Assembly (NCBI GenBank): GCA_021773295.1
Contig: JAJFKI010000027.1
Location: 59,885 to 123,884 of the forward strand
Reading direction: 5' to 3'
DNA from: Gammaproteobacteria bacterium
Lineage (GTDB): Bacteria > Pseudomonadota > Gammaproteobacteria > UBA1113
DNA: 64,000 bases
Shown piece by piece: positions 1-64,000 of this stretch (positions are counted from its first letter, which is position 1; each line of letters starts with the position of its first letter). The position numbers and the translations under genes were made by a program. The notes below the pieces were generated by a model. It was not told the DNA's origin and made no database searches. It saw only the letters and a list, made by a program, of their open reading frames with translations.

Positions 1-729
1 AAGGGGATCAAAGTAGACCAGGTGCGTGAGTTGGTTGATTCACTTAACCTAACCGGACAAATGAGCGCTAAACGCGTTATTGTTATTTCTCCCACGGAGT
101 CGATGAACTCAGCTGCAGCTAATGCCTTATTAAAAACATTAGAAGAACCAGCGCCCGGAGTTCATTTAATATTAGTTTGCCATCAATTGCAGCGCATCGT
201 GGCGACGATCCGTAGTCGTTGTCAATTGATTAGGTTCTATCCTTCACTGGATGCAAGCACGGTGGCATGGTTAGCCGAGCGTTGTCCTTTGCGCAGTGGA
301 CATGAGCAAGCGTTGCATCATGCCAATGGTATTCCTTTATTAGCACTAAGCAAATTGAATGGTGAACAAAACGATGGACAATTGCTCGCAAACAATTTGT
401 TATTACTTAAATCAGAACAACATCAATTATTTGATATTGCCAAGCAATGGAAGGACAGTTCTCATGCCTCAGTTTTGACGCACTGTTTACAAATCACTAG
501 TCAAATCATTCGTTATCGAATGGTTGGCACATGCAATTATCCAGAGCAACAACTCATTCAGCAACTATCGCAAGGCATTAATCTATCCAGCTTATTTAAT
601 TATTATCGTTACTTGCTAAATCAAGCACATCGGCTATCCTCTAGCCTTAATCAGCAAATGTTATTGGAGCAACTCTTGGTACACTGGTGTGAATTAAATC
701 GCTGCAAAGGAGAAATCTATGCTTGTTGA
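1..729 (+). CDS. holB: DNA polymerase III delta' subunit (5'-partial)
   Basis: Frame open from position 1 (KGIKVDQVRE); MNSAAANALLKTLEEP and TIRSRCQ clamp-loader motifs; followed by tatD. Confidence 0.95.
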   Translation, partial: KGIKVDQVRELVDSLNLTGQMSAKRVIVISPTESMNSAAANALLKTLEEPAPGVHLILVCHQLQRIVATIRSRCQLIRFYPSLDASTVAWLAERCPLRSGHEQALHHANGIPLLALSKLNGEQNDGQLLANNLLLLKSEQHQLFDIAKQWKDSSHASVLTHCLQITSQIIRYRMVGTCNYPEQQLIQQLSQGINLSSLFNYYRYLLNQAHRLSSSLNQQMLLEQLLVHWCELNRCKGEIYAC

Positions 730-1510
730 TTCGCACTGTCATATTGATCAATTGGATTTAACCTTATTCGACAATAATATGGATAATATTATTCAGGCAG
801 CGCGTGACAATGATGTAAGCTATTTACTCTGTGTCTGCATTGATATGAATAATTTCCCTGCCGTCAAAGCCATTGCAGAGCAATATGATAACGTCAGTGC
901 CAGTGTTGGCGTGCATCCCAATGAAACAGACACTCATGATCCTGGCATTGAAGAATTAATCGATTTAGCCAGTGATGGTTCTATTGTTGCCATTGGCGAA
1001 ACGGGTTTAGATTATTACCGGACCGAAGGGGATGTTGAGTGGCAACAACAACGGTTTCGACGCCACATTGCCGCTGCAAAAAAGATTAAAAAACCATTAA
1101 TAGTGCATACGCGAAATGCCAGAGCGGACACCATCCAACTTCTAAAAGAAGAGAATGCAGCAGATATTGGTGGTGTTATGCACTGTTTTACAGAAGATTG
1201 GGACATGGCAAAAAAAGCGCTAGATTTAGGTTTTTACATTTCCTTTTCTGGCATTGTCACCTTTAAGAACGCTAAGGAATTACAACAAGTGGCACAGCGT
1301 GTGCCAGCAGACAGGATGCTTATTGAAACTGACTCACCTTACTTAGCACCAGTACCATACAGAGGTAAACCTAATCAGCCTGCTTATGTGAAATATGTTG
1401 CTAGCTTTCTCGCTGAATTAAGACAGGAGCCTTATGAAACCATTGCCAAGACGACGACGGAAAATTTTGCACGATTATTCAACATTGCATTATCTGAGAT
1501 CAACACCTAA
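719..1510 (+). CDS. tatD: TatD family DNase (YcfH-like)
   Basis: DSHCH, GVHP, GETGLDY, HCF and ETDSPYLAP motifs. Confidence 0.95.
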   Translation: MLVDSHCHIDQLDLTLFDNNMDNIIQAARDNDVSYLLCVCIDMNNFPAVKAIAEQYDNVSASVGVHPNETDTHDPGIEELIDLASDGSIVAIGETGLDYYRTEGDVEWQQQRFRRHIAAAKKIKKPLIVHTRNARADTIQLLKEENAADIGGVMHCFTEDWDMAKKALDLGFYISFSGIVTFKNAKELQQVAQRVPADRMLIETDSPYLAPVPYRGKPNQPAYVKYVASFLAELRQEPYETIAKTTTENFARLFNIALSEINT

Positions 1511-1708
1511 GTGCATTTTTATTAGGGTAAGCTGAACAACGGGGTTAATGTTGCACAACTTTGTTAGTTCGTGTAACAAAAGGAATTTTTATTTTTATTT
1601 TATTAAGCAAAATAGATCTTTATCGGCTAACTTTATGGGTAAGAAGGTTTGATTCCTGATGGGAGTTATTTCTTGTATTAAAACACAATCGGGGCTGGAG
1701 GTGACCAC

Positions 1709-3985
1709 ATGCTAAGTAAGGATTTAGAAGTTACCCTTAACTTGGCTTTTCAGGAAGCAAGGAACCAACGTCATGAATTTATGACGGTGGAGCATTTATT
1801 ATTAGCGTTGCTCGATAATACATCAGCAAGGAATGTTTTAAACAGTTGTAGTGTTAGCATCGATTTATTGCGTGATAAGTTATCACATTATATAGAAACA
1901 AAAACACCACGATTGCCTGAAAATGAAGAGTTAAGAGAAACTCAACCAACGTTAGGTTTCCGTCGTGTATTACAGCGCGCTGTTTTCCATGTTCAATCTG
2001 CTGGTCGCTCTGAAGTGAGTGGTGCAAATGTACTCACTGCAATTTTTAGTGAGCAAGGCAGCATGGCGGTGGAACTTTTAAAAGAAAATGGTGTCACCCG
2101 TATTGACGTGGTGAACTATATATCACATGGTGTTGCACGATCACAAGGTATGGAGTCAAGTCCAGAAAGCATGCCGCAATCACCTGTGCAGACTCAATCT
2201 GAAGAAGAGTTGGGTTTTGGCGCTACAGCGCCTACAGCGCTCGAGTCCTATACCATTAATCTTAATTTGAAAGCACTGACGGGCAATATTGATCCGGTGA
2301 TTGGCCGTGAATATGAAATCGAACGGGTCACGCAAGTGCTTTGCCGCAGACGTAAAAATAATCCTTTACTAGTTGGGGAAGCAGGCGTTGGTAAAACGGC
2401 CATTGCAGAAGGCTTAGCCAAACTCATTGTTGAAGATAAAGTGCCAGATTTATTGAAAAAATCTACCGTCTATTCCCTGGATTTAGGGAATTTATTAGCC
2501 GGTACTAAATACCGCGGTGATTTTGAAAAACGTTTTAAAGCCTTGATTCAAGAATTAGTGCAACAGCCCGGCGCTATTTTATTCATTGATGAAATTCACA
2601 CCATCATCGGGGCAGGGGCTGCTTCTGGTGGCGTCATGGATGCTTCTAATTTAATCAAGCCATTATTATCCAATGGTGAGTTGAAATGTATTGGTGCGAC
2701 GACCTTCCAAGAATACCGTACAATTTTTGAAAAAGATCGCGCTCTAGCCAGACGTTTCCAAAAAGTGGATATTAATGAGCCTACGATTGAAGAAACTGTG
2801 AAAATTCTCAAAGGCATTCGCAAAAAATTTGAAACCCATCATGGGGTTAAATATTCAGTCAAAAGCTTAGTTGCTGCGGCTGAATTATCGGCAAGGTTCA
2901 TTACTGATAGATTCCTGCCCGACAAAGCCATTGATATTGTGGATGAAGCCGGCGCTTTCCAATCGCTACAAATCTCATCTAAAAAGAAAAAACTTATTGG
3001 CACTCAGGAAATCGAAGAAATTGTGGCCAACATTGCCAGAATTCCATCGCAAACAGTATCTGCTGACGATAAAGAAATCTTGAAAGACTTAGTGCGTGAT
3101 TTAAAAATGCTGGTCTTTGGACAAGATGATGCCATCAAAGCCTTAGGCTCCGCCATTAAATTATCACGAGCCGGCCTAAGAGAGCCAGAGAAGCCCGTTG
3201 GCTGTTTCTTGTTTGCCGGACCTACGGGTGTTGGTAAAACCGAAGTAACGCGTCAATTGGCGAAATTAATGGGTATTGAGTTATTGCGTTTTGATATGTC
3301 CGAATACATGGAAAAACACTCAGTGTCACGATTGATTGGTGCGCCTCCAGGTTACGTGGGTTACGAGCAATCCGGTTTATTAACCGAGGCTGTCACAAAA
3401 ACGCCACACGCGGTATTATTACTCGATGAAATTGAAAAAGCCCATCAAGACATTTTCAATTTGCTACTACAAGTGATGGACCATGGTACATTGACCGACA
3501 ATAATGGTCGTAAAGCCGATTTCCGCCATGTTATCGTCGTCATGACCACCAATGCGGGCGCGCAATCCGTAAGCCGTAATCAAATTGGCTTTACCAATCA
3601 AGATAATTCTCAAGATAACTTAGAAGAAATTAATCGCTTCTTCTCACCAGAATTTCGCAATCGTTTAGATTCCATTATCAGCTTTGGCTTCTTGGACGAT
3701 AAAACCATCAGCAACATTGTTGATAAGTTCATCATGGAGCTAGAAGTTCAACTGGAACAAAAACACGTGAAACTACACGTACATGATAAGGTTCGAAATT
3801 GGTTAGCTATTAATGGCCATAACCCACAAATGGGTGCACGCCCCATGGCACGCCTCATCCAAGAACGGATCAAAAAACCACTGGCAGACGAATTACTCTT
3901 CGGCCAACTAAGCCACGGTGGCGCGGTGAAACTCATCATTGAAAATGATGAAATTGCCTTTGAAGTAGAAGAGTCTTGCACCTAA
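1709..3985 (+). CDS. clpA: ATP-dependent Clp protease ATP-binding subunit ClpA
   Basis: N-terminal [13 protein letters not shown]; two AAA+ modules ([16 protein letters not shown]); IGF ClpP-docking loop; 758 aa; GGAGG RBS. Confidence 0.97.
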
Positions 3986-4003
3986 AATAAACTGATATTT
4001 CGA

Positions 4004-4651
4004 TCAAGCCAAATGACGTTTAACCAACAATAAATCTTTGTAGGACTTTACTTTATCGCGTGGGTTTCGTAATAAGTAAGCTGGGTGATAAGTCACGAGT
4101 AGGCTAGTGTCATTATACTGTAAGCGTTGGCCTCGCAAGCGGCTAAGGGGCGTTGTAACACCTAACAAGTAATGTGCTGCTACTCGGCCGACAGCTAATA
4201 ATAATTTGGGTTGCATCAGTTCAATTTGCTGTTCAAGATACGCTGTGCATTTTGCGACTTCTTCTGCATTGGGATCACGGTTAAAAGGTGGGCGGCATTT
4301 TAAGACGTTGCAAATAAAGACGGACTCTCGTTCAATCCCAATTGCCTGCAACATTGAGGTGAGTAATTGACCGGCTTTGCCAACGAAAGGTTTGCCTTGC
4401 TTATCTTCGTTCGCACCTGGTGCTTCACCAATGATCATTAAATCAGCGGTTTGACTCCCTGTCCCAAAAACAGTCTTCGTACGACTGTTACATAGGTCAC
4501 ATCTTTTGCAACTTGCCACTGCTTGTTGCAGCAGTGTCCATTTATCTTCCTCAATCGTAGCAGGCACAGCCTGTGGCTTGGCAGTGCGTGGATGCCACTG
4601 TACAATACCCATAGCATTGAGGTAGTGATTGTTTAGTTGATTATCAGTCAT
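4004..4651 (-). CDS. Uracil-DNA glycosylase family 4 (Fe-S)
   Basis: CKRCDLC, GEAPG, KCRPP and TYHPAYLLR motifs. Confidence 0.93.
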   Translation of the reverse strand: MTDNQLNNHYLNAMGIVQWHPRTAKPQAVPATIEEDKWTLLQQAVASCKRCDLCNSRTKTVFGTGSQTADLMIIGEAPGANEDKQGKPFVGKAGQLLTSMLQAIGIERESVFICNVLKCRPPFNRDPNAEEVAKCTAYLEQQIELMQPKLLLAVGRVAAHYLLGVTTPLSRLRGQRLQYNDTSLLVTYHPAYLLRNPRDKVKSYKDLLLVKRHLA

Positions 4652-4704
4652 GCCGCTACCATATCGAAAAACTTAGAAATTTTCAATTAACCTTAGGGAA
4701 TGCG

Positions 4705-6063
4705 ATGTTACTGTTAGCAGTGAGTATTACGACATTAATTTTAGTGGCAATCGCTATTGCTCTTAGTTTAAAGCAAACGCAACAATCAAAGCAAAGCCGA
4801 GATGATAGGCAACGCCTTGAGAATTTGATGAATCAATTAGACAAACAGTGGCAAACTGGGCAAGTAGAGACGAGGGAAGCCTTATTAAAAACTCAAGCCG
4901 GCAGTGAGCAGCGGATCAGTGACAAAATCAATCAATTTAATGTGCAATTACAAAAGGACTTTGCTGCCCTCAAAGACCAATTAAAATCAGATTTTCATCA
5001 ACACCGTACTGAATTTGATAAGCACCAATTATCGACCATGAAGCAACTGCAAGAGCACATTCAAAATAATTCAGAGCAAGTACGTCGGCAGCTCAATGAA
5101 ATTCTTGATCAAAATAATAAATTGATGAATAATCAAATTGAAAAATTAACGAAAGCGGTGGATGAACGGCTTAAAGAAATCAGTGGTCAAGTTGAAAAGC
5201 GTTTAGCAGATGGCTTTGAGAAAACCACCAAAACTTTTTCAGATGTCATTAAACGCCTGGCTTTGATTGATGAAGCGCAAAAAAAGATTACTGAGTTATC
5301 TAGCAATGTGGTTAGTTTGCAGGAAGTCTTAGTGGATAGGAAAGCACGTGGTGCTTTTGGTGAAGTTCAATTATCGGGTTTGGTTCGTAACTTGTTACCA
5401 GAAGCCAATTACAAATTCCAACATACTTTCAGCAATGACAAACGTGCTGACTGTGTTTTGTTATTACCAGAACCAACAGGCACCATTGCCGTCGATGCTA
5501 AATTTCCACTCGAGACTTATCGCATCATGAATCAAAAGGATATTTCGCCTGCTGATAAGAAAGCGGCCGAGCAACAATTTCGGCAAGATATTCGTCATCA
5601 TTTAAATGAAATTTCCAGCAAATATATTATTCCTGGTGAGACATCTGATGGTGCCGTGATGTTCATACCTGCAGAAGCGGTGTTTGCTGAGATCCATTCT
5701 AAATTTCCAGACATTGTTGAAGAGTCATATCAAAAACGTGTTTGGTTAGTGTCACCGACCACGATGATGGCCATTTTAACCACTGCGAGGGCTGTGTTAA
5801 AAGATGCAGCAACCAGGCAGCAAGTGCATGTGATTCAAGAACATTTATCTTATTTAGGCAAAGACTTTGAACGTTTTGAAAAACGCATGACTGCACTTGG
5901 GCGCCACATTGAACAAACTCATGAAGACGTGAAGCAAGTGAATATTTCGGCGCGCAAAATCACTAACCGTTTTACTCAGATAGAAAAAGTTGAACTTAAT
6001 GAAATTGGCGATGAGGCAAATGCCCTAGCGTCACAGGAAATAACAGAAGAAGAAGGAGCATAG
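4705..6063 (+). CDS. rmuC: DNA recombination protein RmuC
   Basis: N-terminal TM helix, long coiled coil, RGAFGE, DAKFP and VMFIPAE motifs. Confidence 0.93.
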   Translation: MLLLAVSITTLILVAIAIALSLKQTQQSKQSRDDRQRLENLMNQLDKQWQTGQVETREALLKTQAGSEQRISDKINQFNVQLQKDFAALKDQLKSDFHQHRTEFDKHQLSTMKQLQEHIQNNSEQVRRQLNEILDQNNKLMNNQIEKLTKAVDERLKEISGQVEKRLADGFEKTTKTFSDVIKRLALIDEAQKKITELSSNVVSLQEVLVDRKARGAFGEVQLSGLVRNLLPEANYKFQHTFSNDKRADCVLLLPEPTGTIAVDAKFPLETYRIMNQKDISPADKKAAEQQFRQDIRHHLNEISSKYIIPGETSDGAVMFIPAEAVFAEIHSKFPDIVEESYQKRVWLVSPTTMMAILTTARAVLKDAATRQQVHVIQEHLSYLGKDFERFEKRMTALGRHIEQTHEDVKQVNISARKITNRFTQIEKVELNEIGDEANALASQEITEEEGA

Positions 6064-6064
6064 C

Positions 6065-6376
6065 GTGGGACGTAAAATTTTATATTATGTAGTCGCGAGT
6101 TTTATTATCATTTTGGCAGCGAAATATATCATGCATCCACTATCGTGGACCCATCAATTGTATCAATACGTTAATGGGTTCTTAGGTGGTATTTTTAAAG
6201 GCGGCTATTGGGGACAAGTGGTGCGAAACACGATTGCTCTAATCGTGGTGCCTTTACTCATAATGGCAATCCCGGCCTTATTCTCATGGGGATTTAGCAG
6301 ACAAAAGCAGCCCTTGTTATACATTGCCTTATGGTGCGTTTGGATTGTTGTAGCGACGATGGTGTTGTTAAAATAA
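6065..6376 (+). CDS. Small hypothetical membrane protein (about 3 TM)
   Basis: GTG start 1 nt after the rmuC stop with GGAG RBS; hydrophobic segments. Confidence 0.7.
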   Translation: MGRKILYYVVASFIIILAAKYIMHPLSWTHQLYQYVNGFLGGIFKGGYWGQVVRNTIALIVVPLLIMAIPALFSWGFSRQKQPLLYIALWCVWIVVATMVLLK

Positions 6377-6428
6377 CTAAGACGCCAGCATAATTCTAAG
6401 AGCAGCGATTATAACTAAGAAAATGTAT

Positions 6429-6914
6429 TTATTCCATCTGTTTCTTACGCTCCAAATGTTCACGATAAAGTTTTAACCTCGTTTCACGACGAATTTTTGC
6501 TTCTTCAAAACGACGCTTGTCTATTTCATTGTTTAATTCAAGCTTGGGTACAGCTGTTGGCTTCTTATTGTCATCTAGTGCCACCATGGTGAGGTAGCAG
6601 GTATTGGTATGTCGCTTTTCGCCAGTCTTTAAATTTTCGGCGACGACTTTTACGCCGACTTCCATGGATGACGTGCCTACGAAGTTTATACTGGCGTGGA
6701 AGGTGAGGAGATCACCAACGTGGACAGGATCTTTAAAATAAACTCTGTCTACAGAGAGTGTGACAATCGCTGTGCCGGCATAGCGACAGGCACAAGCGTA
6801 GGCAACTTTGTCGATAAAACTTAATATGTAGCCACCGTGGACATTACCACTGAAGTTTGCCATGTCTGGTGTCATGATTTCTGCCATGCTGACAGTTTTT
6901 TCTCTTTTTTCCAT
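6429..6914 (-). CDS. Acyl-CoA thioesterase (hotdog fold, YciA-like)
   Basis: NFSGNVHGG..D and GTSSMEVGV motifs. Confidence 0.92.
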   Translation of the reverse strand: MEKREKTVSMAEIMTPDMANFSGNVHGGYILSFIDKVAYACACRYAGTAIVTLSVDRVYFKDPVHVGDLLTFHASINFVGTSSMEVGVKVVAENLKTGEKRHTNTCYLTMVALDDNKKPTAVPKLELNNEIDKRRFEEAKIRRETRLKLYREHLERKKQME

Positions 6915-6931
6915 GTTTTAGTTTCCTTGTG

Positions 6932-8560
6932 TTACATGTCGGTGTAGTTAGGGCCGCCACCACCTTCAGGCGGTACCCAGTTAATGTTTTGCTTAGGATC
7001 TTTAATATCGCAGGTTTTGCAATGGATGCAATTTTGCGCATTGATTTGCAAGCGTGCTTGTTGTTGTTCGTTGACGACTATCTCATAAACGCTAGCTGGG
7101 CAATAACGTGCTTCCGGGCTAGCATAAACGTCATAATTAATAGTAATAGCAATGTCTGGTTCTCCAAGTTGTAAGTGACAAGGCTGATCTTCTTCGTGGT
7201 TGGTGTTGGATAAATACACGGATGATAATTTATCAAACGTTATTTTTTGATCGGGCGCAGGGTATTCAATGGGCTTACAGTCTTTTGCTGATTTTAGTTG
7301 AGTATGATCGGCTGTTTGTTTAAAGGTCCAGGGCGCATTACCGCGTAGGATATACGTATCAAAGGCTGAGTATATTAAACCGGGCCATAAGCCTTTATGA
7401 AAAGCTGGTCTGATATTGCGGGCTTTGTGTAACTCTTTCCACAACCAAGTTTTTTTAATCTGTGGTAAGTAATCAATGGGCTTATTTAAGCTGTCTTGTT
7501 TAAAAGCATCAATGATTGCATTAGCAGCTTCTATTCCTGACTTCATGGCTGTATGCGTGCCTTTTATTTTTGGTACGTTTAAAAAGCCAGCACAGTCACC
7601 CACTAATAGCCCACCTGGAAATGAGACTGTTGGTAATGATTGCAGGCCGCCTTCATTAATGGCTCTGGCGCCGTAGCTAATGCGCTTGGCGTTATTGAAT
7701 AAAGGTTTAAATTCAGGATGCAATTTCAAGCGTTGCATTTCGCAAAAGGGATCAAGGTATGGGTTTTGATAATCCAAGCCAACAACAAAACCAACTGAGA
7801 GTAAATTCTCTCCCCAATGATAAATAAAACTACCACCATAAGTACTATTGTCTAAAGGCCATCCTACCGTATGAATGACGCTGCCTTTTTCATGATTAGA
7901 GTGATCAATTTCCCATAATTCTTTTACACCAATACCATAGGTTTGTGGATCAGCCCCTTTTCTTAATTGATAGTGTTGTTCGACTGATTTTGTTAGGGAT
8001 CCTCTGCAACCTTCGGCTAGCACAACTTGTTTCCCATGAATTTCTATACCAGGTTCAAAGGTTTGTTTGCGTTGGCCTTGTCTATCAATACCCATATCAC
8101 CCGTGGCAATGCCATAGACTCGATCATGTTCATCATAGAGAACTTCTTTCGCTGCAAAACCCGGAAATATTTCAACACCGAGTGACTGCGCCACCTCCGC
8201 TAGCCAACGACAAAACTGGCCGAGGCTAATAATATAATTACCTTTATTATTCATTTGCGGCGGTGTTGGAAAGCGCATGGCCTTGTCTTTGGTAAGAAAT
8301 AAGAATTTATCGTTGGTAACGGCCGTTTCAATGGGTGCTGACAGTGTATTCCAATTAGGGAGTAATTCAGTGAGGCTGATGGGATCGATGACTGCACCTG
8401 ATAGTATGTGTGCGCCTACTTCAGAACCTTTCTCAACGATGCAAACACTGAGCTCAATATCATGATCTTGTGCCAACTGCATCAATTTGATGCTGGTAGA
8501 TAAACCAGCAGGCCCAGCACCGACAATGATTACATCGAACTCAATTGATTCTCTTTCCAC
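6932..8560 (-). CDS. Electron transfer flavoprotein-ubiquinone oxidoreductase
   Basis: GAGPAG FAD motif; C-terminal CP...CIHCKTC Fe-S; start placed at GTG 8560 (MERESIEFDV) behind AGGA RBS. Confidence 0.96.
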   Translation of the reverse strand: MERESIEFDVIIVGAGPAGLSTSIKLMQLAQDHDIELSVCIVEKGSEVGAHILSGAVIDPISLTELLPNWNTLSAPIETAVTNDKFLFLTKDKAMRFPTPPQMNNKGNYIISLGQFCRWLAEVAQSLGVEIFPGFAAKEVLYDEHDRVYGIATGDMGIDRQGQRKQTFEPGIEIHGKQVVLAEGCRGSLTKSVEQHYQLRKGADPQTYGIGVKELWEIDHSNHEKGSVIHTVGWPLDNSTYGGSFIYHWGENLLSVGFVVGLDYQNPYLDPFCEMQRLKLHPEFKPLFNNAKRISYGARAINEGGLQSLPTVSFPGGLLVGDCAGFLNVPKIKGTHTAMKSGIEAANAIIDAFKQDSLNKPIDYLPQIKKTWLWKELHKARNIRPAFHKGLWPGLIYSAFDTYILRGNAPWTFKQTADHTQLKSAKDCKPIEYPAPDQKITFDKLSSVYLSNTNHEEDQPCHLQLGEPDIAITINYDVYASPEARYCPASVYEIVVNEQQQARLQINAQNCIHCKTCDIKDPKQNINWVPPEGGGGPNYTDM

Positions 8561-8702
8561 AAGATTATTCCTACTGTTGATCCTAAAACACACAATTTAG
8601 TGACTTGATGCCCATATAAATCTGTCTATCATCTTGACCTGGAAGGGATTTAAGGTCAAGATGCGTGTCAAAATTACGTTCGTAAAATGTTCTGAGGATA
8701 AA

Positions 8703-9455
8703 ATGAAAGTATTGGTAGCAGTCAAACGTGTGATTGATCCGTATGTGCGCGTTCGCGTAGCAGAGGATGGTAGTGGCGTTATCACCAAAAATGCCAAGAT
8801 GGCAATGAATCCTTTTGATGAAATAGCCTTAGAGCAAGCGATTCAATTAAAAGAAGCAGGCATTGCCACACAAATTATTATTGCGGCCATTGGCAATGAT
8901 AATACGCAAGAAACCCTACGCAAAGGCTTGGCGATGGGGGCAGATAAAGCGATTCATGTGAATACAAACAGCGCATTGCAACCATTAGCGGTGGCGAAAG
9001 TGCTGCATAAAATCGTATCAGATGAACAGCCCCAATTAATTTTATTGGGCAAACAAAGTATATCTGGTGATAATAATCAAACAGGACAGATGTTAGCAGC
9101 CTTATTGGATTGGCCTCAAGCAACCTTTATTTCTGACTTGGCAATAGAGGCTGACATTGCAACCGTGTGCCGTGAAATTGATGGTGGCTTGGAAACATTG
9201 AGTTTAACATTGCCGGCAGTAATGACTGCGGATTTACGCTTAAACGAACCGCGTTATGCGTCCTTGCCAAGTATCATGAAAGCTAAAAACAAACCATTGT
9301 CCGTACTCACATTAGAAGACTTAAAGCTTACACTTAAAGACACTTACAAGGTTACAACCGTTTCGCCACCCGTAGCAAGAACACCAGGTGTGATTTTAAA
9401 AGATGTTGCTACCTTAATAGATAAATTAAAGCATGAAGCTAAGGTGTTATCATGA
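8703..9455 (+). CDS. etfB: Electron transfer flavoprotein beta subunit
   Basis: MKVLVAVKRVID, MNPFDEIA and LNEPRYASLP; GAGG RBS before ATG 8703. Confidence 0.96.
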   Translation: MKVLVAVKRVIDPYVRVRVAEDGSGVITKNAKMAMNPFDEIALEQAIQLKEAGIATQIIIAAIGNDNTQETLRKGLAMGADKAIHVNTNSALQPLAVAKVLHKIVSDEQPQLILLGKQSISGDNNQTGQMLAALLDWPQATFISDLAIEADIATVCREIDGGLETLSLTLPAVMTADLRLNEPRYASLPSIMKAKNKPLSVLTLEDLKLTLKDTYKVTTVSPPVARTPGVILKDVATLIDKLKHEAKVLS

Positions 9456-10384
9456 GTGTCATTATTTTAGCGGAACACAATCACGGGCACTGCCATCCAA
9501 ATACGTTACATACAATTACAGCTGCACAGCAGTTAGCAGCTAAAGTTGATGTATTAGTAGTAGGCTTTCAATGTCAAAGTGTTGCCGATGAATTGCGGCT
9601 AATTGAAGGTGTCAACAGTGTGTTGTTGGCTGATAGTCAATGTTATAACAATCAACTTGCCGAGCCAGTGGCAAAATTATTACATAACCACGCGGTACAT
9701 TATACTTATTTATTAGCGCCAGCTAGCACCTTTGGTAAAAATATTATGCCAAGAGTCGCGGCGATGTTGGACGTGCATCAGGTGTCGGATATCACCGCGA
9801 TAAAAGATGCTCAAACCTTTGTGCGACCTATCTATGCAGGGAATGCTTTAGAAACTGTGCAATGCACTGATGAGAAAAAAGTATTAACGATAAGAAGTAC
9901 GGCCTTTGCATTAGCAAAGCAAGGCAGTCAACAAGCAGCTTGCGTGACGATAGATGATGTTATTGATTGGCAAAAGACACGGTTTATCAAACAAACATTA
10001 ACCAAATTAGAACGGCCTGAATTAGGCGTTGCTGATGTGGTTGTCTCCGGCGGGCGTGGCTTACAGAATGCTGAGAATTTTAAATTATTAGAGCAATTAG
10101 CCGGTAAACTTAATGCCGCGATTGGGGCATCCCGCGCAGCTGTGGATGCAGGCTTTGTGCCGAATGATTATCAAGTGGGGCAAACGGGTAAAGTCGTGGC
10201 GCCACGACTCTATTTTGCTATTGGTATTTCTGGTGCAATACAGCATATCGCCGGGATGAAGGATAGCAAAGTTATCGTTGCCATCAATCAGGATGAAGAT
10301 GCAGCCATCTTCAATTATGCTGATTATGGTCTGGTGGGTGATTTATTTGAAATCGTTCCAGAATTAATTAAAGCTTTAAGTTAA
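9452..10384 (+). CDS. etfA: Electron transfer flavoprotein alpha subunit
   Basis: [22 protein letters not shown] and GISGAIQH motifs; ATGA overlap with etfB. Confidence 0.96.
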
Positions 10385-10406
10385 ATCGTTAGGGGGAAGA
10401 TAAGCA

Positions 10407-11522
10407 ATGATCGTTGGTGTGCCTAAAGAAATTAAAACTCACGAATATCGAGTCGGATTAGTACCATCGAGCGTCAGAGAATTAGTACAAACTGGTAATA
10501 AAGTATTGGTGCAAAGCAATGCAGGTGTTGGTATTGGTATCACCAATGAAAATTTTGTAGAAGTTGGCGCGACGATAATCGATACGGCAGAAGAAATTTT
10601 CGCAACGGCCGATATGGTTGTTAAAGTCAAAGAACCACAGCCGAATGAATGTATGATGTTGCGTGAAGGCCAGGTTTTGTTTACTTATTTACACTTGGCG
10701 CCAGATCCCAAGCAAGCAAATTTGTTGATAAAGTCTGGATGTATAGCCATCGCTTACGAAACAGTGACAGATCGTGATGGTCGATTACCTTTATTAACAC
10801 CTATGAGTGAAGTGGCGGGTCGTATGTCAGTACAAGCTGGTGCGACTTCATTAGAGAAAGTGAATGGTGGCAGTGGCATTTTGTTAGGTGGTGTGCCTGG
10901 TGTGGCGCCCGCAAGAGTTATTGTCATTGGTGGCGGAGTGGTTGGAACCAATGCGATTCGCATGGCAATCGGTAAAGAATCTTATGTAACAGTCATTGAT
11001 AAATCCTTGCCACGTTTACAAGCGTTAGATTATCAATTCGGTGCTAAGCTTAATACCATTTTTGCAACAACGGATACGATTGAAGAGTATGTCACAGATG
11101 CAGATTTAATTATTGGTGCTGTGTTAGTACCCGGTGGTTCAGCGCCAAAGCTAGTGCGCAAAGCTATGTTGAAGAAGATGCGCCCTGGCTCTGTGATGGT
11201 GGATGTTGCTATTGATCAAGGTGGCTGTTTTGAAACGAGCCGTCCTACAACTCACGATGATCCAACCTTCATTGTCGATGACGTGGTTCATTATTGCGTA
11301 GCGAATATGCCTGGTGCTGTGCCTAGAACAGCAACCTTTGCACTGAATAATGCGACTGTGCCATTTGTCTTGGCTTTGGCGAACAAGGGGTACAAAAAAG
11401 CGCTATTAGACGACTTAAATTTAATGAATGGTTTGAATGTGTACTGTGGCAAGTTTACTCATGATGAAGTTGCTAATGCCCTTGATAAACCATTTACACA
11501 ACCCGTTTCATTATTGTCATAA
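10407..11522 (+). CDS. ald: Alanine dehydrogenase
   Basis: [23 protein letters not shown] and YCVANMPG motifs. Confidence 0.96.
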
Positions 11523-11545
11523 TGTGACGTTCGTTTTCGGGAGGA

Positions 11546-12523
11546 TTGATGCGCGAATACCATATTGAACCTGAAAAATTAGAGTTGACTCTAAAAGATG
11601 CTGTTACAAAGGCAAAGCTAAATCGAGAAGGTATCACAGCGAATTATATTCCTGAGTTAGCAAATGCTGATCCTGAAAAAACCAGCATTGCCGTTAAATT
11701 AAATAATGGCAAAATATATACGGCGGGTGACGCGGTTGATCATCATTTTACCCTCCAAAGTGTTGCTAAAACAGTTGTGTTAGCCGGCTTATTGGAAGAA
11801 GAGGGTATGGCCAAAGTCATATCCTGGACAGGTATGGAGCCGACAGGTCGTGCCTTTGCCTCAGTTTCACAGCTAGAGCTGCATGGTCCTGTGCCAGCTA
11901 ATCCTTTTGTCAATACTGGCGCCATTGCTCTTTGTAGCCGTATTCCTGGTAACAATGAAGAAGATAAAATCAATTGGTTAAAGCATTGGGTACAAAAACT
12001 ACATGGCAGGGCGTTATGTATCAACCAACAAGTATTTGAGTCGGAATATAATACGGGTAATCGTAATCGTGCCATTGCTTATTTGTTAAAAAGTAACGAT
12101 GTTATTCATGGTGATGTCGAAGAAATTCTGCGAATTTATTTTACCTTATGCTCATTTGAAGCGACGGTGATGGATGCTGCAAATTTGCCTATGTTATTAG
12201 CAAACGGTGGTCGTGATGTTGAAGGCGAACAAATTCTTGGTAAGTACAGTTGTGAATATATCACCGCAGTGATGGCGACTTGTGGTTTGTATGATGCATC
12301 CGGTTCGCACCTTGTTAAAACAGGCATGCCTGCAAAAAGTGGTGTTTCGGGTTTTATCATTTCAGCAGCCTTGGGGGTTGCTGGCATCGCAACGTATAGT
12401 CCACGATTAGATAGCAAAGGGACGAGTGTCCGTGGTGAAATCATGTTGACATACTTAAGCCGCGAAATGGATTGGCATTTTGCCATTCCACAAGTTATTT
12501 TTGGACGGCCTAAGATTATTTGA
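11546..12523 (+). CDS. glsA: Glutaminase
   Basis: YIPELA, LQSVAK (SxxK), NPFVNTGAI, GLYD and PAKSGVSG motifs. Confidence 0.92.
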   Translation: MMREYHIEPEKLELTLKDAVTKAKLNREGITANYIPELANADPEKTSIAVKLNNGKIYTAGDAVDHHFTLQSVAKTVVLAGLLEEEGMAKVISWTGMEPTGRAFASVSQLELHGPVPANPFVNTGAIALCSRIPGNNEEDKINWLKHWVQKLHGRALCINQQVFESEYNTGNRNRAIAYLLKSNDVIHGDVEEILRIYFTLCSFEATVMDAANLPMLLANGGRDVEGEQILGKYSCEYITAVMATCGLYDASGSHLVKTGMPAKSGVSGFIISAALGVAGIATYSPRLDSKGTSVRGEIMLTYLSREMDWHFAIPQVIFGRPKII

Positions 12524-12545
12524 TTCTTTTTTTATGATTTCGATA

Positions 12546-12663
12546 GCCTCATTTGCCCTCAGAAGGCCATTCGCAAACACGCCGTGAATACGTCCCTGTA
12601 GGCTCTGAACCGATATCTCTGTAGCTTAAGGTTTACGAAAGGTCTTCTGAGGGCACATAAGGC
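12546..12663. repeat. ~118-bp intergenic element with 33-bp imperfect terminal inverted repeats (MITE/REPIN-like)
   Basis: GCCTCATTTGCCCTCAGAAGGCCATTCGCAAAC (12546-12578) is the near reverse complement of GTTTACGAAAGGTCTTCTGAGGGCACATAAGGC (12631-12663). Confidence 0.7.
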
Positions 12664-12774
12664 GGATAGTTCAAGGCACTTATCTTTATTAGGTATAATC
12701 TTGTATTAGTGCTGTAGATGAGAGTGAGATGCGGTGTTATATTAGACTATAACTTGTAGGGCTTATCGCACCAC

Positions 12775-12805
12775 CGTCATCCTCGACCTTGACTCGAGGA
12801 TCCAG
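12775..12805 (+). repeat. CGTC-tagged REP-like palindrome
   Basis: CGTC-ATCCTCGA-ccttgac-TCGAGGAT-CCAG, the layout of CGTC-family REPs. Confidence 0.65.
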
Positions 12806-12834
12806 GAAAATTAAATTACTTAGAAGGAGTTGCA

Positions 12835-14346
12835 ATGTCAGCCTATCAATCACTTAAAGATATTTTTATAACACTTGCGGATTTAAATCATTTGGATGCT
12901 ATTGCCGGTTGGGATGAAGCGGTAATGATGCCAGAAGGGGCTGGGCATCGGCGGGCGCAGGCTTTGGCTAAGTTGCAAGCGATTCGGCATGGGATATTAG
13001 TGGATCCTAAGAATGAGGATCTGCTGGAACAAGCAAAGTCTGAAACGCTTGAAAGTGAATGGGATAAAGCAAATTTGAAGTGGATGGAAGAGCTTTATCT
13101 TAAGGCGACTTGTGTGCCATCGGAATTAGTACATGCATTGACGGAGGCTAGTTTTAAGTCTCAGCAAGCTTGGCGACAAATGCGCGCGGATAATGATTGG
13201 GAAGGGTTTAAGCCTTATTTACAAAAAACCTTAGATTTGGTCAAGGAAATCGCTGAGATTAAAGCGGATGTTTTTAATGAAGCGCCTTATGATATTTTAA
13301 TTGATGAATTCTCACCTGCGTTGAATCAAAAAATCATTGATCCCATATTTGCGGAACTAAAAGACTTTTTGCCTGGCTTTTGCCAACAAGTAATTGAACA
13401 ACAAGCTTCTCGTGAGTACATTTCTTTTAAAGGTCACTATCCTATTGAGAAGCAAAAATTATTAGGCATTGAATTGATGAAAGCCATAGGCTTTGATTTT
13501 AATCGTGGGCGTTTGGATGTCAGTCATCATCCCTTTACCGGCGGCGATCATTTTGATGTGCGTATTACTACACGTTATGACGAAAATGATTTTGCACCCG
13601 CCATGATGGCGGTGTGTCATGAAACAGGCCACGGCATGTATGAGTTAGGCTTGCCAGATGACTGGGCGGATCAGCCTGTTGGTTCATCTTTAGGAATGTC
13701 AGTACATGAGAGTCAGTCGTTATTAATAGAAATGCAAGCCTGTCGTAGTTATGAGTTTTTGCAATTTCTAGCCAGTAAAGCAAAAACACATTTTGGCGAT
13801 GAGCCAGCGTTTGCGGTGGATAATCTTTTTAACATATACACAAAAGTTAAGCCTGATTTTATCCGTGTAGATGCTGATGAGGTCACTTATCCATTGCATG
13901 TTATCATGCGTTATGAAATTGAAAAGCAATTGATTGCAGGTGATTTAAGCTTAGATGATTTGCCCCAAGCGTGGGATCACGCTATGCAATCTCTCTTTGG
14001 TCTTTCGACTAACGGCAATTACAAGAATGGCGTTATGCAAGATGTACATTGGCCTTCTGGTTGTTTCGGCTACTTCCCAGCATACACTATCGGCAGCATC
14101 ATTGCGGCGCAAGTGTATCAAGCTGCATTGAAGGCTTGTCCCGCTATTCCTAATGAATTAAAACAAGGAAATTTTTCTACATTGATTCAATGGCTAAGAG
14201 AAAACATTCATGGTTATGGAAGTTTATATTCAACAGAGCAATTAGTATTAAATGCAAGCGGAGTGCCTCTATCAACAACGCCTTATATCCAACATTTGCA
14301 GCGACGTTACATAGATCACTCTCAACTTTATCTGACGCCATTTTAA
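12835..14346 (+). CDS. Carboxypeptidase M32 (Taq) family
   Basis: HPF, DVRITTRY, HETGH (HExxH), HESQ, IRVDADE and QDVHW motifs. Confidence 0.95.
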   Translation: MSAYQSLKDIFITLADLNHLDAIAGWDEAVMMPEGAGHRRAQALAKLQAIRHGILVDPKNEDLLEQAKSETLESEWDKANLKWMEELYLKATCVPSELVHALTEASFKSQQAWRQMRADNDWEGFKPYLQKTLDLVKEIAEIKADVFNEAPYDILIDEFSPALNQKIIDPIFAELKDFLPGFCQQVIEQQASREYISFKGHYPIEKQKLLGIELMKAIGFDFNRGRLDVSHHPFTGGDHFDVRITTRYDENDFAPAMMAVCHETGHGMYELGLPDDWADQPVGSSLGMSVHESQSLLIEMQACRSYEFLQFLASKAKTHFGDEPAFAVDNLFNIYTKVKPDFIRVDADEVTYPLHVIMRYEIEKQLIAGDLSLDDLPQAWDHAMQSLFGLSTNGNYKNGVMQDVHWPSGCFGYFPAYTIGSIIAAQVYQAALKACPAIPNELKQGNFSTLIQWLRENIHGYGSLYSTEQLVLNASGVPLSTTPYIQHLQRRYIDHSQLYLTPF

Positions 14347-14588
14347 GTCACCTCATTAAAAAAACACTGCTTTTTTTCATTACAGCTTACTCACTAAAGT
14401 AAACTCAGAGCGAGAGTATTGTCTGGCTCTGAGTCAAACATAGTTACCTATGTGATAGATAATTTTTACATATTTTGCCCTATCTTTAACTAGCATGTTA
14501 GCTGCTGCGTGCTAATTATAACTTTAATTTAAATCAAAGGGTTAAGATGGTCGGAGTATATCGTTTCATAAAAATATTTCATCCCCTA

Positions 14589-14617
14589 TTGAAAGTTCTC
14601 TAAAGGTTCTCTATGCT
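14589..14617 (+). promoter_or_regulatory. Sigma70 promoter of lexA with a GTTC-N7-GTTC SOS box in the spacer
   Basis: TTGAAA (14589-14594), 17 bp, TATGCT (14612-14617); GTTC-TCTAAAG-GTTC at 14595-14609. Confidence 0.8.
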
Positions 14618-14644
14618 TGAGGTGACAAGACAGGAGATAGGGCC

Positions 14645-15244
14645 ATGTTAACCGAGAGTGAGAAAAAGACGTATATGTTTATTAGTGATTACATCAAACA
14701 ACAGGGCATCGCGCCGACATTGCCGGAAATTGCTGCTGGTATTGGGATTAGCTCTAAGGGCGTCATACACCGCTATGTGCAGGCGCTAGCCGAGAAGGGG
14801 TGGATAACGTTGATTCCCAAGGTGCATCGTGGTATTAAGCTTACTAGCAAGGCCTTGAGCAAAGCCTTCAGCTTGCCTTTGCTGGGCACCATTGCCGCAG
14901 GGCAACCCATCGAAGCCATTCAAACCCATACGGAAATCGACTTAGCCAGTATTTTTGCTGGGGAAGGTCGCTATTTGCTGCGGGTGAGGGGGGATTCAAT
15001 GATTGATGAAGGCATTTATGATGGTGATATGATCATATGCCAGCAAACTACCCAAGTGCATAACAACGACATTGTCATTGCTTTAATCGATAAGCAAGAA
15101 GCGACGCTAAAACGCTTGCAGCGCAACATTGATGGCACGATAACCCTCATTCCAGCGAATCCTTCTTATAGCCCAATGACGTACCCGGCACATCGTGTCT
15201 CGGTGCAAGGGATTTTCATTGGCTTATTGCGGGTGCCAAGATGA
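14645..15244 (+). CDS. lexA: LexA repressor
   Basis: N-terminal wHTH; IAAG cleavage site; GDSM (Ser) and TLKR (Lys) dyad; AGGAG RBS. Confidence 0.95.
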   Translation: MLTESEKKTYMFISDYIKQQGIAPTLPEIAAGIGISSKGVIHRYVQALAEKGWITLIPKVHRGIKLTSKALSKAFSLPLLGTIAAGQPIEAIQTHTEIDLASIFAGEGRYLLRVRGDSMIDEGIYDGDMIICQQTTQVHNNDIVIALIDKQEATLKRLQRNIDGTITLIPANPSYSPMTYPAHRVSVQGIFIGLLRVPR

Positions 15245-16482
15245 AGCCTGAAGTAAACTATTGGCCTCGTGCCATTATTTTAGTGGACATGAATGCTTTC
15301 TTCGCTGCTATCGAGCAGCAGGATTACCCCGAGCTAAAAGGGCGCCCCATTGCTATCACTAACGGCGAAGAAGGCAGTTGTATTATTACCGCATCTTATG
15401 AAGCCAGAGCCTTTGGCATTAAAACGGGCATGCGCTTAAGAGAGGGTAAGCGTCTATGCCCGCAGTTATTACAAATTGCTTCGCGCCCTAAGCGCTATAC
15501 CGAAATTTCAAGAAACATTATGCAAGCCCTGGCAGACATTACACCGGATATGGAAGTGTTTTCAGTGGATGAAGCTTTTTTAGATGTGACTTATTGTCAA
15601 CGTTTGTATGGTTCACCAGAGTATATTGCACAACTGGTGAAACAAACCGTATTTGACGTCTCAGGTTTACATTGTTCCATTGGTGTTAGTGGTGATAAAA
15701 CTACGGCGAAGTTCGCTGCGAAACGTTTTAAGCCTAATGGTTTTTGTGTAATTGCGCCATGGGAAGCGAAACATGTGCTTGCCAAAGTACCCGTCACGGA
15801 ACTATGTGGCATTGCCTCGGGTATTGCAGCCTTTTTATCACAATACGGCGTACAGGTTTGTGGCGATATGGAAAAAGTCCCTATCAGCATTTTGGCAAAA
15901 CGCTTTGGTAATTTAGGGCGTCGCCTGTGGCACATGTGTCAAGGTAGCGATCCCGATCTCGTGCACACGAACATCGCCGCACCAAAATCCATGGGTCACA
16001 GTAAAATCATCCCCCCAGGCACCAAACAACAAGATATTATTTTATTTTACTTACGCTATCTTTCAGAAAAATTAGCTGCCCGCTTGCGCCGCCATGAGAT
16101 GCAAGCGCAAATTTTTTCTATTTGCACCAAGGGCGTAAACAAAGACAAATACGGCGGCAAACACCGCTTAACGCTGCCCACTGATGATGGCAAAATTATT
16201 TATGATCTCGGTAAACAATTAATCTTTGCCGAATGGCAAGGCCAAGGTTTAATACAAGTCAAAGTCAATGCCCTAGATCCAAAACCCACAAACATGCAAT
16301 TAGATTTACTAATAGAACACGATGAAAACAGTACCCTCAAAAATCAAACCATCGACGATATCAACAACCGTTACGGCTCCCTCACGGTGATGCCAGCAAC
16401 CTTGCTACAAAATAACCAATCCGTGACCAGTGTCATATCGCCTGCATGGAAACCAAAGGGCCATAGACAGACGATAGAGTGA
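15241..16482 (+). CDS. dinB: Y-family DNA polymerase (DinB/Pol IV-like, C-terminally extended)
   Basis: DMNAFF, SYEAR and SVDE catalytic motifs; QLDLL clamp motif; IDDINNRYG tail; ATGA overlap with lexA. Confidence 0.9.
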   Translation: MKPEVNYWPRAIILVDMNAFFAAIEQQDYPELKGRPIAITNGEEGSCIITASYEARAFGIKTGMRLREGKRLCPQLLQIASRPKRYTEISRNIMQALADITPDMEVFSVDEAFLDVTYCQRLYGSPEYIAQLVKQTVFDVSGLHCSIGVSGDKTTAKFAAKRFKPNGFCVIAPWEAKHVLAKVPVTELCGIASGIAAFLSQYGVQVCGDMEKVPISILAKRFGNLGRRLWHMCQGSDPDLVHTNIAAPKSMGHSKIIPPGTKQQDIILFYLRYLSEKLAARLRRHEMQAQIFSICTKGVNKDKYGGKHRLTLPTDDGKIIYDLGKQLIFAEWQGQGLIQVKVNALDPKPTNMQLDLLIEHDENSTLKNQTIDDINNRYGSLTVMPATLLQNNQSVTSVISPAWKPKGHRQTIE

Positions 16483-16548
16483 AAAAATATTGAGTTAAAT
16501 AATTAATGGCTATACTCAATCTTAGAGTATAAAACAGGAGAGAAAAAG

Positions 16549-16959
16549 ATGTGTGGTGGTGTAATGTACTCATATGAAGATGACGTGCTAACGGTTTACT
16601 TTCCTAACCCAAAGGCTGTGTTGCCGGTATTAAAGCGCGATGGTGACATAGAGCTACTTCCTTGGGGCCGGCGGCAACAACAAGCAGGCTTTTTACCCAT
16701 GGGCGGTTGGGCACGATTAGAATCCATTCACCAAGGCAAGTGGGATAAATACTTTCCCACGCCGGTGAAAATTCCTTTATTAAAATTTATGGAAAAAGAC
16801 TTAGAAGGCACGAGTCATTGGTTTGACGTGATGTCTGGCCAATATGTGCAAGGACTTATCGCACACAATCAAACTGAACAGCGACTTTATGTGGTAACCA
16901 TTGCGCCAGATAAAGAGGATGCTATTTTTCATCGCTGGCCAAGGGTGGTTGCGAAATAA
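16549..16959 (+). CDS. Minimal SRAP/HMCES-like protein (putative abasic-site crosslinker)
   Basis: MCG N-terminus; PWG, WARLE, IPLLKFME and HRWP are collinear with the SRAP motifs WG, NARxE, IPxxGFYE and HxRMP; AGGAG RBS. Confidence 0.65.
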   Translation: MCGGVMYSYEDDVLTVYFPNPKAVLPVLKRDGDIELLPWGRRQQQAGFLPMGGWARLESIHQGKWDKYFPTPVKIPLLKFMEKDLEGTSHWFDVMSGQYVQGLIAHNQTEQRLYVVTIAPDKEDAIFHRWPRVVAK

Positions 16960-17013
16960 TAGGGAAGCGGCTAACATGGGCAACCATCATTAACAGACAA
17001 TTAGGGGTAAAAC

Positions 17014-17724
17014 ATGAACATTTCGACGATTAAATACGAAGCTGGCGGCGTTGTTGCTCACGGTTATGTCGCTTATAAAGAAGACAATGCTGATCCAAAG
17101 CCCGCTATACTTATTGCTCATGATTGGACAGGTCTTAATGAAAACGCACAAAAGCGGGCGCAGGCATTAGCTGAAATGGGTTATGTAGGCTTTGCCTTAG
17201 ACATGTACGGTGATGCTAAACAAGGCAGTGACAATGAAGACAAAATGAAATTAATGTCACCCCTGTTAGAAAAGCGCAGCCTACTACGAGATAGAGTGCA
17301 AGCGGCTTATCAAACCGTTAAAGACATGGATAATGTGGACAGTGACAAAATTGCAATTATCGGTTATTGCTTCGGTGGTTTATGTGCGTTAGATTTAGCG
17401 CGAAGTGGTTGCGATATTCAAGGCGCGATTAGTTTTCACGGTTTATTGAATGCGCCAAGTGATTTAGAGAATGAAAAAATCACGGCCAAGGTTTTAGTGC
17501 TTCACGGCCATGATGATCCCATGGTGCCACCAGAGCAAGTCTTACACTTCCAAAAAGAAATGACAGCGTCTAAAGCCGATTGGCAAATGCATATCTATGG
17601 CAATACTCAACATGCCTTTACGACACCGCAAGCTAACAATCCAAAATTAGGAACTATTTACAGTGAAACAGCAGATAAGCGATCATGGTTAGCAATGCTT
17701 AATTTTCTGCAAGAGATCTTTTGA
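17014..17724 (+). CDS. Dienelactone hydrolase family protein
   Basis: GYCFGG nucleophile motif, HGHDDP and HAFT. Confidence 0.93.
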   Translation: MNISTIKYEAGGVVAHGYVAYKEDNADPKPAILIAHDWTGLNENAQKRAQALAEMGYVGFALDMYGDAKQGSDNEDKMKLMSPLLEKRSLLRDRVQAAYQTVKDMDNVDSDKIAIIGYCFGGLCALDLARSGCDIQGAISFHGLLNAPSDLENEKITAKVLVLHGHDDPMVPPEQVLHFQKEMTASKADWQMHIYGNTQHAFTTPQANNPKLGTIYSETADKRSWLAMLNFLQEIF

Positions 17725-17822
17725 ATTTACCCTCTCACCCAGGTATCCCGTCATCCTCACCCATCACAATGCGCGCGTCATGAAGTGATTTGTCAAATAA
17801 TAGCGGATACAAGTCCATAATC

Positions 17823-18848
17823 CTAGATGCCGGCAATTTGTCTGAAATTGCTGCCTTCATCGGCATCATTGATTTGATTTTTTATTTCTTCGAATAGTGT
17901 AAGCAGGGTGCTTTCAAGCGTGTTATCTTCATCTCTTATTTCTTGGCAAAGGGCTTCGATTTCAGTCAAGATTCCTTCTTTGGTTTTACTATGTTCAAGA
18001 AACACTTGTTGGAAGCGAGCAATTTGCGCTTCTCTATTTTCATTGGGCGAAAAAAAACCTAATTGTTTTAAAGAATAGGCTGTTGACGGGCGACGTTGTT
18101 GATAAAGTGTGAAGAAAGCTTGTCTCGCTTCTTTATTTCTTTGTATGGCTCTTTCCTGAGCCATTGTCATTAATTCATTCCGATCCATAAAATAGCGAGA
18201 ATCAATCCATAAAGGAATTTCAGTGTCTGGACAATAAGTATAGCCTGCTATTATCCTTGCATCTATTTCAGTGTAACCTTTAGTTTTTAGTTCATTATAT
18301 TTTTCTTCCATTTGTCTTGGTGAGCCAGTTGCTGCGCTTTCGGATAATAAGAGTAATTCTGCGAAACCAACACTTTTTCTAGATTTTCCTTTTCCTTTTT
18401 TATCTCGTTTTCTATTCATAACAGATTTTCTAATACTACTCATGCGAGGCAGCAACGTGTACATAGGAAGATGTAACTTAGTTTCAAGTTCACGAATGAC
18501 TTGCCGGTATTCGAGCCGCTTAGCTTTTAATAATTTAGTATCTGTGATGTTAATTTGAGAATAAATTACTGTGATTGTGTTTAAAATATTTTTTTGGTAG
18601 CTCATCACTTCATGATCACTTTCATATTGACTGCCGATAAACTCAAGTGTAGGAGGAATAGTTCCCAACATACTTTTTAAGGATTCATCATGTGCAAGCT
18701 TTTCAGTCACAAAGGATTTCAGCGTCTTATAAATTGCTGATAGCTGATGTTCAGTCAGCGATAATTTATCTTTGGTGGCACTAGAGCTACTGGCAGCACT
18801 ACTGCTGCTACTACTTGCAGATCTGCGATTTCCAGGTTCTCGGCTCAT
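17823..18848 (-). CDS. Orphan protein, candidate host-directed effector
   Basis: 341-aa ORF with AAGGA RBS; N-terminal poly-Ser, basic patch plus KSVGF, acidic helical C-terminus. Confidence 0.75.
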   Translation of the reverse strand: MSREPGNRRSASSSSSSAASSSSATKDKLSLTEHQLSAIYKTLKSFVTEKLAHDESLKSMLGTIPPTLEFIGSQYESDHEVMSYQKNILNTITVIYSQINITDTKLLKAKRLEYRQVIRELETKLHLPMYTLLPRMSSIRKSVMNRKRDKKGKGKSRKSVGFAELLLLSESAATGSPRQMEEKYNELKTKGYTEIDARIIAGYTYCPDTEIPLWIDSRYFMDRNELMTMAQERAIQRNKEARQAFFTLYQQRRPSTAYSLKQLGFFSPNENREAQIARFQQVFLEHSKTKEGILTEIEALCQEIRDEDNTLESTLLTLFEEIKNQINDADEGSNFRQIAGI

Positions 18849-19037
18849 TTAAATATCCTTAAAATTAACCCCCATTAATAAGCTTAGAAGCTTGTTGTTA
18901 AGAGATTATTATGGACAGGTTGACATTAGATTATATTGTAGTTATGTGGGCGATATCTTACAAGATGTAGGGGCAAGAACTGATAGAAGCTCATTTAAGA
19001 CTTTGATAAAGTTACACGGTCATTGTTGCTATCCTAC

Positions 19038-19171
19038 AAGGACGTCGGAAGCTAGACTTTATTGGAACAGTTAAGCCAGAAGTACGGACCAAGTGGCATT
19101 CAGTTCCGCATGTTACTTGGCCGTGCTTTATGGCTTAACGTTCATAAATTCTGATAAAGCGTAAGCGTCTT
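19038..19171 (+). ncRNA. Putative structured RNA (long rod-like hairpin), function unknown
   Basis: Nested stems GAAC/GTTC, GTTAAGCCA/TGGCTTAAC, GAAGTACGG/CCGTGCTTT, CCAAGTGGCAT/ATGTTACTTGG; non-WC pairs are G-U on the + strand. Confidence 0.5.
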
Positions 19172-19205
19172 CCCAATTTAACTTCCATTTTATTAGGTAA
19201 TATGC

Positions 19206-20591
19206 ATGGGCAACAACCTACATCGCCGTATCGGCAACGTTATGCTACTGATCACATTATTGCTTTATGCCGTATCAGCATTAGCTGAGGGTGATATTTA
19301 TCTGCCGGGCATTCAACTTTATCAAACCTCTCTCAAAAGCCATTCAAAGAAACAGTACACAGTCATCAATGAAAAAAATTATCACCGCATCATGCAATAT
19401 TCTAATAATGAAATTTCAGTCGTACTCGAAAACCTTACCCAAATAAGACAAACACTCGCTGCGAGCGGCCAGGAAAGAAATGCTGAATTAATTGCAATTA
19501 TTAAAAAATTTACAAATAAGCCTTATACCTTAATAGGTGCACAAGGGGAGGGAGATGGTATTTATACCATTACCAGCCATATTGACACGCGTCATATCCA
19601 ACAAGATCCTCTCTACAGAACTGATGCCTTTAACTGCATGACCTTGGTGGAAACAGTCATCGCTTTGTTTCAATCTGATAATTTAGATGATTTTAAACAG
19701 CAAATTCTCAAAATAGAATATGGCACGGCTCAGTTGCCTCAAAGCAATCAAATTCATTATTGTAATCGCAATAATTTCACCAGCAAGGATTTTAATCCCA
19801 TTAATCAAGCACATGGTTATATGAAGGATATAACGACAATACTGCCATTTTCAGAAGAAGCAAAAACAGTGAGTGTGAGTATTGATCCCAATAAATGGAT
19901 GTACCAACAATACAAGAATTCATATTTACTCAGAACAAGTGTTCGCACCTTTAACGCTGCTACGGGTAAGTTGATGGCGAAGCGTCTTACCGATCATTAT
20001 GTTCATCAATTTTGCCCAAGATTAAAAACAAAAAATGTCAGTATGCGTTACATTCCAAAATCAAGTCTGGTAAAAAAAATGAAACAAGGAGTTTATCTCC
20101 CAGACAGAAAACGTTTGCAACAAATACCCACGCCTGCCATCGCCGAAATTGTTAGAAATGATAAAAAATGGGTGTCGAAAGGGCGTCCCATAGGATATCG
20201 CGTAGGGACGGGAATTATTGTGTCGCATTTGGGTTTGTTAACGCATCAAACCTTTACTAAAGGTGAGACGATTTACCAAAAGATTTTATGTAATGGCAAG
20301 GGGCCAAAACGCGCATGTCACGTTATCCCAGTCATTTGCCAGCATGCTGAATGCCCACGTTTAATGTTCACACATGCAACGGATGCTTACCCGGATACTT
20401 TTTACTATTATAAAACGGCGAAGGGCAATGTCTGTGGTGCCAATAAACCGAGTGCAATAAAACACTACAGCTACTGTAATCGCGTACACTCCATTCCTCT
20501 GGGTGACTATTTAGCACAAAAACAATATGGCCGTTATTTGTATATGGATAATGCATCGTTGCTTGGAATAAATTTTCAGAAGTTGATATGA
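19206..20591 (+). CDS. DUF1460 / NlpC-P60-like amidase domain secreted protein
   Basis: Signal peptide (ALA); FNCMTLVETVIAL (catalytic Cys), RNNF, SHLG and FTHA motifs; Cys-rich insertions. Confidence 0.75.
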   Translation: MGNNLHRRIGNVMLLITLLLYAVSALAEGDIYLPGIQLYQTSLKSHSKKQYTVINEKNYHRIMQYSNNEISVVLENLTQIRQTLAASGQERNAELIAIIKKFTNKPYTLIGAQGEGDGIYTITSHIDTRHIQQDPLYRTDAFNCMTLVETVIALFQSDNLDDFKQQILKIEYGTAQLPQSNQIHYCNRNNFTSKDFNPINQAHGYMKDITTILPFSEEAKTVSVSIDPNKWMYQQYKNSYLLRTSVRTFNAATGKLMAKRLTDHYVHQFCPRLKTKNVSMRYIPKSSLVKKMKQGVYLPDRKRLQQIPTPAIAEIVRNDKKWVSKGRPIGYRVGTGIIVSHLGLLTHQTFTKGETIYQKILCNGKGPKRACHVIPVICQHAECPRLMFTHATDAYPDTFYYYKTAKGNVCGANKPSAIKHYSYCNRVHSIPLGDYLAQKQYGRYLYMDNASLLGINFQKLI

Positions 20592-21691
20592 AGTCATTGA
20601 AAACTAAAACTTGGGTTTTGTTATTGATAGTAGCTGCCTTGGTGGTGTACTTTACTTATTTGTATTTTAAACCTTTTTATACAGGTCCAGTATCCAATCA
20701 TTTTGATGGTAGTCGTTTTAAAAACCCTAGCTATCGTCACAAAAATAAAACATGGCAATTTCTCAAATGGCAAGCCACCAGAAATGCCGCCAAATGGCCT
20801 CTTAGAAATCATATTACGCCTAATACCGATCTGTCTGCACACGTTGAAGGTAATAGATTACTAGTTACTTTCGTTGGTCACAGCACTGTATTGATTCAAA
20901 CACAGGGCATTAATATTTTGACCGATCCCATTTGGTCACAACGGGCTAGTCCTTTTCAGTGGATAGGCCCCAAGCGAGTTTCACAGCCAGGTATTCCTTT
21001 TGCAAGTTTGCCCAAAGTTGATGTGGTACTGATTTCCCACACTCATTACGATCACTTAGATATTAATACCATTAACAAACTTAATCAGCGCGATAAACCG
21101 TTATTCTTAATGGGTCTTGGTGTTATGCAGCAGGTAAAGTCTCAGCTACATGCTCCCATCAATACAAAAGCATTAGATTGGAGACAAAGTGTCACCATAA
21201 AAAATAACGTTAAAATAAGTTTTATCCCAATATTACATTGGTCTGCCCGTGGCATATTTGATAATAATAAAACACTCTGGGGTGGGTATGTCATCCAAAC
21301 TCAAATGGGTAATATCTTATTTGCAGGAGACACCGGGTATCAAAAACGTATATACAAAGCGATAAAAGAACATTATAGTCCAATAAGACTAGCCATCCTG
21401 CCCATAGGTGCTTTTCTTCCTAGATGGTTTATGCGCTACAACCACATGGATCCCTATGAAGCAGTCCAAGCCTACAAAACCCTAAAGGCAAGCTATGCGC
21501 TAGGTATCCACTATGGAACCTTCCAACTCTCAGATGAGGCAATTGATGAACCAGAAAAACAACTGAAAATAGCATTGAAAAAATCAAAAATAAACAAAAA
21601 TACTTTTAGGGCTCTTAACATTGGCCAAACTTGGGCTGTACCTGTCATGAATCAAAGCCACATCAGTCATGGTTGCATGGGGGATGATTAG
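20588..21691 (+). CDS. MBL-fold metallohydrolase (NAPE-PLD/RomA-like)
   Basis: GHS, TDPIW, SHTHYDHLD, HWSAR, FAGDTGY, LPIGA and IHYGTF motifs. Confidence 0.92.
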   Translation: MKSLKTKTWVLLLIVAALVVYFTYLYFKPFYTGPVSNHFDGSRFKNPSYRHKNKTWQFLKWQATRNAAKWPLRNHITPNTDLSAHVEGNRLLVTFVGHSTVLIQTQGINILTDPIWSQRASPFQWIGPKRVSQPGIPFASLPKVDVVLISHTHYDHLDINTINKLNQRDKPLFLMGLGVMQQVKSQLHAPINTKALDWRQSVTIKNNVKISFIPILHWSARGIFDNNKTLWGGYVIQTQMGNILFAGDTGYQKRIYKAIKEHYSPIRLAILPIGAFLPRWFMRYNHMDPYEAVQAYKTLKASYALGIHYGTFQLSDEAIDEPEKQLKIALKKSKINKNTFRALNIGQTWAVPVMNQSHISHGCMGDD

Positions 21692-21978
21692 TATCAATGG
21701 TGCTACGACATTAACGGATGCCGATAGAAATTGAGTTAGATGTGATTGCAACTGATTGAGTGCACCATGAATTTTATTATTGTTGTACTGAGTGGTAATA
21801 TCTTCTCGGATGTCAGCGATTATAGTACGTAATTGTCGATAAAAATGAGCTGCCTCTGATGCTCCATAATTGCTAACAGACTCCGAAAAATCGATGATTG
21901 GAGCTGGGGAGTTTTGCGTAAGCTCTAAATTTGAAGTACGATAAAAGTATAAACATTACTTCCTGAAGGGACTCGAGA

Positions 21979-24255
21979 GTGAAACAGTCATTAGCAACAT
22001 TTATAGCCATATTTTATACAACGTTATTGGTAACATTAACAGTTTCTAACGTGAGCAATGCGCAACCCAATGAACCACTTTTTCCTATCAACCAAGCAAA
22101 TAGACAATTTGATGCGATTACCATCAAATTAGCAGGGCGCAGCCCTGCAGTGGGAGAGTTGAAGAAAGCCGTCAGCCAATTAGAAATGTTAAAGGATAAA
22201 GCCGAGCAGTGTATCTCAAAAGCGCAAGATCAAGTGGATGACGTGGAAAAATTATTGCGCACGGATACAGATACAAAACCCGAACCAGGCAAACCTAGAG
22301 TTGATATACAATATCTTAATCAAAAGAAAGGCTTTTATGAAAATCAATTATCTCAATGCCGTTTATTTAAACTGCGCGCCCAAGAGTCAATCGAAGCCTT
22401 TGAAACAACGCTCCAAGCATTAACGACCTCGAGACTTTTAACGCGTAAAAAAACACTAATAGAAGTACTTGATAAAAAATTGCTTGCAACAATCAGCCTT
22501 GAACTCAGCACCCAGCACGTCGCACGTAAAATTGGATTTCATTTGTTTAGCCCTCTAGCAAGTATTTGGTTGCTGGGCTTATTAATTGTTGCCAGTGGGG
22601 TAGGCCTTATGCTGAGGCGTTATACGACTCTAGCATTAAAACGGTGTCAGAGCTTGGTTGGCAAGGTTATTATGGCGAGCATAAAACCTTATATTATACC
22701 AGGGCTTTGCCTAATCATTCTCAGTGTATTTTGGCGACTTCTTTATCAAGGTAATGAATTTACAGTTATAGAGCTTAGTTTTTATAGTTTGTTTGCTTAT
22801 ATCCTTTTTTCTCTATTCCTCAAGGCGATTTTTGTGCCGCCGCGTCCAGGTAACATTTGGCTATTAAAGCCTGATTTAGCCTTCTTAGTTCACCGACGTT
22901 TATCAATACAATTGTTTATCGTGCTTGCATGTTTGCTAATAATGTTGTGGCAACGCGGCTTAGTGGCTAACGCCATGATTACAAATTTAACATCAACAAT
23001 AGCCATGTCTATCATTGCGATTAGTATCTTTTGGACAGCGCTATTATTAAAACGGTTTCAATGGTTTGTCACAAGGAAATGGTTGGGCAATCTTCTCATT
23101 GGTTTTTTATTTATCGGGTTGATTGCTACGATAACCATGGAATGGCTTGGTTTTCACAATTTAACCACGTATTTACTGATCAATAGCCTTCTTACACTCG
23201 TTAGTATATGTTTCTTAGCCGTGTTACTAACCTCAATCTCACTCATTTTTTCAAATTTTATTCGTAAAAAACAATATGAAATTGTACGCATTCCTGCAGA
23301 AATTGGGATTCGTTATAAATTTGGATTAGAAGCGAGAATTATAAAATATATTGTTTATATAACACTCGTCTATTCTGCCTTTATTTTAATAATAAATATG
23401 TGGGGAATCACAAACGGCGTCTTAAAAAAGTTTATTGAGTGGACATCCGAAGGCTTCGTTGTGTCAAAGCTTTATATTAATCCGGCAATGATTTTCCTTG
23501 GTATTGTTTTGTTTTGCGTTTTATCCATCCTCGGAAAAATACTATCACTTTATGTTGCAAAACTGAGTCGCTTCTCCGGTCAGGAAGACAGCCAAATTGC
23601 TTTTGCAGCGTTAACACGATACATCACGTTTACAGTAGCTTTAGTCATCGGCCTTTTTATAGCGGGCGTCAACTTTACTGGTTTAGCTATTATAGCGGGT
23701 GCGTTATCCGTAGGTATTGGGTTAGGCTTGCAAGATATCGTTAATAATTTTGTTTCAGGGATTATTCTGATGTTAGAAAACACCATAAAGCCTGGTGACA
23801 GAATTACGTTAGGAACACAAGAAGGCTATGTGAAGCGTGTGCATGTCAGATACACACATATTTCAACCTTAGCTAAAGAAGATGTTATTGTTCCCAACTC
23901 ACAACTGGTTACAACACCGGTTACTAATTTCATGTTAGATAACCCAACCTGGCGAGTCGAGTGCAATGTGGGCGTTGCTTACGGTAGTGATATAGCACTA
24001 GTTATAAAATCACTTAAAGAAGTTGCTGCAGAGAATAGTGATGTTATTCATGACGATCCGGATAATCGTCCAAGAGTTATCTTTTTGGAGTTTGGTGATA
24101 GCGCATTACAATTTGGGTTATGGAGTGTAATAAGAGATGTGAATAAAAAATATAACATTTTGAGTCAACTTAATATTGCAATTGATAAAAAATTTCGTGA
24201 AAATAAGATTACCATTGCCTTCCCACAACGAGATGTTCATATAATCAATAATTGA
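21979..24255 (+). CDS. Large MscS-family mechanosensitive channel
   Basis: Periplasmic coiled coil, many TMs, GALSVGIGLGLQDIVNNFVSG, VPNS and IAFPQRDVH motifs. Confidence 0.93.
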   Translation: MKQSLATFIAIFYTTLLVTLTVSNVSNAQPNEPLFPINQANRQFDAITIKLAGRSPAVGELKKAVSQLEMLKDKAEQCISKAQDQVDDVEKLLRTDTDTKPEPGKPRVDIQYLNQKKGFYENQLSQCRLFKLRAQESIEAFETTLQALTTSRLLTRKKTLIEVLDKKLLATISLELSTQHVARKIGFHLFSPLASIWLLGLLIVASGVGLMLRRYTTLALKRCQSLVGKVIMASIKPYIIPGLCLIILSVFWRLLYQGNEFTVIELSFYSLFAYILFSLFLKAIFVPPRPGNIWLLKPDLAFLVHRRLSIQLFIVLACLLIMLWQRGLVANAMITNLTSTIAMSIIAISIFWTALLLKRFQWFVTRKWLGNLLIGFLFIGLIATITMEWLGFHNLTTYLLINSLLTLVSICFLAVLLTSISLIFSNFIRKKQYEIVRIPAEIGIRYKFGLEARIIKYIVYITLVYSAFILIINMWGITNGVLKKFIEWTSEGFVVSKLYINPAMIFLGIVLFCVLSILGKILSLYVAKLSRFSGQEDSQIAFAALTRYITFTVALVIGLFIAGVNFTGLAIIAGALSVGIGLGLQDIVNNFVSGIILMLENTIKPGDRITLGTQEGYVKRVHVRYTHISTLAKEDVIVPNSQLVTTPVTNFMLDNPTWRVECNVGVAYGSDIALVIKSLKEVAAENSDVIHDDPDNRPRVIFLEFGDSALQFGLWSVIRDVNKKYNILSQLNIAIDKKFRENKITIAFPQRDVHIINN

Positions 24256-24311
24256 CGCTAGTCACACTTGTAAGTATGATCGCCTCATTATCATATAGGA
24301 GTGGTACTATC

Positions 24312-24914
24312 GTGGATAAATCATTAACAAAAATGCTGGCAGGTTATCAAGCTTTTCGTGAAAAATATGCTCTTGGTGATTACTCTATCATGGAACAATT
24401 GGCTGTTCATGGCCAAAAGCCAGAAACCATGGTTGTCGCTTGTTGTGACTCAAGGGTTGATCCCTCTGTGATTTTGCAATGCGATCCGGGTGAGTTATTC
24501 ACCGTGAGAAATGTTGCCAATGTGGTACCCCCCTATGAGTCAGATGAAAAGCATCATGGCACGAGTGCAGCCTTAGAGTTTGGCATCTGTCATTTAAACG
24601 TTAAACATTTAATTGTATTAGGACACAGTCAGTGCGGTGGAATAAACGCTTTATTACATAGTGAATCCCTTGAAACGCATAATGACTTTATCTCTAATTG
24701 GGTGTCTGGTATTCAGTGTGAATCACCTAGTGTGGATGATGATACATTAGCAAAAGAGGCTTTAATAACCTATCATAAAAATTGCCTAAGCTTCCCTTGG
24801 ATTAAAACCCGCGTTGAGAATAAACAATTAATGATTCATCTCTGGTTCTTTACTATCAAAGAAGGGCAGATTTATACCTACGACGCTAAAGAAGCATGTT
24901 TTGTACCTTTATAG
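24312..24914 (+). CDS. Beta-class carbonic anhydrase
   Basis: CCDSRV, RNVAN and GHSQCGG motifs; GTG 24312 follows AGGAG. Confidence 0.93.
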   Translation: MDKSLTKMLAGYQAFREKYALGDYSIMEQLAVHGQKPETMVVACCDSRVDPSVILQCDPGELFTVRNVANVVPPYESDEKHHGTSAALEFGICHLNVKHLIVLGHSQCGGINALLHSESLETHNDFISNWVSGIQCESPSVDDDTLAKEALITYHKNCLSFPWIKTRVENKQLMIHLWFFTIKEGQIYTYDAKEACFVPL

Positions 24915-24922
24915 AAGTGTTC

Positions 24923-26212
24923 TTAAGGTTCAAATACAGTGTTAACATCAGGGAATACTGTGTTGGCTGCTTTGTCTCGAGCATCTCTAAGTGCTTGTTC
25001 CTTCATTGCTCTTTCGCAATTCCTATAGTCAGCAATACTAGCTGGTACACCTATCACACCAAAGGTACCAACTTGAGTTAATGCTTTTCCCCAGCGTGGT
25101 ACTCTTTCATTTTTTAAACCATAAGTAGTGATTAGTGTTAATAAGCCAGCAATATCCACCGAGTCAGCAATTAAGTGACCAACCAGCGCTAAATATTGCC
25201 AGACTTTTAATGATCCTTTTTTATGGTGCTCGTGATTAGAAATAGGTTGTAAAAAAAAGTCTTCTCCACTGTCAGACTCATTCATTTCTTGTGTCAGAAT
25301 TTGATGGTGGCGGTTTAAGACTTGGTGAGAATACATAGCACCGGTGGCAATAATAATAGAAACTCCCCCGCCAAAGGCCAAACCATAATATGAAAGATTA
25401 AAGAAAAACTTATTAAAGTCTGCCGCATTATCTATTATGTCGCCGAAGTAAATAGTGCTATTTACCATACTGGTTATAAGCAGCATTGCGGCTGAAAGAT
25501 TAGTCCAGCGATCAGCATCATCATTCATAGGACTGTGCGGTTTAGGTCCAACTATTTCCTGTCCACGTGGATGTTCAAGTTGAGCTTTTATTTCCATAGC
25601 ATTTTTACACGTTCTATACTGTGCAAAGCTTGCAAGTGCACCAATAAAAAAGGTGCCAGCTTGGGTAAGTGCTTGGGCCCATTGCGGGACATCTTCATGT
25701 TCTAGCCCAAACATAATAATAAGCGTCCATAATCCTGCGATATCAACAGAGTCAGATACCCAGTTTGAGGCAAGCGCGATATGTTGCCACCACTTTAAGC
25801 GTGGATTGTCTATGGAATCATCTTCGTTGTTATTATTAGTGCCGTAGTTATTTTGAGGGACAATAGACACCAGTGCTTGCTGAGCGTCATCTTTTTCTTC
25901 TTCTAATTCAATCTTTTTATTTTTATTAGGTTGATGATGTAAGTTTAAAATAAAATTTGAATAGCCAGATCCAAGCGCAATGATCAATGAAATTATCATA
26001 CCAAAGACAAGGCCATACATGGATAAATTAAATATATCCTCATCAAATTCGCCAGCATTATCAATGATGCCACCAAAATAAACACTGCAATTAAAGAAGC
26101 TGCTGATACCAATCATTAAGGCGGATAAGCCTGTCCAAAAGTCGGCTTGTTTGCGACCGTGGGAATGTGCCATATTCTTTCTCTCTCTGGGATTATCTGA
26201 AGGCAAGATCAT
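24923..26212 (-). CDS. Orphan polytopic membrane protein with an internal two-fold repeat
   Basis: Two homologous modules sharing YFGxIIDNA, NLSxYGL, HHQ, LKxWQ, DSVDIAGL, ALTQ and YRxCxxAM; start may be at MAHSH (26173). Confidence 0.8.
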   Translation of the reverse strand: MILPSDNPRERKNMAHSHGRKQADFWTGLSALMIGISSFFNCSVYFGGIIDNAGEFDEDIFNLSMYGLVFGMIISLIIALGSGYSNFILNLHHQPNKNKKIELEEEKDDAQQALVSIVPQNNYGTNNNNEDDSIDNPRLKWWQHIALASNWVSDSVDIAGLWTLIIMFGLEHEDVPQWAQALTQAGTFFIGALASFAQYRTCKNAMEIKAQLEHPRGQEIVGPKPHSPMNDDADRWTNLSAAMLLITSMVNSTIYFGDIIDNAADFNKFFFNLSYYGLAFGGGVSIIIATGAMYSHQVLNRHHQILTQEMNESDSGEDFFLQPISNHEHHKKGSLKVWQYLALVGHLIADSVDIAGLLTLITTYGLKNERVPRWGKALTQVGTFGVIGVPASIADYRNCERAMKEQALRDARDKAANTVFPDVNTVFEP

Positions 26213-26385
26213 AGGTGATTAAGCTTTTAGAGTCAACAGCGATGATAACCATTCTCATTAAGAAATTGTATTTTTCATGGAAATTGACAAAAGAACATAA
26301 TTTGTCCAGCGAAATATCACGGAACCCTACTATGCTCGGCAAATGCTTTAATATGAGGTGCGGCCCCGATCCTGGAAATTTAGGG

Positions 26386-26661
26386 TTAAATCTTCGTTAT
26401 CACAGCCTCAGTGACTAAATCATATTCAATTTCAGCAATTTTTTTCTCCATTTCCAACTGAAATATCCCAAATCTGTTAATGTGCTCTGTCCAGTATGGT
26501 GAAATCCCAGCTAACATCTCATCGGGAATCTCAATGCCTTGAGATCTTAACTTATTGATAGCCTTAGTTTGGTACACGACGTTATGAAATATGATCATGT
26601 TTGCCAACAGATGGTTAAACCGAATCATTTTTCTCTGGTTTGGTCTCATATTATCACTAAT
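26386..26661 (-). pseudogene. tnpA: Tn3-family transposase C-terminal remnant
   Basis: QRKMIRFNHLLANMIIFHN...ISPYWTEHINRFG is the typical Tn3 TnpA C-terminus; the rest of the ~1000-aa gene is missing. Confidence 0.85.
26397..26482. repeat. 86-bp direct repeat, copy 1 (tnpA 3' end)
   Basis: 84/86 identical to 30719-30804 by eye. Confidence 0.9.
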
Positions 26662-26759
26662 AGGGGTAATGCCCCCATTCGTGTCAAAATTTACGGTAAT
26701 ACTCTCAAAACATCATAAGATTTTTTCTTTGAGCTTATTGCACGAGTTCATGAGCATCA

Positions 26760-27682
26760 TATCTGCTTTGCCTTTTTAACAGCGATCATTCATCCAAAAC
26801 GATTAGCTAGAACTGCAATTATTATCCAGTCATCCACACTGATCAAGCTCCATAAGGCACTAATAAAAAGAAAATATCGCTTATTATTTTCTCGGAAATC
26901 ACAGCGAAAACCAGGACCTACCGGGCCATCTCAAGCATTAATTAATGCTATCCTGGAAATGAAAAAGCATAATCCTCGTTTTGGGTGTCGACGAATTGCA
27001 ATGCAAATAAGTGACACCGTTGGCATGGATATTAATAAAGATATTGTCTGGTGGGTTCTATCTCAATATTATCAACCAGGCTCCGGTGGTGATGGTCCTT
27101 CATGGCTAACCTTCATTGGCCACACGAAAGATAGTTTGTGGTCTGTTGACTTCTTTCGGGTTGAGTCTATCCTGCTAAAATCTCACTGGGTTATGGTCAT
27201 CATGGATCAATTTACGCGACGTATTATTGGTTTTGCTGTTCATCAAGGTGACTTAAATGGCATTGCCATTTGCTGCATGTTCAACAAAATGATTGCGAAA
27301 CAAGCGTTACCAAAGCATCTATCTTCAGACAACGAGCCGCTCTTTAACTTTCATCGATGGAAAGCGAATTTACGCATTTTAGACATCAAAGAAGTAAATT
27401 CCATTCCCTATCAACCTCGATCACATCCTTTCATTGAGCGATTGATTCGAAGTTGCAGAAATGAGCTATTGGACCGTACACTATTTTGGACTGAATCAGA
27501 CTTACAGCGCATACTCGACCAATTTAAGCAATATTTTAACGAGCAGCGTACCCACATGGGATTGCATGGGTAGCGTACCCAACAACATTGCTGAAAATAA
27601 GCAAAGCAACGTTATTAATATTAATCAGTTTCAATGGAAAACCCATTGCCGTGGCCTTTTTCAATTGCCTATTGCTGCTTGA
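26760..27682 (+). pseudogene. Integrase-core (rve, DDE) IS transposase, 5'-truncated and frameshifted
   Basis: Upstream frame reads TLIKLHKALIKRKYRLLFS..KPGPTGPS; WSVDFF, SSDN and IERLIRSCRNE motifs; frame switch near 27570 into ...CRGLFQLPIAA. Confidence 0.8.
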
Positions 27683-27704
27683 TTAACAATTAAAGACCTA
27701 CACC

Positions 27705-27920
27705 TTGAAAAAACATTCACACTTAAATCAATCGGATATTTCAGAATACATTTTAGCAAAGAGTGAAGGGATCATTAGTGAAGTTTCTACACTGATTAAA
27801 CGCGCAGCCGTATTGGCAATTGAATCAAAACAAGAATGTATTGATATAGATTTGCTGCAATCGGTGGACTACCATTCACCGATGGAACGGCGCCAGATGT
27901 TTGAACGTGAACTTCTGTAA
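27705..27920 (+). pseudogene. tniB: TniB (Tn402/Tn5053-type AAA ATPase) C-terminal remnant
   Basis: SEGIISEV..AAVLAIES..E.I....DY.SP.ERRQMFERELL matches the TniB C-terminus; no Walker motifs remain. Confidence 0.8.
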
Positions 27921-29129
27921 TTAATACTCAGCGGGCTTTTTATTTTTCGCTGATAACGATAAATTGCGAGTGGCAGCATGTCGATCCGTTTGCGCCACAT
28001 GCCGGTAATGCATGGTAGTGCCAACATCACTGTGCCCGGCATTTTCTTGCGCGACTTTTAATGGGGCACCTGACTCCAATAGATACGTCACATAACTGTG
28101 ACGCAACCAATGAGCGGAAGCAGCCCGTAGCTTAGAAGCTTTTCTAGGTTCATCGGGTTCGAACTGCGCGCTACCTAAATCAAATGCCCATCGTAGAATT
28201 TGATCGATACGGCGTGTACTGATAGGTTGCTTTAAATTTTGCATCGGAATAAGAGGCGTCTTTTCGCGAAACTTAGGAACAGATGAGGGCAGCCCAATAT
28301 TGAACCTAAATTCCCCCAATGCATTTAACAAGTCATCTGGCACCGGAATTTCACGCACTTTTTTGCCTTTTCCTGTCACACGCAAAAACCAATTATTTTC
28401 TCGTTGCAAAAAATTTCCCATCCGATTGTTTGCTGCTTCGGCAATGCGAAGTCCGGTATAAAATAATAAAAGCACAATATAGCGAGCACGGATGACTTGA
28501 AATTTTTGTTTGTCATCATTAATGAGATGCTCTGATAATGATTGCAATACCGCATTGATTTCATCCAATTCTAAATAACGATCGATGATTTTATTCTTTG
28601 ATTTATTCCGTTTTTTACGCCGTCGGTCAACGGCCAACGGATTGCCAATTAAATAATTAGATTGCACCAGGTAATTAAAGAAAGAATCTAAGATGGTTAA
28701 AGCTTTATTTATAGAGCTATTGCCCAGGCCTTTCACAAAAGGTCGCCAATTTTCATTAATCGAGCCATCTTTGTTTTGTCGTCTAGCGCTAGGAGCACAC
28801 CAAAGTTTTTTGGGAGTAGGGTGCTTCAAAAAAGATTGATATTCTAATAAGTGATCACGTCGCAAACTAGAAATATTCACTTTGGCGACATGAATACACC
28901 ACAACAATAAGCGTTCAATTTCCTTACTATATGAGCGTAATGTTTCTGGCGAGTCTTTAAATTCACTTAGAAAAACTGAAATGGCTTCGGCATCATTTTT
29001 TGCACTAATTAAGGCAGAACCTAGCTCTTTGTTATAATCAACTTGAGTAAACTCAACAATGGATTTGCCCATTTGACTTAGATTATCGGCAAGGATAAAT
29101 AGTGGTCTGATAGGTTCAGGTTGAGCCAT
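27921..29129 (-). CDS. Tyrosine recombinase (TnpS-like resolvase/integrase)
   Basis: YTGLR (R), GKGKK (K), HWLRH, AGH and TTMHY catalytic set intact; ETLRSYSKEIERLLLW N-domain; start at 29129 or 29150. Confidence 0.92.
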   Translation of the reverse strand: MAQPEPIRPLFILADNLSQMGKSIVEFTQVDYNKELGSALISAKNDAEAISVFLSEFKDSPETLRSYSKEIERLLLWCIHVAKVNISSLRRDHLLEYQSFLKHPTPKKLWCAPSARRQNKDGSINENWRPFVKGLGNSSINKALTILDSFFNYLVQSNYLIGNPLAVDRRRKKRNKSKNKIIDRYLELDEINAVLQSLSEHLINDDKQKFQVIRARYIVLLLFYTGLRIAEAANNRMGNFLQRENNWFLRVTGKGKKVREIPVPDDLLNALGEFRFNIGLPSSVPKFREKTPLIPMQNLKQPISTRRIDQILRWAFDLGSAQFEPDEPRKASKLRAASAHWLRHSYVTYLLESGAPLKVAQENAGHSDVGTTMHYRHVAQTDRHAATRNLSLSAKNKKPAEY

Positions 29130-29337
29130 AAAACGCCCTCTTTTTGACATTCAGATAATAAGATTACTCGGAAATTATTGATTTGTACCATGCGCCCTGT
29201 TATATTGCAAGTTACTCAATGATGGATTAAGTTGCTATGAAGAGGCCTCTTAAAAAACAATCACTTTATTCTTTGTCGCTAGTGGCATGAGATGTCATGT
29301 ATGGCGACAACGCAGAATACGAGTTAGGAAATAATAA

Positions 29338-30663
29338 GTGCCATTAACACCACCAAAACTTCCAAAAGAACATATCGATTGGATAACCAAACCATTACAG
29401 CGATTTTTCCGTATTGAGGCTGGAGGCGCAGTAATTCTCCTTTTTTTTACAATTATAGCGTTAGTTCTTTCCAACTCACCCTGGGCCAAGCAGTTTTTAT
29501 CATTCTGGGAAATACCTCTGAGCATCCATGTAGGGGTTATTGAATTCACGCGTACACTGCGCGATCTGATTAATGATGGGGCAATGACCTTATTTTTTTT
29601 CCTAATTTCACTTGAGCTTAAGAGAGAATTGGTCCTTGGTGAATTGCGTAAACCGAAAATGGCAGCATTATCACTTATCGCAGCGTTGGGAGGTATGCTT
29701 GTACCGGCCCTATTTTACTGGATCTTTATGTCGGGTCACCCAGGACAACATGGCTGGGGAACTGTAATGGCAACAGATACAGCTTTCGCTATAGGGTGCT
29801 TAGCACTCCTTGGCAAAAGGATACCTAAAAGTCTGCGCATATTTATGCTATCACTAGCCGTTGCTGATGATATTGGTGCCATCATGGTCATTGGCATTGG
29901 TTATACACACGGGATTAATTGGATGTACCTTGGCTTCTCCATAGTAGGATTCATTTTCGTAAGAATAATGGGGAATCAAGGTATTCGCAGTTTGGTCGCT
30001 TATTTTTTCGTCGGCATTGTAATTTGGTTCATAATAGATGCGGCTGGTATTCACGCTACGATTACTGGGGTTATTCTTGGACTGATGACTCCCACTGAAA
30101 AGTGGGTTAGTGACACATTATTACATACCATTTTTGATCACGTTGTTTCCTATGCTCCTGGGGACCACTGGAGTGGAGACACAAAAGATCGTAAAGCTTT
30201 ATTAACAGCTCAGGCTGCAGCACGCGAGGTGCTTTCCCCCCTTGAAAGATTAGAAATTATATTGCACCCATGGGTCAGTTACATAATTCTTCCAATATTT
30301 GCTCTTGCTAACGCTGGAGTAATGATTACTGCAACAGAGTTTAGTAGCCGTATCACAGTAGCCATATTTTTAGGATTCGTGCTCGGAAAACCTCTTGGTG
30401 TTTTTTCTTTCAGCTGGCTAGCCATTCGCACACGTATCGCAACAAAACCTACAGATTTGAGTTGGCTCCTAGTAGCTGGAGGGAGTTTACTTGCTGGAAT
30501 TGGATTTACAATGGCGTTATTCATTGCTGATCTGTCATTTACCCCCAATCTTTTAAACAATGCTAAATTAGGCATTTTGTTGGCATCCATTTTTTGTGGG
30601 ACAACAGGTATTCTTTTGCTACTAATAAGCAAAAATAGGGTTCTGTCGCAAAAAAATTTTTAG
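29338..30663 (+). CDS. nhaA: Na+/H+ antiporter NhaA
   Basis: INDG, LELKRE, MATDTAFA, ADDIGA, GKPLG and GIGFTMALF motifs. Confidence 0.95.
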   Translation: MPLTPPKLPKEHIDWITKPLQRFFRIEAGGAVILLFFTIIALVLSNSPWAKQFLSFWEIPLSIHVGVIEFTRTLRDLINDGAMTLFFFLISLELKRELVLGELRKPKMAALSLIAALGGMLVPALFYWIFMSGHPGQHGWGTVMATDTAFAIGCLALLGKRIPKSLRIFMLSLAVADDIGAIMVIGIGYTHGINWMYLGFSIVGFIFVRIMGNQGIRSLVAYFFVGIVIWFIIDAAGIHATITGVILGLMTPTEKWVSDTLLHTIFDHVVSYAPGDHWSGDTKDRKALLTAQAAAREVLSPLERLEIILHPWVSYIILPIFALANAGVMITATEFSSRITVAIFLGFVLGKPLGVFSFSWLAIRTRIATKPTDLSWLLVAGGSLLAGIGFTMALFIADLSFTPNLLNNAKLGILLASIFCGTTGILLLLISKNRVLSQKNF

Positions 30664-30718
30664 GCTATAGAAATGCGGGTTACAGGAATCCTATAATGCC
30701 CCCCAGAATTTAGATTCT

Positions 30719-30804
30719 TTATCACAGCCTCAGTGACTAAATCATGTTCAATTTCAGCAACTTTTTTCTCCATTTCCAACTGAAATATCCCAAATCTGTT
30801 AATG
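30719..30804. repeat. 86-bp direct repeat, copy 2 (tnpA 3' end fragment)
   Basis: 84/86 identical to 26397-26482. Confidence 0.9.
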
Positions 30805-30993
30805 GGCCTGCTACCCCATGTAAGAAAACGTCGTATTCGTGCTGATAAAAATAGGCGACAACTTTGTTGACAAACACCGGTTAAAAAATATTATCTATCA
30901 ATTAAGCACGTTATCATCTCAACCTTAGTAAGGTATCTAACAAATCGGGGTAGATCTTTACCACTCATCCGCTGTCCCTGATCCCTCTTAACT

Positions 30994-31512
30994 TCACATA
31001 ATAGTACATGCCCCCCCAGGCCTGTTTCTTACATGCTCTTTGACCTCATCTAACATGCCTGTCTTAGCTAATATTTTATTACCTTTATATTTGGCAAGTA
31101 TTTCATAGACTTCATGAAGGAATGGGTCTCTCCCTATGGAGTTATTTTTCACTGCTTCTGCCGCAATTTCTGCCACTCTGTCTAAGCTCGTTGCGTTTGA
31201 AATTCGAGATATGTAAGTTGGCGTATCTCCAAATGTCGTTTTGAAATTATCATTAAGCAACGACTGCAGCTGCTCTAACTTTGGCGTAGGTTTACTCTTT
31301 TGATCTGTAAAAAAATGGCTAGAACTTAAGGCAACAGGAGCTGTGGTTATTTCTAATTTAGCTTTTAACACCTGTTCTTTATACCAGTCTATAAAAGTTG
31401 TTACGTCTGGCTCCACAAGAGCGCGCCAAGACCAATTGATAGGGAAAGAAGAAAACGTTTTATTTATTAAAGGAAGTCCTTTGGGTAATCTAGAAGAAAC
31501 ATTTAAAAACAT
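30994..31512 (-). pseudogene. Probably 5'-truncated orphan gene ending in a CaaX box (CTIM)
   Basis: 172-codon ORF ending RPGGACTIM-stop; no clear RBS; 5' end abuts an unrelated gene fragment. Confidence 0.55.
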
Positions 31513-31663
31513 ACTGACTTTACTTTCCCAGCATTTTGAACATCATGAACTACCAACAGCTTACACTATTTTAGACAAATTACCTCGCAATGATAATGGA
31601 AAAGTATCAAGATCCAGCTTAGGTCTAAATTTAGATCAAAAACGATCCCTAAATCAATTGTGA
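31511..31663 (+). pseudogene. AMP-binding (adenylate-forming) enzyme C-terminal remnant
   Basis: HELPTAYTILDKLPRNDNGKVSRSSL matches the A10 motif LP.N.NGK. Confidence 0.7.
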
Positions 31664-31666
31664 AGT

Positions 31667-31812
31667 TGAGGCGTGTCTTTTGTTGGTCTTCCTCGAGCGA
31701 TATATTTTTTAATTGGTATAATGTCAAAGTCTACCGTGTGATACTTTTCTTTTTTGAGTATGGCCTCCACAGCCACCTTAGAATCTGCCTGGCAGAAAAA
31801 TGCTTGATTGCT
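31667..31812 (-). pseudogene. IS1634-like transposase internal fragment (not in the ORF track)
   Basis: Minus-strand frame reads SNQAFFCQADSKVAVEAILKKEKYHTVDFDIIPIKKYIARGRPTKDTPQ, resembling the F.C..DA...KYH...GRP.K segment of IS1634 transposases. Confidence 0.6.
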
Positions 31813-32780
31813 TAATTATGCTCGGCAAATGCTGTAATATTTTCTAAGGTGGTAATAGCAATTTGATCGAGTGCTTGGCGTGTGAAATAGCCTTGATGCC
31901 CAGTAATAAGCACATTAGGAAAAGTGAGTAACCGCGCAAATACATCATCAGTGATAATCACATCAGATAAGTCTTCAAAAAACAAATTGCTTTCTTCTTC
32001 ATAGACATCCATTCCTAAATAGCCAATATGTTGCTGTTTCAAGCCAGTAATCACGGCACAGGTATCGATGACAGCACCTCTAGAAGTATTAATTAACATG
32101 ATACCTGGCTTCATTTGCGCAATTGCTTGCTCGTTGATCATATGCAGCGTTGCTTGGGTCAATGGACAGTGAATGCTAATGATATCTGACGCTTGATAGA
32201 GTTCATTGAGGGTAACATAGTTAACACCGATATCATGGCATTCTTGATTCTCGAGGATGTCATAGGCTAATAGCTTACAGCCAAAACCAGCCATGATATG
32301 GGCAAACCTGCTACCTATCAGCCCAGTCCCAATGATACCGACAGTACTGCCATATAAGTCAAATCCCAATAAGCCATTCAAAGAAAAATTGCCTTCTCTA
32401 ATGCGATTGTAAGCGCGGTGAGTTTTTCGATTGAGTGTCTGGATTAAGGCCACCGCATGCTCAGCCACAGCATAAGGCGAATAAGCAGGAACATTAACAA
32501 CCTTAAGGCCGAGAGCTTTTGCTTTTTCTAAATCAACATTATTAAAACCCGCACAGCGCAATGCAATTAATTGTGTGCCATTCTCTGCAAGCTTTGTTAA
32601 TACGTTTGCACTTAAATCATCATTTACAAAACAACAAACGATAGAATATTCTTTTGCTAAATTGACAGTGTGTAAGTTTAAATGAGCCTCATAAAACTGG
32701 AATGAGTGAGGGTAGTCTTTTAAATAAGATTTAAAAAAGGGTGGCTCATAGGCTTGACAGCTAAACATGGCAATTTTCAT
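31812..32780 (-). CDS. ldhA: D-lactate dehydrogenase / D-2-hydroxyacid dehydrogenase
   Basis: CFVND, LRCAGFNNVD, YSPYAVAEH, GTGLIG, NTSRG, DVYEEE and TGHQ motifs. Confidence 0.93.
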   Translation of the reverse strand: MKIAMFSCQAYEPPFFKSYLKDYPHSFQFYEAHLNLHTVNLAKEYSIVCCFVNDDLSANVLTKLAENGTQLIALRCAGFNNVDLEKAKALGLKVVNVPAYSPYAVAEHAVALIQTLNRKTHRAYNRIREGNFSLNGLLGFDLYGSTVGIIGTGLIGSRFAHIMAGFGCKLLAYDILENQECHDIGVNYVTLNELYQASDIISIHCPLTQATLHMINEQAIAQMKPGIMLINTSRGAVIDTCAVITGLKQQHIGYLGMDVYEEESNLFFEDLSDVIITDDVFARLLTFPNVLITGHQGYFTRQALDQIAITTLENITAFAEHN

Positions 32781-32866
32781 CGATGCTTATCTCATGTTGG
32801 GGCAAGAAAGTATTTAGTTCTTTATATCATAATTTAATATTTAGTCCAATATTCAAGTCCTTTATG

Positions 32867-35800
32867 CTATAAGGGTGAGAGATTTTTAGATGATGATGAC
32901 GCAATGCTGCTTGAAGCAGCTGCGCTGCTATGAGAAAGAAATCCACCAAAAAATGCAGCAGAGGTTTGGCTGTAATGTGTTGTGTCACCTGATAGAGAAG
33001 AAGTACCTGCTGCCGAAGAAGAAGATGAGGATGAGGATGAGGAGGATGAGGAGGCTAATGTTGAAGATGCTAATGGTAAAAGTGGCGTATGACTTGATAG
33101 TTCATTTTCAAACCAGATTTCATCCCAGTCTTCATCCTGTGGTGGTTGTTGGTTCTTTAAATAAATCACATTGAATATACCAGTGTCTAATTGGGCAATG
33201 ATAACGTGTTCTTGGAGACTGATATGGACTATATGATGTGGTAATGCATCAATTATTCTGATGCACGTTAATGTGTCAGTATCCCATATTTTAAGTTGGT
33301 GTGGATGAGGTGTTTTTTTATCAATACGTGATTTTTTAGCCTCACATGCCACATGTATTAATACATTGCCTTGCATTTGTAGGGCATGAGCACATACGCT
33401 GTAGAAAAATATCAGAGTTAATGGATGAGGTGTTGGGCGCCTTTTGGGATCAGGGGTTGGGGTACTCATTTTGGTAAGATCGATATAATTTTTAGAAGGC
33501 AAACGATAAAATCCTAGAATTCCTGCGCTCCCATAAGTTAACAAGCAATTTTCAATTTTCTGCCCTTGTATTGAAACATCACGAAATAAAAGATATTGAT
33601 AGTGACTGTTTAAATTAATTAGCTCACCATTATTTATGTTCAATGCCACAGTAACGTTTGAACGTCTAATACGTCTTACACCTCGAGCTGGCGGTAAAAT
33701 ACTCGTACCATTTAACAGAACGTAATCCGTTGACATTGATTGGTGTGAATGTGAGTTTCTTAATAAGTGATAGCTTGTTTTTTCTTTTTTGATTTGAGCA
33801 ATAACGTGGTTAGCCGTTAAATCCCAGACATTTATTGTATCCGTTGATAGTGCAATGAGTCTTCCTGCACTGAGGAACCAGCTTGATAAGGTAGTGGCAT
33901 AGCTTTTACTGCGACCGCTAGAAATTACTTTAATCGGAAAGTCATAACACACTGTTTGAGCGCCATCAGTAAGCCGATAGACGATTAGTTTGCTGTTATG
34001 GCCATAATGATTACCTTTTTCCCAATGATAATTCCGGGCTTCAACAACGAGGTGAGTCAATGACATTTTGAGGTGAACATGCTCATAGGGTAATGATACT
34101 GATTTATATAATGATCTACTACTGAGGTCCCATAACTGCATGACGGAAGGCAAAGGAGAGCGTTTTAAACCTTTAGTGTTATACAGTCTTGCAAGATAAT
34201 TACCACAAGCGTGCGTTATTGCATATTGTTCTGAAGACAACTGAGCACCTTGATGTTCTATGAGCACCTTTTGCGTTGATAAGTCGCGCAGAGTAAATTT
34301 GTTATCATTTTTTGCAAGTAAATAGCTAGGCGTATTAGCATCAGCGGCAACATCATATAAAAATTGATAGGGGCCAACTGCCGCTGGCAAGCAAGGCTCA
34401 TTTGTCCAAAATTTAGGAACTTTATCGATGAAGCGGCGAAACTGTAAATATGTACTTTCATGCCCATAATAATCACCGGCATTCATCACAGCAACAATGC
34501 CGCTTTGCCAGCGTTCTAATAGTGATTTGTCACTCATAAAACACAAATGGTATGCATTGATAAAAGCAGCATCGCCACGTTCGGTTGCAATATCCAATGC
34601 TGTTTGTCCGAATACATTGGTCATTGTTGGTATTGCCCCATGCGCTGCGAGCAAACGCAATAAAATACCTTGGCCATGTCGCGCAGCAACGTGTAGTGCC
34701 GTTTCTCCGTAGGAGTCTTTTGTATTTGGACAGTGATGGTTAGTGAGCAAATGACTCGTAAATGGATGATGACCGAATTGAACAGAGTAATGTAATGCTT
34801 GACGCCCTAACTCATCATGATACTGATCCGAAGGTTGCTCTAACAACGTCTGTAAGACAGTTACAGTCGCTGCCACTTTTAAACCCATAATATAATCTGT
34901 TGGCTGGTAGTTTAGGAAATGGTTTGCAAAGCGATTCGTGTAGTCATCCTCACCAACGTCAGTAAAGGCAAAATCAGGAGAGTTGGGATAATGCTCACGA
35001 CCAAAAGCTTTTAATTTATTAATTATAATGCAACTTAAGGGATGATTTTCTTTTAATGACGGATCATTTAATGAAGCATTAATAGATTCCATATAATCAA
35101 GAACGCTTTTAGCATGATGCGTTGCAAACAAATAAAACTCAAGCACTGAGCGTTCTAGTAACGTTGGAACAGCATGCTGTAGTAATAGCTGTGTGATGGT
35201 TGTGACTAATGCCTTTCCCGGCATAAGTTGATAATCATAGTGGGTTCTATTAGCAATCAGCGTGCTGATAATGGGATCAAATTTTGCAATTCGACTGTAG
35301 CATAAGGTTAAATATGATTTAATCATATAATACCGTGCATCCAATGATAGCAATAATCTGGAAATATCAGATGTTGTGCCATTACGAACAGTATCAATAA
35401 CCTCAGTTACTGTATAATTGTTTTTTAACTGATAAATAATGGCATAGTACTCATTAATAAGTTGCTGCAGTATGTTTTTATCTTGTTGTAAAGACACTAT
35501 CATTCGACTAAAACTGATACCTCGCATGAGTATTTGGCGAAGGTTGTGAGAATGGGGCGGATAACCATAGTTTGCAGCCCATTGAGTAAGCATGTTCATA
35601 TGTGTATCAACAGTATCAGCCCATACAAAAATATTAACATAGCGCGGTGATGCGAATTTAACCGAATACTGAGTAGATAAAACCTTGCAAAAGTAATTGA
35701 TAACAGATTCTGGTTTATTTTCACTAAGTTGCTTAATAATCGTTTCATTATCGGCCGGTAGGTTATCATGACCGGTAATTAGCGGATGTTTTGAATGTAC

Positions 35801-37102
35801 TTTTGCCCAGTTTGACAGAGCAGCATAGTACTGTTGATAAGTAGAAGAATCAGGTGTCATACCCCCAGCTTCTAACGCTTCAATTGCCCCAATAGTGTCA
35901 TGGAGTTCTTTGCAGTAAATTTCTTTTGCTTGGTCAAGAACGATTTCTTCTAGACTATCAAATCGATTTCTAATATAGGACATTTGCTGCTCGGAAATTT
36001 CCAACAGGTGGTCTAATTTTGTATGAATTTGAATAATTTCATTATGAATATTACGGTGCATTTCATGTAATAATTCTTCCACACGATCAAATCGAACATG
36101 CATATGTTGGTGAACCGTATTAATTGCTTCACCAAGCTGTGCGACTTGTTGTTTAATAATATCTAGAGGCATCACTGTGTCCACCTGAGTAAAGGCAGAA
36201 AACAAGCTAATACCAACTTGAACAAGGCTAGCTAATGGGTTTGCTAAAGCAAGTAGAGAAGTTGAGCTTCGCAGGATATTTGAAATAGAATGAATAGCGG
36301 TACCCACTTGAATTGCTCCGTGGGAGATAGCAGACACATGCTTTGCTAAACCAGGATTTTTTATAGCAATAATACTTGATAGCATGTTTGTACCAAAGCC
36401 TAATGCATCAGTAACTTCTAAAAAACTTGCAGATTTTCTAGCGTTACTAACCATTTCTAATTGTGATTTTGCAATAGCTTCAACTTGCACATCACTTAAT
36501 GCGCTAAGTGCTGTTTCAGATAGCTCTAACTGATCGTCTTCTAAAAGATCAATGTTTTCCTTTAAATGCGTTCTATCAGCGGCAGTAGCAGTACCATCAA
36601 GGATATGCATAGAAATTGTCAACAATTGATCTAGGCGAGTCATTATCAGTTGATGGTTTTGGCTAGCAAGAACCTCACTAGCAGCCTCATCAATACACTG
36701 AAAGACATTGCCTATTATAGGGATTGTGTGCGTTAATTTACGGGCAACTTTTTGAAAAAACTCAGCACTATCGTGTTCATAGGCTTCTCGTATTGGATCA
36801 TAAAAACTTTTTTTAATAAAAGGACCAAGTTGCATGAAAGGTTCTAAATCATATCTGGGATCACTAGATACTCCAAGGTATAATTCCATAACATTTACAG
36901 CATTAGGATCGTCCTCTAGACTGGGTTGTTCATGTGAGGTACCAAAAAATAACCCACCATTGACTACGGGAGTTACTCGGCTCATTCTGGGGTAGTGCTC
37001 ATAGGGCTGGTTTAATTGCATGCGCATCGCTAATCGATTGACTCGCTCTTTATATGGAACCTGACCGGCCCATACACTCTCTAATTTTGAATCATTACCC
37101 AT
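32867..37102 (-). CDS. 1411-aa ankyrin-repeat protein with N-terminal hydrophobic/coiled-coil region and C-terminal WD40-like region; candidate effector/toxin
   Basis: Ank repeats (GRQALH, GETALHVAARHG, GQTALDIA); repeated WD strands (QLWDL, NVWDL, KIWDT); poly-Ser tail; AAGGAG RBS. Confidence 0.8.
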   Translation of the reverse strand: MGNDSKLESVWAGQVPYKERVNRLAMRMQLNQPYEHYPRMSRVTPVVNGGLFFGTSHEQPSLEDDPNAVNVMELYLGVSSDPRYDLEPFMQLGPFIKKSFYDPIREAYEHDSAEFFQKVARKLTHTIPIIGNVFQCIDEAASEVLASQNHQLIMTRLDQLLTISMHILDGTATAADRTHLKENIDLLEDDQLELSETALSALSDVQVEAIAKSQLEMVSNARKSASFLEVTDALGFGTNMLSSIIAIKNPGLAKHVSAISHGAIQVGTAIHSISNILRSSTSLLALANPLASLVQVGISLFSAFTQVDTVMPLDIIKQQVAQLGEAINTVHQHMHVRFDRVEELLHEMHRNIHNEIIQIHTKLDHLLEISEQQMSYIRNRFDSLEEIVLDQAKEIYCKELHDTIGAIEALEAGGMTPDSSTYQQYYAALSNWAKVHSKHPLITGHDNLPADNETIIKQLSENKPESVINYFCKVLSTQYSVKFASPRYVNIFVWADTVDTHMNMLTQWAANYGYPPHSHNLRQILMRGISFSRMIVSLQQDKNILQQLINEYYAIIYQLKNNYTVTEVIDTVRNGTTSDISRLLLSLDARYYMIKSYLTLCYSRIAKFDPIISTLIANRTHYDYQLMPGKALVTTITQLLLQHAVPTLLERSVLEFYLFATHHAKSVLDYMESINASLNDPSLKENHPLSCIIINKLKAFGREHYPNSPDFAFTDVGEDDYTNRFANHFLNYQPTDYIMGLKVAATVTVLQTLLEQPSDQYHDELGRQALHYSVQFGHHPFTSHLLTNHHCPNTKDSYGETALHVAARHGQGILLRLLAAHGAIPTMTNVFGQTALDIATERGDAAFINAYHLCFMSDKSLLERWQSGIVAVMNAGDYYGHESTYLQFRRFIDKVPKFWTNEPCLPAAVGPYQFLYDVAADANTPSYLLAKNDNKFTLRDLSTQKVLIEHQGAQLSSEQYAITHACGNYLARLYNTKGLKRSPLPSVMQLWDLSSRSLYKSVSLPYEHVHLKMSLTHLVVEARNYHWEKGNHYGHNSKLIVYRLTDGAQTVCYDFPIKVISSGRSKSYATTLSSWFLSAGRLIALSTDTINVWDLTANHVIAQIKKEKTSYHLLRNSHSHQSMSTDYVLLNGTSILPPARGVRRIRRSNVTVALNINNGELINLNSHYQYLLFRDVSIQGQKIENCLLTYGSAGILGFYRLPSKNYIDLTKMSTPTPDPKRRPTPHPLTLIFFYSVCAHALQMQGNVLIHVACEAKKSRIDKKTPHPHQLKIWDTDTLTCIRIIDALPHHIVHISLQEHVIIAQLDTGIFNVIYLKNQQPPQDEDWDEIWFENELSSHTPLLPLASSTLASSSSSSSSSSSSSAAGTSSLSGDTTHYSQTSAAFFGGFLSHSSAAASSSIASSSSKNLSPL

Positions 37103-37244
37103 TTAATAACTCCTTTTTTCAGGGTTGTAACATATGAGCCCACTCATAATCAACTACAATTTACATGACTGCAATCACCGTGACATAAATCTCGCATTTT
37201 TATGTTCAGATAACTGTTCTTTGTTTACCTTAAAATAACAAGCA

Positions 37245-37282
37245 CCCTTACTGGTGATTATCACAGTAATCACCAGTAAGGG
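37245..37282 (-). terminator. Perfect 16-bp hairpin, probable terminator
   Basis: CCCTTACTGGTGATTA-tcacag-TAATCACCAGTAAGGG; T-rich run follows on the minus strand, ~50 bp after the 37333 stop. Confidence 0.6.
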
Positions 37283-37332
37283 GTGTGTTGGAATGGATGG
37301 ATTCAAGTCGAGACTAATTCATTCTGATCCGT

Positions 37333-37530
37333 TTATCTACCAGGTGAGTAACTCATAGATGGTGAAACGCTGCTATTATTAGTGTCAACTTCTTGTTGTA
37401 GGTTTTGTGTAGAAGTATCTTCTGGCGTCATCAATTTGTTGCCTAAAAAAGTCAATATTTGTGAATTGACTAAACTTTCTATTTCTTCGGTACGATAGTC
37501 CACCACTAACGCGCTTGTTATCCTAGCCAA
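37333..37530 (-). pseudogene. Possible 3' remnant of an orphan gene
   Basis: Short ORF with S/T-rich tail (SSVSPSMSYSPGR) followed by a strong hairpin; no convincing start. Confidence 0.35.
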
Positions 37531-37574
37531 GTTATAATATGATTTTGAGATAACTAATAAACAAGGATTGTCAA

Positions 37575-38171
37575 ATGAGCTACCAAATCAAAGGAGATTT
37601 TCTCGAAGTTTGCAGTTGTCATGTTATTTGCCCCTGCTGGGTTGGTGAAGATCCTGATCATGGAACCTGTGACGGCATCATGGCATGGCACATAACAGAA
37701 GGCAAAGTCGAAGGTGTTGATGTTTCAGGTTGTACCTTTTCTCTTATTAGTCATATTCCCGGCAACGTGTTAGATGGCAATTGGGATGTTAGGGTTTACA
37801 TTAGCGAAGAAGCCACCGAAGAACAAGTACAAAAATTATGTAATGTTTGGCAAGGTAAGTATCACGGGCCACTGGAAGATTTATCAAAATTAATTGGCAA
37901 TATACTTTCAGTTGAGCAAGCCCCTATTGATTTCCATTTAAAAGGCATAGATGGGCACTTCACTATTGGCGGTCATGCCACAGCTAAGCTGAAGTCACTG
38001 CATGGTGCAACAGGTGGTATAACAACGTTACATGACACCATGTTTACGACCGTGCCGGGCTCACCAGCCCTGGTGGGTAAGTCAGAAAAATTTCATGTGG
38101 ATATTCCAGAGTTTACCATTGATGTTCAAGATAGGAATGCCATTTGTGCCGCCTTTGAATTTCATTCCTAA
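37575..38171 (+). CDS. DUF1326 family protein (putative metal-binding)
   Basis: G...E.CSC...CPC...P..G.C.G..AW.I..G N-terminal pattern; HIPG. Confidence 0.85.
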   Translation: MSYQIKGDFLEVCSCHVICPCWVGEDPDHGTCDGIMAWHITEGKVEGVDVSGCTFSLISHIPGNVLDGNWDVRVYISEEATEEQVQKLCNVWQGKYHGPLEDLSKLIGNILSVEQAPIDFHLKGIDGHFTIGGHATAKLKSLHGATGGITTLHDTMFTTVPGSPALVGKSEKFHVDIPEFTIDVQDRNAICAAFEFHS

Positions 38172-38177
38172 CAGCTG

Positions 38178-38915
38178 ATGTCATTGGCTTTACTTACATC
38201 AGATAATTTACAGAAAAAACTAGCCTATGCCAGCATCATTACATTAGTTTTATTGTTGGCTATCGTTGGCTACTCCGGTCACTATTTTATGATGAATGCT
38301 AAGCAGGCTCAGTTAATGGGTCTTAGCTTATTTCTTATCAGTTGGCTGATGATGACAATGGCGATGATGCTGCCTACGATGATTCCATTGCTACTCATGT
38401 TTTATCGCATCACTGTAGATAAACCATTACAGACTTTGCTCATGGTGTCTGTCACTGGGGGGTACTTGAGTGTTTGGTGCCTGTTTGGTGTCATTATTTT
38501 TTATGGTTCATTAGTGATTAAATACATATTTTCGAACATTTTTCATGGACAGCAAGCTTGGTTGTTGTCAGCATCATTATTGTTTATTGCTGGAATATTT
38601 CAATTTTCATCCTTAAAATATCAGTGCTTAAGAAAATGTCGCTCCACCTATGGTTTTATTGTGACACACTGGCGTGGTGGCAATACACTGTGGCAGTCAT
38701 TTCGTCTGGGAACTGCCCATGGTTTATTTTGCATAGGCTGTTGCTGGGCATTGATGCTGTTAATGTTTATCGTTAGTGCCTACCATCTAGTCTGGATGTT
38801 AGCGTTAGCCCTAGTCATGGCAATAGAAAAAAACGTTTCTTGGGGGAGTAAAATTACTAAACCCTTAGGTATTTTGCTTGTGTTTGTTGCAATGATAGTT
38901 ACTATAAATCAATAA
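38178..38915 (+). CDS. DUF2182 family metal-binding membrane protein
   Basis: W.MM..AMM.P, GY..VW, QFS.LK..CL..CR and G.FCIGCCWALM motifs. Confidence 0.88.
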   Translation: MSLALLTSDNLQKKLAYASIITLVLLLAIVGYSGHYFMMNAKQAQLMGLSLFLISWLMMTMAMMLPTMIPLLLMFYRITVDKPLQTLLMVSVTGGYLSVWCLFGVIIFYGSLVIKYIFSNIFHGQQAWLLSASLLFIAGIFQFSSLKYQCLRKCRSTYGFIVTHWRGGNTLWQSFRLGTAHGLFCIGCCWALMLLMFIVSAYHLVWMLALALVMAIEKNVSWGSKITKPLGILLVFVAMIVTINQ

Positions 38916-38929
38916 TCTATCAACTTTGC

Positions 38930-40036
38930 TTATTTGAACTCACTAATCTCAAGCCACTCAGTGGTATCATAGAAATGCTGAATTTGCTGTAGGTAAGGTT
39001 TGATATTTAAATGGTGCGCTTCTAGCCATTGCGGGTTATAGTAGGTCTCTTGATACACCATGCCCCTATCACACATTAAAGTGACAATAGAGCCTTTCTG
39101 ATCTTGTTTATTTATTTCATTGATTAACTGTAAGCAGGCATACAAATTAGTGCCCGTAGAGCCACCACCCCACATCCCCGTTAAATTTTTTAACCATTGG
39201 ATGGCAGCAACACTGGCCGCATCCGGCACTTTAATCATTCTATCGATAATGTGTGGGTTGAAGGATTGCTCGACTTGTTTGCGCCCTATTCCCTCGATAA
39301 GAGAATTTTTTTTAATGGTTATATCGGTATCCCCTTTCATATAAGCATCGTAATAACAGGAGTATTCGGGATCAACAACACATAACTTTGATTCTAAATT
39401 ATTATAAGAAATATTAGCGGAGATGCAGTCAGCTGTCCCTCCAGTGCCAGCACCACATACATACCAGATAGGTATAGGATAACGCTCCATCGACAACTGT
39501 CGGTTGATTGCATCCGCGATGGAATCGTCAGCGAGTAACATAACTTTTTCAGCATAGCGAAATTGATTCATGAAATGCCCATTGGTTTCTAATGCGATTT
39601 TCAAAGCGATTTTTCTGTCATCTTCATTGGGCTCAAGTAAATGGCAAGTACCACCTAGTTGCTCGATGCGGTGGATTTTATAGGGTGATGTCTTTTTTGA
39701 TAAAACGGCAATGAAATCTAAACCAAGGATTTGTGCGAAGTATGCCTCGGAGACTGCCGTGTTACCTGAAGAGGCTTCGATGACGGGCAGCCCTTCTTTG
39801 ATATGTCCATCAATGATGGCATACATAAATAAACGCCTTGCCATTCGATGTTTCAAGCTGCCGGTTTTATGTGCTGATTCATCTTTAAAATAAAGATCGA
39901 TATGAGGGATCTTTGGAAACCATACCCTCAATAAATTGGTATCTGCACTACGATTTGCATCTGCTTTTATGACATGAACAGCTTGTTTGCGCCAATGTCG
40001 AAGAGAACCTCTCATTGTTTGATATCTCCGTATCAA
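38930..40036 (-). CDS. PLP-dependent cysteine synthase-family enzyme, Cds1-like (putative cysteine desulfhydrase)
   Basis: KDESAHKTGSLKHR, ASSGNTAVSEAYFA, GAGTGGT, IEGIGR and GGSTGTN motifs. Confidence 0.85.
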   Translation of the reverse strand: MIRRYQTMRGSLRHWRKQAVHVIKADANRSADTNLLRVWFPKIPHIDLYFKDESAHKTGSLKHRMARRLFMYAIIDGHIKEGLPVIEASSGNTAVSEAYFAQILGLDFIAVLSKKTSPYKIHRIEQLGGTCHLLEPNEDDRKIALKIALETNGHFMNQFRYAEKVMLLADDSIADAINRQLSMERYPIPIWYVCGAGTGGTADCISANISYNNLESKLCVVDPEYSCYYDAYMKGDTDITIKKNSLIEGIGRKQVEQSFNPHIIDRMIKVPDAASVAAIQWLKNLTGMWGGGSTGTNLYACLQLINEINKQDQKGSIVTLMCDRGMVYQETYYNPQWLEAHHLNIKPYLQQIQHFYDTTEWLEISEFK

Positions 40037-40167
40037 TCCATTACTTTCTTAAGTCTAGTACGGCTTTGGGTCATGCTCAATTATCAAACAAGAAAATATT
40101 AGATATTTCAGCAAGTTAAAAAAACCTTAAGATCAGTAAGGATTTTTTGTTCTATACTTGAATCGTT

Positions 40168-41784
40168 ATGAAGCGCAAAACAACCCTAATAATGACGATT
40201 ATTGTCGCCTTTCTAGTATCAACCGTGCCTATCGGCTTATTGCTGTGGTATACCTATCATGAAACTATGGACACACAATTAGAGATTACTATTAATGAAG
40301 CCATTGCAAGTTCTGATAAATTATCCAAGGGCTTAGCGCGCATTGAAAAAATTACTGAGCCATTAAAAACAGTTCCAGCTGAATGCTCTACAGCAGTCAT
40401 CAATAAATTAATTGAAATTGAATATACCATGCCAGAAGTTCGACTTGTTGGTTTAGTATCAAAAGATGGTAAGTTAATCTGTACGAGTCATGGACTCAAT
40501 GAGCGTTTTAATCAAGATGAGTATACGTTTTTATTGGGTAAGCACGGATTAAAAGTCTCAGGCCCTGTAAAGAATCACCTCATTCCTCAACCTGTGATGG
40601 TGGTTTCTAATAATCGTGATGACGGTAATTATATTATTGCTGTTGTTTTGCCACAAACAACACAAAAATATTTAAGTACACGCCATGGTAAAGATGGCTT
40701 CTCTGCAATAACGCGAGAAGATCACACGGAATTTTTTACTGATCATCCGCACGACACTACGGGCGTCAAATTATTAAATGTAGCTTATTTAAAAAATGAT
40801 ACCATTGTGGCAAAGGCAAAATTTAACGATGGCACAGTTCGCACCCTGGTTTCAAATAAGGTTGATCAAACGGGCGATATTTATGTAACTATTGGTGTTA
40901 CTGAAAATTGGCTGCTTCACAGTTGGTATCGTTTAGCTATGTTTCAAATTAGTATTGCTATTATTTTTATGATTGCTGTTGTTTTTATGGCAATACTAGT
41001 AACAAAACGGCGACTGTCTCTTAGCAAGGAATTAGAACGCGCTATTAAGCATAATGAATTAAGAGTTTATTATCAACCTGTCATTGACTTGCAAACGAAT
41101 CGATGTGTTGGTGCAGAGGCGTTATTGCGTTGGCTCCACCCAGAGCGGGATATCATTCGTCCTGATCTCTTTGTGCCGTTGGCAGAGGCCAGCGGGATGA
41201 TTGTGCCCATAACCGAGTGGCTGATCGATACCGTGATTGATGAATTTGGGCAGCATTTAAAAAATGACAAGGACATGCATATTGCCATTAACCTTAGCCC
41301 AAATCATTTTGATAATGGACAAATCATTGAAGATACAAACCGTCATTTAAAAGAATCCGGTGTTGACTACCATCAAATTATTTATGAAATTACTGAGCGA
41401 TCGTTGATTCCTAATAAAGACCAACAACCTCGCGAAATTATGGAAAAATTGAAAAGCTTGAATGCTCAATTAGCCTTAGATGATTTCGGAACGGGTTATT
41501 CAAGTTTAAGTTATCTTTCCTCATTCCCGCTTGATTATTTAAAAATCGATAAAATTTTTACGGAAAGTATTGGTACCGGTGCAATCACCGAAAATTTAGT
41601 CGACTCGATTATTGCTATGGCAAAAAACTTAAACTTAAGCGTTATTGCTGAAGGCATTGAAACAAAAGAGCAACTAGAGCATTTGAAAAAGAATGGTGTT
41701 AGCTATGGACAAGGTTGGTACTATTCCCAACCTCTTCCCTTTAATGAATTTATCGCCTTCATGATTAATTTTAATAATCACTAA
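40168..41784 (+). CDS. Membrane-anchored EAL c-di-GMP phosphodiesterase with CSS-motif-like periplasmic domain
   Basis: Two TMs; periplasmic ECST and LICTS cysteines; EALLRW, EITE, DDFGTGYSS and EGIE motifs. Confidence 0.92.
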   Translation: MKRKTTLIMTIIVAFLVSTVPIGLLLWYTYHETMDTQLEITINEAIASSDKLSKGLARIEKITEPLKTVPAECSTAVINKLIEIEYTMPEVRLVGLVSKDGKLICTSHGLNERFNQDEYTFLLGKHGLKVSGPVKNHLIPQPVMVVSNNRDDGNYIIAVVLPQTTQKYLSTRHGKDGFSAITREDHTEFFTDHPHDTTGVKLLNVAYLKNDTIVAKAKFNDGTVRTLVSNKVDQTGDIYVTIGVTENWLLHSWYRLAMFQISIAIIFMIAVVFMAILVTKRRLSLSKELERAIKHNELRVYYQPVIDLQTNRCVGAEALLRWLHPERDIIRPDLFVPLAEASGMIVPITEWLIDTVIDEFGQHLKNDKDMHIAINLSPNHFDNGQIIEDTNRHLKESGVDYHQIIYEITERSLIPNKDQQPREIMEKLKSLNAQLALDDFGTGYSSLSYLSSFPLDYLKIDKIFTESIGTGAITENLVDSIIAMAKNLNLSVIAEGIETKEQLEHLKKNGVSYGQGWYYSQPLPFNEFIAFMINFNNH

Positions 41785-41836
41785 TTATTCTAGGCTCGTT
41801 TGAATATTACAGACTGACTTGTGCTACGTAAAAAAT

Positions 41837-41860
41837 GTAGGGGCGCTTCGCGAAGCGCCC
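41837..41860 (+). repeat. GTAG-tagged REP palindrome between convergent genes
   Basis: GTAG followed by the perfect palindrome GGGCGCTTCGCGAAGCGCCC. Confidence 0.75.
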
Positions 41861-41885
41861 TCTTAGTTGAATCAGGAGGAGTATA

Positions 41886-43127
41886 TTACTCAATGGTAAC
41901 TTTTAAACCTGTAATTGCATTTGGTAATTGTGTAGTGATAATGTAGTCACCCTCTTTTAAACGTTGGCTTTGGATTAAATAATATTGCGTATTTTTAAGA
42001 TCTGTGACACCAATTTTTTTAATCGTTGCTGCCAATAGACGACCATCAACAATTTTGAAAACTTGGTTACCGTTGAAGATCGAAGTAACAGGAACCGCGA
42101 AAACATTGTTAACAGGCAGTAAATCAACTTTCAAGGGAATTGTTCTGCCAATCACAGCATCAGTGATTGATTCGTCAAACCTGAAGAGCGCATCAATGCC
42201 TAATCGACCTCGCTCCGCCCTGCCCGCTAAACGACTTAAAGTTAGGCTGTAAGGTTTATTATTAATACGCGTGGTAGCTGTTATTTTATCGCCCCTGGTA
42301 ACAGCATCCCTCGCACGTTGCACATATTGTTCTGGAATTTGGCAGCGGACTTCAGCAAAGCGGCTGTCATACAGTTGAATTAACACATCACCGGTTTTCA
42401 CTCTATCACCCGTTGATACGGACAGCATGGTGACTCGACCATCAAACGGTGCTGTTACTAAGGTTTTCTCTAGTTCAATGTTCGTTAAATCAAACAGTGC
42501 TTTGGCTTTCATTAATTTTGCTTGTAATTGCGCTAGACGATTTTGATGATCTTTAATATCATTTTCACGTTGTGTGACCGTTAAACGGCGGCGATTTAAT
42601 TCTTCATGCGCTTGGTCTAGAGCGAGTTCAGAGCCTGCCAATGTTTTGGTTAAATGCTCACGACGTCCCACATTTTTTTGCGCAATAGCCACAAGGGCTT
42701 TTTCATGCTCGAGTGATTGCACGTCTGTTTCGTTACGTCTTTTTTCTGCTGCAATTTGCGCTTCGAAATCATTCACATCTGCTTGACGTTGCTGTAATAA
42801 CAACTTTAGCTCTCTATCTTCCAATTGAACTAATGGATCACCTTTTTTGACTTCGACCCCTTCACGTACATAGACTTTTGTGATGTCAGCTTCAATGCGC
42901 GCTTTTCGCTCCACCATTTCTGGAGATTCAATTCTCCCATAAAGGATTAGATAAGGCGCGTATGTGCCCTTTTCCAGTTTAATGATGTTAACGGGCCAAC
43001 TGGCTTCTTTAGTTGGGCTAATTGTGGTGCCCTTTTTGCTGATAATAAGGATAAACACCACCAATAATGCAACACCTATGATGCCATAGGGTAAATATTT
43101 TTTAATTGTTTGTTTATCCCAGTTCAT
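41886..43127 (-). CDS. RND efflux periplasmic adaptor (MFP)
   Basis: N-terminal TM, lipoyl halves (V.EG..VKKGD.L; APFDG.V), long alpha-hairpin. Confidence 0.88.
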   Translation of the reverse strand: MNWDKQTIKKYLPYGIIGVALLVVFILIISKKGTTISPTKEASWPVNIIKLEKGTYAPYLILYGRIESPEMVERKARIEADITKVYVREGVEVKKGDPLVQLEDRELKLLLQQRQADVNDFEAQIAAEKRRNETDVQSLEHEKALVAIAQKNVGRREHLTKTLAGSELALDQAHEELNRRRLTVTQRENDIKDHQNRLAQLQAKLMKAKALFDLTNIELEKTLVTAPFDGRVTMLSVSTGDRVKTGDVLIQLYDSRFAEVRCQIPEQYVQRARDAVTRGDKITATTRINNKPYSLTLSRLAGRAERGRLGIDALFRFDESITDAVIGRTIPLKVDLLPVNNVFAVPVTSIFNGNQVFKIVDGRLLAATIKKIGVTDLKNTQYYLIQSQRLKEGDYIITTQLPNAITGLKVTIE

Positions 43128-44539
43128 TAACTCTCTTTATGCTTACGTGCTACGCCAGTTTTAATTGCTGCCTTGACCACAGCTTCTGCAACTGCTGGTG
43201 CAATATTACTATCGAAGACACTAGGAATAATGTAATCCGGAAATAGCGCGTTATCATCAATGACTTCTGCGATTGCATAAGCGGCAGCTAATTTCATTTC
43301 TTCGTTAATTTCTGATGCCATACAGTCTAATGCGCCACGAAATATGCCGGGAAATGCTAACACATTGTTAATTTGATTGGGGTAATCACTACGCCCTGTT
43401 GCCATGATGGCAACATGGGGCATGGCTAATTCTGGCATAATTTCTGGTGTTGGATTTGCCATAGCAAATACGATAGGATCCTTATTCATCGATTTAATAT
43501 CACCAACGGTGAGGATGTTTGGCACAGACAAACCAATGAACACATCAGCCCCAACCAACGCTTGCTGTAAGCTGCCTTCAATATTATCAGAATTTGTTAT
43601 TTCAGCGTAGGCTTGCTTGACCGGGTCTAAATATTTACGGTTACGATGTACAACACCTTTGCTATCACAACCAATGATATTTTTAACACCGAATTTAAGT
43701 AGCATTTTCGTACAAGCAATGCCGGCTGCTCCTACGCCACTAAATACGATTTTCAAATCCTTGGGTTGTTTTTTCACTATTTTAAGCGCATTAATAAAAG
43801 CTGCTGTTAAAACGATGGCTGTTCCATGTTGATCATCATGGAACACTGGAATATCCAATTCACGTTTCAAACGTTCTTCAATTTCAAAACAGCGTGGTGC
43901 TGAAATGTCTTCAAGATTAATACCACCAAATCCTGGAGAAATATGCTTAATGGTTTTAATAATTTCTTCGGTGTTTTTAGTATCTAAGCAAATGGGGAAG
44001 GCATCAACATCGGCTATATCTTTAAATAGCATCGCTTTACCTTCCATCACCGGCATAGCCGCCTTTGGTCCTATATCGCCTAAGCCTAAGACTGCCGTGC
44101 CATCGGTTACAACAGCCACCGTATTGCGTTTGATTGTTAAATTATAGGCATCGGCCTCATTTTTGTGAATCGCTGTGCAAATCCGCGCTACACCCGGTGT
44201 ATAAGCCATTGATAAATCGTCACGATTTTTAATGGGGCTTTTACTTTTTACCTGAATTTTGCCACCGATATGATAGAGAAACGTTCTATCAGACGTGTGG
44301 ACGATTTTTACTTTATCAAACTCACTTAATGCTTTTACAATTAACTCTGCATGCTCAGGATCGCTGGCATTGATTGTGATATCACGGATAATGGTATCTT
44401 GCTTTACTCGAATAATATCAACAGCACCAATATTACCATCATGATGGGCAATGATAGACATCACATCGGATAAAACGCCCGCGTGGTTTTCTAGCTGTAG
44501 TCTGACAATAATGGAGTTACTTGCACCGATGGTTAACAT
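43127..44539 (-). CDS. NAD(P)-dependent malic enzyme with N-terminal ACT domain
   Basis: AYTPGVA, VTDGTAVLGLG, NLEDI, HDDQHGT, ANPTPEI and NQINN motifs; start at ATG 44539 after GAGG. Confidence 0.93.
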   Translation of the reverse strand: MLTIGASNSIIVRLQLENHAGVLSDVMSIIAHHDGNIGAVDIIRVKQDTIIRDITINASDPEHAELIVKALSEFDKVKIVHTSDRTFLYHIGGKIQVKSKSPIKNRDDLSMAYTPGVARICTAIHKNEADAYNLTIKRNTVAVVTDGTAVLGLGDIGPKAAMPVMEGKAMLFKDIADVDAFPICLDTKNTEEIIKTIKHISPGFGGINLEDISAPRCFEIEERLKRELDIPVFHDDQHGTAIVLTAAFINALKIVKKQPKDLKIVFSGVGAAGIACTKMLLKFGVKNIIGCDSKGVVHRNRKYLDPVKQAYAEITNSDNIEGSLQQALVGADVFIGLSVPNILTVGDIKSMNKDPIVFAMANPTPEIMPELAMPHVAIMATGRSDYPNQINNVLAFPGIFRGALDCMASEINEEMKLAAAYAIAEVIDDNALFPDYIIPSVFDSNIAPAVAEAVVKAAIKTGVARKHKES

Positions 44540-45188
44540 AATTGGCCTCACATTTTTCGAAATGTTGATAATCTTGTAGCTTTTTCCAATCACCGCCCCA
44601 GGACCAGTCATAACGATCAAATAATTTGTAGGCAAGGGTGTTGTGATTAATCATGCCTTTATGGTTTTTACTACGATCGGCGAAGGCAGCGCCGTTAATG
44701 GGTAGCACAATCGCGCCACGGATATAAGGATTAACGCGTGTATTAATATCAATAGCAAAACCATAAGCATGAGATGAATAGCGATTGTTTCTGCCAGTAA
44801 TAGGACGACAATTAAAACCGGATGTATTATTGGATTCCATCGCAGCTTCATCATTACCTTGGTAATAATACATGGGATGCATGCGCTCGATGGGAAAATG
44901 TGCTTGATAAAGTTGCTCGAAAATACTCGTTACTTGCTGTGCGATTTGTTGATTAACAATTAAATGACCTTTATGTGGCTTACTATCAAACCCCCAGTAT
45001 ATTATCGTTAAATAGCGCAATTGTGATAATGGGATTGGACAACCTTGATGCCAAGTGATACCAATCATTTCTTCTTGGGTGGATTTTGGAATGTGCTGCA
45101 TGGTTTTAGCAGGAATAGCATAAGCCATTGTTGTGGCCCAAAGTGCCAAGAGTATAATGACAGTGTAGTACGTTCGTTTGTGACTCAT
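44517..45188 (-). CDS. M15 family metallopeptidase (D,D-carboxypeptidase-like), secreted
   Basis: FNCR, SSHAYGFAID (SxHxxGxAxD), WGGDW and DYQHFE motifs; signal peptide. Confidence 0.9.
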   Translation of the reverse strand: MSHKRTYYTVIILLALWATTMAYAIPAKTMQHIPKSTQEEMIGITWHQGCPIPLSQLRYLTIIYWGFDSKPHKGHLIVNQQIAQQVTSIFEQLYQAHFPIERMHPMYYYQGNDEAAMESNNTSGFNCRPITGRNNRYSSHAYGFAIDINTRVNPYIRGAIVLPINGAAFADRSKNHKGMINHNTLAYKLFDRYDWSWGGDWKKLQDYQHFEKCEANYVNHRCK

Positions 45189-45204
45189 CCCTTTTCCTTA
45201 GGGT

Positions 45205-45897
45205 TTACGTAAAATAATGGCGAATACCAACGCCTACCGCGGTTGAGCCTGAATTACTTGAATCATACATGCCAAACACGCCAGAGCGATGGTGGATGCG
45301 ATAAAGTAACTGCCAGTCTGGTCGTTTGGGTAATGACAGCGTTGCTTCAAACGATAAATAATTTTCAAAACGCCGGCCATTAATTTGTTTGCCCATGTCC
45401 CGCTGCTCACGCCACGGGATCGCACTGGCATAAGATACCCCTTCCCCGATAGCAAATGTTGTGGTGAGGAAATGATTCCAGGGAAAGTTAATCCAACGTA
45501 CATCGATATAAGGATTAACTTCATAAATAGTCCCGATAGGATCATTTTGGTAGGTAACGTTACCATTGACTTCAAACTTAGCCCTAAACTGATCAAAAAA
45601 CTGACTTAATGGATTCTGGGGAGATAATCGGTATGATATTTCACCAGAATATAAATTAGCCCGACCGCGTTCAATATTAAACCGTAACACTTCATTTAGC
45701 AAACTGCTTGTCATTTTGCTGTAATAGACAGCAATGCCCAGTAAACCTTGATCAGGCTGAGGTTGGTAAACACGACGTTGCTGTGGGCTCATAGTATCAG
45801 CTGTAGCTGTAGCATCAGCGCTAGCGCAGACTAAGCGACTGTTCAGGCTTAATAGGATACTCAAGATCACTAACAGATTTATTCTCGTCATTCGCAT
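45205..45897 (-). CDS. Outer-membrane beta-barrel, PagL-like
   Basis: Signal peptide, GEGVSY, RIHHRSG, amphipathic C-terminal strand ending YFT. Confidence 0.65.
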   Translation of the reverse strand: MRMTRINLLVILSILLSLNSRLVCASADATATADTMSPQQRRVYQPQPDQGLLGIAVYYSKMTSSLLNEVLRFNIERGRANLYSGEISYRLSPQNPLSQFFDQFRAKFEVNGNVTYQNDPIGTIYEVNPYIDVRWINFPWNHFLTTTFAIGEGVSYASAIPWREQRDMGKQINGRRFENYLSFEATLSLPKRPDWQLLYRIHHRSGVFGMYDSSNSGSTAVGVGIRHYFT

Positions 45898-45898
45898 A

Positions 45899-46573
45899 TT
45901 ATTTTTCGTCTATTGTTTCTGATAACTCTGATGAGCTGTAATACTTAACGCCAATCTTAATAGGCGTTCTCCCTTTACTGATGCGCCATTGATTAGTGTC
46001 CCTTAAGGAATAAGCACAGCCGCAGTATTCTTGCTGATAGAATGCTTCACGCTTGGAAATTTCAATCATGCGTTGTGAGCCACCGCCTTTGCGCCAATTG
46101 TAGGTCCAGTAAATCATATCAGGATAATGGCCTGCAGCGCGCTCGCCACAGTCGTTGATTTGGGCCATGTTTTTCCAGCGAGAAATGCCAAGGGAACTGC
46201 TGATAACATTAAAGCCATGCTCATGGGCATAGAGCGCTGTGCGCTCGAAACGCATGTCAAAACACATGGTGCAGCGAATGCCTCGTTCTGGTTCATTTTC
46301 CATCCCTTTTGCTCGTTCAAACCAATTATCGACGTCGTAATCAGCATCGACGAAAGGGATATCATGTTTCTTTGCAAAACGAATATTTTCATCCTTGCGG
46401 ATTTCGTATTCTCTTTTGGGGTGGATATTGGGATTGTAAAAGTAAATGGTAAAATCGATTTCTGATTCGACTAAGCGTTCCATCACTTCACCACTGCAAG
46501 GGGCGCAGCAAGAATGTAATAATAATTTCGATTCGCCACTGGGTAATGTAAGCATTGGTTTTTGGTGCGTCAT
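45899..46573 (-). CDS. queH: Epoxyqueuosine reductase QueH (DUF208)
   Basis: [23 protein letters not shown] and YQQEYCGC motifs. Confidence 0.93.
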
Positions 46574-46580
46574 TATTTTT

Positions 46581-47861
<1,281 letters not shown>

Positions 47862-48158
47862 TTACTCATTAATCGTTGCTGACCAATAAACGATGTGTTC
47901 TGCTTCGATGGTTTCTTGCAATTCACCAATAACCTTTTTCATGGTTTCTGGTATATCAAAAAACTCAACCACTAGAGGCAAATCACTGCTTAAATCCATA
48001 AATTTAACATTATGCATCTCGCCCGACTGCCCAAAACCTTCAATGCCACGAAACACGGTGACGCCGCGTACTTGTGCTTGTGATTTTAAATATTTCAGTA
48101 ATTCTCGCAATTTATGCTCTGACTCTGTCATATAGATACGACACATGATTACATCCAT
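47862..48158 (-). CDS. DUF190 (PII-like) protein
   Basis: RIY..E, GVTVFRGIEGFG and LS.DLP.VVE motifs; start coupled to the crcB stop (TAATG). Confidence 0.88.
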   Translation of the reverse strand: MDVIMCRIYMTESEHKLRELLKYLKSQAQVRGVTVFRGIEGFGQSGEMHNVKFMDLSSDLPLVVEFFDIPETMKKVIGELQETIEAEHIVYWSATINE

Positions 48159-48532
48159 TACCAATGCCTCCCTAAGCTGATCCCGGCCCATGCTGCGAGT
48201 AAACAAAATATGAAACTCGCGGCAATATTACTAAGTGCTAACATATTTCTTCCTGCCATCATTAAATTGATTGTGTCTACCGAGAAAGTAGAAAAAGTAG
48301 TAAACGCGCCAAGAAAACCGATAAAAATTGCATTGCGAGTTTCTACGGCGACGTTAAATTCATTGAGTAATACAATCCCTAGCAAGCCTAATAAAAACGA
48401 TCCTAAAATATTCACGCTTAAAGTGCCATAAGGAAATTGGCGGCTGGTAAATGAGTGCACCATAATCACCATCAAGTAGCGAGCCATTGCCCCAAATGCG
48501 CCAGCGATGCCGATGTAGATTAATTGTTTCAC
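48158..48532 (-). CDS. crcB: Fluoride channel Fluc/CrcB
   Basis: GA.ARY, PYGTL.VN..GSF and GFLGAFTTFSTF motifs. Confidence 0.95.
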   Translation of the reverse strand: MKQLIYIGIAGAFGAMARYLMVIMVHSFTSRQFPYGTLSVNILGSFLLGLLGIVLLNEFNVAVETRNAIFIGFLGAFTTFSTFSVDTINLMMAGRNMLALSNIAASFIFCLLAAWAGISLGRHW

Positions 48533-49860
48533 CCTTGCTCCTCAACATATTGCTCATCTAAAACGCGCAATTGTGCTAGCTTGTCTTTGATCTTAATTTC
48601 TAAGCCTCTGGGTACAGGCTGATAATAATTTTTTGGTGGCATTTCCTCTGGGAAGTAATGCTCACCAGCGGCATAGGCATGCGGTTCATCATGAGCATAG
48701 CGATAATGCTTACCGAAGCCTAATTTCTTCATTAATTTTGTCGGTGCATTGCGAATATGTACTGGCACCGACAGTGAACTTGATTGCTTTGCATCGCGCA
48801 TTGCTTCATTAAATGCTTTGTAAACGGCATTACTTTTGGGTGCTACTGCAAGATAAACAATGGCTTGAGCAATGGCTAACTCCCCTTCTGGCGATCCTAA
48901 GCGTTGCTGTACATCCCATGCGTTTAAACTAATTCGTAAAGCTCTGGGATCAGCATTGCCAATATCCTCAGAGGCCATGCGTAGCATACGCCTGGCGATA
49001 TAAAGTGGATCGCAACCGCCATCTAGCATACGCGCAAACCAGTACAATGCCGCATCGGGATTAGAGCCTCGCACAGATTTGTGCAGCGCAGATATTTGAT
49101 CATAAAACACATCACCCTGCTTATCGAAACGTCGCAAGCGATTAGGTATAGCTTGCTTTATTAGATTTTGATCTAAATGAATCTCACCCTGATAACTTGA
49201 AGCAAGACTAACAATGATTTCCAGCGCGTTAAGCGCTTGGCGTGCATCACCATCGGCTAATTCGGCTAAGATGCTTGGCACATCTTCTTGGTAACTAATA
49301 TTTAGAGTACCTAAACCCTTGTCTTCATCAATGATGGCATGTTTTACGATAGTGGTAATTTCTGATTTCGATAAAGGATTTAAAACATAGACTCTAGCAC
49401 GAGAGAGCAAGGCATTGTTTAATTCAAAGGAAGGATTCTCCGTGGTTGCACCGATAAAGGTTAAAGTACCATCTTCCACAAACGGCAAAAAAGCATCTTG
49501 TTGTGCTTTGTTAAAGCGATGCACTTCATCCATGAACAATATTGTCGATTGCTGCATCCCTTGTCGTTTCTTCGCCCTGTCAACAGCAGCTCGTACATCC
49601 TTAACACCAGAAAACACCGCAGACAAATATTCTAACTCAGCATTTGATCTGGCAGCTAATAATTTAGCAAGTGTTGTTTTACCAATGCCTGGGGGGCCCC
49701 ACAAAATCATGGAGTGTAATTTTCCTTGTTCAACAGCTAAGCGCAGAGGTTTGTCCTTGCCTAATAAATGAGATTGCCCAACGAATTCATCAATAGTTTG
49801 CGGGCGCATACGCGCGGCTAAAGGCTGTAACTGCTCGTCAATGCTAGCCTCAGGCTTCAT
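48529..49860 (-). CDS. rarA: Replication-associated recombination protein A
   Basis: PLAARMRP, GPPGIGKTT, DEVHRFNKAQQD, SALHKS and ASEDIG motifs. Confidence 0.96.
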   Translation of the reverse strand: MKPEASIDEQLQPLAARMRPQTIDEFVGQSHLLGKDKPLRLAVEQGKLHSMILWGPPGIGKTTLAKLLAARSNAELEYLSAVFSGVKDVRAAVDRAKKRQGMQQSTILFMDEVHRFNKAQQDAFLPFVEDGTLTFIGATTENPSFELNNALLSRARVYVLNPLSKSEITTIVKHAIIDEDKGLGTLNISYQEDVPSILAELADGDARQALNALEIIVSLASSYQGEIHLDQNLIKQAIPNRLRRFDKQGDVFYDQISALHKSVRGSNPDAALYWFARMLDGGCDPLYIARRMLRMASEDIGNADPRALRISLNAWDVQQRLGSPEGELAIAQAIVYLAVAPKSNAVYKAFNEAMRDAKQSSSLSVPVHIRNAPTKLMKKLGFGKHYRYAHDEPHAYAAGEHYFPEEMPPKNYYQPVPRGLEIKIKDKLAQLRVLDEQYVEEQG

Positions 49861-50486
49861 TGTTTTTTCGCACCGATGACATCTACCCCGGCTGGTGGTT
49901 TAAAGGTGAATTGATTCGCGGCAATATTAGGATTCACTTTTACCGCGCTAAAGTTTAACTTTACAAATTGACCTAAATTATCTTTGAATTCCATCCTTAT
50001 GAGTTGATTGTTGTTAAAAGCCATATGTAATTGTTGAAATACGCCCTGCTGTTGTTTTGGCGTTAATTTAAAGATTTGCTGAGTTTGTTGTTGTTTTACT
50101 AGCTCGATTTGATAATTCTTTTCGATATCGCTAGCGCTACCACTGAGTAACATGGCCGGCGTATTGTTTTGTAACTTCTTCAAATAGCGTACACTAGCTT
50201 GCTCTAAGTCTACGTCATAGATCCAGAGTAAATTGCCATCGGTGACGATTAATTGTTTATTAGGTTTTAGTGTATACCAACGGAATTTTTTAGGTCGTTC
50301 CACCGCCATGGTGCCGCTGGCTTGTTGTAGTAATTTGCCTTTGCTATTAAAGGTTTTTTGTTGGAAATTTGCGGTCATACTCTTGAGCGAACCTAAGATT
50401 TTTTCAAAGGCAGCTGATGCATCATTCGGTACTGCTAGTGCAATGGCTGGCATCAGTATTAAAAGTGTAAGAATTCGTTTGATCAT
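49857..50486 (-). CDS. lolA: Outer-membrane lipoprotein chaperone LolA
   Basis: Signal peptide; RP..FRW, W.YD.DLEQ and F.F.PP.GVD motifs; ftsK-lolA-rarA synteny. Confidence 0.93.
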   Translation of the reverse strand: MIKRILTLLILMPAIALAVPNDASAAFEKILGSLKSMTANFQQKTFNSKGKLLQQASGTMAVERPKKFRWYTLKPNKQLIVTDGNLLWIYDVDLEQASVRYLKKLQNNTPAMLLSGSASDIEKNYQIELVKQQQTQQIFKLTPKQQQGVFQQLHMAFNNNQLIRMEFKDNLGQFVKLNFSAVKVNPNIAANQFTFKPPAGVDVIGAKKQ

Positions 50487-50500
50487 GTCTATTTACCTCA

Positions 50501-52828
50501 TTAAGCTTCAACGGGTGGTGGTGCTAATACTTCGCGAGAACCATTGTTTTCCATCTGGCTCACCACGCCGGAGGCTTCCATATCTTCAACAATCCTGGCG
50601 GCTCGATTATAACCAATTTTGAAGCGTCGTTGTAGGCTTGATATGGAAACTTTGCGCATTTTTGTCACAAATTCTACGGCTTCATCATATAAACTGTCTT
50701 GTTCACCCTCATTTTCTCCGGCTAATAGAGGATCTTGCGAATCCGTGTCGATATTACCGGATATGACTTCATCCAGGTACTGTGGTTGACCTTGCTTTTT
50801 AAGATTAGCAACCACTTTATGAACTTCATCATCGGCCACAAATGCCCCGTGGACTCGTACTGGGACACCGCTGCCGGGTGGTAGGTATAACATGTCGCCA
50901 TGGCCTAACAAGGTTTCAGCCCCTTGTTGATCGATGATGGTACGTGAATCAACTTTTGAAGAGACTTGAAAGGCAATGCGTGTTGGGATATTCGCCTTAA
51001 TTAAACCGGTAATAACATCTACAGAGGGCCTTTGCGTGGCTAAGATTAAATGAATCCCTGCCGCCCTTGCCTTTTGTGCAATCCGTGCGATGAGTTCTTC
51101 GACTTTTTTCCCTACCACCATCATCATATCGGCAAATTCATCAATCAATACCACGATGAAGGGTAAAGGTTCTAAATAAATAGGTTCATCAGTGGGTAAA
51201 TTCCCTTGCAGTGGATCGCGAATCGGTTGTTTCGCTTTAATAGCATTAGTCACTTTACTATTAAAACCCGCTAAATTTCTAACACCCAAATGTGCCATTA
51301 AACGATAACGTCGATCCATTTCTGCCACACACCAACGCAGTGCATTGGCTGCTTCTTTCATATCAGTCACCACCGGTGCTAGTAAGTGAGGAATGCCTTC
51401 ATAAATGGCTAACTCTAGCATTTTTGGATCAATCATAATCAGCCGTACTTCGTTAGGGCTGGCTTTATACAACAGGCTCAATAGCATGGCATTTAATGAA
51501 ACAGACTTACCCGAGCCTGTTGTACCGGCAACCAGTAAGTGTGGCATTTTGGCAATGTCGACCACGACGGGGTGACCTGCAATATCTTTCCCTAAGGCTA
51601 ATGATAAAGGAGAGCGCGCTTGTTCATAGCGCTGCGATTCTAAGACTTCACGCAGACGAACCACTTCACGGTGTTCATTCGGCAACTCTAAACCAACCAC
51701 AGCCTTACCAGGTATGACTTCTACCACTCGCACACTCACTGTCGATAGTGAACGTGCTAAATCTTTTGCAAGCCCGGTGATTTTACTCACCTTGACACCC
51801 GGCGCTAACTCTAATTCAAAGCGAGTAATCACAGGTCCTGGGTGCACAGCAACCACGCGTGCATCGACACCAAAGTCTAATAAACGACGTTCGACTTCTT
51901 GTGACTGTGCTTCTAAGACAGATTTTGATAATTGACGATCTTTGGCTTGAGTATTTCTATCAAGCAAGGACAAGGTCGGTAGTTGGTGACAGAGATCAAC
52001 ATGATTAAACATCGTCATTTGTCGTTCTGTTTGATCTCTGTCACTCATTTTAATTTGACCGAGCTTAGGTTCAATGCGAGGCTTGGGCGTGGTTTTTTCT
52101 TTCAGAGGTTTGAGTTTGGGCTCAACCCGCATGATTTTAGGTTTAGATTTCTTTTGCAAGGCTTTTTGTTGTTGCTTCTCTTTACGTGCTTGTAGCCACT
52201 CTTTGAAAGTTTGTAAACTGTTTTTAATCGGTGAAAATGATTTTGGCAAGCTTATGGCGACACTCTTAAAGAGTTGCACCCAGGATAATCCACTGAATAA
52301 AGTAATTCCTGTGGCCAAGGTCGCAACGAGTAATAAGGTTGAGCCCACCAGATTAAACGCAAGAATTAATTGTTCTCCCAATACTGCTCCGAGAATGCCA
52401 CCGGCGGTATAAGGTAGGTGATGGGCATGATGCGTCACGTGTAATTCTAAAAGCCCACAGCCCGATAAAATGATTAATAGAAACCCTAAGACTTTTAATA
52501 AGACGATGCCTTGCTGCTTGCTGTAGGCATTACTTTCGCGATAAACCAAGAAAGAACCATAGGCCAACATCACTGGAAACATGTATGCAAAATAACCAAA
52601 TATATAGAGAAAGAAATCTGCAAACCATGCCCCGGCACGTCCACCCACGTTAGCCACCTTGGCCGTCATGCCTGTGCTTGACCAACCTGGGTCGGTGCTG
52701 TGGTAACTTGCCAATGATAATAAAAAGTAAAGACTCACCGCGCAGCACAAAATCATGGCACCTTCGCGAATGCGTTGTGATAGAAAAGAGGTGCTAGCAT
52801 CGTTATTTTGACGTTTTGTGTGTTTCAC
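50501..52828 (-). CDS. ftsK: DNA translocase FtsK
   Basis: N-terminal TMs; [19 protein letters not shown]; gamma domain [13 protein letters not shown]. Confidence 0.97.
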
Positions 52829-52904
52829 TGACGTAAATTCCCTATAATTTTCTTTATCGCGTCAAATCAAATTGATACTATAGCACCCTTTACGAAAGAT
52901 TTAG

Positions 52905-54463
<1,559 letters not shown>

Positions 54464-54500
54464 ACAATTTTCTCACTTACCAGGTTAAATGTCATATATT

Positions 54501-55178
54501 TCACCGACTCAATGACGGTGTATCTCGCAGCTCTGCTGATTTATCCATTTTTTGGCGTTGCTCTTCTTGTTGCTCAAACAATTCACGGCTTTTAGCTATA
54601 TCGCCTAATGGGCCAAAGCCATTTTCATTGCCCCAGGCGTTAAGCCCATCCATCGCATCATCTTGTTTCTCTTGAGTCGTTTTGATAGATTCATTAACCC
54701 CTTCTTGTTCTCGTGCTGCCACGCTTTGTGGATCTAAGTAGGTATCAATCACGGTATTTAAAACGGGCTCTAGTGAGTTATTATAATTTTTATCGACATC
54801 ATTACTAAGATCCTCATCAACATCAGGATCATCTTTTGAGAGCGTGTCTTTAATGGTTCGAAATAGGTTGGTGGCTCTGCCTGAAGGTGAGTCAAAACTT
54901 TCTTCAATGGTGTCCTCAATGGTATAGCCTGCTTCTTCATCCATTTCCATTTCCTCAATATAGTCAGGATCAGGCGCTATCTCCATTTCCTCCGTGTTGA
55001 CAGCATCCGGTCTTGGCTCTGGCTCTGTTGCTTGGAAAGCACTATTTGCATAGTCGTTTAACTGTTCAGCCATATCATTGATCGTCTTCGTATCACCGCG
55101 CTCATAGAGAATCTGCATCGCAGCATCAGCATTTGATAATACATCATTGGATAATTTGCTTAAATCTACAGTAGACAT
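54501..55178 (-). CDS. Orphan highly acidic protein
   Basis: 225-aa D/E-rich ORF with repeated EEME; GAGG RBS. Confidence 0.7.
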   Translation of the reverse strand: MSTVDLSKLSNDVLSNADAAMQILYERGDTKTINDMAEQLNDYANSAFQATEPEPRPDAVNTEEMEIAPDPDYIEEMEMDEEAGYTIEDTIEESFDSPSGRATNLFRTIKDTLSKDDPDVDEDLSNDVDKNYNNSLEPVLNTVIDTYLDPQSVAAREQEGVNESIKTTQEKQDDAMDGLNAWGNENGFGPLGDIAKSRELFEQQEEQRQKMDKSAELRDTPSLSR

Positions 55179-55348
55179 AGGGGCTGTGCCTCAATCGTTT
55201 ATATCTATTAAAGAGTGTAGATTATAAATATTAAGAAAATATTTACAATCTGGATTCAGTTAAGACAGCCTTAATCAAAGATTATTATTGACGAAAGACC
55301 ACATTTTACGGCATTATTCACACTTTCTACAAAGAAGATGGGAACCAA

Positions 55349-55609
55349 ATGGCGAAAGAAGATCAATTACAGATGGATGGCACGGTCACAGAGACCTTGC
55401 CGAATACGATGTTTCGGGTGGAATTAGACAATGGCCACGTGATTACAGCCCATATTTCGGGCAAAATGCGTAAAAATTATATCCGTATTTTGACGGGAGA
55501 CCGGGTCACAGTGGAAATGACGCCTTATGATCTCAGCAAAGGCCGCATTATTTTTAGAAATAAGGATAAAAAGGCTCCTGCGCCCGCTGATGCGGAGAAA
55601 AGTGAGTAG
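55349..55609 (+). CDS. infA: Translation initiation factor IF-1 with short C-terminal extension
   Basis: [30 protein letters not shown] and PYDLSKGRI motifs. Confidence 0.97.
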
Positions 55610-55622
55610 TTTTAGGTCGTGT

Positions 55623-55883
55623 TTAGTTTTTATCGGATAAATACTTCTTATAATCCACAGTGCTAATTTTTTTACTTTTCATGATGCCCCGTAGCGATTT
55701 GGCTATTGGTGTAATAGTCTCTACCTCATCTATTACAGCGCTTCTTCTACTTGTGGGACTTTCCTCCAATGTTTCTATGTACTCAGCAATAATTTCTGAA
55801 ATCGTCATTCCACGAGATTTAGCATATCGTTTTGCTTTAAGTATTAATTTTTCATCAAGGCTTAAGGTAAGTTTAGCTTTCAT
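55623..55883 (-). CDS. Ribbon-helix-helix antitoxin-like protein (DUF6364-like)
   Basis: MKAKLTLSLD...AK.YA...G..IS.II..Y, ITP..KSL.G and YL..K motifs. Confidence 0.75.
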   Translation of the reverse strand: MKAKLTLSLDEKLILKAKRYAKSRGMTISEIIAEYIETLEESPTSRRSAVIDEVETITPIAKSLRGIMKSKKISTVDYKKYLSDKN

Positions 55884-55954
55884 CACTATATTCCAGGTAT
55901 ACACATTTTTAAAAATGATACGTCAAAATTTTAATTCTGTAAGCAGTTATTTAC

Positions 55955-56806
55955 TTAAATCGCCTCAATTCTTGTCCCTAGGCTTTCATCCACCGCTAAA
56001 TAGTGCTGTGAGGGGATTTCATGCCATTCGGCGACATAGCTAGTAAGTTTTTCAGAAACCACTAATACGGCTTGGTTAGGTCCATCACTTGGCACCATGT
56101 GGCAGGCACCCTCTTTGTAGAGATATTCTTGCCCTGCGGAATAGTAGAGTGAGCGTGAGGCTAATTCAGGATGCGAGACATAGCGAAATGCTAGTAAACG
56201 TTTGCCATCAGATAGCACAGCATTGACATAATCCGGCTCATCGATGCCGTTTTTTTCCTTGATGAATTGTAAGTGTTTAATGGTTTCTATGAAGGCACTG
56301 GCGGCATCACGCGTATTGAAGTTCACATTTTCTTTGAGACAATGATGAATGAATAAGGCAAACATATGTTCTGAGTCGGTTTGCCCCATAATCCAATTGT
56401 AGGCTTCATCACACAACTCTCGGCGCACATCACGTTTGATTTTGTTAAAGCCATAAATAGTGCCATTATGCATAAATAAATTATTTTTATAGGAAAATGG
56501 ATGGCAATTGTAATGCGTGACGGTACCCACATTTGCCGCCCGAATATGGGCAAACATACAGTCTGTTTTGATTTTAGGCGTAATAGTCATAAAGTTAGGC
56601 TCATTCCACGCCGGACGCACAGAGCGAAATAAAGCTGGCTTATCATCGATATCTTGGACGTACCAGCCAAGACCTACCCCATCACCGTTTAAAGGATGAG
56701 ACGTCTCTAAGGCGTGAATACTCTGATGAATCAAGGAGTTCTTGGGCTTTATTAAGATGTCGTCTAAGACGATGGGGTGGCCTCGGTAGGCGATGAAGCG
56801 GCACAT
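55955..56806 (-). CDS. Class II glutamine amidotransferase (YafJ/EgtC/Dug3-like)
   Basis: N-terminal MCRF (Ntn Cys) at 56806 after GAGGAG; NGDG, AHIRAA, NCHPF, MHNG and TDSE motifs. Confidence 0.92.
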   Translation of the reverse strand: MCRFIAYRGHPIVLDDILIKPKNSLIHQSIHALETSHPLNGDGVGLGWYVQDIDDKPALFRSVRPAWNEPNFMTITPKIKTDCMFAHIRAANVGTVTHYNCHPFSYKNNLFMHNGTIYGFNKIKRDVRRELCDEAYNWIMGQTDSEHMFALFIHHCLKENVNFNTRDAASAFIETIKHLQFIKEKNGIDEPDYVNAVLSDGKRLLAFRYVSHPELASRSLYYSAGQEYLYKEGACHMVPSDGPNQAVLVVSEKLTSYVAEWHEIPSQHYLAVDESLGTRIEAI

Positions 56807-56923
56807 AGGGGGCTCCTCTTTATCTGGTATTTTTAGAAAGTATAGCTTGGTGTATCCAAACTTGCTCACGATTACCATATCTAGGATAATGTCGCACTTA
56901 ACTTAATAGGTTAGCAACACACT

Positions 56924-57757
56924 ATGTTCGACACCATCCAAAAATTTATCTTTGAACACTACGGCATTCGCGGTGAACTCGTGCGGCTGCATCAGTCTTA
57001 TTTGAATATACTCAATTGCCGCCCCTATCCTGAACCCGTGCAAGAAAAACTCGGCAAGTTATTAGCAGCGTCTGCATTACTCAGTGGGACGATTAAGTAT
57101 AAAGGCTCTTTGATCATACAAACGCAAACGGATGGTAGCATTAAGCAATTAGTGGCGCAGTGTGATGATGCTTATCATATTCGTGGCTTGGCGCTATGGG
57201 ATGAAGCAGCAAAAACACTTGATTTAGGTAATGGACAATTAGTCATTACAATATTGCCTGAACGTGCTAAGGATCGTTACCAAGGCGTGGTCCCCTTACA
57301 GCAACTACCCTTAAATGAGAGCATTGAACAATACTTCGAACAATCCGAGCAGTTATTAACACGGCTGTGGTTGTTTGCCAATCAACAGTATGCAACGGGA
57401 TTACTGTTACAAAAAATGCCAGAAAGCTCAGCACAAGAATATCCTCAATGGGAAACGGTTATCACACTGGCAGAAACCATTACTGCCGATGAATTAATTC
57501 GTTTAGATAATGAAACTATTTTACATCGCTTGTTTCATGAAGAAGATGTGCGGCTCTTTCGTTCGAACCCTGTGAGCTTTCAGTGTGGGTGTTCGATTGG
57601 CAAGATGGAACAAGCCTTGGTGAACCTGGGTTATGAAGATGCACAAGCATTATTGAAAACCCATAAAAAAGTCAGTGTGAACTGTGAATTTTGCAATCGT
57701 TGTTATGAATTTGATAAGGTAGATGTGGAGCGGATTTTTTTAAACAGTCATACTTAA
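56924..57757 (+). CDS. hslO: Hsp33 redox-regulated chaperone
   Basis: YQG.V, YFEQSEQL and CGC...CEFC zinc motif. Confidence 0.95.
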   Translation: MFDTIQKFIFEHYGIRGELVRLHQSYLNILNCRPYPEPVQEKLGKLLAASALLSGTIKYKGSLIIQTQTDGSIKQLVAQCDDAYHIRGLALWDEAAKTLDLGNGQLVITILPERAKDRYQGVVPLQQLPLNESIEQYFEQSEQLLTRLWLFANQQYATGLLLQKMPESSAQEYPQWETVITLAETITADELIRLDNETILHRLFHEEDVRLFRSNPVSFQCGCSIGKMEQALVNLGYEDAQALLKTHKKVSVNCEFCNRCYEFDKVDVERIFLNSHT

Positions 57758-57774
57758 ACAAAAGGAGTTAGGCT

Positions 57775-59253
57775 TTGCGTCTTAAAGCAGTTGTTAATTA
57801 TTTCCCCTTGGTTTGTATAAGCTTATTTTTCTTTTTGTCTTTGAACTATTATTTAGCGTTGAAACTCTTGCCTGGCTATACCACTTACGATATTAAACGA
57901 ATCTTTGAAATCGGCATGTTGTGCCTGATAGCACTTTATATTATCTTTTCTAAAGAACAGACTGAGCGCTGGCTGGCTGCGTTTCGATTGATCCCGGCAA
58001 TAGCACGCTGGGCACTACTGGGTATTATGAGCTGTGGTTTAGTCTCTAGTTATTTAGCACCAATGACCATGATGGCCTTAGTGGAATTGTTAACTGTTTT
58101 ATTATTATTTGTGTTTGCAATCTTTATAGCAGCTAACTTCTTATATCAGCCAGAACGTTATCAACGTGCTTTATTGGCGATTTTATACCTTGCCACGCTT
58201 ACCTTTACTGCGGTTTTTTTTGTGGTATTAGCCAATCATCAGTGGCGACTTTATGGCGGCTTTCCTGGCTTTGTTAACATTCGTTTTTTTTCACAGTTTC
58301 AAGTTTGGCTGTTGCCCTTATTGTCATTGCCCTTATTGCAAAAAAGCTATCATAAAGCCTGGTGGGTAATTGGCGGATTATTAAGTGGTCTTTGGTGGAT
58401 GTTTGTTTATGCCAGCAATGCAAAAGGCATGTGGGTGGCACTCATAATTACTGCCCTGCTGATGTTAGTGATGTTCCGTCGGCGATGTATTAAATGGCTC
58501 AGCCTTCAAATTATACTTGCTCTGTTCGCTGGCTTAGTCTATTTCATCTTAGTTCACTGGCTACCGTCCTTGTTAGCTGAGCCCACTGCAGCTAGCACCG
58601 CAGCCACAACCGCTCACAGTAGTTATTTTTCACAGACATTGACTCAAAGCTCTGAGCCCAGACTCTATCTTTGGTACCAAGCGATTAAACTCTTTATGAG
58701 CCACCCTCTTTTTGGCGTCGGCCCGTTGCATTATGCTTATTATCCTAACCAGTATGCTGCGCATCCTCACAATAGTATCTTATTGTTTTTGAGCGAATGG
58801 GGAGTAATAGCCACCCTGCTGTTAATGATTTGTGGTATTTGGGCTGCTTTTGCTTGGTTTAAACGTTTTAATATTGCCGCGATGGCGAGACTAGATATCA
58901 GTAAAAAGTATTGGATTTTAGCATTAACCGCGGCCTTGCTTGCGGGGCTTAGTTATTCGCTTGTGAGTGGCGTATTTGTGACGCCAATGAGTCAAGTTAT
59001 GTTTGTTGTGGTAGCTGGAATTGCCTTTGCAAAATACCATGGAAAGGCTACGAGTTTAAGCGTTAAAGCTAGTTGGCAATCGCACTGCGCGTTTATCGGC
59101 ATTGTGATTGTGGCCTTAGTGTTACAAATTGGTATTAATGCCCCGATTGTTAAAACCTTACCTCAAGACGAACTAAAGTGGCTTGCAAAGTCGAACTTTG
59201 AAGCCACTTTAATGCCGCGCTTTTGGATCCAAGGGCGAATTGGTGTGGATTAA
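57775..59253 (+). CDS. O-antigen ligase / O-oligosaccharyltransferase family (Wzy_C) membrane protein
   Basis: About 12 TMs; F.NIRFF.Q, R..LW..A, P.FGVG and HPHN motifs; C-terminal PRFW. Confidence 0.85.
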   Translation: MRLKAVVNYFPLVCISLFFFLSLNYYLALKLLPGYTTYDIKRIFEIGMLCLIALYIIFSKEQTERWLAAFRLIPAIARWALLGIMSCGLVSSYLAPMTMMALVELLTVLLLFVFAIFIAANFLYQPERYQRALLAILYLATLTFTAVFFVVLANHQWRLYGGFPGFVNIRFFSQFQVWLLPLLSLPLLQKSYHKAWWVIGGLLSGLWWMFVYASNAKGMWVALIITALLMLVMFRRRCIKWLSLQIILALFAGLVYFILVHWLPSLLAEPTAASTAATTAHSSYFSQTLTQSSEPRLYLWYQAIKLFMSHPLFGVGPLHYAYYPNQYAAHPHNSILLFLSEWGVIATLLLMICGIWAAFAWFKRFNIAAMARLDISKKYWILALTAALLAGLSYSLVSGVFVTPMSQVMFVVVAGIAFAKYHGKATSLSVKASWQSHCAFIGIVIVALVLQIGINAPIVKTLPQDELKWLAKSNFEATLMPRFWIQGRIGVD

Positions 59254-59648
59254 GAGCCTATTTTTACCTCTAGCTGAGTAGTTGATGGACCACCTAAGGT
59301 AGCGCACTCCGCTCGACCAACATTTGCTACTCTAATATTCGTGACCCCAGGGCTTGCCATTTCGAACATAAACGTGCATTTATTCAGACCTTGCTCATCT
59401 TGCTCATAAGTAACCTTGGTACCATCTTTTGTTGGCATCGTATAAGTCATGCCCATCTGCCCAGGTGCCAGTGTTTCCGGGAAGCTTGATGTGTCGCCAG
59501 AAGTGTCTGAACCTGATGATTTTGTTACAGTAACTTGCCCAGTATTGCTAATTGATGGCACATCAGTTGCTACAGCAAAGGCAGCATAACTTGCAGTTAA
59601 TCCAACAATAGCAGTCGAAATCAGTAATCCACGTATTTTTGGTTTCAT
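59250..59648 (-). CDS. Small secreted S/T-rich protein with two Cys
   Basis: Sec signal (MKPKIR..AAFA); 4-nt convergent overlap with the ligase gene. Confidence 0.7.
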   Translation of the reverse strand: MKPKIRGLLISTAIVGLTASYAAFAVATDVPSISNTGQVTVTKSSGSDTSGDTSSFPETLAPGQMGMTYTMPTKDGTKVTYEQDEQGLNKCTFMFEMASPGVTNIRVANVGRAECATLGGPSTTQLEVKIGS

Positions 59649-59748
59649 AGTAGCCCCCAATTTATTTGTCTATAACTGTTATTCCTATGGCATATTCGAC
59701 ATATGCCATTTGAGTAAAGTATAGCCAAGGTGGAGTGTAAGGCAATGT

Positions 59749-60891
59749 TTAAACAGCTATAGGTATGTCTTTTTGAGAATTATTCTGGTATGTATAAATG
59801 AATTTACAGATGAGCTCTGTTATCTTAGCGGCACTATCACCACTACCATAGGGCTTAGCGGTTGTGCTAGGGGGATTAGCGTTTAGCTGTTTTACTAATG
59901 CTTTTACGATGCTATTAGCATTATCAGGCTTAACTAGCGTATTCCAACCTAATTCAACTAATTCCAGCCATTCGGTTTCGTCTCGTAAGGTCACACAAGG
60001 CGTTTCATGAAAAAATGCTTCTTTTTGCACGCCTCCTGAGTCCGTCACGATTAATTGGGCTTGTTTTTCCAATTGCAGCATATCGAGAAACCCTAAGGGC
60101 TCAAGGATGGTGAGTTGTTGTAATACTTGATCCAGCAAGCCCGATTTATCAAGTGCATGGCGAGTTCTAGGGTGTAGTGGTAAGACAACGGGGAAATCCT
60201 TTGCGACTTGCATTAATCCATTGAAAATAGCACTTAAGCGATTGGTATCATCGGTATTTTCTGCACGATGAATGGTTGTTAAGAGATAGGGTTTATCTTT
60301 TAATCCTAATGTGTTGAGTATGTTGGATACTTTCTCTGCTTTTTGCCCGAAATAAAGAGCTACGTCATACATAACATCACCCACTAAATGTACCTTATCG
60401 GCGGATGTACCCTCTTGCATCAGGTTGTCCACGGCTGTCTGTGTGGGGGCGAATAGCAGGCTGCTAAGCCTGTCAGAAACGATACGGTTAATTTCCTCTG
60501 GCATTTTCATATTAAATGAGCGTAAGCCTGCTTCGACGTGGAAAACCGGGATATGTAATTTACTGGCGGCAATCGCACCAGCTAACGTTGAATTGGTATC
60601 GCCGTATATCAAAACTGCCTTAGGCTTTTCTTTTAAGAGTACTTGTTCGATGGCTGTTAGCATTTGGCCTGTTTGTGCACCATGGGAGGATGAGCCGATT
60701 TCAAGGTTATAACTGGGTGGTGCCATTTCTAGCTCATCAAAGAAGACCTCAGACATATTGGCATCATAATGCTGGCCTGTGTGAACGACGATTTCCTTGA
60801 GTTCTGTCATTTGCTGAATTTGGCGAGAGACAATAGCCGCTTTCACAAATTGCGGCCTGGCGCCAATGATGGTGACAATGTTTTTTTGCAT
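59749..60891 (-). CDS. wecB: UDP-N-acetylglucosamine 2-epimerase (non-hydrolysing; WecB/WbpI-like)
   Basis: GARPQFVK, HTGQHYD, GDTNST, HVEAGLRS, PEEINR and DSGGVQKEA motifs. Confidence 0.95.
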   Translation of the reverse strand: MQKNIVTIIGARPQFVKAAIVSRQIQQMTELKEIVVHTGQHYDANMSEVFFDELEMAPPSYNLEIGSSSHGAQTGQMLTAIEQVLLKEKPKAVLIYGDTNSTLAGAIAASKLHIPVFHVEAGLRSFNMKMPEEINRIVSDRLSSLLFAPTQTAVDNLMQEGTSADKVHLVGDVMYDVALYFGQKAEKVSNILNTLGLKDKPYLLTTIHRAENTDDTNRLSAIFNGLMQVAKDFPVVLPLHPRTRHALDKSGLLDQVLQQLTILEPLGFLDMLQLEKQAQLIVTDSGGVQKEAFFHETPCVTLRDETEWLELVELGWNTLVKPDNANSIVKALVKQLNANPPSTTAKPYGSGDSAAKITELICKFIYTYQNNSQKDIPIAV

Positions 60892-61007
60892 AGTGTGCCC
60901 TGTTTTAAATCGTCTATGAGCGCTGATTATACATCATTTTGGCAGCGTGGTAATGTCTGATATAATGTCGACTTTCTGATTGAAGGCTAGTTAAATTTTA
61001 AACACCT

Positions 61008-62342
61008 ATGAACCACGATAAGAAGTACAATATCCTGTTATTAGCGGACTTGGGACACCATACCGGTTGTTTGGCCGATCATATTAGGGCCATCACCGAG
61101 CACTCTCCCCATCACTGGTACGTTGAAAATAGCCTGACCTGTAAAGTGCTGCATAAACTAGATTTAAACATGTTCGACGCCATTGGCTTCCATTATTCGA
61201 TTCGTCCTCACCATTATTATTACTTACCGAAACAACTTTATCGGAAAATTAAGGCATTTAACGGGCTTAAGTTTTTGTTTTTGCAAGATGAGTATCGGGA
61301 TGTAAGCACCGTTGAAGATTGTATTTTGGATCTTGGAATCAAGTTATTTTTCACCTTGGTGCGTGAAGAAAACATAGCCAAAGCCTATCCTCGGCTGAGT
61401 GGTGTAACCATGGTACCAATATTAACAGGCTATGTGCCTGATGAGTTATGTAACCTCGATGCGCCACCGATAAAAGATCGTAGCCTTGATATTTTTTACC
61501 GTAGCCGTGTCAATGAATACTGGCTAGGAGAATTGGCGCAGGACAAAGTCACTATTGCCGAAGGATTTGAAAAAATCGCGCCTAAGCATAATTTGAAAAT
61601 TGATGTCAGCGTTCGAGAGGAAGATAGAATTTATGGCAAGGCATGGTTTGAAAAGCTGGCTTCGGCTAGAGCCGTGCTTGCAACAGAAAGCGGCGCTAGT
61701 ATTTGGGATTATGATGGTAGTATTGAGCGTCTCACAAGAAAATATTTGCATAAGCATCCACGTGCTAGTTTTAAAGAGACTCGGGAGGCAGTGTTACAAC
61801 CCTATGAAGCCAATATTGTGTGCTCAGCACTTTCACCGAGAATATTCGAGGCGGCGGCGTTAAGAACGCCATTGATTATGTTTCCGGGCTATTATAATGG
61901 TATTTGCCAAGAGGATATCCATTATCTTAAATTAGAAAAAGATTTTTCTAATATTGACGATATAATTGTTAAATTAAAAGATGATAGCTACTTAACTAAA
62001 ATTACAACACGTGCATATGATGACTTAATTGCATCTAAACAGTACGCTCAACATAAGCTCTCAGCGATTGTTGCCTACAATATTGATGCTAACATCTATG
62101 ATCAAGAAAATCGCATGTTTTATAGTAGTGAAGAAACAGCAAGAAATTTGCATAAAATAAAGCGAAAATTCTATTTTTTAAGTCTTTTCTATGTTGCAAG
62201 CGTTGAAGTTAAATTTATTGCGCACAATGCCTTTAAATTAGTATTTGATAAACGATACTCTGCAAAAAGTAAGGTATTAATGCTATTTAAAGGTGCGCAT
62301 AGATACTTGGCATACCTAATACCTAGGTACTTTGAGAGATAG
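61008..62342 (+). CDS. Putative GT-B glycosyltransferase (CgeB-like C-terminus), paralog 1
   Basis: FLQDEYR, EEDRIYGKAW, ATESGAS and SPRIFEAAAL motifs; polysaccharide-locus context. Confidence 0.65.
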   Translation: MNHDKKYNILLLADLGHHTGCLADHIRAITEHSPHHWYVENSLTCKVLHKLDLNMFDAIGFHYSIRPHHYYYLPKQLYRKIKAFNGLKFLFLQDEYRDVSTVEDCILDLGIKLFFTLVREENIAKAYPRLSGVTMVPILTGYVPDELCNLDAPPIKDRSLDIFYRSRVNEYWLGELAQDKVTIAEGFEKIAPKHNLKIDVSVREEDRIYGKAWFEKLASARAVLATESGASIWDYDGSIERLTRKYLHKHPRASFKETREAVLQPYEANIVCSALSPRIFEAAALRTPLIMFPGYYNGICQEDIHYLKLEKDFSNIDDIIVKLKDDSYLTKITTRAYDDLIASKQYAQHKLSAIVAYNIDANIYDQENRMFYSSEETARNLHKIKRKFYFLSLFYVASVEVKFIAHNAFKLVFDKRYSAKSKVLMLFKGAHRYLAYLIPRYFER

Positions 62343-62346
62343 CCTG

Positions 62347-63723
62347 CTAACTAAATGGCCCTTTATCTCTATAGTAAATTTTTTTTAGAAAATCAATGAC
62401 TTGTTGGCTATATTTTTTTGGAACCACAAGTGTAATAAAGCACATCGTACTAACGGCAATCCAATAAAGTAATCTATTGCGAGTATTCGCTAGTAACACA
62501 TGGGCTTTTAATTCAAATATATTTAAATGATTTCGATATTTAGAGACAACACCTAAATATGTTAATAGTTTTTTATGTGTTACAGTTTTCAAAAAGCCAA
62601 GTTTAGCACTACCATTGTTAGCAATTGCACAGACCTCATTGAGGGCATGATCAAATTTATTTATCATAGCAGGATATCGATACTCAGGATTTAATGCTAT
62701 TTCATTATAAGCATTCTCTACAATATCAAGGTAGTTTGATTCGTCATGCAATAGATCTACAATTTCATTGAGATTGCTATGATCACGCCTCAAAGGAAGG
62801 TAGTGTCTATATGGTTTTAAGATCCCTGAATACTCGCCTTCATACAATATCATAAGGCACTTAAGTGCTGCAGCTTCAAAGGCACGAGGAGAAATAACAT
62901 TTATTACATATTTACCGTCAACATCTTTAAAATAAAGTTCAGAGAGCTCATTAAATGTCACATTCGGATCTCTTTGCTCATGTTCTTCGACATTTTTTTG
63001 AATATCACCCGTAAAGTCACACACACTCGATCCACTTTCAGTACCAAGCACAGCTCGACAATTCAATAAAAAATTAATCCACGCTTTTCCATATAATCTA
63101 TCCTCTTCACGACATGATATATCAGTTCTGAGTTCATTGCGGTTTTGTAAGTCTGTTTGTACTTTTTCTGCAATCAGGTACTTTTGCTGCGCATGCTTAC
63201 CAATCCAAGCTGAAAGTTTACGAGCCCGATAGCCTATATGACATGTTCGCTCCGAATGTTTTTTTGGCTTTAATTTCAGTAACCGAGTTTCAACATACCC
63301 TGGGAGCACAGTTTTTTTACATAATGGGGTAGATAGCTTCTTATCAGGATACATTGCATCTTGAACTTCTTTACTAGCGAGACCAAAGATTATACTAATT
63401 CGCATATAATCAAGCGCTGAAAAAGTTGCATTTATCCAACGATAATCATCCTGAATAAATAAAACTTTCATACCAGAAAAATGACGAATCCTTTCTCTAG
63501 CACTAGCATTTAAATAGCTATCATTGCAAATGATAATAGAGTAATGAATAACAACCACATCATATAAAGCTAGATTAATTGATGGTGGTAAATTACCCCT
63601 ATTATTTAGGATATAAACGTTGTGCTGAGAATACTTCTTAAATGCAAAAATATGTTCTTTGATTGTACCAGCACAGCCACGATAATAATCACAGATAAGA
63701 AGTATATTTAATTTTTTACTCAT
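62347..63723 (-). CDS. Putative GT-B glycosyltransferase, paralog 2
   Basis: FIQDDYR, EEDRLYGKAW, GTESGSS and SPRAFEAAAL, collinear with 61008-62342. Confidence 0.65.
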   Translation of the reverse strand: MSKKLNILLICDYYRGCAGTIKEHIFAFKKYSQHNVYILNNRGNLPPSINLALYDVVVIHYSIIICNDSYLNASARERIRHFSGMKVLFIQDDYRWINATFSALDYMRISIIFGLASKEVQDAMYPDKKLSTPLCKKTVLPGYVETRLLKLKPKKHSERTCHIGYRARKLSAWIGKHAQQKYLIAEKVQTDLQNRNELRTDISCREEDRLYGKAWINFLLNCRAVLGTESGSSVCDFTGDIQKNVEEHEQRDPNVTFNELSELYFKDVDGKYVINVISPRAFEAAALKCLMILYEGEYSGILKPYRHYLPLRRDHSNLNEIVDLLHDESNYLDIVENAYNEIALNPEYRYPAMINKFDHALNEVCAIANNGSAKLGFLKTVTHKKLLTYLGVVSKYRNHLNIFELKAHVLLANTRNRLLYWIAVSTMCFITLVVPKKYSQQVIDFLKKIYYRDKGPFS

Positions 63724-63746
63724 AATTATTCACGTATGATAATAAG

Positions 63747-64000
63747 TCAAACAGCCTTAGGTGTTAATTGGAATCCATGTAATCTGGCTAGATGCTGCAT
63801 ACAATCAGGATTGAAGGCTTTTGCTAAAGGTAATATTTGTCGATGAAATTCAGAGTATCCCGTTGCTTTTTCCTCACCAACAATGGCTGGGTAAACAATA
63901 CGAGTTAAGTAATCAAAGATACCCGTATGCATGCGGTCATTTACCTTAAATGACTTTTCTAGCACTGGCATAATTTCTTCAAGAGGAGAATAATAATTAA
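63747..64000 (-). CDS. 3' part of a gene running in from the window edge (function not assignable)
   Basis: Frame is open to the edge (NYYSPLEEIMPV...); ends 23 bp before the next gene on the same strand. Confidence 0.6.
   Translation of the reverse strand, partial: NYYSPLEEIMPVLEKSFKVNDRMHTGIFDYLTRIVYPAIVGEEKATGYSEFHRQILPLAKAFNPDCMQHLARLHGFQLTPKAV

Follow-up and report, generated by a model that had tools for sequence, protein, structure and literature searches.

LexA usually regulates itself through a site in its own promoter. Gammaproteobacterial LexA normally binds CTGT-N8-ACAG, and alphaproteobacterial LexA binds the direct repeat GTTC-N7-GTTC. In textbook and review accounts the Gammaproteobacteria have this one SOS box, and the GTTC repeat is seen as alphaproteobacterial. 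As far as the accessible text of the sources goes, binding of alphaproteobacterial LexA to GTTC-N7-GTTC is described in PMC3323433 (2012) and PMC8565304 (2021), the motif is assigned to the Alphaproteobacteria also in PMC7739468 (2020), and recA and uvrA belong to the core alphaproteobacterial SOS genes (PMC3323433). Direct-repeat recognition is reported to have evolved several times, with Verrucomicrobia, Patescibacteria and Acidobacterium capsulatum cited as cases (PMC7739468). The LexA proteins of A. capsulatum (2006), Patescibacteria (2017) and Balneolaeota (2020) resemble the one described here in reading direct repeats outside the Alphaproteobacteria, and none of those named in the accessible part of PMC7739468 is gammaproteobacterial. 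Our literature search, which covered articles without their supplements, returned no description of a GTTC direct-repeat LexA box in Gammaproteobacteria. A further related case is FddR of Francisella, a self-cleaving S24 repressor that controls itself and a few genes including dinB; the accessible text of the same paper also describes small damage networks that include dinB in the absence of classical LexA, and states that Coxiella lacks LexA (PMC13148647, 2026).

The window analysed here, a stretch of 64,000 nucleotides from a gammaproteobacterial genome, carries lexA, dinB and a small open reading frame, orf136, downstream of a putative LexA operator of the GTTC direct-repeat type. The features of the locus are as follows.

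14589-14594, + strand: -35 hexamer TTGAAA (sequence and promoter scan)
14595-14611, + strand: putative LexA operator GTTCTCTAAAGGTTCTC, a GTTCTC direct repeat with an 11-bp period (matrix score 25.8 bits)
14612-14617, + strand: -10 hexamer TATGCT, sharing bases with the last two of the 8-bp repeat unit
14632-14637, + strand: ribosome-binding site AGGAGA, 7 nt 5' of the ATG (read from the sequence)
14645-15244, + strand: lexA, 199 aa (TIGR00498, PF01726, PF00717)
14645-14842: winged-helix DNA-binding domain of LexA, about residues 1-66
14750-14788: recognition helix of LexA SSKGVIHRYVQAL, residues 36-48
14897-14902: cleavage bond of LexA, Ala85-Gly86
14996-14998 and 15110-15112: catalytic residues of LexA, Ser118 and Lys156
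15241-16482, + strand: dinB-like Y-family DNA polymerase, 413 aa (PF00817, PF11799, PF21999)
16549-16959, + strand: orf136, a candidate miniature SRAP (YedK)-like protein that starts Met-Cys-Gly-Gly (structure-model matches)

We propose, with a probability of roughly 0.8, that the tandem GTTCTC repeat is the operator of the LexA encoded downstream of it and would repress an operon formed by lexA, dinB and, probably, orf136. Judged from its sequence, the system is a gammaproteobacterial variant of the alpha-type operator, predicted to control a compact damage-tolerance operon. We infer binding, repression, cleavage and co-transcription from the sequence features, the conservation of the box, its co-occurrence with one type of LexA and its uniqueness in the genome.

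In the lexA promoter, two GTTC tetramers (14595-14598 and 14606-14609) flank TCTAAAG (14599-14605), and the box fills the entire 17-bp spacer between the -35 and -10 hexamers, so that the array reads TTGAAA-GTTCTCTAAAGGTTCTC-TATGCT and ends 28 bp upstream of the lexA start. A promoter scan picked out these two hexamers as well, 17 bp apart and matching at 9 of 12 positions. The first-pass annotation, made from the letters of this DNA, had placed GTTC-TCTAAAG-GTTC in this spacer and had seen no CTGT-N8-ACAG at lexA, and both readings hold. The repeat is longer than it had been given, with an 8-bp unit GTTCTCTA at 14595-14602 and 14606-14613, AAG between the copies and a period of 11 bp. The exact CTGT-N8-ACAG occurs nowhere in the window, hence not at lexA, and its one-mismatch variants stay at chance level (20 found vs 18.6 expected), the closest to lexA lying at 14370-14385. 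The window's lexA has one box, whereas many orthologues have two; a second, inverted box was looked for in the window and not found, the next best matrix score upstream of lexA being -5.9 bits.

On its own, GTTC-N7-GTTC shows no enrichment in the genome, with 21 copies on both strands vs about 80 expected from composition. The extended form GTTCTC-N5-GTTCTC is found exactly once in the 2,987,593 bases of the genome, at the lexA promoter; because a control pattern read backwards likewise occurs once, this single occurrence is not significant alone, and the significance of the box rests on its placement and conservation. For a graded comparison we used a 21-column matrix of 37 sites with at most two mismatches, drawn from the sequence upstream of lexA at 22 other loci. 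The site in the window did not contribute to it, and L035, L036, L040, L044 and L055 were excluded as having no such site. The window's box was the top match of this matrix in the genome, at 25.8 bits, followed by a match of 17.0 bits within an ORF. In all, 49 genome matches reached at least 10 bits, and random 430-bp windows gave a 99th percentile of 9.9 bits and a maximum of 12.3 bits.

By its residues, the protein encoded downstream of the box is a complete LexA that should be cleavable. It scores 152.9 bits against TIGR00498 (cut-off 110.95), and both LexA domains are present (PF01726, 37.9 bits; PF00717, 102 bits). It aligns with solved LexA chains over residues 2-196, its cleavage and catalytic residues aligning to their AAG, SM and KR motifs; Ala85-Gly86, Ser118 and Lys156 are invariant in an alignment of 11 clade members. 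The 2.99-Mb assembly, 98% complete, contains no other LexA_DNA_bind match, and recA is present elsewhere in the genome. The protein shares family, length and catalytic residues with the canonical E. coli-type LexA of beta- and gammaproteobacteria but differs from it in an operator that is a direct repeat and not a palindrome, in a recognition helix region that is 25% identical, and in belonging to a separate clade (canonical clade support 100). It differs also from FddR, a phage-type repressor (PMC13148647), in being a true LexA.

To place the protein among its relatives, we compared it with the LexA groups that are used throughout: clade A, which includes the window's LexA; its sister clade B; the alphaproteobacterial proteins; the canonical gammaproteobacterial proteins; and an outgroup of Patescibacteria and Acidobacteriota. 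Identities of the window's LexA to each group, over the helix region (residues 36-50) and the C-terminal domain (residues 78-196), are:

Clade A: helix region 58%, C-terminal domain 54.4%
Alpha: helix region 51%, C-terminal domain 48%
Clade B: helix region 45%, C-terminal domain 45.5%
Outgroup: helix region 30%, C-terminal domain 45.5%
Canonical gamma: helix region 25%, C-terminal domain 36%

The first-pass reading of an alpha-like recognition helix is therefore borne out, with 51% identity to alpha vs 25% to canonical gamma. The motif S-[KR]-[GS]-x-x-H-[RK] is common to clade A, clade B and alpha LexAs. Where the solved E. coli-type chain has Asn, Ala, Glu and Glu, the window's LexA has Gly39, Val40, His42 and Arg43, at positions which we take to be base-contacting, and the helix of the window's LexA appears altered at positions that would suit a changed specificity.

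Several features of the locus are those of alphaproteobacterial LexA systems: the GTTC core, the 11-bp period and the location of the site in the spacer of the lexA promoter; a second box of opposite orientation, often present both in the window's orthologues and in alpha; and the helix motif S-K-[SG]-x-I-H-R, the S24 peptidase domain and the predicted self-regulation. We found an exact GTTC-N7-GTTC within 250 bp upstream of lexA at 51 of 54 alpha loci, with the consensus TGTTC-N6-TGTTC and with GAAC on the coding strand in 48 of 52 sites. The window differs from these in its half-site, GTTCTC and not TGTTC, and the usual orientation in alpha is the opposite one. Its LexA also falls outside the alpha clade and is without the long alpha linker (199 vs a median of 233 aa), and its genome carries no box at recA or uvrA. 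The first-pass description of an alpha-type, autoregulated LexA thus stands for the operator core, its conservation and the helix, but not for clade membership, linker length or half-site.

Conservation was counted as a site with at most one mismatch in the 200 bp upstream of lexA. Such a site is present at 15 of 19 clade A loci (window included) and 6 of 9 clade B loci. Outside these clades it is found at 5 of 54 alpha loci and at none of the 13 canonical gamma loci or the 7 outgroup loci, and none of 5,600 shuffled clade A and B upstream regions has it. The outgroup count refers to the GTTCTC-type box, and the canonical relatives L013-L024 carry boxes of the CTGT-N8-ACAG type at lexA. One of the 13 canonical gamma rows comes from a genome flagged as unpublished (G059). 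With clades A and B combined, the box is found at 21 of 28 lexA loci, and the motif is therefore not absent from orthologous promoters, an absence that the first-pass annotation had regarded as speaking against its reading. The remaining 7 of the 28 loci have no site at this threshold, several of them carrying degenerate or rearranged forms of it; variants include GATCTC halves in L009 and a palindrome, GTTCTC-N6-GAGAAC, in L036. The placement in the promoter is conserved as well: among the 14 clade A loci with a site on the coding strand, 13 have a TTG-type hexamer that abuts the box or stops 1 bp short of it, and 11 have TATxxT immediately 3' of the box. In many orthologues a second box, inverted, lies just 5' of the ribosome-binding site.

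We also examined how exact boxes are distributed over 61 genomes, the window's own included, which are related and not independent samples. Eleven of them have a clade A LexA (G000, which is the window's, G002, G005, G007, G008, G025, G030, G033, G038, G047 and G057), and 8 of these 11 contain exact boxes, at 13 sites: nine at lexA, two at a dinB unlinked from lexA, which has its own pair of exact boxes (G002), one at a further promoter (G008) and one unexplained (G033). The extra site of G033 has no promoter flanks and no long ORFs around it. Among the other 50 genomes, 4 have exact boxes (G050, G052, G054 and G059; 5 sites), none of them with promoter-like flanks, and the backwards-read control pattern gave 10 sites over all 61 genomes. 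In clade B, where exact matches only were searched, boxes were found solely as a pair at lexA in three genomes, and in these three dinB does not lie 3' of lexA.

These distributions bear on whether the repeat could belong to the promoter as a conserved element, or serve some other regulator, without LexA binding to it. LexA binding to the box is a prediction, and the box overlaps the -10 region, so that its conservation could in part reflect promoter function. Against this explanation, genomes with a clade A LexA carry the motif also at the promoter of the unlinked dinB and at one further promoter, in the other 50 genomes it is about as frequent as the control pattern, and it is often repeated in inverted form downstream of the -10 hexamer, where a promoter element would be unexpected; regulation through a site in the own promoter is, moreover, the norm for LexA. 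We consider the explanation very improbable, and the box is real and conserved and very probably functions as a LexA operator.

Downstream of lexA, the gene order points to a short operon. The lexA stop codon overlaps the dinB start codon (ATGA). The dinB product matches DNA polymerase IV models below their curated cut-offs, its translation shows the catalytic motifs DMNAFF and SVDEAF, and a search with the window's dinB as query found one copy in the genome. The two genes are adjacent in seven other loci (L032, L004, L008, L006, L035, L011 and L033). The gap between dinB and orf136 is 66 bp with no predicted terminator in it, and orf136 lies 3' of dinB also in L006; on the basis of this gap, the recurrence in one other locus and the lack of a predicted terminator, orf136 is probably the third gene of the operon.

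The regulon seems to extend little further. The first-pass annotation had looked to recA, uvrA, recN and ssb for additional boxes, and this expectation was not borne out: in a matrix scan of the window's genome none of the four promoters has a box, the best score being at most 1.3 bits, and the recA promoters of five relatives score at most 9.5 bits. Elsewhere in the window's genome the other matrix matches reach at most 17 bits and lie mostly inside ORFs, and the intergenic ones precede valS, rplV, pmbA or unannotated ORFs, with no repair genes among them. We conclude with moderate confidence that the minimal regulon consists of lexA, dinB and probably orf136, as read from a matrix scan that would miss weak sites and half-sites. 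In genomes of this kind, SOS regulons predicted with the E. coli motif would be empty or wrong. The arrangement is similar to that of FddR in being a small circuit with dinB, in relatives of intracellular bacteria from which the classical SOS regulon has been lost, as far as these are described in the accessible text of PMC13148647.

Under the proposed mechanism, a LexA dimer would place one winged-helix domain on each GTTCTC half-site, and the half-sites would lie on the same face of the helix because they are 11 bp apart. Since the box fills the whole spacer between the -35 and -10 hexamers, bound LexA would exclude RNA polymerase, and lexA, dinB and probably orf136 would be repressed. After DNA damage, RecA filaments would stimulate the self-cleavage of LexA at Ala85-Gly86 through Ser118 and Lys156, and the derepressed operon would supply a translesion polymerase and a small SRAP-like protein until newly made LexA built up and shut it off again. 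In the window's genome the circuit would control its own operon only, and not recA or the excision-repair genes. The combination of a short-linker LexA with a direct-repeat site offers a convenient case for studying how a symmetric dimer may read an asymmetric site.

The origin of this LexA type was approached with a quick maximum-likelihood tree of 70 LexA rows, which leaves out the UmuD-like partial matches L025-L031, the mis-called L073, the duplicate L002 and 32 of the 54 alpha loci. Support was 100 for canonical gamma, 99 for alpha and 90 for the union of clades A and B, and the tree does not fix the order of these three groups. The window's LexA is outside the alpha clade, on the side of clades A and B, in a set of eight rows with its family mates (support 95). 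Constraining A and B to group with alpha is compatible with the AU test (p 0.47, log-likelihood 1.3 lower), and so is constraining them to group with canonical gamma (p 0.41). The phylogeny that the first-pass annotation had proposed as a check on an alpha affinity thus separates the window's LexA from the alpha clade, while leaving a deeper grouping of clades A and B with alpha compatible with the data. In the database, the proteins closest to the window's LexA bear the labels Gammaproteobacteria, Legionellales or Coxiella sp. MAG. At E 1e-40 or better, 781 cluster representatives match the window's LexA, and an Atlas search with it returned generic LexA clusters only.

Clade A, a large group of gammaproteobacterial LexAs that would read this operator instead of CTGT-N8-ACAG, includes MAGs labelled Legionellales and Coxiella as well as Thiotrichaceae, Granulosicoccaceae and Poriferihabitaceae, and was found in 7 of 41 sampled families; the sister clade B, which includes Ectothiorhodospiraceae and Sedimenticolaceae, was met only among named MAGs. 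Within the window's own family the type is patchy, with 5 of 21 genomes having it and 0 of 10 in the largest genus. The third-position GC content (GC3) of lexA, 54%, lies at the 99.7th percentile of the 1,828 ORFs of at least 190 aa, and that of dinB at the 85th percentile. The genes that flank the cluster in the window, an M32 carboxypeptidase and a dienelactone hydrolase, stand beside lexA in none of the fetched loci, a weak test because the flanks of the relatives span only 1.5 kb. The composition, the patchy distribution and the unshared flanks together suggest some lateral movement. The type may have come about by descent within the Gammaproteobacteria with losses, by transfer among gammaproteobacteria, by deep common ancestry with alpha or by convergence.

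A recent acquisition of lexA together with its operator from an alphaproteobacterium, one of the two origins put forward in the first-pass annotation, would account for the shared GTTC-N7-GTTC core and helix signature, for the unusual composition of lexA and for the patchiness of the type in the family; a transfer of an alpha lexA into Acidobacterium, cited in PMC7739468, provides a precedent. A recent alpha donor is, however, disfavoured by the tree, by the absence of the linker and by the half-site, which differs. The alpha clade excludes the window's LexA with a support of 99, and the rows around it are gammaproteobacterial only, as are the labels of its nearest proteins. Its identity to alpha LexAs is only 33-39%, and the alpha linker of about 30 residues is missing. 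No alpha site among 52 carries GTTCTC in both halves, and the promoter orientation is the opposite one in 48 of them. We therefore regard such a recent transfer as extremely unlikely. The other origin that had been put forward, an old variant of the lineage, fits better, in the form of a variant common to many gammaproteobacterial families.

How this lineage variant came to share its specificity with alpha is a separate matter. The GTTC direct-repeat specificity of the gammaproteobacterial clade could be convergent with that of alpha and not due to common descent or ancient transfer, as direct-repeat recognition by LexA is said to have evolved independently several times (PMC7739468). Consistent with convergence, alpha sites have another half-site extension and another promoter orientation, the N-terminal domain is overall no closer to alpha (31.6% identity) than to canonical gamma (34.4%), and in the tree alpha stands apart from clades A and B. 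Convergence would, on the other hand, require the 4-bp core, the 11-bp period, the placement in the promoter spacer and the helix motif each to have arisen twice, and the tree that joins the two groups is not rejected; we consider it unlikely, though a serious candidate. As a tentative possibility, to which we give a little more weight while still doubting it, reading of the GTTC direct repeat could be an old proteobacterial mode of LexA that survives in deep gammaproteobacterial families, with the E. coli-type CTGT-N8-ACAG as the derived form and with LexA in these lineages reduced to a self-contained unit for damage tolerance, made up of lexA, dinB and a miniature SRAP-like gene, that may also move between genomes. 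The clade offers an intermediate group in which the change of LexA specificity between proteobacterial classes can be tested.

The third gene of the putative operon, orf136, has no Pfam match at E values up to 10, nor was a Pfam domain found in its homologues. The SRAP family (PF02586) was named from SOS gene neighbourhoods, according to the accessible text of PMC3765255, and the predicted structure of orf136 points to it. The AlphaFold model has a pLDDT of 83.7, and YedK, HMCES and further SRAP-like proteins make up all of the best 16 PDB matches listed for it (ranks 1-17), with probabilities of 0.94-1.00, TM scores of 0.49-0.63 and E values of 0.003-0.2, which lie above the 0.001 line. In the Atlas, the first family named for it is SRAP (0.90), and we treat this as no more than a lead. 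Like the SRAP proteins YedK and HMCES, orf136 starts Met-Cys and has a predicted fold as in YedK, and it stands beside a translesion polymerase in a putative LexA-controlled operon; it differs from them in its length of about 136 aa (vs about 210-230 aa), in matching no Pfam family and in the E values of its structural matches. With moderate confidence, then, orf136 may be considered a miniature SRAP-like protein, and the damage response at this locus would be reduced to a translesion polymerase and a miniature protein resembling those that shield abasic sites. Its homologues number 577, of about 135-150 aa, 120 of them listed at 59-70% identity; the Cys2 residue, which would be the N-terminal nucleophile in an SRAP protein, is invariant in 24 sequences of this unannotated family, which comprises at least 577 members.

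Exact or mismatched copies of the box, the putative LexA operator formed by the direct repeat GTTCTC-N5-GTTCTC, were found at dinB and at other loci of four related genomes that carry a clade-A LexA:

G002, contig C4, 2518-2561: two exact boxes upstream of dinB
G008, contig C13, about 3014-3049, minus strand: TTGAAA, exact box and TATACT
G005, contig C16, 2480-2525: two boxes in opposite orientation, with one mismatch each
G033, contig C21, about 1021-2592: exact box inside a stretch of about 1.5 kb

In G002, dinB is not linked to lexA, and the spacers of its two boxes are mirror images of each other (CAAAT and ATTTG), so that a perfect long palindrome covers the whole box region. The lexA gene of locus L008 has the same palindromic arrangement. 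The G008 promoter is nearly identical to the lexA promoter of the window and is a second promoter of this kind; the sole ORF downstream of it is small (about 57 codons), has a good ribosome-binding site and may encode a small LexA-controlled peptide. The box pair of G005 lies about 230 bp upstream of a 115-aa ORF without Pfam family, and the G033 stretch contains no ORF of at least 60 codons, the flanks of its exact box not being promoter-like. Upstream of lexA itself, variant operators were also observed: the promoter spacer of L009 (G025) holds GATCTC-N5-GATCTC, and L036 has GTTCTC-N6-GAGAAC, in which the same half-site is inverted instead of direct.

Two further ORFs of the window were noted:

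16549-16959: orf136, probable third gene of the lexA-dinB operon, N-terminus Met-Cys-Gly-Gly
17823-18848, minus strand: 341-aa ORF with a serine-rich N-terminus

The latter belongs to no Pfam or NCBIfam family. The homologue search for orf136 returned 577 proteins of about 135-150 aa, with 59-70% identity to orf136 among the 120 listed; the family is well conserved and has no Pfam annotation. Its predicted structure matched the folds of YedK and HMCES, and orf136 may be a miniature member of the SRAP (abasic-site-shielding) family. The GC3 of lexA (14645-15244) is 54%, the 99.7th percentile, against an average of 37% for the long ORFs of the genome, whereas dinB and orf136 show only a mild elevation.
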